NCBI GenBank assembly: GCA_964419775.1
Contig: CAYQRF010000001.1
Coordinates: forward strand, 3,985 to 67,984
Reading direction: 5' to 3'
Length of the DNA stretch: 64,000 bases
Source: an uncultured Rikenellaceae bacterium
GTDB lineage: Bacteria; Bacteroidota; Bacteroidia; Bacteroidales; VadinHA17
Position 1 is the first letter of the stretch. Each line of letters starts with the position of its first letter. The notes below the pieces were generated by a model that searched no databases, was not told the origin of the DNA, and saw nothing but the letters and a program-made list of their open reading frames with translations. Both the position numbers and the translations under genes were made by a program. Shown one piece after another: positions 1 to 64,000 of this stretch.

Positions 1-1
1 T

Positions 2-802
2 GGATACGACGGAGTGATGCTTGCCGCAAAACGTCCCCACGTTTCCGTTCTTGATTATGACGAATCAGCCCGGCAGAAGCTAAAGGCAAGGATCAGTGAG
101 CTTGGACTTGATCTTGTCTGCCTTGCCGGATACTGCGATTTTACGGCCGGTGTTGACAAAGCCGGCATACCAAATGTCGAGATTCAGGCTGCCTATATCG
201 GCGAGCTGGCCCGTCTGGCACGCGATCTCGGAACCGGCATGGTGCGGGTCTATACAGGCTACGAGCGTCCCGGCGTTCCCTATGATAAACAATATGCACT
301 TGTGGTTGAAGGATTGCAGATCGCCGGTAAGCTTGCCGCCAGATACGGTGTTACCCTTGCAATTCAGAACCACCACGACATTGCCCTCCACCATGATGCA
401 ATGAAATGGCTCCTTGATGAGATTAATCTGCCTAACGTCAAGGCTGCCTTCGACTGCTGGTCACCGACACTGGAAGGATTGACCTCAGAGGAGATCAGGG
501 AAGCTATTTACACAATGAAACCTTATATAGTCCATACCACAACGGCTGACTATAAAGAGCTTCCGAGATATACATACGAACTAAACCATACGAATTATAT
601 CAGGCAGGAATCACAGATGAGGGCAGTGCCCATCGGCGAGGGCTTTCTCGATTACCGTACCTTTATAAATACTCTTAAGGAAATCGGATATCAGGGCTAC
701 ATCACGTATGAAATGTGCGAAGTTCTTGAAGGAGGAGGCTCGGTGCAGAACCTCGACAAAGCGGCTAAGACTTTTCTTGAATATGTAAAGCAATTTAAAT
801 AG
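2..802 (+). CDS. sugar phosphate isomerase/epimerase (xylose-isomerase-like TIM barrel), 5' end cut by window edge
   Basis: Frame is open from base 2 (GYDGVMLAAK...) to TAG 800-802. Motifs AIQNHH and ITYEMCE recall the xylose-isomerase-like/AP-endonuclease-2 TIM family. No search run. Confidence 0.65.
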   Translation, partial: GYDGVMLAAKRPHVSVLDYDESARQKLKARISELGLDLVCLAGYCDFTAGVDKAGIPNVEIQAAYIGELARLARDLGTGMVRVYTGYERPGVPYDKQYALVVEGLQIAGKLAARYGVTLAIQNHHDIALHHDAMKWLLDEINLPNVKAAFDCWSPTLEGLTSEEIREAIYTMKPYIVHTTTADYKELPRYTYELNHTNYIRQESQMRAVPIGEGFLDYRTFINTLKEIGYQGYITYEMCEVLEGGGSVQNLDKAAKTFLEYVKQFK

Positions 803-899
803 GTGTGAGGCGTGAGGTTTGAGGCGTGAGGGCGGGAAGGAGACGAAGGGACGAAGGGACGAAGTGACGAAGTGACGGAGAGACGAAGAGACGAAGAAG
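803..899 (+). repeat. short-period tandem arrays: 4 heptamers YKTGAGG (804-831) then 7 octamers GACGAAGN (842-897)
   Basis: Read directly: tgtgagg cgtgagg tttgagg cgtgagg ... gacgaagg x2, gacgaagt x2, gacggaga, gacgaaga x2. Fills the whole gap between stop 800-802 and ATG 903. Confidence 0.9.
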
Positions 900-902
900 T
901 TA

Positions 903-2075
903 ATGGCAAACAGATTCGCAGTTTTTTTAGTATTGGTCATACTTATTCCTTTCGAAGGAATATGTTCCGATACTTCTATAAGACGAAAGGCAATAAAGGT
1001 TCTCAGGACTGAAATAATTGCCCGTGCTGACAAAGTCCTTTATGAAAAGCCGGTTACAATAACATCATTTTACTGCGACCGGAGCTCCGGGGGGATACAT
1101 GATTTCTATTCGGAGGGGGATTACTGGTGGCCTGACCCGGAGAATCCGGAGGGACCATATATCCAGCGCGACGGGATGTCCAATCCTGGTAATTTTACTG
1201 AACACAGGAAAGTGATGATCCGCCTGAGCCGGATTACAGGCTTGCTGGCATCCGCCTATACTGTCACCGGCGATGAAAAATACGTTCATCAGGCTTTTCT
1301 CCACCTTTCTGCCTGGTTCGCCGATCCGGCTACCCTGATGAATCCATCCCTTCTCTTTGCTCAGGCAATTAAAGGAAGATACACGGGCAGAGGAACAGGA
1401 ATAATTGATACCATTCACCTGATGGAAGTTGTCCGGTCGATACAGGCCATGGAGAAGGCAGGGTGTGTTGACAAAAAACTCCTTGAAACTATTAAATCAT
1501 GGTTCACCTCGTATCTCGGATGGCTGATGACCCACCAGTACGGCATTGATGAGATGAACACAAAGAACAATCATGCCACATGCTGGGTGATGCAGGTGGC
1601 AGCATTTGCCAGGCTTACGGGGGATGAAAAGATACTTGAATTCTGCAGAGACAGGTACAGGGAAATACTGCTTCCCGGGCAGATGGCGGAGGATGGCAGT
1701 TTCCCGCTGGAACTGAAACGGACAAAGCCCTATGGTTATTCGTTATTCAATCTGGATGCCATGACGATGGTTTGCCTTATACTTTCGGACGAAAACAATG
1801 ACCTTATCCATTATCAGACCCCTGATGGCAAATCACTCCGGAAAGGGATTGAATTTCTCTATCCTTATGTTGCGGATAAAACCAAATGGACTTACAACAA
1901 GGATGTTATGTACTGGGATGAATGGCCTGTGGCACATCCCTTTCTGGTGTTCGGAGCAAGCGGTTTTGGAATCCGCCCGTGGTTTAAAACCTGGAAAAAG
2001 CTTGATCATTTCCCCGCAAATGAAGAAGTTATAAGAAATCTTCCTGTCAGAAATCCGGTGATATGGTTTGACTGA
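903..2075 (+). CDS. alginate-lyase-family / polysaccharide-lyase-like secreted protein
   Basis: 390-aa ORF with a hydrophobic N-terminus. DYWWPDPENP and surrounding pattern recall alginate_lyase-domain proteins. Recall only. Confidence 0.5.
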   Translation: MANRFAVFLVLVILIPFEGICSDTSIRRKAIKVLRTEIIARADKVLYEKPVTITSFYCDRSSGGIHDFYSEGDYWWPDPENPEGPYIQRDGMSNPGNFTEHRKVMIRLSRITGLLASAYTVTGDEKYVHQAFLHLSAWFADPATLMNPSLLFAQAIKGRYTGRGTGIIDTIHLMEVVRSIQAMEKAGCVDKKLLETIKSWFTSYLGWLMTHQYGIDEMNTKNNHATCWVMQVAAFARLTGDEKILEFCRDRYREILLPGQMAEDGSFPLELKRTKPYGYSLFNLDAMTMVCLILSDENNDLIHYQTPDGKSLRKGIEFLYPYVADKTKWTYNKDVMYWDEWPVAHPFLVFGASGFGIRPWFKTWKKLDHFPANEEVIRNLPVRNPVIWFD

Positions 2076-2119
2076 TTGTAACAAATGCTTCAAAAAATAA
2101 ATAAATAATGCTGTTTTTA

Positions 2120-2149
2120 TTTGATATATTAAAAAAATAAATACTTTTG
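2120..2149 (+). promoter_or_regulatory. candidate Bacteroidota promoter (-33 TTTG 2120-2123; -7 TACTTTTG 2142-2149)
   Basis: Matches the TTTG / TAnnTTTG consensus with 18 nt between boxes. Lies 23 nt upstream of the leader ORF. Confidence 0.55.
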
Positions 2150-2171
2150 TCAATCAATTTTAAAGAAAACA

Positions 2172-2237
2172 GTGAGTAAATCTTTCATACATATTATTGC
2201 CCTCGTCCTTATCCTCATTCTTGCCAACGGCAGATGA
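2172..2237 (+). CDS. ilv-leu leader peptide MSKSFIHIIALVLILILANGR
   Basis: GTG-initiated 21-codon ORF. 10 of 12 consecutive residues are Ile/Leu/Val (5 I, 4 L, 1 V). Sits between the promoter and a terminator directly upstream of ilvD. Confidence 0.65.
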   Translation: MSKSFIHIIALVLILILANGR

Positions 2238-2270
2238 TCCGGGAATAATATGTATCGAAACAGGTATATG

Positions 2271-2304
2271 AAGCTTTCCGGATCAACCGGGAAGCTTTTT
2301 TTTT
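2271..2304 (+). terminator. attenuator terminator upstream of ilvD
   Basis: AAGCTTTCCGG-ATCAA-CCGGGAAGCTT forms an 11 bp stem with one G-U pair, followed by a 9-T run. GATCCGGG 2236-2243 can alternatively pair with TCCGGATC 2277-2284. Confidence 0.75.
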
Positions 2305-2318
2305 AACATGGTTTTATT

Positions 2319-4148
2319 ATGAAGATTCAGCTTAGAAGTTCAAGAACAGTAACCGGAAGGAACATGGCAGGTGCCAGGAGCCTCTGGAGGGCAAACGGGA
2401 TGAAAGAGGAACAGTTCGGAAAGCCCGTTATTGCAATTGTGAATTCCTTTTCACAGTTCGTTCCCGGGCATGTCCATCTTCACAGCATTGGCCAGACGAT
2501 AAAGAAGGAAATTGATAAGCAGGGTTTCTTTGCTGCAGAGTTCAACACAATTGCCATTGATGACGGTATTGCCATGGGCCATGAGGGAATGCTCTATTCT
2601 CTCCCATCGCGAGAACTTATAGCCGACAGCGTTGAATATGTCTGCAATGCCCATCGGGCTGATGCAATGATCTGTATAAGCAACTGTGACAAGATCACTC
2701 CCGGGATGCTTATGGCTGCCATGCGGCTCAACATCCCGGCGCTGTTTGTCTCGGGAGGCCCGATGGAAGCCGGAAACTACAGGAACAGGGATATTGATCT
2801 TATTGATGCGATGGTATCGGCAGCCGATGAATCGGTAAGCGACCGCGAACTTCGGGAAATGGAACTGGCTGCCTGTCCTACATGCGGCTCCTGTTCGGGA
2901 ATGTTCACTGCCAACTCGATGAACTGCCTTGCTGAAGCGCTCGGGATGGCATTGCCGGGAAACGGCACCGTTATTGCCACACATTCCAACAGGCTTAAGT
3001 TATTCGATAAAGCTGCAAGTCTGATTGTTGGTCTTGCAAAGAAATTTTATTACGAAGGCGATACAAGTGTTCTTCCCAGGTCGGTAGCTTCAAAGAAAGC
3101 ATTCCTCAACGCAATGTCGCTCGACATAGCCATGGGCGGGTCGACAAACACAGTGCTTCATCTGCTGGCAGTAGCACAGGAGGCCGGAGTGGATTTCACC
3201 ATGAAGGACATTGATGAACTGTCGCGCCGGATTCCCAACATATGCAAAGTGGCTCCAAGCTCTAAGTACCATGTTCAGGATGTCAACCGGGCAGGCGGTA
3301 TACTTTCGATAATGGGCGAACTGGAACGCAACAGTCTGATTGACGGTTCAGCATTACGCCTCGACTACCCCACCCTTCATGATGCAATCGCCGACTGGGA
3401 TGTTATGAGCAGTAAGATAAAACCGGAGGCATGGGATTTCTGGCTCAGTGCTCCCTCAAATAAAAGGAGCATTGAGATGGGTTCTCACAGCACCTATTAT
3501 GACAGGCCTGATGCCGACAGAGTCAATGGCTGCATAAGGAACACTGAAAATGCCTATAACAGAGATGGCGGCCTTGCGGTACTTTACGGCAACATTGCCA
3601 GGAGCGGCTGCATAGTCAAGACTGCCGGGATCGACGCCTCACTGCTTAAGTTCAGCGGCCCTGCAGTCGTCTTCGAATCGCAGGATGAAGCAGTGGAAGG
3701 AATATTGGGAGGATCCGTGAAACAGGGAGATGCAGTTGTCATCAGGTATGAAGGACCAAGGGGAGGACCGGGGATGCAGGAGATGCTCTACCCGACATCT
3801 TATCTGAAATCAAAACTGCTCGACAAGAAATGCGCCCTGATAACCGATGGCAGGTTTTCAGGAGGAACCTCCGGACTGTCGGTCGGGCACCTGTCACCCG
3901 AAGCCGCTGCCGGCGGTGAAATTGCCCTTATCCGGAACGGCGATATAATAGACATAGATGTTACGTCAAGGAAAATCAATGTCATTCTTACAGATGATGA
4001 GCTTGAGTTGAGATTCAATAATGAAAAGTCCAGAGGAGCTGATGCATTTAATCCGGCCGGAAGGAAACGTGAAGTCCCGTCTTCCCTCCGGGCCTACGCA
4101 AAAATGGTAAGTTCGGCCGACAAGGGAGCAGTCAGGATAGTAAGTTAA
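2319..4148 (+). CDS. ilvD: dihydroxy-acid dehydratase
   Basis: 609 aa. [27 protein letters not shown] and GRFSGGTSG are near-identical to recalled E. coli IlvD motifs. Confidence 0.95.
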
Positions 4149-4198
4149 AGAACCCGGGTGATTACATGAGATACATTTATTAAGATAATTTGAGTCAG

Positions 4199-5941
4199 AT
4201 GAAGACAAAGAAAGAAAAGGAAAAGGTTGCTGAAAACACTAACGGACATGAGATTATAACCGGTGCCGAGGCTATCCTCAGGGCGTTGGTCGAGGAAAGG
4301 GTTGATACAATTTTCGGTTATCCCGGCGGAGCAATCATGCCCGTGTACGACAAACTTCTTGATTATCAGGACAAGCTTCACCATATTCTGACACGTCATG
4401 AGCAGGGTGCAGCTCACGCCGCACAGGCTTATGCAATGGTAACGGGGAAACCCGGCATTTGCTTTGCTACATCCGGACCCGGAGCTACCAACCTTATAAC
4501 AGGTATTGCCAATGCTTACCTCGATTCCGTTCCGATGGTATTCGTCACTGCGCAGGTTGTTTCAAATCTGATCGGGACCGACGCTTTTCAGGAAACCGAC
4601 ATCATCGGCGTTTCAATGCCCGTTACCAAATGGAACGCCCAGATCAAGAAAGCCCATGATATCCCTGAGACACTGGCAAAAGCGTTTTTTATAGCTTGTT
4701 CCGGCAGGCCCGGACCGGTGCTTATCGACATTACGAAGGATGCCCAGCTCGAAAAGCTTGATTTCAGTTATAAAAAATGTAATTACCTGAGAAGTTATAA
4801 TCCCACCCTGCCCTTACGGACAAGAGCAATCGAATCTGCGGCAATAATGATCAACCATGCCGAAAAGCCTCTGATTCTTGCCGGACACGGAGTGCTGATC
4901 TCGAGAGCGGAGAATGAGCTTTTGCAGTTTGCCGAAAAGACCGGGATTCCGGTGGCGATGACACTCCTTGGCCTTTCTGCCTTCCCCTCGGCCCACCGAC
5001 TCTACGCAGGCTACCTTGGCATGCATGGGAATTACGCTCCAAACCTGCTTACAAATGAAGCCGATCTGATCATTGCTATCGGAATGCGCTTCGACGACAG
5101 GGTAACCGGCAACCTGAAGAAATATGCAAAAAACGCCAGGATCATACATATTGAGATAGATGAAGCCGAAATCAACAAGAATGTTACCGTTGATCTGGAA
5201 ATCAACAATGATGCACGTGAGGTACTGCAACACCTGATCCCTCTTGTTCACCAAAAGAATCATGAGAACTGGATAAGGGAATTCAGGATACTCGACAAGA
5301 CTGAAAACGAGAAGGTAATCAAGCCTGAAACGATGCCCGGAAATGGAAACATAAAGATGGGAGAAGTAGTCAGGCTCGTTTCCGAGCTTACAGGGGGCGA
5401 CACAATTGCAGTAACCGATGTAGGACAGAACCAGATGTCGGTAGCGCGTTACTTCAGATTCTCAAGTCCGAACAGTCTTGTGACATCGGGAGGAATGGGA
5501 ACAATGGGATTTGGTCTGCCTGCAGCCATCGGTGCCAAGATAGGCAATACCGGCAAACAGGTTGTCGCTTTTATCGGCGACGGCGGATTCCAGATGACAA
5601 TCCAGGAACTCGGAACTATCCTTCAGTACAAGGTGGCTGTTAAGGTGATCATTCTTAACAACGGATTCCTTGGCATGGTGAGGCAATGGCAGGACATGTT
5701 CTTCGACAAGAGGTACGCGTCCACAGAGCTGATGAATCCTGATTTTGTAACCATCGCAAGCGGGTACGGAATCCCGGCAAAAACAGTGTCAGCCAGAGAG
5801 GAACTAAAGGACTCCCTCAGGGAAATGCTGGATTCAAAGGGGCCTTACATACTTGATGTAAGAATCGACAAGGAAGCTAATGTGCTTCCGATGATCGAAC
5901 CGGGGGCTTCGGTTTCAGAAGTAACACTGACCTATAAATAA
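4199..5941 (+). CDS. ilvB: acetolactate synthase large (catalytic) subunit
   Basis: ThDP motif IGDGGFQM...ILNNGFLGMV. The ORF-track start 4190 is TTG, so the ATG at 4199 is preferred. Confidence 0.9.
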   Translation: MKTKKEKEKVAENTNGHEIITGAEAILRALVEERVDTIFGYPGGAIMPVYDKLLDYQDKLHHILTRHEQGAAHAAQAYAMVTGKPGICFATSGPGATNLITGIANAYLDSVPMVFVTAQVVSNLIGTDAFQETDIIGVSMPVTKWNAQIKKAHDIPETLAKAFFIACSGRPGPVLIDITKDAQLEKLDFSYKKCNYLRSYNPTLPLRTRAIESAAIMINHAEKPLILAGHGVLISRAENELLQFAEKTGIPVAMTLLGLSAFPSAHRLYAGYLGMHGNYAPNLLTNEADLIIAIGMRFDDRVTGNLKKYAKNARIIHIEIDEAEINKNVTVDLEINNDAREVLQHLIPLVHQKNHENWIREFRILDKTENEKVIKPETMPGNGNIKMGEVVRLVSELTGGDTIAVTDVGQNQMSVARYFRFSSPNSLVTSGGMGTMGFGLPAAIGAKIGNTGKQVVAFIGDGGFQMTIQELGTILQYKVAVKVIILNNGFLGMVRQWQDMFFDKRYASTELMNPDFVTIASGYGIPAKTVSAREELKDSLREMLDSKGPYILDVRIDKEANVLPMIEPGASVSEVTLTYK

Positions 5942-6060
5942 AAAACCCTAATCCCCCCCTGACTCTTCGGTCAGCACAGGCCTTTAGGGTTCTTAAAGAA
6001 CCCCCTTTAGGGGGCAGGGGGTAGCGGACGGGGGAGGAGGTTAACAGCAGGGAGCAGGCA
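5942..6060 (+). repeat. GC-run palindromic intergenic element (copy 1)
   Basis: Starts at the ilvB stop. Contains C7-TG, hairpins CTGAC-N6-GTCAG, GGGTTCT-TAA-AGAACCC and CCCCC-TTTA-GGGGG, then CAGGGGGT...AACAGCAGGG. Shares a core with 9341-9380. Confidence 0.85.
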
Positions 6061-6090
6061 ACAAAAGTAAAATAGAAAAAACCAGTCATT

Positions 6091-6654
6091 ATGAACATAC
6101 AGGAATTTACAATATCGATCTTTTCGGAAGATCATATAGGGATAACGAACCAGATAACAATCATCCTTACGAGAAGACAGATAAACATTGAAAGCATAAC
6201 GGCATCAGAATCTGCGGTTAAGGGAGTACAGATTCTCACGCTTGTTGTAAGGACAACTTCCGAAATGGTTCAGAAGGTTGTAAAGCAGATCCAGAAGATA
6301 GTTGAGGTACTCAAGGTCTTTGTGCACACTTCGGATGAGATAATTTACCAGGAACTTGCACTATATAAAGTCAGGACCAAGGGCCTTATGTCGGGCAATC
6401 TTATCGATCGCATTGTCCGCGATCATAACGCACGCATTCTTGAGGTTCATCCTGAGTTCATGGTGATTGAACGGACCGGGCACAAGACTCAGATCAACGA
6501 TCTGCTTCATATTCTGGAGCCCTGCGGCGTTCTTCAGTTTGTAAGATCAGGCAGGGTTGCAATAACCAGGCAGGTCAAGGAGCTTAATGCCTATCTTGAG
6601 GAAATGGATCAGGCAAATCAGCAGAGACCCGACGACTTTGATACGTATAACTAA
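6091..6654 (+). CDS. ilvN: acetolactate synthase small (regulatory) subunit
   Basis: 187 aa. ACT-domain-like N-terminus, positioned after ilvB. Confidence 0.8.
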   Translation: MNIQEFTISIFSEDHIGITNQITIILTRRQINIESITASESAVKGVQILTLVVRTTSEMVQKVVKQIQKIVEVLKVFVHTSDEIIYQELALYKVRTKGLMSGNLIDRIVRDHNARILEVHPEFMVIERTGHKTQINDLLHILEPCGVLQFVRSGRVAITRQVKELNAYLEEMDQANQQRPDDFDTYN

Positions 6655-6738
6655 AGGCATTTTTAATGCAGGGATGAGAAAAACAAGAAATAAACAAGAA
6701 TAAAACGCATATAACATAAACCTACAAAAACTAATACC

Positions 6739-7788
6739 ATGGCAAAAATTGATTTTGGCGGAATCCTTGAAGATGTTGTAACAAGGGAAGAATTCACTCT
6801 GGAAAAGGCACGCGAAGTACTTAAGAATGAAACCATAGCCGTAATAGGCTACGGTGTGCAGGGACCGGCACAGGCTCTTAACATGAAGGACAATGGTGTA
6901 AATGTAATCATAGGCCAGGCCCCGGAATTCAAGGCTGACTGGGACAAGGCAGTGGCTGACGGGTTTGTTCCCGGAAAGAACCTTTTTGATGTTGATGAAG
7001 CAGCAAAAAAAGCCACTATCATCCAATACCTGGTATCGGACGCAGCACAGAGGACACTATGGCCCAGAATCAAGCCATGCCTTAAGGCGGGAGATGCCCT
7101 TTACTTCTCACACGGTTTCTCAATAACATACAAGGAGCACACGGGAGTAATCCCTCCTGAGAATATCGATGTCATCCTTTGTGCGCCGAAAGGTTCCGGT
7201 ACAAGCGTAAGGAGGAATTTCCTTGCGGGTACTGGCATCAACTCAAGCTATTCGGTCTTCCAGGATTTCACCGGCAGGGCAACCGACCGCATTCTTGCAC
7301 TTGGCATAGCTATCGGATCAGGATATCTCTTCCCCACCACATTTGAAAAAGAGGTTTTTTCCGACCTTACGGGTGAACGGGGAGTTCTGATGGGAGCGCT
7401 TGCAGGCATCATGGATGCCCAGTACCAGGTGCTTCGCGCAAACGGTCATTCTCCATCCGAAGCCTTCAACGAAACCGTTGAAGAGCTGACGCAGAGTCTT
7501 ATCAGGCTTGTCGATGAAAAAGGAATGGACTGGATGTACTCGAACTGCAGTGCCACAGCACAGCGTGGTGCGCTCGACTGGCGTCCCAGGTTCATGGAGG
7601 CAACCCTTCCGGTCTTCACTGATCTTTACAACAAAGTTAAATCGGGTGAAGAGTGCGTCAGGGTGCTGCAGTCGACCGGATTGCCGAATTACAAGGAACT
7701 CCTCAACGCTGAACTGTCTGAGCTTGGAAACTCCGAGTTATGGAGGACAGGTGCTGCAGTAAGGAAGTTAAGGCCGGGAAAGAAATAA
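6739..7788 (+). CDS. ilvC: ketol-acid reductoisomerase
   Basis: 349 aa. Rossmann motif [17 protein letters not shown] plus operon context. Confidence 0.92.
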
Positions 7789-7810
7789 GAAACAAGTAAA
7801 ACAAATAATA

Positions 7811-9304
7811 ATGGAAGAAAAAGTATACATCTTCGACACAACCCTCCGCGACGGAGAACAGGTGCCCGGATGCCAGCTGAATACAGTCGAAAAGATTCAG
7901 GTAGCCAGGGCACTTGAAGCCCTGGGAGTCGACGTCATTGAATCGGGCTTCCCGATTTCCAGCCCCGGCGATTTCAGGTCGGTTGTGGAAATATCGAAAG
8001 CCATCTCAAATCCGGTGATTTGCGCTCTTACAAGAGCAGTAAAAAAGGATATCGAAGTGGCGGCTGAAGCACTCCAGTATGCAAAAAGAAAGAGGATACA
8101 CACCGGTATCGGTACTTCTCCCTTTCATATAAAGTACAAGATCAGAACGACTCCGGAGGAGATACTCAAGAGAGCAGTCGATGCTGTGAAATATGCCAAA
8201 AAATTCGTGGAGGATGTGGAGTTCTATGCAGAGGATGCAGGAAGGAGCGAGAATGAATACCTTGCCCAGGTAATCGAGGCTGTTATAAAGGCCGGGGCAA
8301 CGGTTGTCAACATACCGGATACGACAGGCTACTGCCTTCCCGAAGAATATGGTGCCAAGATCAGATATCTTGTGGAGAATGTGAAAAACATCGACAAGGC
8401 GGTTATTTCGACCCACTGCCACAATGACCTTGGAATGGCAACCGCCAACACAATCATGGGTGTGCTTAACGGCGCCAGGCAGGTAGAGGTTACTATGAAC
8501 GGCATCGGCGAGAGAGCAGGCAACACTTCGCTCGAGGAAGTGGCAATGATAATAAAGAGCCATCATGCCATGAAGCTTAAAACCGACATCAACTCAAAGC
8601 TGATATTCAGCACAAGCAGGCTGGTCTCCAACCTTATGAGCATGCCGGTTCAGGCTAACAAGGCAATAGTAGGAAGGAATGCATTCGCCCACTCTTCAGG
8701 TATCCACCAGGACGGTGTACTTAAATACAGGGAGAATTATGAAATAATCGATCCCCATGAGGTGGGAATAAAGGAATCGTCGATCATACTGACGGCACGT
8801 AGCGGAAGGGCTGCCCTTAACCACCGGCTGGAGGCACTGGGGTTCACATTCGGCAAGGAAGAGCTGGATGATATATACCACCGGTTCCTGAATCTTGCCG
8901 ACAAGAAGAAGGAAATCAACGATGAGGATCTGAGAATCCTGTCGGGTGAGGTGTTTGCCGGAGAAAAGTCGCTCAAGCTGGAAACACTTCAGGTCACCTG
9001 CGGACGATCGACTGTTCCGGTGGCTACGGTTGGGGTCAAAATCAATGGGGAAGTTCACCTGGCAACAGCTTCGGGGAACGGACCAATTGATGCGGCTTTT
9101 ACCGCCGTAAAATCGCTTATAAGCAAAACCGTCCACCTCGAGGAGTTTCTTATTCAGGCCATCACAAAAGGAAGCGATGATATAGGCAAGGTACACATCC
9201 AGATAGAACATGAAGGAAAGATCTATTATGGCTTCTCCGCAAATATCGACATAGTAACCGCCTCAGTAGAGGCCTTCATCGATGCAATATCCAAGATAAA
9301 ATGA
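7811..9304 (+). CDS. leuA: 2-isopropylmalate synthase
   Basis: [22 protein letters not shown] and a C-terminal LeuA-dimer-like region. Confidence 0.9.
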
Positions 9305-9420
9305 CCCCCCACCCCCCCCTGAAGGGGGGCCATCTTCCGCTTACCCCCCTTTAGGGGGGCAGGGGGGTAAAACAGCAGGGGACAAAACATCAGGGAGGCA
9401 GGGAAGCAACAGAATTAATA
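9305..9420 (+). repeat. GC-run palindromic intergenic element (copy 2)
   Basis: TGA is followed directly by C6-A-C8-TGAA-G6, then C6-TTTA-G6-CA-G6 and AACAGCAGGGG. Homologous core with copy 1 and shared 5' end with copy 3. Confidence 0.85.
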
Positions 9421-9432
9421 AAATATTACTTA

Positions 9433-10836
9433 ATGGAGCCAAAAACACTATTTGACAAGATATGGGACGCCCATGTAGTCCAATCTATTGAAAAGGGTCC
9501 CGACATACTTTACATCGACCAGCATTTTATACATGAGGTCACCAGCCCGCAGGCCTTCAATGGTCTCAGGAAAAGAGGCATCGAGGTGTTCAGGCCCGAA
9601 CGGACACTGGCCACCGCCGATCACAATATTCCCACACAGGACCAGGATAAGCCGATAAGGGATGAACTATCGAGGAACCAGGTCGACAGGCTTACAGAAA
9701 ACTGCCGCGATGCGGGCATAGAGTATTTCGGCCTTAATCATCCATCGAACGGTATTGTGCATGTAATCGGTCCGGAGATGGGTTATACACGGCCGGGAAT
9801 GACAATCGTATGCGGCGACAGTCACACCTCGACACACGGAGCCTTTGGTGCAGTGGCATTCGGCATTGGCACAAGCGAGGTCGAAATGGTGCTTGCAACC
9901 CAGTGTATCCTTCAGCCCAGGCCGAAAAAAATGAGGATAACCGTTAACGGCAAGCTGGGCAAAGGAGTCACGGCAAAGGATGTCATAATGTATATCATTT
10001 CCCATATCTCGACAAGCGGGGCAACCGGATATTTCGTGGAGTATGCCGGTCCCGTGATCAGGGATCTCAGTATGGAAGGAAGGATGACTGTCTGCAACAT
10101 GAGCATCGAGATGGGTGCCCGCGGCGGATTGATAGCTCCTGACGATACAACAATGAAATATCTGAAAGACCTCAGATCATTCGCGCCCGGATTTAACTGG
10201 GACGCCCTTCTTTCTGAGTGGAAGGAATTCCATAGCGATCCCGGAGCAGTCTTCGACCGTGAGCTTGAAATAAACGGGAGCCTGATCAGACCAATGATAA
10301 CTTTCGGTACAAATCCCGGGATGGGAATGGCAATTGATGATACCATTCCTGATACCGACAGCATAAGCGCCGATGATACGCCTTCATTCCTCAAATCGCT
10401 CGATTATATGGGATTTGTTCCCGGAATGAAACTCCTGGGACATCCGGTCGACTATGTCTTTGTCGGAAGCTGCACCAACGGCCGTATTGAGGACCTCAGG
10501 GATTTTGTCCGGATTGTGAAGGGACAAAAGAAAGCTCCGGGGATAACCGCCCTGATAGTACCGGGGTCAAAAGCCGTTGAAAAACAGGCGGTCAGTGAAG
10601 GTATGGACATCATACTGAAGAAAGCCGGATTTGAGCTGAGGCAGCCAGGATGCTCTTCATGCCTGGCCATGAATGAGGACAAGATCCCGGCAGGCAAGTA
10701 TGCAGTTTCAACCACCAACAGGAATTTTGAAGGCCGCCAGGGCCCTGGTTCCAGAACACTGCTTGCCAGTCCCCTCGTGGCAGCCGCTGCAGCCATTACG
10801 GGGAAAGTTACCGATCCGCGCGAATTTATCCGTTAG
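9433..10836 (+). CDS. leuC: 3-isopropylmalate dehydratase large subunit
   Basis: Aconitase-family motifs CGDSHT and [12 protein letters not shown]. Confidence 0.93.
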
Positions 10837-10857
10837 AACAATTTAAAGGAGATTAAA

Positions 10858-11475
10858 ATGCCAAAAGAAAAATTCACATTGCTCCAATCCACCTGTGTTC
10901 CTCTTCCCTTCGAGAACATCGATACCGATCAGATAATCCCTGCACGGTTCCTTAGCGCAACAACAAGGGAAGGATTCGGTGAAAACCTGTTCCGCGACTG
11001 GCGTTATGACAAGTCGGGACAAAAGAACAAGGATTTCATTCTCAACAACGACCGTTATGGCGGGAAGATCCTTGTGGCAGGAAAGAATTTCGGAAGCGGG
11101 TCCAGCAGGGAACATGCCGTTTGGGCTGTTTACGATTACGGGTTCAGGGCAGTGGTCTCGAGCTTTTTTGCCGACATATTCAGGAACAATTCTCTGAACA
11201 ACGGACTGCTTCCTGTAATTGTTCCCGAGAAATTTCTTGACAGACTGATGGATCTGGTACATGATAATCCAGATCAGCTTGTCAGGATAGACCTTGAAAA
11301 TCAGGCAATTTCAATAGTCCCCGATGGTGATTCAGTGCAATTTGAGATAAATCCATATAAAAAGGAATGTCTTCTGAAAGGACTTGACGACATAGACTAT
11401 CTTCTCTCAAAGAAGGATCTTATCACAGCATTTGAAAAAAATAAAAAGGCAAAATCTGAAGTAAATGAAAATTGA
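10858..11475 (+). CDS. leuD: 3-isopropylmalate dehydratase small subunit
   Basis: GKNFGSGSSREHA motif, positioned after leuC. Confidence 0.92.
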   Translation: MPKEKFTLLQSTCVPLPFENIDTDQIIPARFLSATTREGFGENLFRDWRYDKSGQKNKDFILNNDRYGGKILVAGKNFGSGSSREHAVWAVYDYGFRAVVSSFFADIFRNNSLNNGLLPVIVPEKFLDRLMDLVHDNPDQLVRIDLENQAISIVPDGDSVQFEINPYKKECLLKGLDDIDYLLSKKDLITAFEKNKKAKSEVNEN

Positions 11476-13024
11476 AATAATGGATACTACCCTCAGGGAT
11501 GGGGAGCAAATGCAGGGTATATCATATTCTCCGGTCGAGAAACTTCACATAGCAGCATTTTTATTAAAAGAAGTGAAAGTCGACCGGATAGAGGTTGCCT
11601 CGGCACGGGTCTCCTCCGGCGAGATTGAAGCTCTGAAAATGATCACCAGGTGGGCCCGGCGCAATGATTTCCTTAAAAAAGTCGAAGTTCTTGGATTTAT
11701 TGACAGGGATATTTCATTAAACTGGATACACGACGCCGGAGGAAAGGTTATCAACCTGCTCTGCAAAGGATCATTGAGACATCTCGAAAAACAGCTGCGG
11801 AAGACACCGGAACAGCATGTGAATGACATCAGAGGCATTATCGGAAGAGCTGAGCACCTTGACATGCAGGTTAATATATACCTGGAGGACTGGTCGAACG
11901 GGATGATCAGTTCAGAAGATTATGTGTTCTACATGCTTGATAACCTGAAGGATGACAGGATTGAAAGATTCATGCTGCCTGATACCCTTGGTATACTGAA
12001 TCCGGATCAGACATATGCCTTCTGCAGGAAAATGGTTGAAAGATATCCTTCACTTAATTTCGATTTCCATCCGCACAATGATTATGACCTTGCCGTGGCA
12101 AATATATATGCAGCAGTCAAGGCAGGCATCACTGGAGTACACACCACAATAAACGGGCTGGGAGAAAGGGCTGGTAATGCTCCGCTTTCAAGCGTTATTG
12201 GGGTACTTCATGATCAGCTTGGCGCCGAAACCCGGGTCAATGAATTTGAGATTACAAAGGCCAGCAAGATAGTTGAGACGTTCAGCGGGATCAGGGTACC
12301 CGTAAATAAGCCGGTAGTCGGAGAGAATGTTTTCACACAGACTTCAGGGGTTCATGCAGACGGTGATTCAAAGGACAACCTTTACTACAATAATCTCCTC
12401 CCTGAAAGATTCGGCAGGAAAAGGAAGTATGCCCTCGGAAAGCAATCGGGCAAAGCCACTATAAAAAAGAACCTTGAAGAATTCGGTCTCGATCTGGACT
12501 CTGAATCCCTGACAAAGGTGACGCAGCGCGTAATTGAACTTGGAGATAAAAAGGAGAATGTGACAACCGAGGATCTGCCCTTCATAATTTCAGATGTTCT
12601 GGGAAATGACCGGAGTGATTTCAAGATATTCATAAAAAACTATTCGCTTTCACTTTCATACGGTCTGAACCCATTTGCAAGTGTTCAGATCGAAATTGAC
12701 GGAAACCTTTACCAGGAGACCTCTTCCGGTGACGGTCAATATGACGCCTTCATGAAAGCTCTTAGGGTTATTTACGACAGGCTGGGTAAGGAACTTCCCG
12801 CGCTTACCGATTATGAAGTGTCAATACCTCCGGGAGGAAGAACGGATGCCCTTGTCGAGACTGTCATAACCTGGAATTTCAGAAACAGGGAATTCAGGAC
12901 AAAAGGGCTTGACGGCGACCAGACTGAATCGGCGATCAAGGCTACTGAGAAAATGCTTAATATTGTCGAGAACAACGAGATCAGGATTGGAGATACAAAA
13001 TATGTTAACAACCACAAAGAATAA
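11465..13024 (+). CDS. second IPMS-family enzyme, putative (R)-citramalate synthase
   Basis: [21 protein letters not shown] and a C-terminal regulatory domain. It is a paralogue of leuA in the same operon. The CimA assignment is an inference. Confidence 0.6.
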   Translation: MKIEIMDTTLRDGEQMQGISYSPVEKLHIAAFLLKEVKVDRIEVASARVSSGEIEALKMITRWARRNDFLKKVEVLGFIDRDISLNWIHDAGGKVINLLCKGSLRHLEKQLRKTPEQHVNDIRGIIGRAEHLDMQVNIYLEDWSNGMISSEDYVFYMLDNLKDDRIERFMLPDTLGILNPDQTYAFCRKMVERYPSLNFDFHPHNDYDLAVANIYAAVKAGITGVHTTINGLGERAGNAPLSSVIGVLHDQLGAETRVNEFEITKASKIVETFSGIRVPVNKPVVGENVFTQTSGVHADGDSKDNLYYNNLLPERFGRKRKYALGKQSGKATIKKNLEEFGLDLDSESLTKVTQRVIELGDKKENVTTEDLPFIISDVLGNDRSDFKIFIKNYSLSLSYGLNPFASVQIEIDGNLYQETSSGDGQYDAFMKALRVIYDRLGKELPALTDYEVSIPPGGRTDALVETVITWNFRNREFRTKGLDGDQTESAIKATEKMLNIVENNEIRIGDTKYVNNHKE

Positions 13025-13044
13025 TAATCTGAAACAATAACCGA

Positions 13045-14106
13045 ATGAACAGAACATACAATATTGCAACCATCCCCGGTGACGGTACAGGACCGGAAGT
13101 GGTGAGAGAAGGCAGGAAAGTGCTTGGCGCCGCCGCAATAAAATACGGATTTAAGCTCAATTTTGAGGAATTTGATTTCGGAGGCGACCGATATCTCAGG
13201 ACGGGAGAGATACTTCCAGATTCAGCCACTGAGGAACTCCGGAAATTTGACTCAATTTTTCTTGGGGCAATCGGTCATCCCGATGTGAAACCCGGAATTC
13301 TGGAAAAGGGGATTCTCCTCAGGCTGCGGTTTGAACTTGATCAGTATATTAATCTGAGACCGATAAAACTGTATCCCGGTGTTTCCACTCCTCTGAAAGA
13401 CAAGGGTCCCGAGGATATTGACTATGTAGTTGTAAGGGAAAACACCGGAGATGTCTACACCGGGAGTGGCGGGGTAACCATGAAGGGTACGGCACATGAG
13501 GTAGCAATGCAGAATATGGTTTACAACCGTTTTCTTGTCGACAGATGTCTGAGGTATGCTTTTGAATTTACAAGAAAAAGAAACAAGAGGAAGACGCTTG
13601 CCCTTTGCGGAAAGACAAATGTCCTGACATACGTTTTTGATCTCTGGGAAAGGGCATTTCATGAAATGGGACAAGCTGAATATCCGGATATAAAAAGGGA
13701 ATATTACCATGTCGATGCCACCTGCATGTGGATGATCAAGAACCCCGAATGGTTCGATGTAATTGTTACAACAAACATGTTCGGCGACATAATCACCGAT
13801 CTCGGAGCCATAACCCAGGGCGGAATGGGGATCGCAGCAGGAGGGAACATAAATCCTGAAGGCGTTTCGATGTTCGAGCCTATAGGCGGATCTGCACCGA
13901 AGTATACGGGAATGAATGTAATAAATCCGCTTGCAGCAATTGCCTGCGGAGGCATGATGCTGGAGCAGCTCGGTGAGGCCAAAGCAGCTCAGGCTATTGA
14001 GAATGCAATCATGGATGTGACGGCCAACAAGCTGAAAGATCTCGGCGCCGGTAAAATGGGATATTCGACCACCGAGGTTGGCGATCTGGTGGCAGAACGG
14101 GTTTAA
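13045..14106 (+). CDS. leuB: 3-isopropylmalate dehydrogenase
   Basis: NLRP and [12 protein letters not shown] motifs, 353 aa. Confidence 0.92.
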
Positions 14107-14128
14107 AGAGCGTATAGATTTTTAACGA

Positions 14129-14162
14129 ATTGATGATAATTATTAAAAAACCCGTATATTTG
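14129..14162 (+). promoter_or_regulatory. candidate promoter (-33 ATTG imperfect; -7 TATATTTG 14155-14162)
   Basis: Perfect TAnnTTTG box 19 nt before the leader ATG. The -33 box is imperfect, with 22-nt spacing. Confidence 0.45.
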
Positions 14163-14180
14163 CCTTCAGATTTTAAACAA

Positions 14181-14237
14181 ATGACATCAGTTAAATTACA
14201 TCATCACCATTTTTTCTCCTGCACTCAGGCGAAATGA
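14181..14237 (+). CDS. his leader peptide MTSVKLHHHHFFSCTQAK
   Basis: 18-codon ORF with four consecutive His codons (CAT CAT CAC CAT), followed by a terminator before hisG. Confidence 0.75.
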   Translation: MTSVKLHHHHFFSCTQAK

Positions 14238-14267
14238 AAGTGATATGTAACAGTATCAAAATATCAT

Positions 14268-14305
14268 AACCCGTCTGAGCATATCAGACGGGTTTTTATT
14301 TTTCC
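14268..14305 (+). terminator. attenuator terminator upstream of hisG
   Basis: AACCCGTCTGA-GCATA-TCAGACGGGTT forms a perfect 11 bp stem, followed by TTTTTATTTTT. Confidence 0.85.
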
Positions 14306-14337
14306 GGCGATATGCTCCGACAAAAAACCAAAATGAA

Positions 14338-15195
14338 ATGAACAGGCTGAAAATTGCCATCCAGAAAAAGGGAAGGCTTAGTGAAAACTCCCACAAACTG
14401 CTGCAGGAATGCGGAATCAAATTCTCAAACGGCACTGATGTCCTTAAAACCAGTGCTTCAAACTTCCCTGTCGACATTCTGTTTCTCAGGGATGATGACA
14501 TCCCCCAGTATGTCGAGCAACAGGTTGCCGATATTGGCATCCTGGGCGAAAACATAGTATTTGAAAAAAACAGGGACGTGGAAATACTTGAGCAGCTTGG
14601 ATTTGCCCAATGCCGGCTGAGCCTCGCAATCCCGAAAGAGGAGTCGTACACGGGTCCGGGATGGTTCATGAACAAAAAGGTGGCAACCAGCTATCCCAGG
14701 CTTCTCAACCTTTACCTGGCGGAGAATAATCTCACAGCCAGTACCGAAGAGATAAGCGGAAGCGTTGAAATTGCACCGGGGATAGGTCTGGCCGAAGCCG
14801 TTTGCGATATTGTCAGTTCCGGAAGCACCCTGATGACTAACGGACTAAAGGAGGTTGAAGTCCTTCTGAAAAGCCAGGCTGTTATAATAGCCAGCAGGAA
14901 CCTTGATCAGGATAAAAAGAATATCCTAGAGAAACTTCTGTTCAGGATCAGGTCGGTAAGGAACGCCAGGGAAAACAAGTACATACTACTAAATGCCCCG
15001 CTCGAATCGCTGCATGAGATATGTAAGATCCTTCCGGGAATGAAAAGTCCCACCATCCTTCCCCTCGAGGAAAAAGGCTGGTGCAGCATACACTCAGTAG
15101 TCAAGGAGGATGAATTCTGGGAAAGGATCGATCAGCTCAGGAATGCCGGAGCACAGGGTATTCTTGTGATACCAATTGAAAAAATGATTTTGTGA
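14338..15195 (+). CDS. hisG: ATP phosphoribosyltransferase (long form)
   Basis: 285 aa. DIVSSGSTLMTNGL motif, first gene of the his cluster. Confidence 0.9.
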   Translation: MNRLKIAIQKKGRLSENSHKLLQECGIKFSNGTDVLKTSASNFPVDILFLRDDDIPQYVEQQVADIGILGENIVFEKNRDVEILEQLGFAQCRLSLAIPKEESYTGPGWFMNKKVATSYPRLLNLYLAENNLTASTEEISGSVEIAPGIGLAEAVCDIVSSGSTLMTNGLKEVEVLLKSQAVIIASRNLDQDKKNILEKLLFRIRSVRNARENKYILLNAPLESLHEICKILPGMKSPTILPLEEKGWCSIHSVVKEDEFWERIDQLRNAGAQGILVIPIEKMIL

Positions 15196-16484
15196 TGCAG
15201 GTGATATCATACCCCGAAAGAAGCCGGTGGCAGGAACTATGCCGGCGTCCAGAGATCGACAGAATGGAACTCCGGATCAAAGTGGCTGAAATACTTGATT
15301 ATGTAAGGAAGGCCGGAGACAGGGCCCTGAGCGATCTGGCTGAGAAATTCGACGGAGTCAGACCAAAAGACCTGAAAGTGCCGGAATCGGAGATCGAAGC
15401 CTCATCCAACTTTGTAAATAAGGAACTTAAAGAGGCTATAGCTGTCGCTTTGGAAAACATAACCAAATTTCATTCGGCTCAGCTTCGTGAAGAACCGGTG
15501 ATTGAGACAACCAAAGGTGTGAGGTGCTGGAGAAAAAGTGTACCTATCGACCGTGTAGGGCTATACATCCCCGGAGGAACAGCTCCTCTCTTTTCAACTG
15601 TTCTGATGCTTGCCATCCCGGCACGTATTGCCGGATGCCCCGAGATCATACTGTGTACTCCCCCCGACAGGAACGGCAATATCAACCCCCTGATACTCTA
15701 CTCTGCAAGGATGGCAGGCGTGACTCAGATCTTTAAGGCCGGAGGGGCACAGGCAATTGCAGCAATGGCATTCGGAACCGAAACAATTCCTAAAGCCGGT
15801 AAGATATTTGGTCCGGGCAACCAGTATGTAACAATGGCAAAAGCTTTGGTCCAGCTTGAGGGCACGGCAATTGACATTCCGGCCGGTCCAAGTGAAGTGC
15901 TCATCATCGCAGATGGCGATTCCGAACCTTCCTTTGTCGCCTCCGATCTTCTTTCGCAGGCAGAGCATGGAACCGACAGCCAGGTTATACTCCTGACCGA
16001 TTCGAAAGAAATCACTGAGAAGGTGCTGGCCGAAACCCGGAAGCAGGCAATGCTCCTCCCAAGAAAGGATATCGCCCTGAGAGCCCTTGAAAACAGCCTT
16101 TCAATTCTTTTCAGTTCGGCTGATGAATGCATTGAGTTCAGCAATCTTTATGCTCCCGAGCACCTTATAATATCGACATCTGATCCTGACAGACTTGCAG
16201 AGAAAGTCACCACTGCCGGTTCGGTATTCCTTGGAAAATACAGCTGCGAGAGTGCAGGTGATTATGCATCAGGCACCAATCACACATTGCCTACTGCAGG
16301 ATTTGCACGAAGCCATGGCGGAGTATCGGCCGAATCGTTTGTGAAAAAAATAACATTCCAGGAAATCGATCCGGAAGGTATCCGGAAGCTGGGACCTGTG
16401 ATTGAAAAGATGGCAGAAGCGGAACAGCTTAAGGCACACGCCAATGCAGTAACCATAAGACTCAAATCTCTTGAAAATGATTGA
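15195..16484 (+). CDS. hisD: histidinol dehydrogenase
   Basis: QAEHG and ESAGDYASGTNHTLPT motifs. ATG 15195 overlaps the hisG TGA; the ORF-track start 15192 is GTG. Confidence 0.92.
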   Translation: MQVISYPERSRWQELCRRPEIDRMELRIKVAEILDYVRKAGDRALSDLAEKFDGVRPKDLKVPESEIEASSNFVNKELKEAIAVALENITKFHSAQLREEPVIETTKGVRCWRKSVPIDRVGLYIPGGTAPLFSTVLMLAIPARIAGCPEIILCTPPDRNGNINPLILYSARMAGVTQIFKAGGAQAIAAMAFGTETIPKAGKIFGPGNQYVTMAKALVQLEGTAIDIPAGPSEVLIIADGDSEPSFVASDLLSQAEHGTDSQVILLTDSKEITEKVLAETRKQAMLLPRKDIALRALENSLSILFSSADECIEFSNLYAPEHLIISTSDPDRLAEKVTTAGSVFLGKYSCESAGDYASGTNHTLPTAGFARSHGGVSAESFVKKITFQEIDPEGIRKLGPVIEKMAEAEQLKAHANAVTIRLKSLEND

Positions 16485-17508
16485 TATCGATACCCTTGTA
16501 AGGGAAAATGTGAAGACCCTCATCCCTTATTCATGCGCCAGAAATGAATTCACGGGGAGTGACGGAACCTTTCTCGATGCAAATGAGAATCCCTTCGGAA
16601 GCCTCAACAGGTATCCCGACCCTTACCAGAGAAAGCTCAAAGAAGGCATAAGCCGGATAAAAAACGTCCCTGAGAATTCAATCTTTCTCGGGAACGGCAG
16701 TGATGAAATAATTGATCTCTGCTTCAGGATATTCTGCAAACCGGGATCAGACAGCGCGCTGACCTTCTCTCCCACTTACGGCATGTACGAGGTGTCTGCG
16801 GCAATAAATGATGTACGACTGGTCAAGGTTCCCCTTGATGATGATTTTCATATCGATACCGGAAGTACCATGGAGGCTTTGAAGGATCCGTCACTCAAGC
16901 TGGTGATCATTTGTTCCCCCAACAATCCTACTGGAAACTCAATGAGAGCAGCAGATATCGAAATGATAATAAGGAATTTCAGGGGGATTGTCCTGATTGA
17001 TGAGGCTTACTGCGATTTTTCGGAGAAGGAGTCATTCAAAGGCATGATAGAAAAATGGCCAAACCTGATAGTCATGCAGACATTCAGCAAGGCAATGGGA
17101 ATGGCGGCAGCCAGGATCGGCATGGCGTTCATGAACCCTGTCCTTGTTGGATATTTCAATAAGATAAAGCCGCCGTACAATATCAGCACCATCAATCAGG
17201 TTGCAGCAGTGAAATGCCTTTCACGCTTCGAACTTGTAAAAACCAGGATCAGGCTTATTCTGAAAGAAAGGGAACGGCTTGCTCAAGCTCTTGAAAAAAT
17301 CACTATAATTGAAAAGGTGTTTCCGTCCGATTCCAATTTTCTCCTCGTCAGGACAGGTAACGCCGACAAGATATATTCGGAACTGATCGGCCGAAACATA
17401 ATTGTAAGGAACAGGAATCGTATTATTCCGGGATGCATCAGGATAACCGTGGGCACAAAAAAGGAAAACGACAGGCTTCTTGGTGCCCTGAGAAAAATCA
17501 GCATATGA
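16477..17508 (+). CDS. hisC: histidinol-phosphate aminotransferase
   Basis: PLP-lysine motif SKAMGMAAARIG. ATG 16477 is preferred over TTG 16471. Confidence 0.9.
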   Translation: MIDIDTLVRENVKTLIPYSCARNEFTGSDGTFLDANENPFGSLNRYPDPYQRKLKEGISRIKNVPENSIFLGNGSDEIIDLCFRIFCKPGSDSALTFSPTYGMYEVSAAINDVRLVKVPLDDDFHIDTGSTMEALKDPSLKLVIICSPNNPTGNSMRAADIEMIIRNFRGIVLIDEAYCDFSEKESFKGMIEKWPNLIVMQTFSKAMGMAAARIGMAFMNPVLVGYFNKIKPPYNISTINQVAAVKCLSRFELVKTRIRLILKERERLAQALEKITIIEKVFPSDSNFLLVRTGNADKIYSELIGRNIIVRNRNRIIPGCIRITVGTKKENDRLLGALRKISI

Positions 17509-18593
17509 AGAAAACATTGTTTATCGACAGGGACAGCACCATACTGGCGGAGCCTGCCAACGGACTCGCTGACAGCCTGGAGGATTTCAGGTTTCTCCCC
17601 GGGGCTATCAACTCCCTGTCAAGGATCGTTAAGGAGACAGACTACGAACTTGTTATGGTTACGAACCAGGACGGACTCGGAACAGAAGCCTTTCCTGAAG
17701 AGATGTTCTGGCCCTCACACAACAAGATGCTTCAGATACTGAAGGATGAAGGTGTCGTCTTTGCAGAAGTATTCATCGACCGCACCATGCCCGAAGAAAA
17801 AGCCCCCACCAGGAAACCCGGAACAGCAATGCTGACACGTTATCTGGCTCAGGGTATTGATCTGGCATCGTCTTTCGTAATAGGTGACAGGATCACCGAT
17901 CTTCAGATGGCGCAAAACCTGGGGTGCGGAGCGATATATTTCAACGAGACACCCGATTCGCTTGCCCTTTTCAATACAACCGACTGGAATGATATTTACA
18001 ATTTTCTGAAATACCGGCCCAGGCTTGCAACCGTCACCCGCTCAACGAAGGAGACCTCGATCGAACTTCAGGTTAATCTTGACGGTTCGGGGAAATGCAA
18101 TATCACCACCGGAATAGGCTTTTTCGATCATATGCTTGAGCAGATACCCAGGCACGGAGGCTTCGATATTACGCTGAGGGCCAAGGGAGATCTTAATGTT
18201 GACCAGCACCATACTATAGAAGATGTGGCAATTGCCCTGGGTGAAGGAATTCTGTCGGCTCTTGGAAGCAAGAAGGGAATTGAAAGATACGGTTATCTTC
18301 TGCCAATGGACGACTCGCTTGCCCAGACTGCAATTGATTTCGGAGGACGCCCCTGGTTCAGCTGGGATGTTCCCCTTTCAGGTCCGGCAGTAGGCGGCGT
18401 ACCCTCGGAAATGTTCTTTCACTTCTTCAAGTCGTTCAGCGACAGTGCAAAGTGCAACCTGAACATCATCGCAAGCGGCGATAATGACCACCACAAGGTT
18501 GAGGCTGTATTCAAATCATTTGCCAGAGCCGTAAAATCGGCGGTCCGAAAGACCGGAAATTACGACCTTCCATCAACCAAAGGCACCCTATGA
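17505..18593 (+). CDS. hisB: bifunctional histidinol-phosphatase / imidazoleglycerol-phosphate dehydratase
   Basis: HAD motif FIDRDSTI at the N-terminus and IGPD motifs (IEDVAIALG, GDNDHHKVEA). ATGA overlap with the hisC stop. The 17433 extension is rejected. Confidence 0.9.
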   Translation: MKKTLFIDRDSTILAEPANGLADSLEDFRFLPGAINSLSRIVKETDYELVMVTNQDGLGTEAFPEEMFWPSHNKMLQILKDEGVVFAEVFIDRTMPEEKAPTRKPGTAMLTRYLAQGIDLASSFVIGDRITDLQMAQNLGCGAIYFNETPDSLALFNTTDWNDIYNFLKYRPRLATVTRSTKETSIELQVNLDGSGKCNITTGIGFFDHMLEQIPRHGGFDITLRAKGDLNVDQHHTIEDVAIALGEGILSALGSKKGIERYGYLLPMDDSLAQTAIDFGGRPWFSWDVPLSGPAVGGVPSEMFFHFFKSFSDSAKCNLNIIASGDNDHHKVEAVFKSFARAVKSAVRKTGNYDLPSTKGTL

Positions 18594-19168
18594 TAGCACT
18601 TCTTAAATACAATGCCGGGAACATACAGTCGGTACAGAATGCGCTGACACACCTGGGATATGACTCCATCGTAACAGACGATAAGGAGGAACTTCTTGCA
18701 GCCGAAAAGGTCATCATTCCAGGGGTAGGTCAGGCACGAAGCGCAATGAAATACCTTGCAGAGAGAGAACTCGATAAACTCATTCTGTCGCTCAGGCAGC
18801 CGGTTCTCGGGATCTGCCTGGGACTACATCTGATGTGCCACTGGTCGGATGAAGGATCTGTAAAATGCCTCGGAATCTTTGACGCAGCGGTGAAGAAATT
18901 TCCGCCTTTCGACAAAGTGCCTCACATGGGATGGAACAATTTCTCGGCGCTTAAAGGAACCCTTTTCAGGGGCGTGACTGCCGATGAGGATGTATATTAT
19001 GTCCACAGTTACTATGCCGAGATTTCGGACTACACCCTTGCCATCTGCGACTACGTTCTGCCCTTCAGCGCTGCAATGCACAGGGATAATTTTTATGCCG
19101 TCCAGTTCCACCCCGAGAAATCGGCGGATACCGGTTCTAGGATACTAAGAAATTTCCTTGAGCTATGA
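18590..19168 (+). CDS. hisH: imidazole glycerol phosphate synthase, glutamine amidotransferase subunit
   Basis: GICLGLHLM (catalytic Cys) and VQFHPEKS. Confidence 0.92.
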   Translation: MIALLKYNAGNIQSVQNALTHLGYDSIVTDDKEELLAAEKVIIPGVGQARSAMKYLAERELDKLILSLRQPVLGICLGLHLMCHWSDEGSVKCLGIFDAAVKKFPPFDKVPHMGWNNFSALKGTLFRGVTADEDVYYVHSYYAEISDYTLAICDYVLPFSAAMHRDNFYAVQFHPEKSADTGSRILRNFLEL

Positions 19169-19878
19169 GGATAATAGTAGCTCTGGATATCATGGGAGGC
19201 AAGTGTGTAAGGCTTTCAAAGGGAGACTTCTCGACCAAAAAGGTTTACAGCAGCGATCCGCTTGAAGTAGCCCGCCAGGTAGGGGATCATGGTATTGAAT
19301 ATATTCATCTGGTCGACCTCGACGGAGCCAGGAACAAGCGCATCACCAATCTTGGAATCCTTGAAAAGATAGCATCGGCTACCTCCCTGAAAATTGACTT
19401 CGGGGGAGGCATCCGTTCCTCTGACGATCTGCAGAATGCTTTCAGCGCCGGTGCAAGCCAGGTCACATGCGGAAGCATATCGGTGACAAACAGGCCGCTG
19501 GTGCTTGAATGGCTCATGGAATGGGGAGAAGACAAAATTATCCTCGGAGCTGATTCGGTTAACCGGAATGTTGCCACAGAAGGATGGACTGAGAATTCCG
19601 GTTCGGATATTATCGGTTTCATAACATGGTACAGGGAAAGGGGATTCAAATTTGCAATCTGCACTGATATCGAGAAGGATGGCATGTTGCAGGGACCATC
19701 GACCGACCTGTACCGCGAGATTCTCGGAATACCCGGACTGAACCTGATTGCCAGCGGTGGAATAAGCTCCGTCGGTGACCTCGAAACACTGTCTGCTATC
19801 GGCTGTGAGGGAGCCATTGTAGGCAAAGCGCTTTACGAAGGAATTCTTGACCTTAAAGATATTGCCCGCTTATGCTGA
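19165..19878 (+). CDS. hisA: ProFAR isomerase
   Basis: VDLDGA and GGGIRS motifs plus operon position. Confidence 0.9.
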
Positions 19879-20627
19879 AGAAAAGAATAATACCGTGTCT
19901 CGACATAAAGGAAGGACGCACCGTCAAGGGTGTTAATTTCGTGGATATCCGCGATGCCGGCGATCCTGTGGAACTCGCAAAAAAATATGTGGAACAGCGT
20001 GCCGATGAACTTGTGTTCCTCGATATCACTGCAACTATCGAGAAAAGAAAAACCTTTGCTGAACTTGTCGGGAAGATAGCCGCTGAAATCAACCTGCCCT
20101 TCACAGTCGGCGGAGGCATATCAACCATCGATGATGCTGCCCTGCTCATCAGCGCCGGCGCTGATAAGGTCAGCATAAACACCTCTGCTTTCAAGAATCC
20201 GGGTCTGATAACAGAAATTGCCAGAAGGTTCGGAAGCCAGTGCGTCGTGGTGGCAATTGACACCAGGTTCACCGGCAGTGACTGGATGGTTTACATTGAT
20301 GCCGGGAACACTCCCACCCCGCTAAGGGCAGTTGACTGGGCAAAATGGGCTGAAAAACAGGGTGCAGGGGAAATACTGCTCACATCCATGAATGCCGACG
20401 GCACAAAAGCCGGATTCTCGATAGAAGTGACAAGGGAGGTAAGCAAGAGTGTCAACATTCCGGTTATTGCTTCAGGCGGTGCAGGTACCATGGACCATTT
20501 CAGGGAGGTGTTTGTAAAAACAAACTGCAGCGCAGCATTGGCTGCAAGCATCTTCCACTACGGGGAAATACCGATACCGGAACTTAAAGAGTATTTGTCA
20601 TCAAAAAACATAAATGTCAGACATTGA
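19872..20627 (+). CDS. hisF: imidazole glycerol phosphate synthase cyclase subunit
   Basis: [18 protein letters not shown] and ASGGAG motifs. Confidence 0.93.
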
Positions 20628-21264
20628 GTTACCCTCTTTGCCTTTGAAAACCAACGTTATGCTATCCAAAACACTAATAGATTTCGAAAAAGGGGACGGA
20701 CTTGTTCCGGCAATAATCCAGGACAACAATTCGCTTCAGGTGCTTATGGTCGGTTACATGAATGAAGAAGCTTATGATCAGACCGTCAGGGAAGGTAAGG
20801 TCACTTTCTTCAGCCGCAGTAAAAACCGGTTATGGACCAAAGGGGAGACATCAGGCAACTTCCTTATTGTTAAAGAAATAACAACAGACTGCGACAACGA
20901 CGCCCTGCTTGTAATGGTCGATCCGGCTGGGCCTGTCTGTCATACCGGACTCTTTTCGTGCTTTGGCGGTGAGGTTTCAAAAGGCTTTGTATACCGGCTC
21001 GAAGATATAATCAGCCAGCGGATTGACGGCAATACAGAAGGTTCATACACAAACAAACTCTTCAAAAAGGGAATAAACAAAGTAGCTCAGAAAGTAGGTG
21101 AAGAGGCAGTTGAACTGGTTATTGAAGCCAAGGATGACAATATCGACCTGTTCAAAAATGAAGCTGCGGATCTGTTATACCATTTTCTTATCCTTCTGAA
21201 AAAGAAGAATGTTGCATTTGAAGATGTAGAGGAAGTACTGAGAGAAAGACATAAGGGAAAGTAA
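20614..21264 (+). CDS. hisIE: bifunctional phosphoribosyl-AMP cyclohydrolase / phosphoribosyl-ATP pyrophosphatase
   Basis: DCDNDALL (HisI) and [12 protein letters not shown]...[13 protein letters not shown] (HisE). An alternative start at 20659 is possible. Confidence 0.88.
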
Positions 21265-21297
21265 GAGGCGTGAGGAATGAAGCATGAGGCATTTATT

Positions 21298-21567
21298 CCA
21301 GCATGAGATCCCTCGCCTCTGCATAGTTGGATAATTGTTTGTCCGCATTGAAAAGTTTTATAGGGTCAAACAAGGTTACCCGGGGAAGATCCGGCGAGGG
21401 ATGACAGGCATCAATTGGTTAGTTGGGGTGAGGCCGCGGCGAGATGCATAATTTCTGTTTAACACCGGAAGCCGTCTATCTCGCCGCGACCTCACCCCCC
21501 ATGATCATCCTGCACCATGTCATCCCGCATCCCGGTTTCTTACGGGATGCGGGATCTCATGAACTGG
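21298..21567. repeat. inverted-repeat-bounded hairpin-dense element (MITE-like or structured RNA)
   Basis: Ends CCAGCATGAGATCCC (21298-21312) and GGGATCTCATGAACTGG (21551-21567) pair 4+11 bp. Internal stems: 21425-21445/21478-21498 (20 of 21 bp), 21522-21534/21543-21555 (13 of 13 bp), 21308-21317/21393-21402 (10 bp). Confidence 0.6.
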
Positions 21568-21622
21568 CACTGTGTTCGTGGGAGCAGCTTTTTCTGTCCT
21601 GCGACATCAACCCCAGCCCCTC

Positions 21623-21678
21623 CTTCTTTCTTCTTTCTTCATTCTTCCGTCTTCGGTCTTCGGTCTTCCGTCTTAACT
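21623..21678 (+). repeat. 8 tandem heptamers CTTCNNT (cttcttt x2, cttcatt, cttccgt, cttcggt x2, cttccgt, cttaact)
   Basis: Read directly. Same CTTCCGT motif as 57214-57241 and the reverse complement of the GACGAAG-type units at 842-897. Confidence 0.9.
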
Positions 21679-21704
21679 TTTTTCAACATTTTCTTAATAT
21701 TTTA

Positions 21705-21734
21705 TTTGGAAATCAAAAATCTGTATTACTTTTG
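21705..21734 (+). promoter_or_regulatory. candidate promoter (-33 TTTG 21705-21708; -7 TACTTTTG 21727-21734)
   Basis: Same -7 box and same 18-nt spacing as the ilv promoter. Lies 20 nt upstream of the leader ATG. Confidence 0.55.
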
Positions 21735-21754
21735 TAAGCCAACAAAACGAAATA

Positions 21755-21820
21755 ATGAATATTGTATACAATTATATCGCCTCTTATTTTTACTTCTTTT
21801 TTTACTTTAAGAATAGATAA
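21755..21820 (+). CDS. Phe/Tyr-rich leader peptide MNIVYNYIASYFYFFFYFKNR
   Basis: 21-codon ATG ORF with 5 Phe and 5 Tyr, followed by a terminator and then pheA. Confidence 0.7.
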   Translation: MNIVYNYIASYFYFFFYFKNR

Positions 21821-21858
21821 GGGGATTTTTGTATACATAAAAGACAATATATGCAAGC

Positions 21859-21890
21859 AAGGGTCCCCACAAGGGACCCTTCCTGTTTTT
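21859..21890 (+). terminator. attenuator terminator upstream of pheA
   Basis: AAGGGTCCC-CACAA-GGGACCCTT forms a perfect 9 bp stem, then CCTGTTTTT. GGGGAT (21821-21826, right after the leader stop) can compete for GTCCCC. Confidence 0.75.
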
Positions 21891-21903
21891 AAAAAGGTTT
21901 GAT

Positions 21904-22734
21904 ATGAAAATTGCTATCCAGGGAGAAACGGGATGTTTCCACGAAGTTGCCGCCAGGCAGTATTTCAGCAGTGAGGAAGTCGAGATCGTTCCATGCTCTT
22001 CCTTTGACATGACACTTAATTCAGTAAAGGAAGGACGGGCAGGCCTTGCAATGATGGCAATCGAAAACGCCAGGTCGGGAAGCATCCTTTACAACTACAG
22101 CCTTATAAGGGAATCGGGACTCAGAATCCTGGGCGAACACAACCTGAGGATCGTTCAGAACCTGATGGCTTTACCCGGACAGTCAATGAAAGACATCAGG
22201 CAGATCAGGTCACACCCTATTGCCCTGGCCCAGTGCATGACATTTTTGAATCAGTACCCCGAAATAACCCTGGTTGAAACGGACGATACTGCTTCGAGTG
22301 CAAGGCAGATTGCTGAAAACCGGATTAAAAAGATAGCAGCGATTGCATCCAGAAATGCGGCTGAAATTTACGGACTGGATATTATTGCCGAAGGGATCGA
22401 GACATACAAGAAGAATTACACAAGGTTCCTGGTTATCGGCAGCGAGGACAAGGGAAGCAGCAGGGGAAACAAGGTGTCAATCTGCTTCGCCACCGGTCAC
22501 AAACCCGGATCACTTGCATCGGTCCTGGTAAAACTGGCCGCGATGAATATCAACCTCTCAAAGATCCAGTCGGTACCGCGACTGAATGGTGACTGGGAAT
22601 ACATGTTCTACCTCGATCTCGAACTGCCTGCAGACTCAGACACAGATGCTATAGTTGCAAGCCTGGATGAATTTACCAGCAATCTGGAAGTACTTGGAAT
22701 TTACAACAAAGGAGAAATGCTATATGAAAGTTAA
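21904..22734 (+). CDS. pheA: prephenate dehydratase
   Basis: PDT domain with the TRF motif (KNYTRFLVIG) plus a C-terminal ACT-like domain. Confidence 0.88.
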   Translation: MKIAIQGETGCFHEVAARQYFSSEEVEIVPCSSFDMTLNSVKEGRAGLAMMAIENARSGSILYNYSLIRESGLRILGEHNLRIVQNLMALPGQSMKDIRQIRSHPIALAQCMTFLNQYPEITLVETDDTASSARQIAENRIKKIAAIASRNAAEIYGLDIIAEGIETYKKNYTRFLVIGSEDKGSSRGNKVSICFATGHKPGSLASVLVKLAAMNINLSKIQSVPRLNGDWEYMFYLDLELPADSDTDAIVASLDEFTSNLEVLGIYNKGEMLYES

Positions 22735-23887
22735 ACCGGCGGAGCGGACCAACAGTGTCCAGGAATATTATTTTTCGAGGAAACTGAGGCAGATCGACGA
22801 GATGCGAACTGCCGGAGCCGATGTTATCAACCTGGGGATCGGAAGCCCCGACCAGCCGCCCTCGGAGAATACAGTGGCAAGGCTCTCCGAAGAGGCACGG
22901 AAACCTACTGTTCACGGATACCAGAGCTACAGCGGTAGTCCTGTGCTGAGAAAAGCCTTCGCTGAATGGTACAAAAAATACTTCGGGGTGAGTCTTGATC
23001 CCGCCTCGGAAATTCTCCCGCTTATGGGGAGCAAGGAAGGGATAATGCACATAAGTATGGCTTTTGTCAATCCGGGCGACGAGGTGCTTGTCCCCGATCC
23101 CGGATACCCTACCTACTCCTCGGTTACGAGCCTGACAGGCGGAAAGATCAGGACATACCCTCTTGATGAGAGAAAGGGCTGGCAGCCCGACCTGGATTCT
23201 CTTGAAAAGGAAGATCTTGGCAGGGTGAAGCTCATGTGGACCAACTACCCGAACATGCCCACCGGAGCAAAGGGATCTGCAGCTCTTTTCGGCAGACTGG
23301 TTTCTTTTGCCCTCGAACGCAACATCCTTCTGATAAACGACAATCCTTACAGTTTTATACTCAACAACGAATACCTCAGCCTGCTTTCGGTAAAAGGAGC
23401 AATGGAAACAGCACTGGAACTGAATTCCCTCAGCAAGTCGCACAACATGGCAGGATGGAGGATAGGAATGGTTGCCGGGAACAGTGAGTACATCAAAACA
23501 ATACTTAAGGTGAAGAGCAATATGGATTCAGGAATGTTCCTGCCCATGCAGCTGGCAGCAGCCGAGGCCCTTCTGAATCCTGAATCATGGTACGACAAGG
23601 TCAACCTTACCTACAGGGAAAGACGCAGGACCGCCGAGTCGATAATGGAGCTGCTGGATTGCAGATTCAACCCTGAGCAGACAGGTCTGTTTCTCTGGGG
23701 CCGAATCCCTGAAAATATCTTAAGCTGTGAAGCATTTGTCGAGACAATCCTCCAGGAAGCCAATGTCTTCCTCACTCCCGGATTCATCTTCGGAAGCCGT
23801 GGCGAAAGGTACGTCAGGATATCGCTGTGCGCCACTGAGGAAAGACTTGAGGAAGCAAGACAAAGAATTGAAAAGTTGAAATTGTAG
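22724..23887 (+). CDS. class I/II PLP aminotransferase (probable aromatic/prephenate aminotransferase)
   Basis: SKSHNMAGWRIG PLP-lysine motif. ATG 22724 (MKVKPAERTNSVQEYYF) is preferred over the 22655 extension that runs inside pheA. Confidence 0.8.
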   Translation: MKVKPAERTNSVQEYYFSRKLRQIDEMRTAGADVINLGIGSPDQPPSENTVARLSEEARKPTVHGYQSYSGSPVLRKAFAEWYKKYFGVSLDPASEILPLMGSKEGIMHISMAFVNPGDEVLVPDPGYPTYSSVTSLTGGKIRTYPLDERKGWQPDLDSLEKEDLGRVKLMWTNYPNMPTGAKGSAALFGRLVSFALERNILLINDNPYSFILNNEYLSLLSVKGAMETALELNSLSKSHNMAGWRIGMVAGNSEYIKTILKVKSNMDSGMFLPMQLAAAEALLNPESWYDKVNLTYRERRRTAESIMELLDCRFNPEQTGLFLWGRIPENILSCEAFVETILQEANVFLTPGFIFGSRGERYVRISLCATEERLEEARQRIEKLKL

Positions 23888-23943
23888 AAATATGAAAATT
23901 TACGTCACTCCTGCTCCGTAACCAGGCATCAGCTTTCTCACCA

Positions 23944-23992
23944 ATCACAAATTAAAAATCAAAAATCACAAATCTCGAATCACAAATCACCA
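23944..23992 (+). repeat. 7 tandem heptamers of ATCACAA type ending 2 nt before the tyrA ATG
   Basis: atcacaa attaaaa atcaaaa atcacaa atctcga atcacaa atcacca + aa + ATG(23995). Confidence 0.9.
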
Positions 23993-23994
23993 AA

Positions 23995-24840
23995 ATGACA
24001 ATTACAATAGTTGGAATCGGGCTCATAGGCGGTTCGCTGATGATCGACCTCAGAAAAAGAGGCTTTGCAGACAGGATAATAGGTGTTGAATCAAATCTCC
24101 AGCACAGCAACATAGCCCTGTTGTGCGGATTGGTGGATGAAACCGATTCGCTCGAAAATGCGGTTGACAGGAGTGATCTGATCATAATAAGCACCCCTGT
24201 AGACACCATTTGGAGAATGCTTCCCGGAGTACTTGACAGGATAAAAGGGACCTCAAAAGTAGTAACCGACATGGGGTCGACAAAGGGCAAGATAGGCAGA
24301 GTGGTAAGGGATCACCCCGGCAGAGGCCGTTATGTAGCTCTTCATCCAATGGCCGGAACGGAATTTTCGGGACCTCTCGCAGCCATTGGAAAGCTTTTCG
24401 ATTACAAGAATGCCATTATTTGCGACCGCGAACTCAGCGATAAGGATGCCCTCGATCTGGCCGAGAAGATGCTCGACGTCCTGAACATGAACAAGGTCAA
24501 TATGAACTCACGCGATCATGACGTTCATGTTGCATATGTTTCACACATATCCCACATTACATCTTTTTCGCTTGCCCTGAGTGTACTCGACAAGGAAAAA
24601 GAAGAGAAGAACATAACAACTCTGGCCAGCGGAGGTTTTGACAGCACTGTCAGACTTGCAAAAAGCAATGCCGATACCTGGGCCCCAATCTTTCTCGAGA
24701 ATTCAAAATCAATAATAGCGGTTATCGACAACTATATTGAAAAGATGAACCTTTTCAGGAAACTTATTTCTGAGAATGACAAGGAAGGTCTCAAGGGACT
24801 TATGGAAGAAGCAAACAAAATAAAGAGAATATTACATTAA
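23995..24840 (+). CDS. tyrA: prephenate dehydrogenase
   Basis: Rossmann motif IVGIGLIGGS, HPMAG motif and operon context. Confidence 0.88.
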   Translation: MTITIVGIGLIGGSLMIDLRKRGFADRIIGVESNLQHSNIALLCGLVDETDSLENAVDRSDLIIISTPVDTIWRMLPGVLDRIKGTSKVVTDMGSTKGKIGRVVRDHPGRGRYVALHPMAGTEFSGPLAAIGKLFDYKNAIICDRELSDKDALDLAEKMLDVLNMNKVNMNSRDHDVHVAYVSHISHITSFSLALSVLDKEKEEKNITTLASGGFDSTVRLAKSNADTWAPIFLENSKSIIAVIDNYIEKMNLFRKLISENDKEGLKGLMEEANKIKRILH

Positions 24841-24851
24841 TACATATTACC

Positions 24852-25967
24852 ATGGTACTTGAACTGAAGAAATTTCTGGCAAATGACTGGAGAGGTTACA
24901 AGGGAAGGCCTTTCCTCATCTCGGGTCCCTGCAGCGCTGAAAGCGAAGAACAGGTAATGGCTACTGCCGCCGAACTTGCAAAAATACCCGAAGTGAGCGT
25001 ATTCCGTGCTGGAATATGGAAACCCAGAACCCGTCCCAACTCCTTCGAGGGGGTCGGTTCGGAAGGACTCAAGTGGCTGAGGACCGTTAAGCAGGAGACC
25101 GGACTGATGGTAGGGACGGAGGTTGCGAATGAGAAACATGTATATGAGGCGCTGAAATATGGCATTGATCTTCTCTGGATAGGAGCCCGGACCTCGGTAA
25201 ATCCTTTCACCGTCCAGGAAATCTCTGATGCATTGAAGGGGGTCGACGTGATGGTGCTGGTAAAGAATCCGATAAACCCCGACCTTGAATTATGGATAGG
25301 TGCCATTGAAAGAATTGCCAGGGCAGGGATTACAAAAATCGGAGCCATCCACCGAGGATTTTCAACCTACGAAAAGACAATCTACAGAAATCAGCCGAAC
25401 TGGCAGCTGCCCATCGAGCTCCGCCGCAGGATCCCCGATCTCCCGATCATCTGTGATCCCAGTCATATTTCCGGTACAAGGGAGTACCTCTTTGAACTGT
25501 CGCAGAAAGCCATGGATCTGAACTTCGACGGGCTGATGCTCGAGTCGCATGCAGATCCCGACCATGCCCTCAGCGATGCCGCCCAGCAGGTCACCCCGGG
25601 CGAACTGAAGGAGCTTCTCAGCAGACTGATACTCAGGAGTCCTGTTGCCTCAGATCCTAAACTGCTCGACATCCTGGGCGAACTCAGGCAGCAGATAGAC
25701 GTTTTCGATGATGCCCTTCTTGATATCCTTGAAAAGAGAATGAAGGTAGCTGAAACCATCGGACAGTATAAAAAGGACAATAATATTACTATCTTGCAGC
25801 CTACGCGCTGGGATGAGATTATACGTAAAGTGGTGGTCCACGGCCAGGTCAAGGGACTGAGCGGGGAAATGATCGACACCATCTTCAAGGCCATTCATCA
25901 GGAATCGATTAACCACCAGATGAGGATCATGAATAACGGAATCGAAAAACCTGCCGGAAACACCTAA
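24852..25967 (+). CDS. bifunctional 3-deoxy-7-phosphoheptulonate synthase / chorismate mutase type II
   Basis: KDO8PS-like DAHPS motifs (IWKPRTRP, ICDPSHISG) plus a C-terminal CM_2-like helix region (LLDILEKRMKVAETIGQYK). Confidence 0.85.
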   Translation: MVLELKKFLANDWRGYKGRPFLISGPCSAESEEQVMATAAELAKIPEVSVFRAGIWKPRTRPNSFEGVGSEGLKWLRTVKQETGLMVGTEVANEKHVYEALKYGIDLLWIGARTSVNPFTVQEISDALKGVDVMVLVKNPINPDLELWIGAIERIARAGITKIGAIHRGFSTYEKTIYRNQPNWQLPIELRRRIPDLPIICDPSHISGTREYLFELSQKAMDLNFDGLMLESHADPDHALSDAAQQVTPGELKELLSRLILRSPVASDPKLLDILGELRQQIDVFDDALLDILEKRMKVAETIGQYKKDNNITILQPTRWDEIIRKVVVHGQVKGLSGEMIDTIFKAIHQESINHQMRIMNNGIEKPAGNT

Positions 25968-25981
25968 GAAACCTCTTTTTC

Positions 25982-27232
25982 ATGGAAAGATCCGTTGAGC
26001 CCTCTTTTTTAGCAGGCGAAGTCAAAGCTCCGCCATCGAAAAGCATGACGCAGAGGGCAATTGCCGCTGCAATCCTGGCCGAAGGCGAAAGCCTTATTGT
26101 TAACCCTTCATACTGCGATGATTCTCTTGCCGCCATGAGCATCGCGGTAAGTCTTGGCTCAAGAGTGGAACCCGGACCTGACTCAATGAGGATCACAGGT
26201 TCGAGGGAACTGAAGGAAACAAAACTTAACTGCGGTGAATCGGGGCTTGCCATAAGGCTCTTTTCTCCCGTAGCCTCCCTTTTTGATGCTGAAATTACTG
26301 TAACCGGAGCCGGCTCACTGAAAAGAAGGCCGATGACCATGATAGAGGAAGCCCTCAGGCAGTTTGGAGTGGAATGCTCCACAACTGATGGTCTGCTTCC
26401 TTTGACTATCAGAGGTCCGCTCAGGGGCGGAGAATGTGACATTGACGGGTCTGTAAGTTCTCAGCTTCTCACCGGACTGCTTATGTCACTGCCGGTTGCA
26501 GAAAGAGACTCTGTTGTCAGGGTAAGAAATCTCAGAAGCAAACCCTATATCGATATGACGCTACAGGTACTGAGGGATTTCGGGATTGAGGTTTCAAATG
26601 AAAACTTCGAACTGTTCAGGATTCCCGGACGGCAGAAATATGTTGCCCGTACCTGGGAGGTTGAAAGTGACTGGAGCGGAGGGGCATTTCTGCTCATTGC
26701 CGGAGCCATAAATGGAAATATTAAGGTGAGCGGGCTGCGGATCGGAAGTTACCAGAGCGATGCAGCAGTCTTAAATGTCCTCCAGGATGCCGGGGCAGCC
26801 ATGAAAATAACAGGCGATACTGTTGAGATATCAAAATCAGATCTGAAAGCTTTTGAGTTTGACGCCACTGAAGCGCCTGATCTCTTTCCTCCTCTTGTAG
26901 CCCTGGCAGCTTATTGCAAGGGAACATCCACCATCAGGGGAGCATCGAGACTGATTCATAAGGAGAGCAACAGAGCTGCCGCCCTTATCAGCGAGTTTGA
27001 AAAAATGGGAATCCGGGTCGAAGCCATTGACGACAGTCTGGTCGTCACGGGAGGCAAAGTAATCGGAGCAAGAGTGAATTCTCATGAAGACCATCGAATT
27101 GCAATGGCCGCCGCCGTGGCAGCGCTTGGAGCCTCAGGAACAGTACATATCAAGGACTCCCACTGCGTGGGGAAATCCTATCCGCTGTTTTTCGATGATC
27201 TGAGGAATGCCGGAGCTGTGATACTTGAATAA
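25982..27232 (+). CDS. aroA: 3-phosphoshikimate 1-carboxyvinyltransferase (EPSP synthase)
   Basis: VKAPPSKSMTQRA and HEDHRIAMAAAV motifs, 416 aa. Confidence 0.9.
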   Translation: MERSVEPSFLAGEVKAPPSKSMTQRAIAAAILAEGESLIVNPSYCDDSLAAMSIAVSLGSRVEPGPDSMRITGSRELKETKLNCGESGLAIRLFSPVASLFDAEITVTGAGSLKRRPMTMIEEALRQFGVECSTTDGLLPLTIRGPLRGGECDIDGSVSSQLLTGLLMSLPVAERDSVVRVRNLRSKPYIDMTLQVLRDFGIEVSNENFELFRIPGRQKYVARTWEVESDWSGGAFLLIAGAINGNIKVSGLRIGSYQSDAAVLNVLQDAGAAMKITGDTVEISKSDLKAFEFDATEAPDLFPPLVALAAYCKGTSTIRGASRLIHKESNRAAALISEFEKMGIRVEAIDDSLVVTGGKVIGARVNSHEDHRIAMAAAVAALGASGTVHIKDSHCVGKSYPLFFDDLRNAGAVILE

Positions 27233-27386
27233 TCATGCGAATTTTTATCGTAAAACAATAAGCAGCATTACCTTAGTCGATAAAAAATTTACCTGAAACG
27301 ATAATATTTTAAGGACATTGTCCGGTATTGACAATCAATAAGCTAAAAAGGGGAAATAATAACAGATCACAAATTTTTTATGCTTT

Positions 27387-27419
27387 TTTGTTGCAGAATT
27401 AAATTTTTGTTTATTTTTG
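27387..27419 (+). promoter_or_regulatory. candidate promoter (-33 TTTG 27387-27390; -7 TATTTTTG 27412-27419)
   Basis: Consensus boxes with 21-nt spacing. The -7 box ends only 5 nt before the leader ATG, so the leader would be (near-)leaderless or this promoter call is wrong. Confidence 0.35.
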
Positions 27420-27424
27420 ACCCG

Positions 27425-27475
27425 ATGAAAATTAGTGCATTATATATCTGGTCCTGGCGCAGCTCGAATAATTAA
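27425..27475 (+). CDS. Trp-containing leader peptide MKISALYIWSWRSSNN
   Basis: 16-codon ORF with two TGG codons (W-S-W), 43 nt before a strong terminator and upstream of a TrpB-family gene. Confidence 0.55.
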   Translation: MKISALYIWSWRSSNN

Positions 27476-27518
27476 GCTGTGAATAAGGCCGTTATATAAT
27501 CCATAGGATATACTTAGT

Positions 27519-27553
27519 AAAGGCATGCTGTTCACAGCATGCCTTTTTTGTTT
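27519..27553 (+). terminator. attenuator terminator upstream of trpB2
   Basis: AAAGGCATGCTG-TTCA-CAGCATGCCTTT forms a perfect 12 bp stem, then TTTGTTT. Confidence 0.85.
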
Positions 27554-27586
27554 GCAAATTCTAATAACCACTTAATAATTGAACCG

Positions 27587-28948
27587 ATGAAAAAAATTTC
27601 TAAAATCCTGCTAACCGACAAAGAAATGCCGCATCAATGGTATAACATCGCGGCCGACATGCCTAACAAACCCTTGCCGCCGCTTGATCCGAAAACCCGC
27701 CAGCCGATCGGTCCGGAAGCCCTGGCTGCTGTCTTCCCGATGGAACTTATAAAACAGGAAGTGTCAACCGAAAGGTACATCGACATTCCTGAAGAAGTAC
27801 TGGATCTTTACAGGACCTACCGTCCCTCTCCCCTGTTCCGTGCCCATAACCTCGAGAAGGCTCTTGGTACCAGGAGCAAGATCTACTACAAATACGAAGG
27901 GGGTAACTATTCCGGTTCACACAAGGCAAACACTGCAATTGCCCAGGCATACTATAACAAGAAAGAAGGGATTAAGAGGATCACCACCGAAACAGGAGCA
28001 GGACAGTGGGGATGCGCGATGAGTTTTGCGTGCAACCATTTCGGCCTTGAACTGCTGGTGTTCATGGTAAGGGTAAGTTTTGACCAGAAACCAGGCCGTA
28101 AGGTCATGATGAATTCATACAACGCCAAGGTCGTAGCTTCTCCCAGCACTCTTACCGAAGCAGGTAGAAAGGTTCTTGAGATGTACCCGGACTCACCCGG
28201 TAGTCTTGGCATAGCAATATCCGAAGCTATGGAGATTGCCGTACAGGATCCTTATACCAAGTATTCGCTTGGAAGCGTTCTGAACCATGTGATCCTTCAT
28301 CAGACCATTATCGGCCAGGAGGCCCTGGTCCAGATGTCAAAAACCGATGACTATCCCGATGTTGTCATAGGCTGTTTCGGAGGCGGATCCAACTTCTCCG
28401 GAATAGCTTTCCCCTTCCTGAGAGAGAACCTTGTCAACGGTAAAAAGACACGTCTTCTTGCAATTGAACCCTCATCGTGTCCGAAACTGACAAAGGGGAA
28501 ATTCATGTACGACTTCGGGGACTCAGCCGGATTTACTCCGCTGCTCCCGATGTATACCCTGGGGCACAACTACATCCCGGAAAAGATCCATGCAGGCGGT
28601 TTACGTTATCATGGTGCCGGAGTGCTGGTAAGCCAGCTTAAAAAAGACGGGCTGGTGGAGGCAAAGGCCAAAATGCAGAGGGAATGCTTTGAAGGTGCAA
28701 TTCTGTTTGCGAAAACCGAGGGTATTCTTCCGGCTCCTGAATCATCATATGCCATCGCCGGAGCGCTTGATGAAGCCCGAAAGGCAGATATTGAAGGCAC
28801 ACCAAAAACTATTTTATTCAACCTCAGCGGACATGGTCATTTTGATATTACCGCTTATCAGAAATATTACGAGAATAACCTTCCCGACCACGAACTGACG
28901 GATGAAGAAGTTGAGCAGGCGCTCTCACAGATTAATTTCCCTGACTGA
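27587..28948 (+). CDS. trpB: TrpB2-type tryptophan synthase beta-like PLP enzyme
   Basis: GSHKANTA PLP-lysine motif, GGGSNFSG, and a long N-terminus (LTDKEMPHQWYNIAADMP) typical of TrpB2. ATG 27587 is chosen because the ORF-track start 27539 lies inside the terminator. Confidence 0.85.
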   Translation: MKKISKILLTDKEMPHQWYNIAADMPNKPLPPLDPKTRQPIGPEALAAVFPMELIKQEVSTERYIDIPEEVLDLYRTYRPSPLFRAHNLEKALGTRSKIYYKYEGGNYSGSHKANTAIAQAYYNKKEGIKRITTETGAGQWGCAMSFACNHFGLELLVFMVRVSFDQKPGRKVMMNSYNAKVVASPSTLTEAGRKVLEMYPDSPGSLGIAISEAMEIAVQDPYTKYSLGSVLNHVILHQTIIGQEALVQMSKTDDYPDVVIGCFGGGSNFSGIAFPFLRENLVNGKKTRLLAIEPSSCPKLTKGKFMYDFGDSAGFTPLLPMYTLGHNYIPEKIHAGGLRYHGAGVLVSQLKKDGLVEAKAKMQRECFEGAILFAKTEGILPAPESSYAIAGALDEARKADIEGTPKTILFNLSGHGHFDITAYQKYYENNLPDHELTDEEVEQALSQINFPD

Positions 28949-28988
28949 TATACTGAGAGGTTAGATTGAATCTGAATAAAAACAGGAG

Positions 28989-29040
28989 TGACCGGTATAC
29001 TGCACTTAATAACTGCAGTATCCGGTCATTCCCTTTTTTG
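28989..29040. terminator. bidirectional terminator between convergent trpB2 and the NIPSNAP gene
   Basis: TGACCGG(T)ATACTGCA ... TGCAGTATCCGGTCA gives 7+8 bp stems. A T-run follows on + (CCCTTTTTTG) and on - (complement of CTGAATAAAAACA). Confidence 0.8.
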
Positions 29041-29052
29041 ATTAAATAAGCT

Positions 29053-29853
29053 CTAAAAATCAGAATAATCTGTTGGATGAAGAAGGTAAGGAAGAGCTCT
29101 GATCACAGTGTTGGCATATTCCTCTTTCACTCTCATAGCCTGCCAGGCCGGATGCTTTGAAAAGGCAGCCCAATGTTCTTTCTGTGACTCCATATTCTCA
29201 TATGTCGTCATGTACATAAGCCGTGGTCTCTGGCTTCCAATAACAACCTGTCCGTAGAATGCAGCTTTTGAACCTACCTCTTCGAATACTGCCATTTCTC
29301 CTCCTTCATTGAACATATGGATCTTTTTGGTCGCTTTTTCTTCAGTCCAGCTTCCATAGCTCCTCAGCTCATAAATTCTTTCCGACTTCGGTGTTGAAAA
29401 TGAAGGCGGTCTGAATTCCGGCATAAACGCGAAAGCTTTCATTAATATACTTTCATACCTTGAGAATGGCGGGTCATTATAAGGTGCATCAAGGAACTCC
29501 TTTCCAGCTTCTTTGTAAACAGCATCGCTTTCAAGTTTGGTAAAAACCTGGTCGAACTGTTCGATGGTCTTATAAGGAACGAATACATAAACCATTTTCC
29601 CGAAAGCAGTATCCGCTTCAACCGGTTTGAAGACGCCTACCGTTGGGATACCTGCCCTGTGCATAGCAGGGATATATGCATCTTTCAGGTACCTGTCGAA
29701 CACGGCATTCTTGCCAGGATCAGTCAGACGATAGATTTTAAGTTCATAGAACATCTGCTTTTCAGGAGGGGCTGCGAATGTAGTCGCAGAAAATGAAAAG
29801 ACTAACAATACTGCTATGACCAGCCTGATAACGGATAAATTTAATTTTTTCAT
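29053..29853 (-). CDS. secreted tandem NIPSNAP-domain protein
   Basis: Signal peptide, plus FYELKIYRL... and ERIYELRSY... repeats typical of NIPSNAP dimeric alpha-beta barrels. Recall only. Confidence 0.55.
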   Translation of the reverse strand: MKKLNLSVIRLVIAVLLVFSFSATTFAAPPEKQMFYELKIYRLTDPGKNAVFDRYLKDAYIPAMHRAGIPTVGVFKPVEADTAFGKMVYVFVPYKTIEQFDQVFTKLESDAVYKEAGKEFLDAPYNDPPFSRYESILMKAFAFMPEFRPPSFSTPKSERIYELRSYGSWTEEKATKKIHMFNEGGEMAVFEEVGSKAAFYGQVVIGSQRPRLMYMTTYENMESQKEHWAAFSKHPAWQAMRVKEEYANTVIRALPYLLHPTDYSDF

Positions 29854-29865
29854 GTTTTTGGTTTT

Positions 29866-29926
29866 AGCCCCCCTTCTGCGCCTTCGAATAGCCGCTTCGG
29901 CGTAGCAAGGCAGGGGGGGTGGGGGG
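29866..29926 (-). repeat. GC-run palindromic intergenic element (copy 3, minus orientation)
   Basis: On the minus strand it reads TAA-C6-A-C7-TG...(GCCG-CTT-CGGC hairpin)...G6. The 5' end is identical to copy 2 and it abuts the stop of the 29927-31018 gene. Confidence 0.85.
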
Positions 29927-31018
29927 TTAATACAACTTTGAAAATTTCTTAAATATCTTGTTTGCTTCCCTGGCAGGAAGTTCGGTTCCCGATTTTACAT
30001 AAAACCTGTGACGGAGTGTAAGCGATTCCCCTTTAGCCAGTTTCCATTCCATCTTCTCCTGTTTGGGATCATAGGAATTCTGTCCGAGGTTGTTAACCGA
30101 AAAAAGGCCATAACCCCTTGCATGGGCGTATGCAGGGTAACCCGGATTATCGGGGTGATCGAATATTCCAAAGGTGATCAGGGTGTTGTCCTTCGTGCCT
30201 GAAAGCAGGACCCAGTTGTTCCTGGTTCCCCAGACCGCATCGCCCTTAAGCCCGAGGCTCGAGGTATACATCCCCGTAACACCGGTGTTATCGGTTGCCT
30301 TTACTGTGGTGGGATTTCCCTTATCGTCGGTGAAGATCAGCGATTCGGTGGAAGGCATTTCAAAGGCTCGGTCGACCCTAATGGCAAAAAGCCCCTCCTT
30401 GTTGTCGGCAATAGTCACCGGACCGTCAACGGCTGTAAGTGTTGAAACATGGTCCATGGTTCGTGAAGCCGCATCACCTGAAAAGATATACCGGACGTTC
30501 TCGAGCAGGATTGTGTTCCCCTTGTTATCCTTCCATTCGCAAACAACCTCAAGCACCCCTTTTTTCCCGTTGTCGGCCCTTACGAATTTCTGGACTGCAA
30601 TATGGCCATAGGAGTCCTTCCTGTCGGCCGGTATTGCTGATGAATTATTCCAGAAATCGAGTCCGTTGATGCTGCCGTGATTAAACCACAAGCCTATCTG
30701 GTGAGGATGATCTATCCTTTCTCCTTTTCTTGGCTCAATCGGGTATCCCCGGGTTATTACGGAACCGTTTGAAGCGTAAATGGGATAAAGGAACGGCTTT
30801 TCAAGGTCCGCCGGATAACGGTATGAAGTGAAAAGTGATCCGTTAATATAGATATCCACTTTATTCTGGTCGTTCACCTTTTCGAAGCGAACTCCCTTCT
30901 CTGCCGGCGACTGTGCAACTATTGCAAGGCTGGTGGCGAGGATGAGCACCTTAGCCAGGAAAAACGTTGCCACAAGGCCCGGAATTCGTGATCTGTTTAA
31001 CTTAATCTTCATGGCCAT
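29927..31018 (-). CDS. PmoA-like / DUF6807-family secreted protein
   Basis: Signal peptide plus IDHPHQIGLWFNHGSINGLDFWN. This family is commonly adjacent to Gfo/Idh/MocA genes. Recall only. Confidence 0.5.
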   Translation of the reverse strand: MAMKIKLNRSRIPGLVATFFLAKVLILATSLAIVAQSPAEKGVRFEKVNDQNKVDIYINGSLFTSYRYPADLEKPFLYPIYASNGSVITRGYPIEPRKGERIDHPHQIGLWFNHGSINGLDFWNNSSAIPADRKDSYGHIAVQKFVRADNGKKGVLEVVCEWKDNKGNTILLENVRYIFSGDAASRTMDHVSTLTAVDGPVTIADNKEGLFAIRVDRAFEMPSTESLIFTDDKGNPTTVKATDNTGVTGMYTSSLGLKGDAVWGTRNNWVLLSGTKDNTLITFGIFDHPDNPGYPAYAHARGYGLFSVNNLGQNSYDPKQEKMEWKLAKGESLTLRHRFYVKSGTELPAREANKIFKKFSKLY

Positions 31019-31022
31019 TCAA

Positions 31023-32354
31023 TTAATATTGAAATACTTTACCTCCGGCCATAACTTCCTGGGTTGCCTCGTCGAACGTAGCTTTCTCCCCTGTTCTCAG
31101 ACCTGCCGTACACATTATATTTGCTATGGAATGATTATATCCTGCAACAACGTCGGCATTCGGTTTCTTACGGCTGCGCACACATTCCATCCAGTTTCTC
31201 ACATGAGCGGTTGTCATGGGATCGCCGCCTGTATTGGCTGCCGTCTCTACTCTGATTGAAGGAAGCTCGAAGGGTTCAAGAAGGTTTTCGCTCATGTTCA
31301 TGGCTTTTGCGTCTCTTGCGGCAAGTCCTCCCTCGGATGTTATCTTGTTTGTATCGAGGTTCATCATACCTCCGTTTGAGTAGTACAATTCCTTGGTTCC
31401 GCCGGCGCCGTTTGTGAATCTCGATGAATAAACAACCTGGAATCCTGAATTCGGATCAGCCGGATCGCCATAGTCAAAGACAGCAGTCATCGTATCGAAG
31501 TTGGTACGGCCGTCCTTCCAGAGGTAAATTCCTCCGTTGGCTGCCACGCTTCTCGGGTGGGCAAGTTTGGTGAACCAGTGCACAGTATCGATCTGGTGAG
31601 CCATCCACTGGCCGGGAATTCCTGATGAATATGGCCAGAAGAGTCTGAATTCAAGATATTTCCTTGGATCAAACTCAGCCTGCGGGCGATTCATCTGGTA
31701 TCTCTTCCAGTCAGTATCAGCTTCTTTCAGAATCGGCACCACTCCGGGCCTCCTCCACCTTCCCGGCTGATTGACGTTCCATGTCATTTCCACCATCACA
31801 ATCTTGCCGAATTTCCCCGAATTAATATACTCGTTTGCAGCAATATAGTTGCCTGCGCTTCTTCTCTGCGAACCAATCTGGACGATTTTTCCTGTTTTCT
31901 GCACTGCTTTGAGTGCCACCCTTGCGTCGGCCATGGTTTCGGCAAATGGCTTTTCTACGTAAGCATCTCTACCGGCTTCAACGGCTTCGGCACAATGAAG
32001 AGCATGCTGGAAATCGGCCGTGCTTATAAACACTGCGTCCGTATCATCCCTGCCGTAAAGCTCTTCGTTGTTCCTGGCAAGCCGGAGTGTAATCCCCTGA
32101 GCTTTATAGAAGGCATCAGCTTCTTCCCTGCGTTTGCTCCAGAGATCGGAGACTGCTGTAAACTCAAAATTCAGTTCTTTTGCCAGTGACAGAAATGCGG
32201 GGGAAAGTGCACCCCTGAACCTGTCGGAATAGCCTACTATGCCTACCCGGATCCTGTCGTTTGCTCCCAGCACACGGGAATAGCTCCTGGCGCCCAGCGT
32301 CAGTCCGGCTGCCCCAAGCGCTGTTTTCTGAATAAATTCTCTGCGTGTTGTCAT
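31023..32354 (-). CDS. Gfo/Idh/MocA-family oxidoreductase with twin-arginine signal
   Basis: MTTRREFIQKTALGAAGLTLGA TAT motif and Rossmann motif RVGIVGYSDRF. Confidence 0.8.
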   Translation of the reverse strand: MTTRREFIQKTALGAAGLTLGARSYSRVLGANDRIRVGIVGYSDRFRGALSPAFLSLAKELNFEFTAVSDLWSKRREEADAFYKAQGITLRLARNNEELYGRDDTDAVFISTADFQHALHCAEAVEAGRDAYVEKPFAETMADARVALKAVQKTGKIVQIGSQRRSAGNYIAANEYINSGKFGKIVMVEMTWNVNQPGRWRRPGVVPILKEADTDWKRYQMNRPQAEFDPRKYLEFRLFWPYSSGIPGQWMAHQIDTVHWFTKLAHPRSVAANGGIYLWKDGRTNFDTMTAVFDYGDPADPNSGFQVVYSSRFTNGAGGTKELYYSNGGMMNLDTNKITSEGGLAARDAKAMNMSENLLEPFELPSIRVETAANTGGDPMTTAHVRNWMECVRSRKKPNADVVAGYNHSIANIMCTAGLRTGEKATFDEATQEVMAGGKVFQY

Positions 32355-32462
32355 AGTATCAGAAATTGTTTATTTATGATCTGAAGTTAATATCAGGTAA
32401 ATGTAAAATAAATAGAACTTAGTTTGGCTAATATAAACTGAATTATTCATAAAAAGGATTTT

Positions 32463-32498
32463 TTTGTTCTTAATCTACAACTTAATCAGGTATATTTG
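32463..32498 (+). promoter_or_regulatory. candidate promoter (-33 TTTG 32463-32466; -7 TATATTTG 32491-32498)
   Basis: Perfect -7 box 31 nt upstream of ATG 32529. The 24-nt spacing is longer than typical. Confidence 0.4.
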
Positions 32499-32528
32499 AA
32501 GTGCTTACAAAAAAATGCCGCCTCTATT

Positions 32529-34685
32529 ATGAAAAACATAAATACTCTGAACACTAAGTTACTCATAGGTCTGTGTTTTCTGACATTATCAGTTTCCGGA
32601 CAAACATCAGGATGGAACGAAGTTGCACCCGGGGTATGGAAAATTACAGCAGGAACCCCTGAAAAGCTGGATCTCTTCAGTGCAGCAGGGATCAAACCGT
32701 CAATGGATGCATTGTCGAAGCTGGGACCTGCACCCTTTCCACTATCTCCTGATAAAATATTGGTGCAAACCGGTAATGAATCCACCTTCCTCAGGTTTCC
32801 CCTTGAAAAAGAAGAGAGAATTTTTGGCTTCGGGCTGAACTTCAAGACCGTCTATCAGAGAGGAAGGATCCTTCAGCTGCATGTTGACCATTATGGCGGG
32901 GCTGATAATGGAAGAACCCATGCTCCGGTGCCGTTTTATGTTTCGGACAAGGGCTACGGGGTTTTTATAAACAGTTCAAGGTATCTTACAATATATGCAG
33001 GAACCGGAGTAAGGAAAAATAGTCCGGATGCACCGGAGGAACGCGACAGGAACACTGACAGGAATTGGACCTCCCAGCCCTATTCTGATGCCGTGGAGAT
33101 ACTCGTGCCGGCCCAGGGGGTTGATATCTATTTATTTGCAGGTCCCACAATGCTCGATGCTGTAAAGAGGTTCAACCTTTATTCCGGTGGAGGGTGCCTG
33201 CCTCCCCGCTGGGGACTTGGATTCACCCAACGCGTTCCCACTCTTTATACCTCGGATCAGGTAATAAACGAAGCCAGGCTGTTTGAGGAACGTGGGTTCC
33301 CTCTAGACTTTATTGGTCTTGAGCCGGGCTGGCAAAGCAGGTCTTATCCCTGTACTCTTGAATGGGACAGCTCAAGATATCCCAATCCTCCGGCATTTGT
33401 AAAAACCATGAAAGCTTTGGGTATCAGGCTGAATTTATGGACAAATCCATATATTTCATCGAAAGCGTCTTTTTACAAGGAAATTCTTCCCTACACAGGA
33501 TCACATACCGTCTGGGGAGGTGTCGTTCCGGACCTCTCGGTTCCCGGGTCTGCAGAAATACTTATGAAACAGATTGACAAAAGCCAGGTCGGCATTGGAA
33601 TCAGCGGCTATAAAATTGATGAGTCCGACGGGTACGACAGGTGGCTGTGGCCCGATGTTGCAATGTTTCCATCAGGTAACAGCGCCGAACAGATCCGGCA
33701 GACCTACGGACTCTTTCTTCAGAAAATTACCACCGAACTGTTCCGCCAGAAAAATCAACGAACATATGGTTTAACCCGATCGTCAAATGGTGGAGGTTCC
33801 TCCTTCCCATATGTAATTTACAACGATTATTACAGTCATGAGGATTTTATTACAGCACTGATAAACAGCGGATACAGCGGTGTACTTTGGACCCCCGAAG
33901 TAAGAAGCTCAAAAACCGGGGAAGAATGGTTAAGGAGGTTCCAGACAGTATGTTTTTCCCCGATGGCCATGATAAATGCCTGGTCAAGCGGTACAAAACC
34001 ATGGTCTTTCCCGGAAGTGGAAAATGAAGTAAAAGAGTACGCCCTTCTCAGGATGCAGCTGATCCCCTACCTCTACTCCGAGTTCGCAAAATACCACTTT
34101 GAGGGAATACCACCGTTTCGGGGAATGAACCTGGAGCCAGGATTTGAAATTATATCAACCGAGGAATCCAGAAACACCAACCTTGATGAAAATCCTTATG
34201 GGGAGGCAGTCATGAAAGAGATAAAAGACCAGTATATGACCGGTGAATACCTGCTTGTGGCACCTTTGTTCACGGGTCAGAAAACCCGTGAGGTTGTGTT
34301 GCCCAAAGGTAAGTGGTACGACTTTTACTCAGGCAGATACGCGGGCGAGCAGGAGATAATAAAGGTAACCCCCGGGTTGGGGAAAATTCCTGTATTCGCA
34401 AAAGACGGGGCAATTATTCCCATGATGAGGCCGACATTGCATGCCCCTTCAGCCGGACAAAAGTATGACCTTGAAATAAGATATTATGGTTCCGCTCCGG
34501 GTTTTTACAGGTTATATGATGACGATGGTGAAACATTCGATTATGAAAAAGGAACATACTCCTGGCGTGAATTAAGGGTTGCAGCTGACAAAAAGGGAAA
34601 GCTTACCGGAACCGTTTCAAAAGCTGAAAAAGGGAAACCGGATAATATCGGTAAGGTTACCTGGAAATTTATGACACTTGAGTAA
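32529..34685 (+). CDS. glycoside hydrolase family 31-like
   Basis: Signal peptide MKNINTLNTKLLIGLCFLTLSVSGQ, a catalytic-region-like GYKIDESDG, and a C-terminal YRLYDDDGETFDYEKG (DUF5110-like). The ORF-track start 32496 is TTG. Confidence 0.6.
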   Translation: MKNINTLNTKLLIGLCFLTLSVSGQTSGWNEVAPGVWKITAGTPEKLDLFSAAGIKPSMDALSKLGPAPFPLSPDKILVQTGNESTFLRFPLEKEERIFGFGLNFKTVYQRGRILQLHVDHYGGADNGRTHAPVPFYVSDKGYGVFINSSRYLTIYAGTGVRKNSPDAPEERDRNTDRNWTSQPYSDAVEILVPAQGVDIYLFAGPTMLDAVKRFNLYSGGGCLPPRWGLGFTQRVPTLYTSDQVINEARLFEERGFPLDFIGLEPGWQSRSYPCTLEWDSSRYPNPPAFVKTMKALGIRLNLWTNPYISSKASFYKEILPYTGSHTVWGGVVPDLSVPGSAEILMKQIDKSQVGIGISGYKIDESDGYDRWLWPDVAMFPSGNSAEQIRQTYGLFLQKITTELFRQKNQRTYGLTRSSNGGGSSFPYVIYNDYYSHEDFITALINSGYSGVLWTPEVRSSKTGEEWLRRFQTVCFSPMAMINAWSSGTKPWSFPEVENEVKEYALLRMQLIPYLYSEFAKYHFEGIPPFRGMNLEPGFEIISTEESRNTNLDENPYGEAVMKEIKDQYMTGEYLLVAPLFTGQKTREVVLPKGKWYDFYSGRYAGEQEIIKVTPGLGKIPVFAKDGAIIPMMRPTLHAPSAGQKYDLEIRYYGSAPGFYRLYDDDGETFDYEKGTYSWRELRVAADKKGKLTGTVSKAEKGKPDNIGKVTWKFMTLE

Positions 34686-34765
34686 GATCTTGCAAATCAC
34701 CTTCCAGCATGATCCCTGATAGGTTAAAGCCGCGACATTCTGCCTATCGCCCATTACCGATAATA

Positions 34766-34835
34766 CATAGTACACTTTCTACTACCTACTGCATACTACC
34801 AGCTACACTGGTTATTGGTTGCTGGTTGCCTGTTG
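34766..34835 (+). repeat. 7-bp periodic tract (TACTNCN-type units then YTGGTTG-type units)
   Basis: catagta cactttc tactacc tactgca tactacc agctaca ctggtta ttggttg ctggttg cctgttg. Confidence 0.75.
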
Positions 34836-34920
34836 GCAAATCCAAATGAATTAAAAGGTTATTAACAGCGATCTTCTATTTTTATATCTTTGGTTGCATT
34901 AACATATTTAAATCTTGAAA

Positions 34921-36036
34921 ATGGATACTAAAATTAAACCAAACCGCCTTTATTCCCTCGATGCCCTCCGCGGGTTTGACATGTTCTGGATCATGGGCGG
35001 TGAAGCAATTTTCGCCGGACTGGCAAGTCTGACCGGCTGGCCCGTGTTTAAATGGTGGGCAACCCAGCTTGAACATGTGGAGTGGCACGGATTCCAGTTC
35101 TATGACATGATATTTCCCCTGTTCCTTTTTATTGCAGGGATATCCTTCCCCTTCTCAATGGCAAAACGTAATGCAAACAACGAGCCGAGGAGTGCAATTT
35201 ACAGGCACGTTATATTTCGCGGACTAATACTGGTTCTGCTGGGAATCCTCTATAACAACGGATTAAGGTTTAATTTCGGTGAGCTTCGCTACGGCAGCGT
35301 TCTTGGCCGTATTGGTCTTGCATGGATGTTTGCTGCACTCATCTTTATGAACACTAAACTGACATGGAGGATTGTCTGGTTCTGGACAATACTGATCGGT
35401 TACTGGCTCCTGCTCCTCCTGTTTCCGGCTCACGACCTGGGATCATCCGATCCGTTCTCCCGGACGGGCAATCTGGCAAGCTATATTGACAGGATGCTTA
35501 TGCCAGGCAAACTCTATCTGGGCAATCATGATCCCGAAGGACTCTTCAGCACAATACCTGCAATAGGGACTGCACTTCTTGGGATGTTCACCGGGGAATT
35601 CATGAAGTCAGATTTCCTGAATGACAAAAAAATTAAAAAGGTACTGTACCTCCTGGGAGCAGCCATAGGACTTATGATCCTGGGAAGGATCTGGCACCAG
35701 TTCTTCCCGATAAACAAAAACATCTGGAGCAGTTCATTCGTAATTTACGTAGGAGGTCTGAGCATGCTTCTCTTTGCCGTCTTTTACCTTATAATCGACG
35801 TCTGGAATTTCAGGAAATGGGCCTTCTTTTTCGTGGTAATCGGCATGAATCCAATTACGATTTACCTCGCAAGAAGAATAATCAACTTCAACCGGGCATC
35901 AGATTTCTTCTTCGGAGGTTTTATTAAGATTCTTCCGGAAGCCTGGGCTCCGGTGATAAACGGAATAGGAATAACTGCAGTAGGTTGGGTCTTCCTGTAC
36001 ATACTCTATAAAAAGAAGATCTTCCTTAAGGTATGA
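34921..36036 (+). CDS. HGSNAT-like membrane acyltransferase (DUF5009/DUF1624 family)
   Basis: Polytopic membrane protein. N-terminal LDALRGFDMFWIMGGE is typical of the family. ATG 34921 is preferred over TTG 34915. Confidence 0.6.
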   Translation: MDTKIKPNRLYSLDALRGFDMFWIMGGEAIFAGLASLTGWPVFKWWATQLEHVEWHGFQFYDMIFPLFLFIAGISFPFSMAKRNANNEPRSAIYRHVIFRGLILVLLGILYNNGLRFNFGELRYGSVLGRIGLAWMFAALIFMNTKLTWRIVWFWTILIGYWLLLLLFPAHDLGSSDPFSRTGNLASYIDRMLMPGKLYLGNHDPEGLFSTIPAIGTALLGMFTGEFMKSDFLNDKKIKKVLYLLGAAIGLMILGRIWHQFFPINKNIWSSSFVIYVGGLSMLLFAVFYLIIDVWNFRKWAFFFVVIGMNPITIYLARRIINFNRASDFFFGGFIKILPEAWAPVINGIGITAVGWVFLYILYKKKIFLKV

Positions 36037-36040
36037 TCTC

Positions 36041-36089
36041 TTCACAAATCACAAATCACGAGTCACGAATCACGAATCTAAAATCACAA
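36041..36089 (+). repeat. 7 tandem heptamers of ATCAC(A/G)A type ending 2 nt before the ATG of the next gene
   Basis: ttcacaa atcacaa atcacga gtcacga atcacga atctaaa atcacaa + at + ATG(36092). Confidence 0.9.
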
Positions 36090-36091
36090 AT

Positions 36092-37474
36092 ATGAACAAG
36101 AAGCTGGTCCTACTGATGGCTCTGCTGACAGCATCCGGCATCTATGGAGCCGCGCAGGAAACTGGAGTGAAAATAACCGACACCAACACCCCGCTACATG
36201 CCATGCGGCCCGATTATCCTGTCCCGTATGGCCCTGCTGCAGCCGAAGAGATAAAGGCTGTGCTGAATCGTCTTTACAACTACCTTGATGCCTCTACGCC
36301 GGCACAGATGATCGACAGGGACACAAAGGCTGAACTGAACAGCAGGGACGGCCTCACGCGCAATGCCATTTTTGAACCGGGGGTATTCAGGCTTATCAGC
36401 TATGAATGGGGAGTAACCTATGGTGCAATGCTGCTTGCAGGCGAAGCCGCGGGCGACGACCGGTTCACCTCCTATACCATTAAAAGGATGGCCTTAATAG
36501 CAGATGCTGCAAAGTACTTCGTCTCAGCCAGTCCTGCCGCCGATCGAAGGGACAATCCGGTCGGATCGGTTCTCGAGCCACGTGCGCTGGATGATGCCGG
36601 ATCGATGTGCTCCGCCATGATAAAGGCACTAAATGCAGGCGGAGATAAGTCCCTGAGACCATTGATTGACAATTACATCAAATATATCTCTACAGGGCAG
36701 CAAAGGCTTAAGGACGGGACTCTTGCCCGCAACAGGCCCCAACCCAACACCCTCTGGCTCGATGATCTTTACATGAGTGTTCCGGCCCTTGCACGTATGG
36801 GTTCACTTACAGGCAACAACGACTATTATGAAGATGCCTGCAAGCAGATCATCCAGTTCTCGCAGCGTATGTTCAATCCCGGTAAGGGACTCTATATGCA
36901 TGGATGGGTGGAAGACATGGATCCCCACCCTGAATATTACTGGGGCCGTTGCAACGGCTGGGCGATGCTGGCAATGACAGAACTCCTTGATGCTCTTCCC
37001 GAAGGCTATCCCCTTCGAAAGGACATTCTGAAACAGTATCGCGAACATGTGGCAGGTGTTGCCTCCTTGCAGTCGGGATCAGGTTTCTGGCATCAGCTGC
37101 TCGACAAAACCGATTCCTACCCCGAAACATCGGCGACAGCCATCTTCTCTTATTGCATCGCCCACGGGGTAAATATGGGCTGGCTCGATTCAAAGGCTTA
37201 TGGTCCGGTTTCGGTACTCGGATGGAATGCAGTTCAGACCAAGGTCAATGCACAGGGACAGGTTGAAGGAACATGTGTCGGAACCGGGATGGCATTTGAT
37301 CCGGCATTCTATTACCACCGTCCGATCCACCCTGCGGCAGCTCACGGTTACGGGCCGGTTATCATGGCCGGAGCCGAGATGCTTAAGCTGACAAGGACTT
37401 TTGAGATAGAGATCAACGACTCGGCAGTTATGTTCTACAAACTCGGGACCGACTGGAGAAATTACAGATACTGA
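36092..37474 (+). CDS. GH105/GH88-family unsaturated uronyl hydrolase
   Basis: WLDDLYMSVPALARMG and GRCNGWAMLAMTELL motifs, plus a signal peptide. Confidence 0.65.
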   Translation: MNKKLVLLMALLTASGIYGAAQETGVKITDTNTPLHAMRPDYPVPYGPAAAEEIKAVLNRLYNYLDASTPAQMIDRDTKAELNSRDGLTRNAIFEPGVFRLISYEWGVTYGAMLLAGEAAGDDRFTSYTIKRMALIADAAKYFVSASPAADRRDNPVGSVLEPRALDDAGSMCSAMIKALNAGGDKSLRPLIDNYIKYISTGQQRLKDGTLARNRPQPNTLWLDDLYMSVPALARMGSLTGNNDYYEDACKQIIQFSQRMFNPGKGLYMHGWVEDMDPHPEYYWGRCNGWAMLAMTELLDALPEGYPLRKDILKQYREHVAGVASLQSGSGFWHQLLDKTDSYPETSATAIFSYCIAHGVNMGWLDSKAYGPVSVLGWNAVQTKVNAQGQVEGTCVGTGMAFDPAFYYHRPIHPAAAHGYGPVIMAGAEMLKLTRTFEIEINDSAVMFYKLGTDWRNYRY

Positions 37475-37503
37475 TTCAAAGCCCTGACCAACCAATTATC
37501 ACC

Positions 37504-40335
37504 ATGAAGAAAAGAATTCTGTTTTTACTGCTCCTTTTATCACAGGTACTTCCTGCGCAGCAGATAGCATGGCCTGAGATTACAAGTGAGACCAGGCCAT
37601 GGAGCCGCTGGTGGTGGCCGGGAAGCATCGTCACAAAAAGCGACCTCACTGCCGCGATGGAAAAATACCGCAATGCCGGTCTGGGTGGCATGGAGATCGC
37701 TGTCATCTACGGTGTTAAAGGGCAGGAGGACAAGTTCATCAATTACCTGTCGCCCCGATGGATGGATATGTTCACCCACGTTCTGTCAGAGGGGGAACGC
37801 CTTGACCTTGGTATAGAACTCGCAAACGCATCGGGATGGCCTTTCGGAGGACCGTGGGTCAGTCCGGCCGATGCCTGCAAGAATGTAAACTACAAGACCT
37901 GGACCATCTCCGGAGGCGATTCACTTACGGAAAAGGTCGAATTCATCCAGCAGCCTCTTGTAAGGCCTGTGGGTGAAAGGCCCGACATAAAGAAGCTGAA
38001 GGATCCGATCAGCCTGAACGACAATCTCCAGCTGTATGCCCTCGACCAGATCAGGTTTGAAAAACCCATTCCGCTAAAGACCCTGATGGCTTATTCCGAC
38101 AGCGGCATTGTAGCAGATCTGACAGGATATGTCACCCCAGATGGAAAACTCGACTGGACAGCCCCTCCGGGCAAGTGGACGCTTTACGGCGTATTCCAGG
38201 GATGGCACGGGAAGATGGCTGAGCGTGCAGGACCGGGCGGCGAAGGAGATGTTATTGATCATTTCTCGGGTCTGGCCATTGACAATTACCTGAAGCATTT
38301 CGATACCATATTCAAGGATTATGACATCAAGACGCTCCGGGGCTATTTCAATGACTCATATGAAGTTGATGACGCCTCAGGTCAGGCCGACTGGACGAAC
38401 GATCTCTTCAGCGAATTCATACTCAGGAGAGGATACGATCTGAGGGGCCACCTTCCGGCTCTTTTTCAGAAAGATGAACCTGAGAAAAACGAAAGAGTCC
38501 TCTCCGATTACCGTCAGACCATCTCCGATCTGATCCTCGCTAAATTCACCACCCACTGGACTGAATGGGCTCACAGGCAGGGCAAGACAACAAGGAACCA
38601 GGCCCATGGATCGCCGGGCAACATACTCGATCTATACGCAGCAGTCGACATACCTGAAACAGAAGGCAACGAACTGACCAGACTAAAATTCGCCTCTTCA
38701 GCCGCAAATGTTACAGGGAAGAAATTTGCATCCTGTGAAGCGGCTACCTGGCTGAATGAACATTTCCTCTCATCGCTGGGCGATATCAGAAAAGCCGTCG
38801 ACCTATTCTTCCTTGCCGGGATAAACCATGTATTTTACCATGGAACCTGCTTTTCACCCCAGGATGAACCCTGGCCCGGGTTCCTCTTCTATGCAGCCGT
38901 CGAGCTGACGCCTGCCAATCCCCTCTGGCGCGATTTCAGCGGACTCAACAATTATGTTTCAAGAGTGCAGTCGTTCCTGCAGCAGGGAATGGCCGACAAC
39001 GACATATTGCTTTACTTTCCGATCTTCGACAGATACGCCGATCCCGGAAGAGGAATGCTCGAGCACTTTGATGCCATAAGTCCGGCCTTCAACGGAACAC
39101 CCTTCAGGACGGCCGCCGATGAAATGATAATGAAAGGATACGGATTCGACTACATCTCCGACCTTCAGCTTACAAACACAGTGCCGCTCGGGGGACTTCT
39201 CCAGACCGAAGGAAATGTTTACGGAACCATAGTAGTGCCCGGATGTAAATACATACCGGTCGAAACATTCACTCATATCCTGAGGCTTGCCAACGAAGGA
39301 TCAGAGGTGATATTCCTCGGCGGCCTCCCTGAGAACATATCCGGATGGGGAGACGCACAGGAAAAAACCGGATTTTTTGAAACGCTCAAGTCAGGGATCC
39401 GTTTTGAACCGACAAACAATCCGCAGGTGATGAATGCAAGCTACGGTGAAGGATCACTGCTGACCGGAAGCAACCTTGAGCAGCTCCTGAACTTTGCAGG
39501 AATACCGAGAGAAAACATGACCGATCATGGACTTGCCTTTGCCAGGCGGCAGAACCTGAATGGAACGGTTTACTTCATTACCAGTCAGAGCGACAAGCCA
39601 TTTGACGGCTGGGTTTCTCTTCAGGCAAGCGGTGCATCAGCAGCCATTTTCAATCCAGTGGACGACAGGCTCGGACTTGCAATGACCAGGGTAACGTCAG
39701 GCGGCAATCTGGAAGTGTATCTTAGGATGAATCCGGATGAGTCACTGATTATTCAGACCTACGAAACCGTACAAAAGGGCAAACCCTACCTGTATTATGA
39801 TCCCGTCTCCGCTCCCTCCCCTGTAAAAGGCACCTGGAAAGTTGAATTCATCGAAGGCGGCCCGTCGCTGCCTGGGCCAGTGGAAAACGCAGGTCCGGTT
39901 GCCTGGACAAGTCTTGAAGGCGAAGAATACCGGAACTTCTCAGGCACTTCACGGTATACGGTTAATTTCAGAAAACCTCCGGTAAAAGGAGATGCATGGC
40001 TCCTTGATCTGGGGAAAGTTTACCACAGCGCCAGTGTTACGCTCAACGGGAAAAAGGTTGCGGTCCTTCCCGGTCCGGGTTTCTCAGTTATCATTGGCAA
40101 AAAATTGTTAAAAGCGAATAATTCTCTTTTGATAGAGGTTTCAAACCTGATGGCTAACAGGATTGCATGGATGGACAGAAACGGTGTCCCGTGGAAAAAA
40201 TTCTATAATGTCAATATGGCCGCAAGGCTGAGAGAGAATAACAAGAATGGTGTGTTTGACGCCTCAGCATGGGAACCGCTTGAATCAGGACTGCCCGGAC
40301 CGGTCACTATCACACCACTGAAGAAAGTCAGATAA
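37504..40335 (+). CDS. large secreted glycoside hydrolase, GH106-like (alpha-L-rhamnosidase-like)
   Basis: 943 aa with a signal peptide. N-terminal RPWSRWWWPGSIVTKSDLTAAMEKYRNAGLGGMEI recalls GH106. Family assignment is uncertain. Confidence 0.45.
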   Translation: MKKRILFLLLLLSQVLPAQQIAWPEITSETRPWSRWWWPGSIVTKSDLTAAMEKYRNAGLGGMEIAVIYGVKGQEDKFINYLSPRWMDMFTHVLSEGERLDLGIELANASGWPFGGPWVSPADACKNVNYKTWTISGGDSLTEKVEFIQQPLVRPVGERPDIKKLKDPISLNDNLQLYALDQIRFEKPIPLKTLMAYSDSGIVADLTGYVTPDGKLDWTAPPGKWTLYGVFQGWHGKMAERAGPGGEGDVIDHFSGLAIDNYLKHFDTIFKDYDIKTLRGYFNDSYEVDDASGQADWTNDLFSEFILRRGYDLRGHLPALFQKDEPEKNERVLSDYRQTISDLILAKFTTHWTEWAHRQGKTTRNQAHGSPGNILDLYAAVDIPETEGNELTRLKFASSAANVTGKKFASCEAATWLNEHFLSSLGDIRKAVDLFFLAGINHVFYHGTCFSPQDEPWPGFLFYAAVELTPANPLWRDFSGLNNYVSRVQSFLQQGMADNDILLYFPIFDRYADPGRGMLEHFDAISPAFNGTPFRTAADEMIMKGYGFDYISDLQLTNTVPLGGLLQTEGNVYGTIVVPGCKYIPVETFTHILRLANEGSEVIFLGGLPENISGWGDAQEKTGFFETLKSGIRFEPTNNPQVMNASYGEGSLLTGSNLEQLLNFAGIPRENMTDHGLAFARRQNLNGTVYFITSQSDKPFDGWVSLQASGASAAIFNPVDDRLGLAMTRVTSGGNLEVYLRMNPDESLIIQTYETVQKGKPYLYYDPVSAPSPVKGTWKVEFIEGGPSLPGPVENAGPVAWTSLEGEEYRNFSGTSRYTVNFRKPPVKGDAWLLDLGKVYHSASVTLNGKKVAVLPGPGFSVIIGKKLLKANNSLLIEVSNLMANRIAWMDRNGVPWKKFYNVNMAARLRENNKNGVFDASAWEPLESGLPGPVTITPLKKVR

Positions 40336-40365
40336 TTAGCGATAATATACTTATAATCAACCCTT

Positions 40366-41535
40366 ATGAAGCCAAACAAAATAAACCGGAGGGTATTCCT
40401 CAGGAATACTGCCGCAGCGGCAGCCGGACTTGCATTAGCCGGCTCAGCAACATGCACCGGTTCTTCCGAAAGTCAGGCAGTAAAGAACAAGCTTCCGCGC
40501 TGGAAGGGTTTCAATCTCCTTGATCTCTTCTCCCCCACTCCGCCTCAGAATCCCCTTTCAAACAGAACCACGGAAGAGGATCTTAAATGGATGGAAGACT
40601 GGGGCTTTGATTTTGTTAGAATCCCGATGGCGTATCCGCGGTATCTGTCGTTCGACAGAACAAGGGATATAAACAAGGATGAGATCCTCAACTTTGACCA
40701 GAAGGTACTGGAGGAGATCGACAACCTGATCTTCATGGCAAACAAACACAACCTGCATGTGAGCCTCAACCTCCACAGGGGACCGGGTTATTGCATCAAT
40801 GCAGGATTTCATGAGCCTTTCAACCTGTGGAAGGACAAGGAAGCCCAGGATGCCTTCTATGCTCACTGGAGCATGTGGGCTGAAAGGTATAAGGACATCT
40901 CACATGAGAAACTGAGCTTCGACCTGCTGAATGAGCCGGCCTACATCGAGGATATGAATGACCAGTTCGCGCAGAAGGGGCCTGTTCCGGGAGATATTTA
41001 CCGTAAGGTGGCTGTCGGCGCCTCGGACGGGATCTGTAAATACAACGACAAACGCATGATTGTGGCCGACGGCAACAGCGGCGGGAGCAATGTAATACCC
41101 GAGCTGGCTGATCTGAATATTGCCCAGAGCTGCAGGGCCTACTATCCTCATTATGTATCACATTACCAGGCATCATGGGTATGGAAAAATCCTGCTGATG
41201 CTCCCATGCCGGTATGGCCGGGTGTTATTGACGGGAAACAGTTCGGCCGGGCCCAGCTTGAGGAGTTCTACAAGCCATGGCTCGAACTGGTCGGCAAGGG
41301 TGTGGGTGTTCACTGCGGCGAGGGCGGATGTTACAATAAAACTCCTCACGATGTATTCCTGGCGTGGTTCGGCGACATTCTCGACATACTTACGCCGCAC
41401 AACATTGGCTATGCTCTCTGGAATTTCAGGGGCGACTTCGGGATACTTGACTCACGAAGGACCGATATTGACTACACCGACTGGTATGGTCACAAGCTCG
41501 ACGGGAAACTACTCGAACTGCTTAAGAAATATTAG
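40366..41535 (+). CDS. glycoside hydrolase family 5 with twin-arginine signal
   Basis: INRRVFLRNTAAAAAGLALAG TAT motif, LLNEP acid/base motif and VHCGEGG nucleophile region. Confidence 0.7.
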   Translation: MKPNKINRRVFLRNTAAAAAGLALAGSATCTGSSESQAVKNKLPRWKGFNLLDLFSPTPPQNPLSNRTTEEDLKWMEDWGFDFVRIPMAYPRYLSFDRTRDINKDEILNFDQKVLEEIDNLIFMANKHNLHVSLNLHRGPGYCINAGFHEPFNLWKDKEAQDAFYAHWSMWAERYKDISHEKLSFDLLNEPAYIEDMNDQFAQKGPVPGDIYRKVAVGASDGICKYNDKRMIVADGNSGGSNVIPELADLNIAQSCRAYYPHYVSHYQASWVWKNPADAPMPVWPGVIDGKQFGRAQLEEFYKPWLELVGKGVGVHCGEGGCYNKTPHDVFLAWFGDILDILTPHNIGYALWNFRGDFGILDSRRTDIDYTDWYGHKLDGKLLELLKKY

Positions 41536-41541
41536 AAAAAA

Positions 41542-41613
41542 GCATTAAGGCATTAAGGCGTTAAGGCATTAAGGTGTTAAGGCGTCAAGGAGATCAGGGC
41601 TAAAGGCGGATCA
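41542..41613 (+). repeat. about 9 degenerate tandem octamers GCATTAAG between convergent genes
   Basis: gcattaag gcattaag gcgttaag gcattaag gtgttaag gcgtcaag gagatcag ggctaaag gcggatca. Confidence 0.9.
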
Positions 41614-41622
41614 GCCAGTTAA

Positions 41623-42894
41623 TCAATCATCAAGGGCCTGGTAAACCATTGCCTTGAACTTGTTCTGGATTTCACCTCGACTGAGAGGAGACTGCTGCAT
41701 GAAGAGCAGGCAGACCAGCCTTTCTTCAGGATCGGCCCAGTAAGTGGTACCGAAATAGCCTCCCCATGCAAACGATCCTTCTGATATTCCAAGCACAGCC
41801 TGACCATCTTCGGTTGTTATCTGGAATCCAAGGCCAAACTTGTCTTTCCCGACATTCAGGTCTCCGATCTGATTCGATGTTATAAGTTCCACAGTGCGGC
41901 TTGCAAGCAGCCGTTTACCGTTATACTCGCCCATGTTCAGAAGCATCTGGAGGAAGGTGGCATAGTCCTTTGTTGTTGAGCTAAGTCCTGCTCCGCCAGA
42001 GAAATAGGTCCCTTTCCTGAGAGGGTAATCTACATATTCCTGAGGCATGGGTATTACGTTCCTGTTCGCATCTTCAGTATTTACCCTTACAAGCCGGGAA
42101 TGCTTGTCTTCAGGCAGGCAGAACCATGTGTCCTCCATCCCGAGCGGATCAAAAATCCTGGATTTCAGGTACTGGTCAAGTTTCTGCCCGGAAAGGATCT
42201 CAGTCAGATAGCCGATAACATCCACATTCAGTCCATAGGTGAATTTCTCACCTGGCTGATGCACCAGAGGCTGTTTCCCGAGTATCCTGATGTCTTCTCC
42301 GATAGTTATCCTGTCGTTTCCAAAGCCGCCCATAATGCCGGCTTTTGTATACACGGCACTCATCATCGGCGAACCGATGCCTGCATAATCAATCCCGGAG
42401 GTGTGGGTGAACAGATCCCTGATGGTTATTTCCCGTTTTGCCGGAACGGTAGTGAATGTTGTATCGGCAGGATTGTATTTTTCGATGACCTGCGGATTGG
42501 TAAATTCGGGTATGTATTTTGAGACAGGATCGTCGAGAAGAAATTTTCCCTCTTCAAACAGCATCATAAGTCCTATGCTTACAATTGCCTTTGTCTGCGA
42601 AGCTATCCGGAAAATGGCATCGGGCTGCATGGGTGTCCTGTTCTCAATGTCGCTGACGCCGAATGCCCGGTTGTAGATAATTTTACCATCACGTGCTATC
42701 AATCCCGTTGCGCCTGCGATCCATTTATCTTCAATGCTCTGGATTATCATTGAATCGATCCTGTTTAGTCGCTCGGCCGATACCTGAACAGAAGCGGGTG
42801 TTCCCACAGTTAATTCCTGAATATCCTTCTTCTCTGAACACGAAAAGATCAGGAACATGGCCGGAATAATCTGGAGCAAAAGTACTTTCTTCAT
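41623..42894 (-). CDS. beta-lactamase-fold serine hydrolase
   Basis: SxxK motif (ASQTKA) in a class-C/PBP4*-like context, plus a lipoprotein-type signal. Confidence 0.7.
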   Translation of the reverse strand: MKKVLLLQIIPAMFLIFSCSEKKDIQELTVGTPASVQVSAERLNRIDSMIIQSIEDKWIAGATGLIARDGKIIYNRAFGVSDIENRTPMQPDAIFRIASQTKAIVSIGLMMLFEEGKFLLDDPVSKYIPEFTNPQVIEKYNPADTTFTTVPAKREITIRDLFTHTSGIDYAGIGSPMMSAVYTKAGIMGGFGNDRITIGEDIRILGKQPLVHQPGEKFTYGLNVDVIGYLTEILSGQKLDQYLKSRIFDPLGMEDTWFCLPEDKHSRLVRVNTEDANRNVIPMPQEYVDYPLRKGTYFSGGAGLSSTTKDYATFLQMLLNMGEYNGKRLLASRTVELITSNQIGDLNVGKDKFGLGFQITTEDGQAVLGISEGSFAWGGYFGTTYWADPEERLVCLLFMQQSPLSRGEIQNKFKAMVYQALDD

Positions 42895-42961
42895 AATATT
42901 AGTGGTTAGGTGTTTTTAAATGCAGAAATTCGGAGCAGTCAGACAAATACCTTCAGGAGGA

Positions 42962-44086
42962 TCACTTAAGCTTGTACATTTCTGATCCGGCCAGGAGGAA
43001 ACATCCGAGTCCGAAATCTTCGAAATTCGGCATGGTATCATATCCCACAGGCTGACTGTCGGAAGGTTGTTTGCCGGTTCCCTGAACATACCCGAGGAAA
43101 CCATTGGGATGAAGCGATTCATTCACCATGGCCGACCATGCCTTTTCAATAACCGGAAGGTACTTCCTTTCACTTATGATACCCCTGTTGATGCACCATG
43201 CCATGGCGTAGGTGAACATGGCAGTGCCGGAGAGCTCTTTTCCCCCGAAATTGGATGGATCATGCAGGCTTACATTCCAGTATCCGTCAGTCCTCTGTAC
43301 CTTCCTGAGCGCTTTGAACATCTGCTTCAGGGTTTTTATATATTCCTTACGGTAGGGCGAATCGTCAGGCAGGAATTCCAGTGTTCGGACGAGAGCTGCG
43401 ACAACCCAGCCGTTACCTCTCGACCAGTAGCATCCGCTTCCGTTGGGTTCCGTGTAGGGCGGATCGAAATCCTTGTCCCTCCACCAGAGATGGTCTTTTG
43501 TACTGTAGAGTCCGTTGTCGCCGTGTCTGAGTTTTGTAAACATGTACATCTCATGAGCCCGGTCGAAATATCTGTTGTCTTTGTAAATATGTCCCAGCCG
43601 GGCAAACACCGGCATCGACATATGGATCGCGTCTATCCAGCTCCAGTCATCAATTTTGTCGGTTGCAATCATGTTGTCAATACATGCCTTTATATCCCTG
43701 ATTCTCTCTGTTTTTGAGGGATCCATAAGGTAAAGGTCAATATAGGTCTGTCCGCAGCATTGGTCATCGCCGTTTCGTGTGGTGATACCGTTCCTGAGGC
43801 CCCAGTTGTGAAACTCGCCCCATCGTACGGCATAGCTGAGGTATTCAGGATCGGGATTGAGCGAGTGAAGAGCCATCAGGCCCTCGTAGTAGGTGCCCCG
43901 TGTCCAGATATTGCTCGGGCGTTCCCGTTCGGTTATTATCGTTTTTCCAACATCGGGCCATTTCTCCATGAAGTATTTGTTTGCGAGGACCATGGCAGCC
44001 ATAGTGCGCTCTTTTGTGACTGTCTGGCCTGGCAGCCATGTAAAAACGAAAAAGGGAATGACAAGAAGGAGGACAAATCTTTTCAT
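42962..44086 (-). CDS. GH88-family unsaturated glucuronyl hydrolase
   Basis: 374 aa with a signal peptide. WSRGNGWVVAALVRTLEFLP and family-typical aromatic-rich pattern. Confidence 0.65.
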   Translation of the reverse strand: MKRFVLLLVIPFFVFTWLPGQTVTKERTMAAMVLANKYFMEKWPDVGKTIITERERPSNIWTRGTYYEGLMALHSLNPDPEYLSYAVRWGEFHNWGLRNGITTRNGDDQCCGQTYIDLYLMDPSKTERIRDIKACIDNMIATDKIDDWSWIDAIHMSMPVFARLGHIYKDNRYFDRAHEMYMFTKLRHGDNGLYSTKDHLWWRDKDFDPPYTEPNGSGCYWSRGNGWVVAALVRTLEFLPDDSPYRKEYIKTLKQMFKALRKVQRTDGYWNVSLHDPSNFGGKELSGTAMFTYAMAWCINRGIISERKYLPVIEKAWSAMVNESLHPNGFLGYVQGTGKQPSDSQPVGYDTMPNFEDFGLGCFLLAGSEMYKLK

Positions 44087-44112
44087 TAAAGTATTTTTTT
44101 GGATGTGAAAGT

Positions 44113-44907
44113 TTACTTTTTTGCTTTCCCAAGCAGAAATCCTGTAAGGTTTTCCGCTGCTTTCCTGTTTTCAAAGCCTGACGGAAGCCTGTCGTGATCG
44201 ATGTATTCATTATAGATCCATGGGTCGCCGATGGCAAACACATAGCCCTTTCCGTAAGAAGTCTCCGCAATAAGAACCTTCCCGTTCTCCGTAAGCAGAG
44301 GTCTGGCCTTACGTGACAAACTGATGTCGGATACCTCCTTGATATAAATTTTTGACACTCCCTTAAACACAGGATGGTCCTCAAAAGCAGTACTGGCTCC
44401 CATCTCAAAATCGGTTCCGGGAACAGGGTGAAGCGAGACATGGTTAAAATGCATCCCGAAGTTGTTCATCAGGCTGTTCAGGTGGGTAAATTCACAATTG
44501 GGGGCATCATTGGCAAGAACTGCAAGCACTCCTCCTTTTTTGACCCATTTTTTTATCACTTTTATATCGTCGGACATTATGTAATTTGGAGCCGGTGACT
44601 CGGTCGTGGTATCGGGATCGACAATTATGTAGACATCAATGTTTTTCAGAACCGGGGGAAGAGGTTTCTCAATTGTTGTGATCTTTGCTCCCATTGAGGT
44701 GAATATCTCCCCCCATCTCGAATAACCGCTCCATTCGGTGTCGGTCCACAGGTAATGAAATGGCTGTCCCGTTTTTGCATTTGTCTCGCGGTTGAACCAG
44801 TTGTCGAGTCCGGCAACAGGCTGAGCAATGGAATTCCCGCTAAATAAGCCTGTTAGAAAAAATGATATAAGTAAAAATCGATAAAAGGAATACCTCGGCT
44901 GTTTCAT
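44113..44907 (-). CDS. secreted hypothetical protein (DUF4350 / GATase1-like fold?)
   Basis: Signal peptide. VYIIVDPD...KGGVLAVLAND resembles DUF4350-type proteins. Weak recall. Confidence 0.3.
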   Translation of the reverse strand: MKQPRYSFYRFLLISFFLTGLFSGNSIAQPVAGLDNWFNRETNAKTGQPFHYLWTDTEWSGYSRWGEIFTSMGAKITTIEKPLPPVLKNIDVYIIVDPDTTTESPAPNYIMSDDIKVIKKWVKKGGVLAVLANDAPNCEFTHLNSLMNNFGMHFNHVSLHPVPGTDFEMGASTAFEDHPVFKGVSKIYIKEVSDISLSRKARPLLTENGKVLIAETSYGKGYVFAIGDPWIYNEYIDHDRLPSGFENRKAAENLTGFLLGKAKK

Positions 44908-45059
44908 ATCCGTAAGTGTTTGTCATAAATTAGTGTCAATAGGATCCGACAAAGTAAAGTCTGTCCAAATTAAAAAAAATCGAACAAAGAAAGAGCGGAT
45001 AATAATAAAATTGACTCTCTTTATTAATATTCGTAACTTCATGATGAAAAATAACTGCC

Positions 45060-47036
45060 ATGACCGGGCCCCTTTCGAGTGATCAGGCATTTATCGACAA
45101 GCTTACCAGTATAGTAATAGCCAATCTGGCTAAAGAAAACTTTGGCGTGGAAGATCTGTCAAAGCTGGCTGGGATGAGCCATGCTACAATTCATCGTAAG
45201 ATAAAATCCATAAGAAATCAGAATATAAGCAAATTCATAAGGGAGATCAGGCTGCAAAAATCAATGGAAATGCTGCAGCGGGAAGGGGGTACCATTGCCG
45301 AAGTTGCTTTCAGGTCAGGTTTCGGGAGTCCCACATATTTCATTAAATGTTTCCATGAACACTATGGCTTTTCCCCGGGAGAAGTCAGAAAAAGGAAATT
45401 CACGGAATCTCCGGACAGTCATGCTGTTGATCAGACTTATAAGCCCGCTGATAATAAAAAAAAGACATCAGTACCAAACCTGAAATCATTAACAAAGAAT
45501 ACCCGAACCAGGAACATCCTTATTGCTACATCCGGAATTTTGTCAATAATACTGGTTGTTATTTTTATAAATATTCTTCCGCAATCCCCTGAAAAATCAA
45601 TCGTCGTGCTGCCGTTCAGGAATCTCAGCAATGAACCTGAAAACCAATACTTTGCTGACGGGATACAGGAAGGTATTCTAAACCATTTGTTCAGGATCGG
45701 TGAAATGAGGGTTATTTCACGGACTTCTGCCGAATACTTCCGCGATAACCCAATGACTTCACCTGAAATCGGAAAAAAACTTAATGTTTTTTATGTTCTT
45801 GAAGGAAGTGTCCAGAGGTATGAACAGAAAGTCAGGATATTTGTACAGTTGATAAATGCCAGGCATGATCAGCATATATTTTCTGAAGAGTATGAGGGTG
45901 AATTAACGAATCTATTTGCTTATCAGAGCGATATAGCGAAAAGAGTTGCAGATGAACTTAATACGGCAATTACCGGGGAAGCCAAACGACAGATAGAAAA
46001 AATACCTACCGTTAATTCTGAAGCTTATGACTACTACCTTAAAGGCAGGTTTTTGCTTCATAAAGCCAATGATCAGCAGCGTTACGATGTCAGTAAGGAA
46101 GGGCTGATGGCCAGCCTGGAGTATTATGAGAAAGCGATTGCTGCAGACAGTAATTTTGTTGAAGCATACGCAGGTCTGGCAAATGCCTGGTATAATCTTT
46201 CCGCATGGGGCTGGTACCAGCCCTACATCGAAGGAGTGAAAAAGGCACATTATTTCTGTAACAGGGCTCTTGAAATCGATCCGGATTGTGCTGAAGCTCA
46301 TGCTGTCTTAGGTGTTTATCACATTTATCCTGAATTAAGGATCGAAGAGGGACGCAGGGAATTGAAAACCGCGCTGAAACTGAATCCAAATTTTTCAACG
46401 GCACATCAATGGTATGCACAACTGCTGATGATAACCGGACCAATTGAAGAAGCCCGTGAACATATCGACCGTGCCCTGGAGCTGGAGCCATATTTCTGGG
46501 TTATTCACAATCTCAATTCCTGGATATATTACTTTGAAGAAAAATACCAGGAAGGCATAGATGCCTGTTTAGCGGCGTCGGACCTTAATCCGGATTTCCT
46601 GACAAACAACTGGTTATTAGTTCTCCATTATGCCAAACTGGGTGAAGGTGAAAAAGCAGTGAAGGCGCTTCAGCAGCTTTTCAACCGGTATCCTTCCATC
46701 AGCCATTATGCTGCGGAGGTAAACGATGCCTTTACAGAATCGGGCATTGAAGGAATTTTCACATGGCTGATCGAACTGAATAAAAATAATCCCATTCCCA
46801 TCGAAGGTCTGAACGGACATCCCTTTTATATTTCATGGTGGTACGCTAATACAGGCAACCGTGAGGAATCAATCTACTGGCTCGAAAGGACAGTGGAAGA
46901 AAAAAATATACCCCGCCATTATTTCAATCTTATTGCCACTAATCCCGATTTCGATATCCTGCGGGATGACCCGCGCTTCCTTGCCATTATTGAAAAAGAA
47001 GGCTTCACTCCGTATCATAAAAGAAAAGCAAGATAA
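45060..47036 (+). CDS. membrane-anchored AraC-family HTH regulator with TolB-N-like and TPR sensor region
   Basis: AraC HTH (IAEVAFRSGFGSPTYFIKCFHEHYGFSPGEVRK), one TM segment (ILIATSGILSIILVVIFINIL), VLPFRNLSNEPENQYFADGIQEGI, then TPR-like repeats. Confidence 0.7.
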   Translation: MTGPLSSDQAFIDKLTSIVIANLAKENFGVEDLSKLAGMSHATIHRKIKSIRNQNISKFIREIRLQKSMEMLQREGGTIAEVAFRSGFGSPTYFIKCFHEHYGFSPGEVRKRKFTESPDSHAVDQTYKPADNKKKTSVPNLKSLTKNTRTRNILIATSGILSIILVVIFINILPQSPEKSIVVLPFRNLSNEPENQYFADGIQEGILNHLFRIGEMRVISRTSAEYFRDNPMTSPEIGKKLNVFYVLEGSVQRYEQKVRIFVQLINARHDQHIFSEEYEGELTNLFAYQSDIAKRVADELNTAITGEAKRQIEKIPTVNSEAYDYYLKGRFLLHKANDQQRYDVSKEGLMASLEYYEKAIAADSNFVEAYAGLANAWYNLSAWGWYQPYIEGVKKAHYFCNRALEIDPDCAEAHAVLGVYHIYPELRIEEGRRELKTALKLNPNFSTAHQWYAQLLMITGPIEEAREHIDRALELEPYFWVIHNLNSWIYYFEEKYQEGIDACLAASDLNPDFLTNNWLLVLHYAKLGEGEKAVKALQQLFNRYPSISHYAAEVNDAFTESGIEGIFTWLIELNKNNPIPIEGLNGHPFYISWWYANTGNREESIYWLERTVEEKNIPRHYFNLIATNPDFDILRDDPRFLAIIEKEGFTPYHKRKAR

Positions 47037-47096
47037 AACTTATTGATGTTCCAAGTCGCTTCGCTGCCGGGGATTTCTGATGACAGGTACTAATAA

Positions 47097-47150
47097 TGTC
47101 GTGCTGCCGTGCTGTCGTGCAGTAGTGAGGTCTTCAGTCTTCGTTCTCCC
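47097..47150 (+). repeat. short-period arrays (TGYCGTGC x3, then GTCTTCN-type units)
   Basis: tgtcgtgc tgccgtgc tgtcgtgc agtagtga g gtcttca gtcttcg ttctccc. Confidence 0.75.
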
Positions 47151-47248
47151 TGCAACATAATTTAAGCTTTTGACCTAATATTTAAGCTATTTGAAACATA
47201 GTTGCTATACACTGCTTCCTATTTGGACCGAACTTTATATCAGTAAGC
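47150..47248 (+). promoter_or_regulatory. conserved 99-bp leader, copy A (paralogue of 49274-49372)
   Basis: 88 of 99 identical and gap-free with copy B. Contains TTTG (47169-47172) and a small palindrome ATAG-TTG-CTAT. Confidence 0.7.
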
Positions 47249-47277
47249 TTCAGACATAATTAGCTAAACTTAAATAT

Positions 47278-48591
47278 GTGACAACGAAAACCACATTTAA
47301 AATCTCTGGATTCTGCATTTTTTTAATCTTCACCACGCTCTGTCTTACTTCCTGCAAGAAAGACCCTGTTCCTCCTGTTGTATCAACATCTGATGTTTCA
47401 GCAATCACCCAGACAGATGCAATGTCAGGCGGCATTGTAACCGGTGATGAAGGAGCTGAGGTAATTGAGAGGGGTGTGTGCTGGAACACTTCCGGGAATC
47501 CAACCGTTTCAAACTGCAAAACCTCAGATGGAACAGGTATTGGAACGTTTACCAGCATCCTCACTCAGCTGACTCCCGAAACCAAATATTATGTGAGGGC
47601 ATATGCAACAAATGAATCGGGTACCGGCTATGGGAGCCAGCAGTCGTTTAACACAAGCGAGATAATGCTTGCCACGGTGACAACAGATGATATTACATCA
47701 ATTACACAGACAACTGCAGTTTCGGGGGGTAATATAACCTCCGGCGGGGGAGCTACGATCACATCAAAAGGTGTTTGCTGGAGTACAAACCAGAATCCGA
47801 CTGTTGCAGACAGCAGAACAACGGATTATTCGGGAACCGGTATTTTCACAAGCAATTTAACAGGACTGACTGCCGGTACTCAATATTATGTTCGTGCCTA
47901 TACAACAAACAGTGCAGGAACAGCTTATGGAACTCAGAAGGACTTTACCACTGCTGCAGAGGTGAGTGCAATAGTATTCAATCCTTCTTTAACATATGGT
48001 ACTGTTTCTGATATTGAGGGGAATACATATAAAACAATTCGGATCGGAACACAAACCTGGATGGCAGAAAACCTTAAAACAACCAAATACAATGACGGAA
48101 CGGCGATACCATGTGTAACAGAAAGTACGGTCTGGAAGAATCTTATTACTCCGGGGTATTGCTGGTATAACAACGATATCGGTTTCAAGACAGTATATGG
48201 TGCTTTATATAATTGGTATGCAGCCAGTTCTGGTAAATTATGCCCGACAGGCTGGCACGTGCTTAATGAAACTGATTATATGCTTTTAGAAACCTCTGTG
48301 GGGAGTGCCGGCACAGCAGGCGGCAAAATGAAAGAAACCGGCACCTCCCATTGGCTGGAGCCTAATGCCGGTGCTGACAACGAATCTGGATTTACCGGTC
48401 TGCCCGGCGGCCGCCGGAGATATGATGCTGTATTCATCGGCATGGGAAATCTTGGATATTTCTGGTCGTCCAGTGAAGACTGTGATGCTGGCTATGCATT
48501 AATGGGAATACTTCATTATAATTCTACTCAAATTGAAGGAGCAGCCTATTCGCTGTCTAATGGCATGTCGGTCCGCTGTGTAAAGGATTAA
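47278..48591 (+). CDS. lipoprotein with two ~90-aa tandem domains and a C-terminal FISUMP (Fibrobacter succinogenes major paralogous) domain
   Basis: GTG start, lipobox LTSC, internal repeat (VCWNTSGNPTV.../VCWSTNQNPTV...), and FISUMP hallmarks QTWMAENL, YGALYNWYAA, CPTGWHV, GYFWSSSE, SVRCVKD. Confidence 0.75.
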   Translation: MTTKTTFKISGFCIFLIFTTLCLTSCKKDPVPPVVSTSDVSAITQTDAMSGGIVTGDEGAEVIERGVCWNTSGNPTVSNCKTSDGTGIGTFTSILTQLTPETKYYVRAYATNESGTGYGSQQSFNTSEIMLATVTTDDITSITQTTAVSGGNITSGGGATITSKGVCWSTNQNPTVADSRTTDYSGTGIFTSNLTGLTAGTQYYVRAYTTNSAGTAYGTQKDFTTAAEVSAIVFNPSLTYGTVSDIEGNTYKTIRIGTQTWMAENLKTTKYNDGTAIPCVTESTVWKNLITPGYCWYNNDIGFKTVYGALYNWYAASSGKLCPTGWHVLNETDYMLLETSVGSAGTAGGKMKETGTSHWLEPNAGADNESGFTGLPGGRRRYDAVFIGMGNLGYFWSSSEDCDAGYALMGILHYNSTQIEGAAYSLSNGMSVRCVKD

Positions 48592-48641
48592 ATTTATGAA
48601 AAAGGATTTATCAGAAGAATTTCGCAAATCCATTACGACAC

Positions 48642-48667
48642 ACAGGCTTGTGAAAGGGCAAGCCTGT
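48642..48667 (+). terminator. hairpin downstream of the FISUMP gene
   Basis: ACAGGCTTG-TGAAAGGG-CAAGCCTGT forms a perfect 9 bp stem with a weak T tract. Confidence 0.4.
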
Positions 48668-48690
48668 TATCTGTAGGTTTAGGTTATGGG

Positions 48691-48720
48691 AGAAAAGTGA
48701 AGCCAGTGCTTCACTTTTCT
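48691..48720. terminator. hairpin AGAAAAGTGAAG-CCAGTG-CTTCACTTTTCT (possible bidirectional terminator)
   Basis: Perfect 12 bp stem with A/T-rich ends. Core GTGAAG-N6-CTTCAC is shared with 50962-50987. Confidence 0.5.
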
Positions 48721-48753
48721 GTTAAAATCAGGATTGAAATATGTCAATGAATA

Positions 48754-49212
48754 GGGATTCAACCCGCTCCGGGGTTGACACCACATTGTGCCATTTACCC
48801 CGGATGGGACCGGGGTTATTGGATTTAAAGCCCTCCGGGCTTTCTTTTCTAAGCCGTCATCTTACCCCAATTGAGACCTGGATTCTTGGGTTAAGAGCCC
48901 TCCAGGCTTTCCCTTTTTGCCGTCATCTTACCACGAATGATATCAGGGTTCTTGGGTTTGAAGCCCACCGGAGCTTTCCCTTTTTGCCGTCATCTTACCC
49001 CAAATAAGACCGTGGTCATTGGCTTTGAAGCCCCCCAGGCTTTAGTTTTTATGCTGTATTTACCCCGGATGGAATCCTGATTATTGATTTTAATGCCTCC
49101 CGTAATATTATTCCCGATAATAAACCGCTGAGCGGTTTAAATCCAATAACCGCAGTTTCATCTGCGGTAAAGTAGATACCATGAATGCCAACCCCGGAGC
49201 GGGTTGAATTCC
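48754..49212. repeat. element bounded by perfect 21-bp inverted repeats containing five ~65-67-bp direct repeat units
   Basis: IR ATTCAACCCGCTCCGGGGTTG at 48757-48777 and its exact reverse complement at 49189-49209. TTACC anchors at 48795, 48862, 48928, 48995 and 49060. Units 1-4 end in a hairpin plus T tract. Confidence 0.85.
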
Positions 49213-49273
49213 AGCAATTTTAGTCCCGATTTGAGATCCGATATATTTCCTTGTTAGAATTTTCTGCAGCTTC

Positions 49274-49372
49274 CTGCAACATAATTTAAGGCTTTGACCT
49301 AATATTTAAACAAATTGAAATATAGTTGCTATATACCCCTTCCTGTTTAGACCGAACTTTATATCAGTAAGC
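49274..49372 (+). promoter_or_regulatory. conserved 99-bp leader, copy B
   Basis: See copy A. Lies 36 nt upstream of ATG 49408. Confidence 0.7.
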
Positions 49373-49407
49373 ACCAGTTAAAACAAGTTTCACTTAAATA
49401 TGCGACT

Positions 49408-50862
49408 ATGAAGACAATTAAAAACCTTTTCTTAATCGTTGGGCTTACAGGATTAATGTTTTCCTGCACCAAGTCGGATCAGCCTGATTTTGATATTTCA
49501 GGTATGTCCGCGAAGAATCTTAATAGCAATTCAATGATAAATAATGGAATTTTTATCGTTGAACCCGGCGGCATTGACGATACACCGGCCATTTGCCAGG
49601 CATTTGACGATGCCAAAGCTGCCGGTCCTGGCTCGGTGGTACAGCTCCTTGCCGGAGAATATTACCTGGGACTAATGGAAGTCCGCGATTTCTGCGGGGT
49701 CTTTAAAGGCGCAGGAAAAGGTAAAACAATCATAACTGTGTTGAATAACCTTGACCTGCAAAGTTTATGGAATAAAGGCCAGCGAGGCGATCTTGTGAAA
49801 TTTGTAGGAGGTGATGTGTGCATGAGGGACTTCACCATCCGCACTCCTGAGGGAAGGCTGTCTGTCACCGGACCTGCAAACGGGATAATCGGCAGCCTGA
49901 TTAATTTTTCAGCCTGCAACGCACAGTATGAACGCGGGAACACTGCTCGTTCAATAAACGTTGTCATTGACAATGTTTCATTCAAGGGGCAACTTCTGGA
50001 TGGAGGCTATGGTTATGTAAAAAACTACAACTGCGCAATGGGAGTAAGAGCAGGCTGGGATGAGCCATGGGGAACCGGTCTTCCCAGGGAAAAAATCAAT
50101 TTTAAAATCACCAATTCGGACTTTAGTACATTCTGCTATGGCCTGGTGCTTGAAAGTATGACGGATAGCAGGATTATTGTTGGGGAAAAGAACAGGGGGA
50201 ATATTTTCAACAACCTCGATCAGACTGGCGGAGTGTGGGAAAGCAGGAACATGGAAGTCAGCATTGAGGGAAATATTTTCAATGTTCCTGAGTTCAGCTG
50301 GGGTCTTGATCTGGATGACTATTGGCACTACGCCGGAACATTAAAAGATGAGCCACAGACTAAGGCTATGATTTTCAATATCCAGAATAATGTTTTTAAC
50401 CTGGATCATTCGGAATATGCATTCATGGTGAGAAATTTGCGCCGTCGGGATTATCCTGCCGAACCCTATGCCCTCTACCAGGTAAGAAACAACCTGTTTA
50501 CCATGTCTGACGGCTATCCATGGGCTGTCTATGGAGTCAGAACAAAAGGAATGGTAATCCGCAATAACAGATTCAGCGGGTTTGGCGATATAGCACTTGT
50601 CCTGACAACAAGTGAGAACGGCCTGATACTTGGTAACAACTTTTCAACCGCTGAATTTGCTTCGGCAGCTGTCTATCTTTACCCGACAACCAAAGACTGG
50701 ACAATCGTTGGAGGAAGTATTGCCGACCAGGTGATTGATCTGGGAACAAACAATATAATTACAGGATTTAATGTAAATAATTCCGAAGCTCCGTTTGGCC
50801 GAACCATCGTTGACAATCTCAAAACGATGAAAGAGGCCTTGCAGGAATTGAAGGACAATTAG
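49408..50862 (+). CDS. lipoprotein with right-handed parallel beta-helix repeats
   Basis: Lipobox MFSC. Periodic N-N-x-F repeats (IEGNIFN, IQNNVFN, VRNNLF, IRNNRFSG, ILGNNFS). Confidence 0.6.
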   Translation: MKTIKNLFLIVGLTGLMFSCTKSDQPDFDISGMSAKNLNSNSMINNGIFIVEPGGIDDTPAICQAFDDAKAAGPGSVVQLLAGEYYLGLMEVRDFCGVFKGAGKGKTIITVLNNLDLQSLWNKGQRGDLVKFVGGDVCMRDFTIRTPEGRLSVTGPANGIIGSLINFSACNAQYERGNTARSINVVIDNVSFKGQLLDGGYGYVKNYNCAMGVRAGWDEPWGTGLPREKINFKITNSDFSTFCYGLVLESMTDSRIIVGEKNRGNIFNNLDQTGGVWESRNMEVSIEGNIFNVPEFSWGLDLDDYWHYAGTLKDEPQTKAMIFNIQNNVFNLDHSEYAFMVRNLRRRDYPAEPYALYQVRNNLFTMSDGYPWAVYGVRTKGMVIRNNRFSGFGDIALVLTTSENGLILGNNFSTAEFASAAVYLYPTTKDWTIVGGSIADQVIDLGTNNIITGFNVNNSEAPFGRTIVDNLKTMKEALQELKDN

Positions 50863-50961
50863 AATCAATTATCCTGACCGGCCTGGGAGAAAGCAGAAAA
50901 ATATGCCAGCCACGGGCATATATCACCGGTCATTATGTTCTGGGTTAAAAAGGATTAAATC

Positions 50962-50995
50962 AGAAGTGAAGTGCAGGCTTCACTTCTTCATTTTA
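50962..50995 (+). terminator. terminator downstream of the beta-helix gene
   Basis: AGAAGTGAAG-TGCAGG-CTTCACTTCT forms a 10 bp stem, then TCATTTT. Confidence 0.6.
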
Positions 50996-51066
50996 ACCTC
51001 CCGGGAATCAGGTCAGCTCTTATTTTTTCAAATCTTTGAATATCTTTACCATGTCGAAACTTTAAA

Positions 51067-52431
51067 ATGATTACAGATATGAAAAGATCAGGCCTCATTC
51101 TTGCTGTTCTGACGTTAATTGCGATGACAGCATGTTCCGAAAAGGAACCATGGACAAACCTTATTAAAAAAGATCTTTCAGCGTGGGAACAGCTGAACGG
51201 GACTGCACCGTTCAAGCTTGAGGACGGAGTTGTGACAGGTACAACGGTTACCGCTTCTCCGAATTCATTTTTATGCACTAAGGAAAAATACGGTGATTTC
51301 ATCCTTGAATTTGAAACATGGTTCGATCCGCAAATGAACTCAGGTGTCCAGATAAGGAGCGAAAGCAGGGCTGATTACATGGATGGCAGGGTTCACGGTT
51401 ACCAGGTTGAAATGGATCCTTCGCCCCGCGCATGGTCGGGAGGGATATATGATGAGGCCAGGAGAGGATGGCTTTACACTCTCGACCTTAATCCCGAAGG
51501 ACAGAAAGCCCTGAAAGTTGGCGAATGGAATCACTACAGGGTGGAAGCAACAGGCAATTCAATAAGGACCTGGGTAAACGGGATTCCCTGCGCCGATCTC
51601 ATCGACGATATGACACCGGCAGGCTTCATCGCCCTTCAGGTTCACTCGATAGGAAATGATTCAACCAGGGCCGGTCTCGAGGTGAAATGGAGGAATATCC
51701 GAATAATGACTGAGGAACTGGAAAAGTACAGGCACCCTGATACAAAGGATATACCGCAGACAAACTACCTCACCAATGTTCTTTCCGAACGCGAAACCGA
51801 GGAAGGATGGAAACTCCTGTTCGACGGAAAGACTTCGGCAGGATGGATCAATGCCAGAACCGGAAATTTTCCTGAAAACGGTTGGGAAATAACCGACGGA
51901 ACACTCACTTTAAATCCGGAAGCAAAACAGCCGGGCGGAGGAGGTGATATTGTCACAACTGAAAAATTCAGGAACTTCGAATTATCTGTCGACTTCAGGT
52001 ATGCCAAAGGCGGAAACAGCGGTATAAAATACTTCATCGACACAGAGAAGGATAATGGAGCGCTTGCTTCAATCGGTTGCGAGTATCAGATACTTGACGA
52101 CCGTAATCACCCTGATGCCTTACTGGGAATGGAAGGCACCCGCACCCTTGCAGGGCTGTATGATCTCATAGCTCCGAAGAACAAGAGGGACAACGGTTTC
52201 GACCAGTGGAGCAGGGCGGTCATCATCGTCAACGGGAACAAGGTTCAGCACTGGCTCAACGGTTTCATGACCGTAGAGTACGAAAGAGGCACTGACGAAT
52301 GGAAAAAAGTGGTGGCTGCAAGCAAGTTCAGCAAGGTGAAGGGATTTGCCGAAACTGAGGAAGGAAGGATACTGCTGCAGGATCACGGCGACAGGGTGTG
52401 GTTTAAAAACATAAAGATCAGGGAATTCTGA
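51067..52431 (+). CDS. lipoprotein with two DUF1080 (3-keto-disaccharide-hydrolase-like) domains
   Basis: Two copies of the DUF1080 pattern (WNHYRVEATGNSIRTWVNG...ALQVHS; ...VQHWLNG...ILLQDHGDRVWFKNIKIREF). Confidence 0.7.
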   Translation: MITDMKRSGLILAVLTLIAMTACSEKEPWTNLIKKDLSAWEQLNGTAPFKLEDGVVTGTTVTASPNSFLCTKEKYGDFILEFETWFDPQMNSGVQIRSESRADYMDGRVHGYQVEMDPSPRAWSGGIYDEARRGWLYTLDLNPEGQKALKVGEWNHYRVEATGNSIRTWVNGIPCADLIDDMTPAGFIALQVHSIGNDSTRAGLEVKWRNIRIMTEELEKYRHPDTKDIPQTNYLTNVLSERETEEGWKLLFDGKTSAGWINARTGNFPENGWEITDGTLTLNPEAKQPGGGGDIVTTEKFRNFELSVDFRYAKGGNSGIKYFIDTEKDNGALASIGCEYQILDDRNHPDALLGMEGTRTLAGLYDLIAPKNKRDNGFDQWSRAVIIVNGNKVQHWLNGFMTVEYERGTDEWKKVVAASKFSKVKGFAETEEGRILLQDHGDRVWFKNIKIREF

Positions 52432-52505
52432 TATTCCTCATTGCTGCGGACTTCCGGCGCAACCAGGAACGACATCGCCGCCGGCAGGATATTGAAAATC
52501 AGGGG

Positions 52506-52539
52506 AACCGGCTCCGGATTGAGCGGTTGAATCTTTTTT
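52506..52539 (+). terminator. candidate terminator after the DUF1080 gene
   Basis: AACCG(G)CTC-CGGATT-GAGCGGTT, then GAATCTTTTTT. Confidence 0.45.
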
Positions 52540-52578
52540 ATACCTTTGACCCTGAAAAGAAATGTAAAAATTACAGCC

Positions 52579-52989
52579 ATGCAAAAACTTGCTTCGCTTT
52601 TTATAATCGTCACACTGGCCCTTACATATTCATGCAAAGAGGATGAATCGGACAGGTTCAAATTCCTTACCGGTACGGTATGGACACCGGAGAGCCTGCT
52701 TGCCAATGGTGTGGATGCCACAGGACCAGGCGGACTGCTTGAAGGTTTTGTCGGCGACGCTAAATTCAATGAAGACGGAACAGGCACCTTCGGTACCTAT
52801 ACCGGTGAGTGGATGTTTGCCGCTGCAGAGGAAAAGCTTGTGATAACCACTACATCACTTCCCATATCGGTAACACTGACAATCACGGAGCTTACAGCAA
52901 CATCTCTCAAGCTTCAGGGAAGCTTCCCCGATCCGCAGAACCTTACCGGTCCGGCAATCAATATTGAGATGACATTCAGGGCAAAATGA
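52579..52989 (+). CDS. small lipoprotein (lipocalin-like?)
   Basis: ATG 52579 gives MQKLASLFIIVTLALTYSCKEDE (lipobox). Stop overlaps the TBDR start. Fold assignment is weak. Confidence 0.45.
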   Translation: MQKLASLFIIVTLALTYSCKEDESDRFKFLTGTVWTPESLLANGVDATGPGGLLEGFVGDAKFNEDGTGTFGTYTGEWMFAAAEEKLVITTTSLPISVTLTITELTATSLKLQGSFPDPQNLTGPAINIEMTFRAK

Positions 52990-55235
52990 TCCGTAGCTTA
53001 ATTGCGGCATTATTTCTCATTATCGCTGCGGTCCCGGGCAAAGCCCAGACAAGGGTAACCGTAAGCGGAACCATAACAGACTTCCGTACAGGAGAACCTC
53101 TTGCCGGAGTGTATGTCGTTTACGGCAGGCAGCTTGGAACCATTAGCGACGAAAAGGGATTTTATTCCTTCAGCACTGATGAAAGAAGGGTATCGGTTTC
53201 ATTTCAGTTCATCGGCTACGAACCCGCCATCAGGGAGATCAATTTAAGCCATGGAGAACCGGTGAGGCTTGACATCGGAATGGAGATGAAGCTTCGTGAG
53301 ATCGACCAGATTGTTGTAAGCGCCGACAGGATTGAAAAAAGGGTGGCGGAGCTTTCTGTTTCGATGAATGTGGTTAAACCATCAGTCATCTCACAAAACC
53401 ATATTACAGAGATTCAGGAGCTGATCAACAAGGTACCCGGGATCGAGATCATGGACGGTCAGGCCTCCATCAGGGGAGGCAGCGGATTCAGTTACGGGGC
53501 AGGAAGCCGGGTACTGGCTCTTATCGACGGTCTGCCAATGCTGTCGGCTGATGCAGGAAACATAAAATGGCAATACCTGCCTCTTGAAAACCTGGCCCAG
53601 ATAGAAATTATTAAAGGAGCCTCATCAGTTCTTTACGGCTCGTCGGCGCTGAATGGAATAATCAATTTCAGGACGGCTGATGCGGACAATATCCCGGTCA
53701 CGCAATTCCATACCGAAGCAGGTGTTTACGGGAAACCGCAGAACAGGGACTGGATCTGGTGGGATACACCCAGGGTCTTTTCAAGTGTTTCATTTTCGCA
53801 CCTCAGGAAAGAAGGGAATACAGATATAGGTGTTGGAGCCAATATATTCATCGATGAAGGATACAGAAGACTCAACGGGGAGAAGCTTGCAAGGGCAAAC
53901 CTGAAGATCAGGCATAACAGCTCAAAGATTGAAGGTCTTGGTTATGGTGTTGCGCTGAATGCCGGATTCAACGCGAAGAAGGATTTTGTACTATGGGAGG
54001 ATGCCGAAACCGGGGCGCTTAAGCAATCGCCGTCGACGGCCAACGAGTATAACGGTACTTTCCTTACAGTCGACCCCTTTGTCTCTTACAAAAAAACAGG
54101 ACGTTTCAGGCACGATCTCAGGCTGAGATACCAGTCGACCCTCAACAGGCTTCCTGATAGTGAACAGAACAACAGCGATGCCAATTCCCTTTATGCCGAA
54201 TACCAGCTCTGGTACAGACTGCATGAAATTGTTGATTTGACCGCGGGCCTTTCAGAAAATTACAGCGTGGTAAAATCAAATTTCTTCGGCGACCACTCGG
54301 GATTTAACATGGCAGCTTTCACTCAGGTTGAAGTCAGGCCTCTCAACCGGCTCAAGGCTGTTGCCGGTGTCAGACTGGAAAACTATTCGCTCGACGGCAC
54401 CGACAACGAACTGGTACCGATACTAAGGGCAGGACTGAACTGGCGGGCTGCGGAAATGACTTTCCTCAGGGCTTCATTCGGACAGGGTTACCGTTATCCC
54501 TCAATGGCAGAGAAATTTGCAGCAACAACAATCGGATCAATAAGGATAATAGCGAACCCCGGCATCCTTTCTGAATCGGGATGGAGCACCGAAGCAGGAA
54601 TAAAGCAAGGTATCCTCCTGGGAAACATTACAGGGCAGGCTGATTTCTCGGCTTTCCTGATACAGAACTCCAACATGATTGAATACATGTTCGGGGCGTA
54701 TCCGGAAGGATTCGGGTTCATGGCAACAAACGTTGAACAATCAAGAGTCTATGGGCTCGAGGCGGAACTGCTTCTTTCAAGGACCTTCGGGGAAATCAGT
54801 GCAGCTTTATCGGGAGGCTACACATTCATGTATCCTGTCGAATATAACAAATACACCCGGCAGAATACAGATACTTATTTGAAATACAGGAGAAAACACT
54901 CGGGTATTGTCTCCCTCGACGCTCAAAGGAAGAGAGCAAGCTTCGGGCTTAGCCTCTATCTGCGGTCGAAGATCCTCAATATTGATGAAGTGTTTATTAC
55001 CACCCCCATTCTGCCGGGTTTCGGTGGGTACTGGGCACAACATAACGAAGGCTATGCTACCATTGACGGGAACATTGGCTACCTGCTCAGTGAAAAATTC
55101 ACCTTGTCATTTGCTGTTAAGAATATAACAAACACCGAGTATATGGGCAGGCCGGGTGACATTCAGCCGCAGAGGAGTTTCAGCATCAGGTTTTCGGGAA
55201 AGATACGGCCAGCAGGATACAGCGATGAAGGATAA
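52986..55235 (+). CDS. TonB-dependent receptor (CarboxypepD_reg + plug + barrel)
   Basis: N-terminal VSGTITDFRTGEPLAGVYV, plug motifs (IEIIKGASSVLYGSSALNGIINF), 749 aa. Confidence 0.85.
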   Translation: MIRSLIAALFLIIAAVPGKAQTRVTVSGTITDFRTGEPLAGVYVVYGRQLGTISDEKGFYSFSTDERRVSVSFQFIGYEPAIREINLSHGEPVRLDIGMEMKLREIDQIVVSADRIEKRVAELSVSMNVVKPSVISQNHITEIQELINKVPGIEIMDGQASIRGGSGFSYGAGSRVLALIDGLPMLSADAGNIKWQYLPLENLAQIEIIKGASSVLYGSSALNGIINFRTADADNIPVTQFHTEAGVYGKPQNRDWIWWDTPRVFSSVSFSHLRKEGNTDIGVGANIFIDEGYRRLNGEKLARANLKIRHNSSKIEGLGYGVALNAGFNAKKDFVLWEDAETGALKQSPSTANEYNGTFLTVDPFVSYKKTGRFRHDLRLRYQSTLNRLPDSEQNNSDANSLYAEYQLWYRLHEIVDLTAGLSENYSVVKSNFFGDHSGFNMAAFTQVEVRPLNRLKAVAGVRLENYSLDGTDNELVPILRAGLNWRAAEMTFLRASFGQGYRYPSMAEKFAATTIGSIRIIANPGILSESGWSTEAGIKQGILLGNITGQADFSAFLIQNSNMIEYMFGAYPEGFGFMATNVEQSRVYGLEAELLLSRTFGEISAALSGGYTFMYPVEYNKYTRQNTDTYLKYRRKHSGIVSLDAQRKRASFGLSLYLRSKILNIDEVFITTPILPGFGGYWAQHNEGYATIDGNIGYLLSEKFTLSFAVKNITNTEYMGRPGDIQPQRSFSIRFSGKIRPAGYSDEG

Positions 55236-55336
55236 TGCAAATCAGGTATCAGGCCCATGCAAAAAAAGTTCAATTTTCGAACAGCGTTTAAAATCCATTA
55301 CAATTGATTAGATATCAGTATGGTATTTTAGACTTA

Positions 55337-55367
55337 TTTGGATGATTCAAATATTTTCATACATTTG
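55337..55367 (+). promoter_or_regulatory. candidate promoter (-33 TTTG 55337-55340; -7 TACATTTG 55360-55367)
   Basis: Consensus boxes with 19-nt spacing, about 117 nt upstream of ATG 55485. Confidence 0.5.
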
Positions 55368-55484
55368 CGCTTCATTTGTTCTTTGAATCATTTGATTTTA
55401 ATATTAACGCAGAAAAAAGGGAACATGAGCCATGCTTGCTATAAGAAGCGGGCAATTCCCAAGTTTTAACCTAAAATTTACCCT

Positions 55485-57107
55485 ATGAGAAGACTATTGA
55501 CTTTTGTATCAGCAGCGTTAGTCTCCGGAACTTTGTTTGCCGGCGGACTGGTCACCAATACCAATCAGAGCGCAACCTGGGCCAGAATGCCCTCGAGGAA
55601 TGCATCAATAAAAGCGGATGCCGTCTACTACAATCCGGCAGGATTAATGATGATGGATAACGGATTCCATTTTTCTCTCAACAATCAGACGATATTTCAG
55701 AAAAGGACAATTGAAAGCACTTACCCTTACCTGAACTCAGGTATTTACGAGGGAAGCGTCACAGCTCCTTTTTTCCCGTCAATTTATGCAGCGTACAAGA
55801 TGGACAAGCTTGCCTTCTCGGTGGGATTCCTTCCAATCGGTGGCGGCGGCGGAGCACTCTATGAGGATGGTCTTCCTTCATTTGAGATGAGTCAGTCGGA
55901 CCTGGTTCCTTCACTGGCCAATTCACCCTATGGTGTAACAGGATACAGGATGGATATAAATTTCGAGGGAAGCTCAACCTTCCTCGGATTTCAGGGAGCA
56001 GTATCCTATAAGGTAAACGACTGGTTGTCGGTTGCAGCAGGTGCAAGATATGTGACCGCCAAGAATACCTATGAAGGTTATCTGAAGGATGTAGAGGTAA
56101 ATACTATTGGCGGATGGATGCCTGCATCAGAGGTCATCGGCGAGATTTCAGCCACAGCCCAGGCAGGAGGCTCCTCACTCAATCAGCTTATAACCAACAA
56201 CCTTGGAGGATTTACTGCAGATCAGCTGGTACAGGCCGAGGTAATTAATGAAGCAACCAGAAACGCTATCGTAGGTGGATTGACCAGCCTTGGGATTCCC
56301 AACGCAGCCGCCCTCACAATAGCCCAGAGCCAGGCCACTTTCTTTGGAGCAGCAAGGGTTTACGGCAATAAAGCAACCCTTCTTGAAGATCAGGAAGCTG
56401 ATGTTGTGCAGTCAGGCTCAGGAATTGCTCCTTTCTTCAGCGTCAATATTTCACCCAGTGAAAACTTCAATATTGCAGTTAAGTATGAAATGGCTACCAA
56501 GCTTGAACTTACAAATGAGACAACCAAGGACCTGACCACAGGTTATCTGGGCGAAGATCCCGAAAGACCTATCACCAGGTTCCCGAATGGCGCGAAGATC
56601 AGAAACGACATGCCTGCGATGCTGGCTGTCGGCGCCGAGCTCAGGTTCCCGTTGTTAAGTGTAAATGCCGGAGTAAACTACTACTTTGACAAGTCGGCAG
56701 ACTACGGTCATTATATTGATATGACACCTGAAAACTCTACTGATTACCTGATCCCCATCAAAAACGAGGATATCATAGCCAACAACGGTTTGTCCATCCA
56801 GGCAGGTGCCGAGATCAACGTAACTGAAAGGCTTGCGGCAAGCGCCGGTTATTCATTTGCCAATCAGGGAGTCAACAGTCTTTATCAGAGCGATCTCACC
56901 TACGGTCTGTCAACACATACAGTCGGAGCCGGCGGTGCTTTTGCTTTCAGCGACAAAGTTGAGCTCAATCTGGGTGTATCATATACCAAGTACATGGACG
57001 ACAGCGTAAAGGTGAATCATTACCTTGGCGGTATGAACCTTATGCCAACTGAAACATACAAGAAGAGTACGCTTGTATTCGGTGTCGGCCTCGACTTCAG
57101 TTTCTGA
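55485..57107 (+). CDS. FadL/TodX-like outer-membrane transport protein
   Basis: Signal peptide, N-terminal hatch-like NQSATWARMPSRNAS...YYNPAGL, and C-terminal ...GVGLDFSF ending in an aromatic residue. Confidence 0.5.
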   Translation: MRRLLTFVSAALVSGTLFAGGLVTNTNQSATWARMPSRNASIKADAVYYNPAGLMMMDNGFHFSLNNQTIFQKRTIESTYPYLNSGIYEGSVTAPFFPSIYAAYKMDKLAFSVGFLPIGGGGGALYEDGLPSFEMSQSDLVPSLANSPYGVTGYRMDINFEGSSTFLGFQGAVSYKVNDWLSVAAGARYVTAKNTYEGYLKDVEVNTIGGWMPASEVIGEISATAQAGGSSLNQLITNNLGGFTADQLVQAEVINEATRNAIVGGLTSLGIPNAAALTIAQSQATFFGAARVYGNKATLLEDQEADVVQSGSGIAPFFSVNISPSENFNIAVKYEMATKLELTNETTKDLTTGYLGEDPERPITRFPNGAKIRNDMPAMLAVGAELRFPLLSVNAGVNYYFDKSADYGHYIDMTPENSTDYLIPIKNEDIIANNGLSIQAGAEINVTERLAASAGYSFANQGVNSLYQSDLTYGLSTHTVGAGGAFAFSDKVELNLGVSYTKYMDDSVKVNHYLGGMNLMPTETYKKSTLVFGVGLDFSF

Positions 57108-57130
57108 AATCAGAATTATAAGACATAAGA

Positions 57131-57161
57131 AAAGGTGCCTGAAGAGGGCACCTTTTTTTTT
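57131..57161 (+). terminator. rho-independent terminator
   Basis: AAAGGTGCC-TGAAGAG-GGCACCTTT followed by a long T run. Confidence 0.85.
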
Positions 57162-57192
57162 GCTCAGGGCACAGGGCTCAGGATGCCTATGT

Positions 57193-57241
57193 CTCCCCTT
57201 CTCCCCCTCGCCTCTTCCGTCTTCCGTCTTCCGTCTTCCGT
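57193..57241. repeat. 7 tandem heptamers (ctcccct tctcccc ctcgcct + CTTCCGT x4)
   Basis: Read directly. Abuts the stop (57243-57245) of the minus-strand gene, so in that gene's sense it reads (ACGGAAG)4. Confidence 0.9.
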
Positions 57242-57242
57242 C

Positions 57243-57932
57243 TCAATACCTTATCCCCTGATCGTTAAGGTGCTTGATATACGCCTCCGCTCTGGGGGCA
57301 TCAGATGACTTGAATTTCCGGTACCACTCGCCGGCTTTTTTGTGATCGCCCTCTGCCGCTGCAAGCTTGATGATGTTGATATTAAGCAATCCCAGAATGC
57401 CATGTTTGTCCGCGCTCAGCTCGTCAGCGAGAGCAATGAAGCTGGCCAGGGCTTTGGATGTCTCATCGTTTTCAGCCAGTCTGAAGGCATTGTCTATTCG
57501 AACATTCAGATCAGCATCGAGGGCTATTCCGTAGAATGAAAAACAGTTTTCATTGCATTCCTCGACCAGGTCGACCCATCCGATCCCTCTGCCAACCGGC
57601 GGGAAGGTAAGCACAAAATCGAGCTTCTCCCCTGGTGATTTGAAAACGTGCGCATCGGGACAAACAGGTATATCTGACGCAGAGATCAGCTTACTCTTCT
57701 TACCGTCGGGGTAGATCAGGAAGATATTTCTGTCGGCGCAGAAAGTGCCATTCTCTATCCTGTTTTCGATGCTCATATAGAAGATGGCCGCTTCAGGCTT
57801 CAGTTCAATTTTAATTATCCTGAGAGTCTCGTGGCTCTTCAGTGAATAGTTGGGGTTAATGATTGTCTGTGAGTTAAGCACCCCAACAAACAGAACAGTA
57901 AAAATGGCTGTGATTAATAATCTTCTGGTCAT
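57243..57932 (-). CDS. secreted hypothetical protein
   Basis: 229-aa ORF with a signal peptide. No family recognised. Confidence 0.5.
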   Translation of the reverse strand: MTRRLLITAIFTVLFVGVLNSQTIINPNYSLKSHETLRIIKIELKPEAAIFYMSIENRIENGTFCADRNIFLIYPDGKKSKLISASDIPVCPDAHVFKSPGEKLDFVLTFPPVGRGIGWVDLVEECNENCFSFYGIALDADLNVRIDNAFRLAENDETSKALASFIALADELSADKHGILGLLNINIIKLAAAEGDHKKAGEWYRKFKSSDAPRAEAYIKHLNDQGIRY

Positions 57933-58135
57933 ATTAAAGTGGAAATAAAACGCAAGTTATGAATTTCATAGTCATTGAGGTTGCTGTCTGCCAGGGAATT
58001 TAACCATACACCAATAATTATCAACAGCGATAGCTGGCGATAGGTCAACCGGGGCGTTGAGTGGTGACGTCGGCCCTGAATTCATTTGTAACAAAACCTT
58101 AATCAATCCTTAACCGTGCTGAATTATCCCGGCCA

Positions 58136-58143
58136 TACTTTTG
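58136..58143 (+). promoter_or_regulatory. candidate -7 box TACTTTTG
   Basis: Same -7 octamer as the ilv and phe promoters, 50 nt upstream of ATG 58193. No good -33 TTTG. Confidence 0.3.
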
Positions 58144-58192
58144 CCGCAGAAAGTAAAGAGAAAATAATTCGCAGAACCAATAAACATGAATC

Positions 58193-59617
58193 ATGAAAAA
58201 GTACTTAACCATTATTGCTTTATTTACAATCATCCTTGCAGGATGCAAAAAGGAAAATGATCCGCCCGTAATAACCGCTCCCCAGAGCGCCTCAGTGGAG
58301 ATAACTGAAACTATTGAGCTTAGTTTCAGCTTTAATGCCATGGCAGGATTCAAATCAGCCTCAGTCAGTGCAACCGGTGGTGATGCTGAAATAAAGAACG
58401 ATGGCAGCATGGGGGCCGAGTCAGGTACAATTGTTGTAACATTCACTGCCGGAAAGGACACAGGAGCCGGTTCGGTGATTCTGACACTTACTGATAATGA
58501 CAGCCAGATTGTAAGCGCAACCGCAGTACTTACAATTGAGGGTGTTCCAGTTGTCTCTGTTACACAGAACATTACCGCAAACACCACATGGACCACCGGC
58601 AACATATATATTCTTGAAGGCCGCATAACGGTAGTATCGGGAGTCACTCTCACAATTCAGCCCGGAGTCATCGTCAAGGGACGCGAAGGTTCGGAGGCTA
58701 ACGCCACCGCTTTGATGATTGCCCGCGGAGCTAAAATAATGGCTGAAGGCACTGCAGATTCACCTGTAATATTTACATCCGTTTCCGATAACATAATTCC
58801 CGGTGAGATCGCCAGTCCCAACCTGGCACCCACTTTGAATGGTCTGTGGGGCGGACTCATTATTCTTGGAAGGGCTCCGATTTCGGCCGAAGCCGAGGCA
58901 ATGCAGATTGAAGGTATCCCTGCATCCGATCTCAATGGTCTTTACGGAGGCACTGATCCTGCAGACAATTCGGGCAGCCTGAAGTATGTTTCCATACGTC
59001 ATGGCGGTGCAAACATCGGTGAAGGAAATGAGATAAACGGACTGACGCTTGGCGGTGTCGGCACCGGGACTGTAATTGAACATGTGGAGATTGTCTCCAA
59101 CCAGGATGACGGTATCGAGTGGTTTGGAGGTACTGTAAATGTAAAGAATGTGGTTGTCTGGAATACCGGCGACGATGCCATCGACACTGACCAGTCCTGG
59201 GGAGGAACCCTCGACAACTTCATAATCATAAACCCGGGCGATGAGTGCCTCGAGCTTGACGGTCCGGAAGGAACAATGGCCGCAAAACACATCCTTAAAA
59301 ACGGATCATGCTATGCCGGTAATGCTCAGGGCCTTGTTGACCTCGATCCCAACTCATATGTTGACATGGACGGGATTTACTTCTTCGGCCTTAAGGCAGG
59401 ACAGGATTTCGATGAACTTCCGACGGTGTATGCATGCACATTCTCAAATCTGCTGGCAACCCTTCCGGCCGGTTCAAATCTTACCGATTTTTTCAAGGGC
59501 GGAAGCGATGCTTTCACGACTGCCGTAGCAACTGGAGCAAACACGAAGGGTGCAAACCCGGATGTTTTCCTGGGCTGGTCGTGGACTGCAGTTTCCGGCT
59601 CACTAACCAACTTCTAA
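58193..59617 (+). CDS. surface lipoprotein of unknown function (Ig-like N-domain plus beta-helix-like region)
   Basis: Lipobox LAGC. Conserved-looking GGANIGEGNEINGLTLGGVGTGT...DDGIEWFGGTVN...GDDAIDTDQSW. Sits immediately upstream of a TBDR. Confidence 0.5.
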   Translation: MKKYLTIIALFTIILAGCKKENDPPVITAPQSASVEITETIELSFSFNAMAGFKSASVSATGGDAEIKNDGSMGAESGTIVVTFTAGKDTGAGSVILTLTDNDSQIVSATAVLTIEGVPVVSVTQNITANTTWTTGNIYILEGRITVVSGVTLTIQPGVIVKGREGSEANATALMIARGAKIMAEGTADSPVIFTSVSDNIIPGEIASPNLAPTLNGLWGGLIILGRAPISAEAEAMQIEGIPASDLNGLYGGTDPADNSGSLKYVSIRHGGANIGEGNEINGLTLGGVGTGTVIEHVEIVSNQDDGIEWFGGTVNVKNVVVWNTGDDAIDTDQSWGGTLDNFIIINPGDECLELDGPEGTMAAKHILKNGSCYAGNAQGLVDLDPNSYVDMDGIYFFGLKAGQDFDELPTVYACTFSNLLATLPAGSNLTDFFKGGSDAFTTAVATGANTKGANPDVFLGWSWTAVSGSLTNF

Positions 59618-59630
59618 AATATAATCACAA

Positions 59631-59662
59631 AAAATCCGCAGGCTGTTAAGTCTGCGGATTTT
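59631..59662 (+). terminator. strong hairpin between the lipoprotein gene and the TBDR gene
   Basis: AAAATCCGCAG-N10-CTGCGGATTTT forms a perfect 11 bp stem, 25 nt before the TBDR ATG. Confidence 0.6.
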
Positions 59663-59686
59663 ATACTAATAAATAACCAATCAATT

Positions 59687-62590
59687 ATGCGTCTTAAAAA
59701 ATTTTTAATCCTGTCTGCAGTTCTGATGTTTTTCTTCAATGAAATCCAAAGTCAGAACGGAATTATAAGAGGCTCAGTAACGGATGAATCAACCGGAGAA
59801 CCTCTTATCGGAGTAACTGTTATCGCTGAAGGCACCACTAAAGGCATGCTGACGGACCTGGACGGAAAATTCAATCTGTCCGTTGAACCGGGCGTTTATA
59901 ATCTCCGGTTCTCTTTTGTTTCATATGAGACACATGCTATAAATGATGTTAAAGTAACAGCCGGCAATGTAACCCTTCTCCAAAACCTGCTCTTAAAATC
60001 AGCAACCTTCGGGCTCTCGGAAGTGACCGTTAGCGCCGAGATGAAGAGGAACACCGAAAATGCCGTCATGGCCATTAAAATGGATTCCCCCAACCTGGTT
60101 GACGGCATTTCGTCGGCTAACTTCAGGAAGATGGGTGATTCGGATGCTGCAGCTTCGATGAAAAGAGTTCCGGGTGTGTCGGTCGAAGGAGGCAGGTATG
60201 TATTTGTAAGAGGTCTGGGCGACCGCTATACAAAGACAATTCTTAACGGTGTTGACATACCGGGGCTCGATCCCGACCGCAATACCATGCAGATGGACAT
60301 CTTCCCCACAAACCTGATCGACAATATCATTGTTCACAAGTCGTTCAGCGCCGAGTTGCCGGCCGATTTCACGGGCGGGATTATCGATATTGCGCTCAGG
60401 GATTTCCCGGATGAAAAAAAGGGGAACCTAAGCATCGGCACAAGTTATAATCCCGATTATCATTTCAAAAACGACTGGCTGACCTACAAAGGCAGCAAGA
60501 CCGATTTCCTCGGATTCGATGACGGCACCAGGGCTATTCCTGCAACTGACAATCTTCCCTTTTTCGCTTCCGTGATAGGAAATCCGCAGGGAGAACAGGC
60601 AGAACGGTACCGCAATATACTTCACAGCTTTAATCCCGACATGGCAGCCCTTAAACAGCGAAGTTTCATTGATTACAATGCAGGAGCGACCTTCGGCAAC
60701 CAGATACCTTTAAAAAAGATTACACTCGGGTACAACGTCGGTTTTTCGTACAAGAACAACACCGAATTTTACCAGGATGCGGAATACGGCCGTTACGGGC
60801 TGGCAAGCGATCCCAATGTAAATGACCTGGAAGTGAGAGAATTTCAGAAAGGTAATTTTGGTGTCAGCAGTGTGCTGCTCAGTGGTCTGGCCGGATTTGC
60901 AGTGAAAACTACCAGCTCAAAATACCGGCTCAACATCATTCACCTGCAGAACGGAGAATCTAAAGCAGGGGTTTTTGATTATGAAGGATCCGATCAGGGA
61001 AGCGTTTTCTCGGGATACCAGCATAATCTGGAATACAGTCAGCGTTCCCTGACAAACGTTCTCCTCGACGGGAAACACACTTTCAAAAATGGCAAATGGG
61101 ATCTTGTCTGGAAACTTTCACCCACATTTTCAAAAATTGAGGATCCCGATGCACGTTTCGTACGCTATGTTGAAGGAAGCACGGATAATTACCTTATCAA
61201 TACCGAATCGGGATTTCCTGAAAGGATATGGAGGACGCTTTCAGAGAACAATCTGGCCGGAGTAGTGCATGCAACGAAGGAATTCAGATTCAATGGCGAA
61301 GCTGCAAGGCTGAGTTTCGGAGGAGCCTATACATACAAGGAGCGCGACTTCATGATAAGAAAATTCATGCTTAATGTCAGGAATGTTCCATTGACTGGCG
61401 ATCCCGATGAGTTGTTCAGGCCTGATAACATCTGGCCACTTAACGGAACCGACTATGGCAGCGGAACAACCTATGAAGCCGGATTCCTGCCGTCGAATCC
61501 AAACCAGTTCTCAGCCAGTTCAAACAACGGGGCAGGTTATGTTTCAACTGAACTGACCCTGTTCAGGGGGCTGAGAGTAATAGCCGGGGTGAGGGTTGAA
61601 AAATTCACTCAGAAATACACCGGGCAGAATCAGCTTGGCTCTATCGTACTGAATAACGACAAGGTTCTGGATGATATTGGAATCTTTCCCTCTGTCAATC
61701 TTATCTATAAACTCAATGAAAGTCAGAACCTGAGGGCTTCGTATGCCCGCACAATTGCAAGGCCTTCATTCAAGGAACTCTCGTTTGCCGAGATTTCTGA
61801 CCCTATAAGCGGCAGGACATTTGTGGGAGGCATGTTCCGCGATGCTGATGATAATGCCGGCATAGAGTACTGGAACGGCGCACTGGAGAGCTCTGACATA
61901 CACAATATCGATCTCAGGTGGGAGCTGTACCGGAGAGACGGCCAGATGCTGTCGCTCAGCGGATTCTACAAATATTTCAACAGGCCGATAGAGGTGGTCC
62001 AGTACGCCACACAGACAGGCACCTTCCAGCCGAGGAATGTCGGCGACGGCCAGGTTCTCGGTGTTGAACTGGAGGTCCGCCAGAACCTTGGCGCCCTTAA
62101 TGCAGCTCTGGAGAACTTCAGTTTCTCTTCCAATATCTCTGTTATAGAGTCAGGGATTGAACTGAGCCTGACTGAATATTTCTCACGGGTTGAAAATTCC
62201 CGTACGGGCCAGAAGATAAGCAGGGTACGCGAAATGGCAGGTCAGTCTCCCTGGATTATTAACACCGGTATTTCCTATGCCGGAAGTGAAAGATCATTCT
62301 GGTCGGGTTTTGAAGCCGGCATCTTCTACAATGTACAGGGCAAAACACTTCAGTATGTGGGCATTGCAGACAGACCTGATATTTACACATTACCTTTCCA
62401 CAATGTTAATCTTACCGCATCAAGGAAGCTTGGAAGAGAAAAAAAGATGCAGCTGGAACTTAAAATCGACAATCTTCTAAACGACAAAAAAGAATCAGTA
62501 TTCAAATCCTTTAATCCGACCGACCAGTTTTTCACCAGACTGGATCCCGGGATAACATGCCACCTGAAACTCAGCTATGCTCTGTTTTAG
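59687..62590 (+). CDS. TonB-dependent receptor (CarboxypepD_reg + plug + large barrel)
   Basis: 967 aa. IRGSVTDESTGEPLIGVTV, plug (VRGLGDRYTKTILNG), C-terminal ...LKLSYALF. Confidence 0.85.
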   Translation: MRLKKFLILSAVLMFFFNEIQSQNGIIRGSVTDESTGEPLIGVTVIAEGTTKGMLTDLDGKFNLSVEPGVYNLRFSFVSYETHAINDVKVTAGNVTLLQNLLLKSATFGLSEVTVSAEMKRNTENAVMAIKMDSPNLVDGISSANFRKMGDSDAAASMKRVPGVSVEGGRYVFVRGLGDRYTKTILNGVDIPGLDPDRNTMQMDIFPTNLIDNIIVHKSFSAELPADFTGGIIDIALRDFPDEKKGNLSIGTSYNPDYHFKNDWLTYKGSKTDFLGFDDGTRAIPATDNLPFFASVIGNPQGEQAERYRNILHSFNPDMAALKQRSFIDYNAGATFGNQIPLKKITLGYNVGFSYKNNTEFYQDAEYGRYGLASDPNVNDLEVREFQKGNFGVSSVLLSGLAGFAVKTTSSKYRLNIIHLQNGESKAGVFDYEGSDQGSVFSGYQHNLEYSQRSLTNVLLDGKHTFKNGKWDLVWKLSPTFSKIEDPDARFVRYVEGSTDNYLINTESGFPERIWRTLSENNLAGVVHATKEFRFNGEAARLSFGGAYTYKERDFMIRKFMLNVRNVPLTGDPDELFRPDNIWPLNGTDYGSGTTYEAGFLPSNPNQFSASSNNGAGYVSTELTLFRGLRVIAGVRVEKFTQKYTGQNQLGSIVLNNDKVLDDIGIFPSVNLIYKLNESQNLRASYARTIARPSFKELSFAEISDPISGRTFVGGMFRDADDNAGIEYWNGALESSDIHNIDLRWELYRRDGQMLSLSGFYKYFNRPIEVVQYATQTGTFQPRNVGDGQVLGVELEVRQNLGALNAALENFSFSSNISVIESGIELSLTEYFSRVENSRTGQKISRVREMAGQSPWIINTGISYAGSERSFWSGFEAGIFYNVQGKTLQYVGIADRPDIYTLPFHNVNLTASRKLGREKKMQLELKIDNLLNDKKESVFKSFNPTDQFFTRLDPGITCHLKLSYALF

Positions 62591-62618
62591 TCTGGTATTC
62601 TGACGCGTGATTGGTTAT

Positions 62619-62658
62619 AATGCCCGTTAAACCGAAGCTACCGGATTTAGCGGGCATT
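62619..62658 (+). terminator. long hairpin after the TBDR (weak terminator candidate)
   Basis: AATGCCCG...CGGGCATT forms 8 bp with inner pairing. There is no clear T tract. Confidence 0.3.
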
Positions 62659-62737
62659 TCTCCGGGCAGTATATCATCTATTTTATTACTTTTATACCAT
62701 AGCATAATTCCAGGAGAAACCCCAAACTTTCCTTCCC

Positions 62738-63424
62738 ATGGACACCCGAAACAAACGAATACTGATTGTTGACGATGAAGAGGATCTTTGTGAGATTCTT
62801 CAGTACAACCTTGGAAACGCAGGGTACATAACGGAGGTGGTGCATTCGGCAGAGGATGCATTGAAGTTGCCCCTCCTGAGCTACGATCTGATACTCCTCG
62901 ATGTGATGATGGGACCTATGTCGGGTTTCAGGCTTGCCGACAAGGTCAGGAAAGAAATGGCCGTCAATGTTCCCATAATTTTCCTTACCGCCAAGGATAC
63001 TGAAAATGATATTCTCACCGGTTTCAGTCTGGGAGCTGATGATTACATAGCAAAACCTTTTTCCATCAACGAACTGACGGCAAGGGTAAAGGCTGTGCTC
63101 AAGCGTGCCAGGAGCGACAGGGCGAAACAGGCTTCATTGATGAAGTACGGGGAAATCGAGCTTGATACTGTCAGAAAAAGACTAATAATAAACAATGAAA
63201 AGATCGAGCTGACCAAAAAGGAATTCGAGATACTTAAGCTCCTGCTCGAAAACCAGGCCAGGGTTTTTTCAAGGGATGAGATTCTGACGAGCGTATGGGG
63301 AAAAGATATTATTGTAACAGAGAGAACGGTTGATGTAAATATCACCAGACTGAGAACCAAGCTGGGATCATTTGGACAGAATCTGAAGAACAAGACTGGT
63401 TACGGCTACTATTTTGAGTTTTGA
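62738..63424 (+). CDS. OmpR/PhoB-family response regulator
   Basis: Receiver domain (ILIVDDEEDL, LILLDVMMGP, FLTAK) plus a winged-helix domain (ELTKKEFEILKLL...RTVDVNITRLRTKL). Confidence 0.88.
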   Translation: MDTRNKRILIVDDEEDLCEILQYNLGNAGYITEVVHSAEDALKLPLLSYDLILLDVMMGPMSGFRLADKVRKEMAVNVPIIFLTAKDTENDILTGFSLGADDYIAKPFSINELTARVKAVLKRARSDRAKQASLMKYGEIELDTVRKRLIINNEKIELTKKEFEILKLLLENQARVFSRDEILTSVWGKDIIVTERTVDVNITRLRTKLGSFGQNLKNKTGYGYYFEF

Positions 63425-63436
63425 TAATTCTCAGGC

Positions 63437-64000
63437 ATGCCAAGGAAAAGAAACACATTCAGGAACACTCTTCTTATCTTCTATTCGGCGATCTTCCTTG
63501 TAATAGCCATGCTCATCGTCGCTTATCTCTACAACAGGGAAAAGCAATACAAAGTGGCAACGCTTAATGATGAGCTGCTGAATATTACCAGGATCACAGA
63601 TAATTACATAAAAATCAACTCGATTTACCGGTCGGGCGGATACACACTTATCGATTCTCTTAACCGTCTTTTTCCTCACACCAACTTACGACTGACTGTA
63701 ATCGGCAAATCCGGCGAAGTTCTGTACGACAGTTTCGTAGATGACTGGTCAAAGATGCAGAATCATCTTACCAGGAAAGAAATAGCAGAGTCGCTTGAAT
63801 CGGAGTTTGGGACCGATATCAGGAAATCGGAAAGCACGGGTCAGAAATTCTATTACTATTCAAAATTCTATGGCGAGTATTTCATAAGATCGGCTCTGGT
63901 TTACGATGTCAGCATCTCAAATTTCATGAGGGCAAACATGAGTTTTCTACTTATCGTAATCGGATGTTTTGTTGTGATAGGCGGTATACTGCTGCTTGTA
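63437..64000 (+). CDS. sensor histidine kinase, N-terminal sensor part only (runs off window)
   Basis: ATG 63437 is 12 nt after the regulator gene and the frame stays open to base 64000. Two TM segments flank a ~150-aa periplasmic region. The kinase core is not visible, so the call is by context. Confidence 0.5.
   Translation, partial: MPRKRNTFRNTLLIFYSAIFLVIAMLIVAYLYNREKQYKVATLNDELLNITRITDNYIKINSIYRSGGYTLIDSLNRLFPHTNLRLTVIGKSGEVLYDSFVDDWSKMQNHLTRKEIAESLESEFGTDIRKSESTGQKFYYYSKFYGEYFIRSALVYDVSISNFMRANMSFLLIVIGCFVVIGGILLLV

Follow-up and report, generated by a model that had tools for sequence, protein, structure and literature searches.

Introduction

Y1 HUH transposases act on hairpins in single-stranded DNA, and the genes for one such enzyme, tnpA_REP, are flanked by REP/BIME elements in loci termed 'REPtrons' (PMC3333891, PMC6006769, PMC3116915). 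Quentin et al. 2018 listed TnpA_Y1 subclass 1.2, with proteins of ~148 aa from Bacteroidetes and Cyanobacteria (Table 1), without associated REPs, and described genes of subclass 2.6 (Bertels group 5, Bacteroidetes) and class 3 as flanked by atypical secondary structures with copies elsewhere in the genome (PMC6006769). Here we describe an element at positions 48757-49209 of the window, the whole 64-kb stretch of DNA that was analysed, from an uncultured Rikenellaceae bacterium. Most probably, this element is one locus of a dispersed family of non-coding DNA repeats in Bacteroidota that is comparable to REP/BIME or REPIN sequences. As its repeat module is dispersed in many Bacteroidota and flanks a Y1 (IS200-like tyrosine) transposase gene in inverted orientation in related genomes, the window element can be read as a selfish repeat cluster of the REP/BIME type, which was one of three interpretations offered by an earlier, sequence-only reading of this DNA.

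Results

Within the 64-kb window, exactly two copies of the 21-mer ATTCAACCCGCTCCGGGGTTG are present, one at 48757-48777 (+) and one at 49189-49209 (-), and no match to it was found in 100 shuffled controls even at three mismatches. This confirms the perfect 21-bp inverted repeat around 411 bp that was noticed originally, and the repeat can be extended to 27 nt at 93% identity (48754-48780 / 49186-49212). Each 21-mer is a hairpin by itself (P0) and opens a ~95-nt module composed of P0 and two further hairpins, hp1 and hp2, such that the window contains two modules, which face each other at 48757-48850 (+) and 49115-49209 (-). The left module, referred to as A type, was matched by covariance model R1 using cmsearch (95.2 bits, E 1e-16), was picked up in a scan for terminator-like sites, and has a predicted single-stranded DNA fold of -21.3 kcal/mol (z -4.15). 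It consists, on the + strand, of P0 at 48757-48777 (stem CAACCC/GGGTTG, loop GCTCCG), hp1 at 48797-48816 (ACCCCGG-ATGGGA-CCGGGGT), the hp1-hp2 linker TATTGGATTTA, and hp2 at 48827-48843 (AAAGCCC-TCC-GGGCTTT), which is followed by the T-tract CTTTTCT. The right module, of B type, was defined on the - strand by sequence comparison and the same search (91.4 bits, E 6e-16; fold -20.5 kcal/mol, z -5.32), with P0 formed by the second 21-mer copy at 49189-49209, hp1 at 49149-49168 (ACCGCAG-ATGAAA-CTGCGGT), and hp2 at 49120-49136 (AAACCGC-TCA-GCGGTTT). As single-stranded DNA, both terminal modules fold far better than shuffled sequences (z -4.2 and -5.3). The perfect 7-bp hairpins at 49120-49136 and 49148-49167, first recorded as further hairpins of the array, are present but are not extras, as they are hp2 and hp1 of an inverted sixth unit that belongs to the right-hand 21-mer.

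Comparison of the two modules revealed that all four stem differences between them are compensated on both sides (CCCCGG/CCGGGG versus CCGCAG/CTGCGG, and GCCC/GGGC versus CCGC/GCGG), and that their 56-nt arms (48794-48849 / 49116-49171) are 77% complementary. The right module has kept perfect hairpins although it points against the sole neighbouring gene. The foot on the 5' side of P0 is ATTCA, or (A/C)TTCA in family copies, and the hp1-hp2 linker is conserved in the family as YTATTGGA-TT-AA. Judging from these sequences, the stems of hp1 and hp2 appear free to vary provided that pairing is kept.

Five direct units start at 48793, 48860, 48926, 48993, and 49058, and their spacing of 67, 66, 67, and 65 bp, 71-78% identity to unit 1 over 45 nt, and TRF result (period 67, 3.6 copies, 77% matches, score 252) agree with the five tandem ~66-bp units reported previously. 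Unit 2 (48860-48925, +; 71% identity to unit 1; fold z -1.15) has a degenerate hp1 but keeps an hp2-like hairpin at 48894-48910 with a T-tract, while both hairpins are degenerate in unit 3 (48926-48992, +; 73%; z +0.71). Unit 4 (48993-49057, +; 73%; z -0.34), in the area of a weak R1 match at 48958-49050 (30 bits), keeps an hp2-like hairpin at 49025-49045 with a T-tract, and unit 5 (49058-49114, +; 78% over 45 nt; z +0.43) is truncated, decayed, and abuts the tail of the right module. On either strand, units 2-5 as single-stranded DNA fold no better than shuffles (z -1.2 to +0.8). The sequence-only reading ascribed a variable 5' hairpin to every unit, but hairpins are intact in unit 1 only, and the 3' hairpin with T-tract ascribed to units 1-4 is found in units 1, 2, and 4 but not in unit 3. 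In units 2-5, the hp1-hp2 part of the left module is repeated in tandem, in a decayed state. Five terminator-like sites were found on the + strand versus 1.2 expected, and units 2 and 4 each contain one.

Several other identities were rejected. The array is not a coding repeat, as the spacing of its units breaks the reading frame and the peptide likeness between units arises only from the conserved linker; an 88-aa ORF at 48741-49007, which was called in two Logan contigs and crosses the repeats, has no Pfam match on record. CRISPR, TIGR, and type III toxin-antitoxin RNA arrays were dismissed because no nuclease or toxin gene accompanies the array and repeat does not alternate with spacer, the variation being spread over the whole unit. 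A tRNA-derived attachment site is contradicted by the lack of any tRNA in the window (ARAGORN), integron attC-like sites by non-conserved bases after the hairpin and the lack of a GTTRRRY core, and a phage origin by the occurrence of the exact 21-mer in none of the viral contigs.

The element lies between two lipoprotein genes with duplicated leaders, as had been described. The upstream neighbour is a Fib_succ_major lipoprotein gene (47278-48591, +) and the downstream one a lipoprotein gene at 49408-50862 (+), and the products of both have lipoprotein-type signal peptides. The leader/promoter region of the downstream gene (49270-49415, +) duplicates the region upstream of the first lipoprotein gene (47146-47291), with 82% identity over 146 nt. 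Past the stop codon of the upstream gene, and outside of the repeat, a perfect 13-bp hairpin at 48691-48720 (+) is conserved in ortholog L016 and is probably that gene's own terminator; the repeat cluster is placed between it and the leader of the downstream gene. Judging by sequence, and by what REP/BIME elements do in enterobacteria, the GC-rich + strand hairpins of units 1, 2, and 4 with their T-tracts probably serve in this position as back-up terminators or as a 3' mRNA-stabilising and insulating block.

At L016, the orthologous locus of another species, the position and orientation of the element are unchanged and its units are two fewer than in the window, and the left junction of the window is shared by L017. 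At L044-L046 and L108, orthologs of the downstream lipoprotein (58-77% identity) have other upstream neighbours and no module. As no clean pre-insertion (empty) site for the window locus was found among these orthologs, mobility of the family is deduced from its dispersal and from presence/absence comparisons only. One such comparison comes from Sunxiuqinia dokdonensis, in which modules lie downstream of PBP1A and are absent there in S. rutila, S. elliptica, and one more relative, with the S. dokdonensis contigs ending within the repeat. A tblastn search revealed that the Y1 transposase of the family, described below, is absent from the 64-kb window, and the window copy is thus non-autonomous.

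The exact 21-mer was found in 28 GTDB genome stretches, including those of Rikenellaceae, S. dokdonensis, a Balneolaceae MAG, Azobacteroides, and others, and in 58 metagenome stretches, with six copies on one 592-kb contig. The copy number seen is modest, with a few exact 21-mers per MAG (six at most, in BF4_167) and at most about 10 per Mb; more diverged copies were found by the covariance model. At nearly all 21-mer loci, the same hp1-linker-hp2 layout follows the 21-mer and unrelated sequence lies upstream, and solo modules are sharply delimited at either end. Across genomes, the modules are arranged as solo copies, back-to-back, in tandem, or as convergent doublets (L016, L021, L022, L023, L024, L027, and L042, with two each in L030 and L041), and tandem sub-module arrays occur between or after modules with periods of 63-67 bp (L016, L022, L023, L027) or longer (L041, L042, L037). 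Many modules are positioned just 3' of a co-oriented gene, such as those for an ECF sigma factor, PBP1A, a CHU_C/PKD protein, or the transposase itself, and in many family members hp2 is not followed by a T-tract.

In an alignment of 45 modules, 97.4% of cells were paired and double changes were found in 11 of 17 pairs (102 cells), with the caveat that this alignment was fitted to the covariance model and so leans towards the model's own structure. None of 500 shuffles matched this covariation, slid alignments dropped to about 30-50% paired, and a MAFFT alignment of 28 modules gave 93.9%. Among 765 cells, 736 were Watson-Crick pairs, nine were G.T, and five were A.C, a distribution that fits a DNA palindrome over a typical RNA. 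The invariance of the 21-mer is partly an artefact of gathering loci by an exact-word search; in transposase-selected loci P0 varies with compensation (e.g. CAACAC/GTGTTG, CACCCC/GGGGCTG).

The gene linked to the modules encodes a 150-aa Y1 (HUH, IS200-like) transposase. Pfam Y1_Tnp genes lie directly beside modules in L015, L023, and L030, and also in L036 and L038, all of which were selected by the 21-mer and mapped with the covariance model; overall, a transposase is found beside the 21-mer in 17/86 loci chosen in this way. When loci were chosen by transposase homology alone (58-63% identity), outward-facing modules or 21-mers adjoined the gene in all five, which comprise three distinct transposase genes and one tandem duplicate (two identical tandem copies at one locus). 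At these loci the module upstream of the gene lies on the opposite strand; where mapped in detail, the one downstream starts 5-6 nt past the stop codon. Divergent 21-mer pairs around the transposase gene are spaced 526-594 bp apart, and modules outnumber transposase genes in the loci examined.

At E<=1e-10, at least 1984 proteins belong to the transposase family. Residues Y114, Q118, H121, H122, W94, and Q95 are invariant in 22 proteins, all of ~150 aa, and the Y motif is YVxNQxxHH (signature Y---Q--HH), accompanied by a WQ motif and the HuH motif NHIH. Searched against structures, the transposase profile matched IS200/IS605 TnpA only (ISDra2, IS608; E 2.5e-5 to 5e-4), with no match to E. coli TnpA_REP (4ER8-type), and the best NCBIfam match was the IS200 model NF033573 at 37-47 bits, below its cutoff of 55. 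Judged by its motifs only, the module-linked transposase carries the TnpA_Y1 subclass 1.2 signature.

Discussion

The window element is a convergent doublet, in which two modules of different sequence type are placed tail to tail, and we propose that the hp1-linker-hp2 part of the left module has been amplified in tandem to give five units, four of which are now decaying. The number of internal units could change by slippage or unequal recombination. The family would be recognised as single-stranded hairpin DNA and spread or maintained by the trans-acting 150-aa Y1 HUH (IS200-like) transposase, the gene for which is itself bracketed in other genomes by two outward-facing modules. This mechanism takes a cognate enzyme in the source organism as an assumption.

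Invertons, which are common in Bacteroidota and in Bacteroides consist of an inverted repeat around a few hundred bp, offer a tempting alternative, in which a recombinase would act at the 21-27-bp inverted repeats and inversion would switch a multi-terminator barrier between the lipoprotein genes on or off. The window element has the requisite architecture in its perfect 21-bp repeat (27 bp at 93%) around 411 bp and in terminator-like hairpins that are polar, being found on the + strand only, and three Logan contigs break within the array. These breaks, however, fall within units 1 and 5 (48797, 49075) rather than at the inverted-repeat boundaries, and 7/7 spanning metagenome contigs from different samples are, as assembled, 100% identical and in one orientation, an orientation that is unchanged in L016 across species-level divergence, with the same left junction in L017. 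The 21-mer is moreover a conserved piece of a dispersed module that is scattered elsewhere without pairing, as solo, back-to-back, and tandem copies in many genomes, so that conditions which the sequence-only reading had named as refuting also speak against inversion. Unlike an inverton, the window element has no second orientation, no promoter, as promoter-like sites within it are no commoner than in shuffles, and no known invertase nearby, as far as the window ORFs were scanned. We therefore give almost no credence to inversion, and the element is not a switch. The NsiR1 array of cyanobacteria, composed of tandem ~60-nt units ending in a hairpin and T-tract, resembles the window units in period and in this ending, and the suggestion of tandem small RNAs with variable seed hairpins invites a broader version in which modules and tandem units would form a structured 3'-UTR or sRNA family (a tandem sRNA array or locally selected stacked terminators), the transposase link being incidental. 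The strong covariation in three hairpins, the UNCG-like loops that are always on the module strand, the many modules just 3' of co-oriented genes, and the likeness of units 1, 2, and 4 to + strand intrinsic terminators all speak for such a family. Arguing against it, G.U pairs are nearly absent (9/765) and about balanced by A.C (5), unlike in typical RNA families, units 2-5 fold at shuffle level, no per-unit promoter was found in the element, and in many copies no T-tract follows hp2. The right module points away from any co-oriented gene and yet has a perfect structure, and back-to-back and convergent layouts together with a bracketed gene for a single-stranded DNA transposase are hallmarks of DNA repeats. 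Rfam returned nothing at gathering thresholds for the whole window and, for the element region, chance-level matches only at E<=10. In contrast to NsiR1, the window units have no promoters of their own, decay has affected the internal ones, and the repeat belongs to a dispersed family associated with a transposase. We regard the RNA reading as improbable. The inverton and sRNA array are thus explained away in favour of a selfish or domesticated DNA repeat cluster that occupies an intergenic spacer and whose side effect, if any, would be that of a terminator or insulator.

Closer to the preferred repeat-cluster reading is the view that the modules are the ends of ordinary autonomous IS200-type insertion sequences and that the window element arose from one of them by deletion, as a MITE/PATE-like derivative with two ends and no gene, outside of any domesticated REPtron-like system. 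The transposase does have its closest sequence relatives in the IS200/IS605 group, whose Y1 HUH enzymes likewise recognise subterminal single-stranded DNA hairpins; its profile and best NCBIfam match point in the same direction, though the latter falls below cutoff, and modules sit close on both sides of the gene, with a constant gap of 5-6 nt after the stop codon and with two identical tandem copies at one locus. However, the orientation is wrong for a simple deletion, as the 21-mer is next to the gene (outward) at transposase loci but outermost (inward) in the window and other doublets. The ends of IS200/IS605 elements are not inverted repeats of each other, whereas both flanks here are inverted copies of one module family, and the linked genes score 37-47 bits with NF033573, under the cutoff of 55. 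Solo modules end sharply on either side, modules outnumber the genes in the loci examined, whole insertion sequences are what is multi-copy in IS200/IS605 and its PATE/MITE derivatives, and tandem arrays and convergent doublets are atypical of them. Subclass 1.2 proteins have also been reported to show low copy number, low intragenomic identity, and non-IS behaviour (PMC6006769). We consider an origin as ordinary insertion-sequence ends unlikely, though less so than an RNA family.

Read as a repeat cluster, the element is most readily compared with the REP/BIME sequences and REPtrons of E. coli (tnpA_REP/RAYT; PMC3333891, PMC3479197, PMC8266576). Both are extragenic hairpin repeats dispersed in the genome, clustered in alternating orientation with two sequence types (Y/Z in E. 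coli, A/B here), occasionally amplified in tandem, as in BIME-2, frequently positioned just after genes where they are able to terminate or stabilise transcripts, and found as inverted copies flanking one small Y1 HUH transposase gene. They differ in that the module here is ~95 nt with three hairpins and an ATTCA foot rather than one 20-40-nt palindrome with a GT[AG]G foot, its observed copy number is far below that of classical REPs, and the protein is not a class-2 RAYT, lacking the YIxxNP motif and any profile match to 4ER8-type TnpA_REP. The REPINs of Pseudomonas (PMC3116915, PMC3337134) share the convergent doublet in which a variable spacer separates inverted units, the association with a single transposase gene in each genome, and vertical inheritance at orthologous sites, as in the window, L016, and L017. 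In contrast to REPINs, the two halves of the doublet here are different module types with different stems, except for its 21-mers the doublet cannot fold into one long hairpin, and its spacer may carry tandem sub-module arrays.

On the protein side, TnpA_Y1 subclass 1.2 (PMC6006769) is similar in its Y---Q--HH (YVxNQxxHH) and WQ motifs, its median length of 148 aa versus ~150 aa here, its presence in Bacteroidetes, and its closeness to IS200 TnpA, and differs in that structured modules, with further copies dispersed in the genome, flank every gene examined here on both sides, and in an HuH motif of NHIH rather than DH[IV]H. Subclass 2.6, from the same phylum, and class 3 also have flanking structures without a GTAG foot and with dispersed copies, but subclass 2.6 is another protein family (YIH[QN]NP, median 179 aa), and class 3 has Y----Q and is from Planctomycetes and Acidobacteria (PMC6006769); the family here is set apart from both by protein features. 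Since the Y---Q--HH signature is that of a subclass recorded without REPs, the family appears to be a variant, not described before, within a known kind of system. The ~95-nt module, with its convergent doublets and tandem sub-arrays, may be the unrecognised cognate repeat of the 'orphan' subclass 1.2. Together they would form a domesticated system that is close to IS200, resembles a REPtron, and is spread over Bacteroidota, several families of which (Rikenellaceae, Prolixibacteraceae, Balneolaceae, Azobacteroides) have the 21-nt hairpin in identical form. We offer this identification tentatively, as plausible but not yet favoured.

Were it correct, the generation of REPs would extend to the class-1 (IS200) part of the Y1 tree, which would suggest that REP-type domestication happened repeatedly or at an earlier time than has been assumed. 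Small Y1 transposases of a large family (>=1984 members, subclass 1.2-like motifs) are linked here to a defined structured DNA repeat, where the motif-matching subclass was described in 2018 as without IS properties and without REPs. The P0 hairpin with its ATTCA foot is a candidate substrate for the transposase that is testable in vitro, with S. dokdonensis DH1 as a cultured host. The covariance model should also be useful to annotators, as the repeat breaks Bacteroidota assemblies and spawns spurious ORFs such as that at 48741-49007. The loops of the modules are TCCG or TTCG closed by C-G, and such UNCG-like, strand-specific loops would suit a role at the RNA level too.

Two inverted three-hairpin modules enclose decaying tandem units

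The element at 48757-49209 had been singled out for a pair of perfect inverted 21-mers enclosing five direct repeats, and this pattern is real and far beyond chance. The 21-mer ATTCAACCCGCTCCGGGGTTG has just two copies in the window, 48757-48777 (+) and 49189-49209 (-), which belong to an inverted repeat of 27 nt and 93% identity when the flanks are included, and 100 shuffles searched with three mismatches permitted gave no match. The five units begin at 48793, 48860, 48926, 48993 and 49058 (spacing 67, 66, 67 and 65 bp), the later ones being 71-78% identical to the first, and TRF describes the array as 3.6 copies of period 67 (score 252). A repeat search of the window also revealed that 48794-48849 and 49116-49171 match in inverted orientation over 56 nt. 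On the minus strand the right end thus reads as a sixth unit, and its link to the right 21-mer mirrors that of unit 1 to the left one. Both ends share the layout 21-mer, approximately 17 variable nt, TTTACC with a first hairpin (hp1), the linker TTATTGGATTTAAA and a second hairpin (hp2), and the 21-mer forms a hairpin by itself (P0; CAACCC-GCTCCG-GGGTTG). The resulting modules, at 48757-48850 (+; A type) and 49115-49209 (-; B type), differ in the stems of hp1 (CCCCGG/CCGGGG versus CCGCAG/CTGCGG) and hp2 (GCCC/GGGC versus CCGC/GCGG), with every difference compensated on the opposite arm. The hairpins at 49120-49136 and 49148-49167, previously listed as two further ones, are present but are hp2 and hp1 of the inverted right module.

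Folded as single strands, the two terminal modules of ~95 nt exceed shuffles in stability by a wide margin (z -4.15 and -5.32), and units 2-5 show no gain over shuffles on either strand (z -1.2 to +0.8). In units 2-5 the hp1-linker-hp2 part of the left module has been copied in tandem, and these copies are decaying. A GC-rich hairpin followed by a T-tract on the plus strand, earlier attributed to units 1-4, ends units 1, 2 and 4 but not all four. An 88-aa ORF spanning the units (48741-49007), which two public assemblies (L004 and L005) list as a gene, has no recorded Pfam match and is almost certainly spurious.

The module is dispersed among Bacteroidota and its stems covary

One genome per GTDB species was scanned for exact matches, and 28 stretches contained the 21-mer. 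They come from Bacteroidota, among them several Rikenellaceae MAGs, Sunxiuqinia dokdonensis DH1, a Balneolaceae MAG, Candidatus Azobacteroides and the Bacteroidales MAG BF4_167, which has six copies over five contigs. Nearly all 28 stretches show the same architecture behind the 21-mer, with stems that differ and pairing that is kept, and the DNA upstream of it is unrelated between loci. A scan of metagenomes, from gut, marine, sediment and fermentation sources, added 58 stretches, and one 592-kb metagenome contig carries six exact copies; the viral contigs scanned contained none. As P0 varies, with compensation, in loci selected through a transposase, the perfect invariance of the 21-mer in the first set is partly a search artefact, although the identical 21-nt word is nonetheless found in several families.

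A covariance model of the module (R1), built from 28 copies, matched 45 modules at E<1e-5 and 60 at E<1 in the 21-mer loci and the window, many of them with diverged 21-mers; in the window it matched only the two terminal modules and, weakly, units 3-4. In the 45-module alignment, which is fitted to R1 and leans towards its structure, 97.4% of cells are paired and both sides have changed in 11 of 17 pairs (102 cells). None of 500 shuffles reached these pairing or double-change values, and sliding the partners by 1-3 columns lowered pairing to 30-52%. In a MAFFT alignment of 28 modules, which is not structure-fitted, 93.9% of cells are paired and the controls behave likewise. The hairpins are under constraint, and the types recorded among 765 pairs (736 Watson-Crick, 9 G.T and 5 A.C) form a near-pure Watson-Crick pattern that is expected of a DNA palindrome and unusual for an RNA family. 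We found no description of this module in open-access text, and the family appears to be undescribed so far.

Some loci show additional features around the module. An extra conserved segment of ~35 nt with a small hairpin TTATCGTTTTACGATAA precedes the 21-mer at L018:7570-7800, L019:1880-2110, L020:3890-4034 and L032:7660-7900, where the neighbouring genes are unrelated. Short simple repeats of 7-9 nt (CTCACGC, CACGACCTG, CTCTCAC) follow the module in most of these four loci, and at L028:161-330 and L029:1-90; L034 is grouped with this set. At L025:30-51, where the contig ends, the 21-mer overlaps a miaA (IPP transferase) ORF at its final codons and stop, and the module may have replaced the gene end, as described for some REPs.

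Modules bracket a Y1 transposase gene

In three comparison loci (L015, L023 and L030) a same-strand ORF ending 5 nt upstream of the 21-mer matches Pfam Y1_Tnp (IS200-like; E 5e-14 to 7e-17). Searching by tblastn with this transposase revealed more copies in L036 and L038 and none across the 64-kb window. All five loci have a second module upstream of the gene on the opposite strand, and the gene is therefore bracketed by two outward-facing modules of two sequence types. In an independent test, contigs of transposase homologues were picked by protein similarity only (58-63% identity), giving five loci that represent three distinct genes and one tandem duplicate. In all five, a minus-strand module lies upstream of the gene, 45-106 nt ahead of the start codon, and a downstream one begins 5-6 nt behind the stop; no module is present in control loci from related bacteria. 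Among 86 loci picked by the 21-mer alone, the transposase lies right beside it in 17, and divergent 21-mer pairs 526-594 bp apart correspond to a bracketed transposase gene. At L042:2235-3453 (= L043:3001-4219), two tandem transposase genes 766 bp apart encode an identical protein, each with its own pair of flanking modules; behind them lies a doublet of 1089 bp that contains six internal repeats of 167 bp.

The transposase family comprises at least 1984 proteins at E<=1e-10, nearly all of 150 aa, with invariant H53/H55 (NHIH), W94-Q95 (GWQ) and Y114...Q118..H121H122 (YVxNQxxHH). It scores 37-47 bits with the NCBIfam IS200 model, under the curated cutoff of 55, and its profile matches only IS200/IS605 TnpA structures (ISDra2, IS608 and Sulfolobus), with no match to the E. 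coli TnpA_REP structure. The Y---Q--HH signature, WQ motif, length and phylum match subclass 1.2, described as close to IS200, without IS properties and 'REP: no' (Quentin et al. 2018, PMC6006769). The module family is a probable DNA partner for an orphan Y1 transposase subclass.

Module arrangements and history of the element

Away from the transposase gene, modules occur solo, back-to-back (L011, L026 and L029), in direct tandem or as a convergent doublet, the most characteristic of these arrangements and the one found in the window. Other convergent doublets measure 320 bp (L016), 271 bp (L024), 293 and 203 bp (L030), 354 bp (L022), 363 bp (L027), 463 and 583 bp (L041), 486 bp (L021), 506 bp (L023) and 1089 bp (L042). 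The two halves of a doublet are of different module types, reminiscent of E. coli BIMEs, which alternate Y and Z REPs. Tandem hp1-linker-hp2 arrays between or after modules recur with a period of 63-67 bp in the window, L016, L023, L027 and L022, and with longer periods in L041, L042 and L037. At L037:3918-4474, three full modules with their 21-mers follow one another in direct tandem (205-bp period, 99% identity), which looks like recent amplification of the whole module and not of the hp1-hp2 sub-unit.

In the orthologous locus of a related species (L016), whose flanks are about 93-95% identical, the element occupies the same position and orientation with two units fewer (a 133-134-bp indel), and in a third relative (L017) the left 21-mer again lies at this junction. 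The site therefore carries an old element, which has persisted vertically and whose internal copy number drifts. Three independent metagenome contigs start inside the array, two at 48797 in unit 1 (L003 and L009) and one at 49075 in unit 5 (L008), which could reflect unit-number heterogeneity in populations or assembly trouble in the repeat. In S. dokdonensis, modules follow PBP1A, and this gene has no module in S. rutila, S. elliptica or a third relative; this fits mobility, and the comparison yields no clean empty site.

A REPtron-like system is the probable explanation of the module family

Of the three interpretations offered by the sequence-only reading, the REP/BIME-like cluster is borne out by a dispersed hairpin module that brackets a Y1 gene. 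In assembled sequence the invertible segment fails on the points that the reading had itself put forward, orientation and pairing of the 21-mers: seven contigs that span the element, each assembled from a different sample, share one orientation at 100% identity, the orthologous locus L016 and the left junction of L017 agree with them, and elsewhere the 21-mer is scattered without paired organisation. Promoter-like sites within the element are also no commoner than in shuffles. That the modules or units act as RNA, as a tandem array of small RNAs would, has a small probability; the UNCG-like, strand-specific loops and the frequent position 3' of genes speak for it, but no Rfam family matches, G.U is nearly absent, the internal units are unstructured, and the right module is well preserved yet has no co-oriented gene.

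An ordinary IS200 element accompanied by MITEs would explain the IS200-like protein. However, the doublets face inward and the modules around the gene outward, the flanks are inverted copies of one module family, and the subclass is reported as non-IS in behaviour. We therefore argue for a REPtron-like system, REPtron being the term for the organisation of E. coli tnpA_REP with REP/BIME elements (PMC3333891, PMC6006769), in which modules bracket a Y1 gene. Atypical flanking structures have been reported for subclass 2.6, mainly from Bacteroidetes, and class 3 (PMC6006769), and in 'TIRtrons' long inverted repeats from repeat families flank Y1 genes (Di Nocera et al. 2013, PMC3733652). The feature in the window is real and ordinary in kind, a REP/BIME-type repeat cluster that is harmless at its locus.

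IS200/IS605 TnpA and TnpA_REP recognise a single-stranded DNA hairpin with a short 5' 'foot', and cleave and rejoin it at replication forks. By analogy, the 150-aa enzyme would recognise P0 and a conserved (A/C)TTCA foot on one strand, and may spread or maintain the modules.

Neighbouring genes and local effect

The gene at 47278-48591 encodes a lipoprotein with a Fib_succ_major domain and that at 49408-50862 a 484-aa lipoprotein. The duplicated leaders noted earlier hold up, with 146 nt ahead of each gene 82% identical (47146-47291 versus 49270-49415), and the Fib_succ_major gene together with the repeat cluster resembles an insertion by which the leader was duplicated. The repeat cluster lies between a hairpin behind the first gene and the leader of the second and provides three hairpin-plus-T-tract sites on the plus strand; by analogy with REP/BIME elements it is probably a redundant terminator or 3'-end protector. 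The hairpin behind the first gene, a perfect 13-bp stem (AGAAAAGTGAAGC/GCTTCACTTTTCT; 48691-48720) without a T-run after it, is kept in the ortholog L016 and is probably the real terminator of that gene.

The leader region contains two AACATA(A/G)TT-type motifs and is probably the operator/promoter of the regulator encoded at 45060-47036. It is also kept ahead of distant orthologs of the second lipoprotein gene (L045:1950-2125 and L046:3830-4012), and in L046 this ortholog lies directly behind the AraC-TPR regulator gene. The second lipoprotein has no Pfam match of its own, but Pectate_lyase_3 or Beta_helix domains occur in several homologues (~50-60% identity), and it is probably a surface protein with a right-handed beta-helix that binds or degrades glycans.
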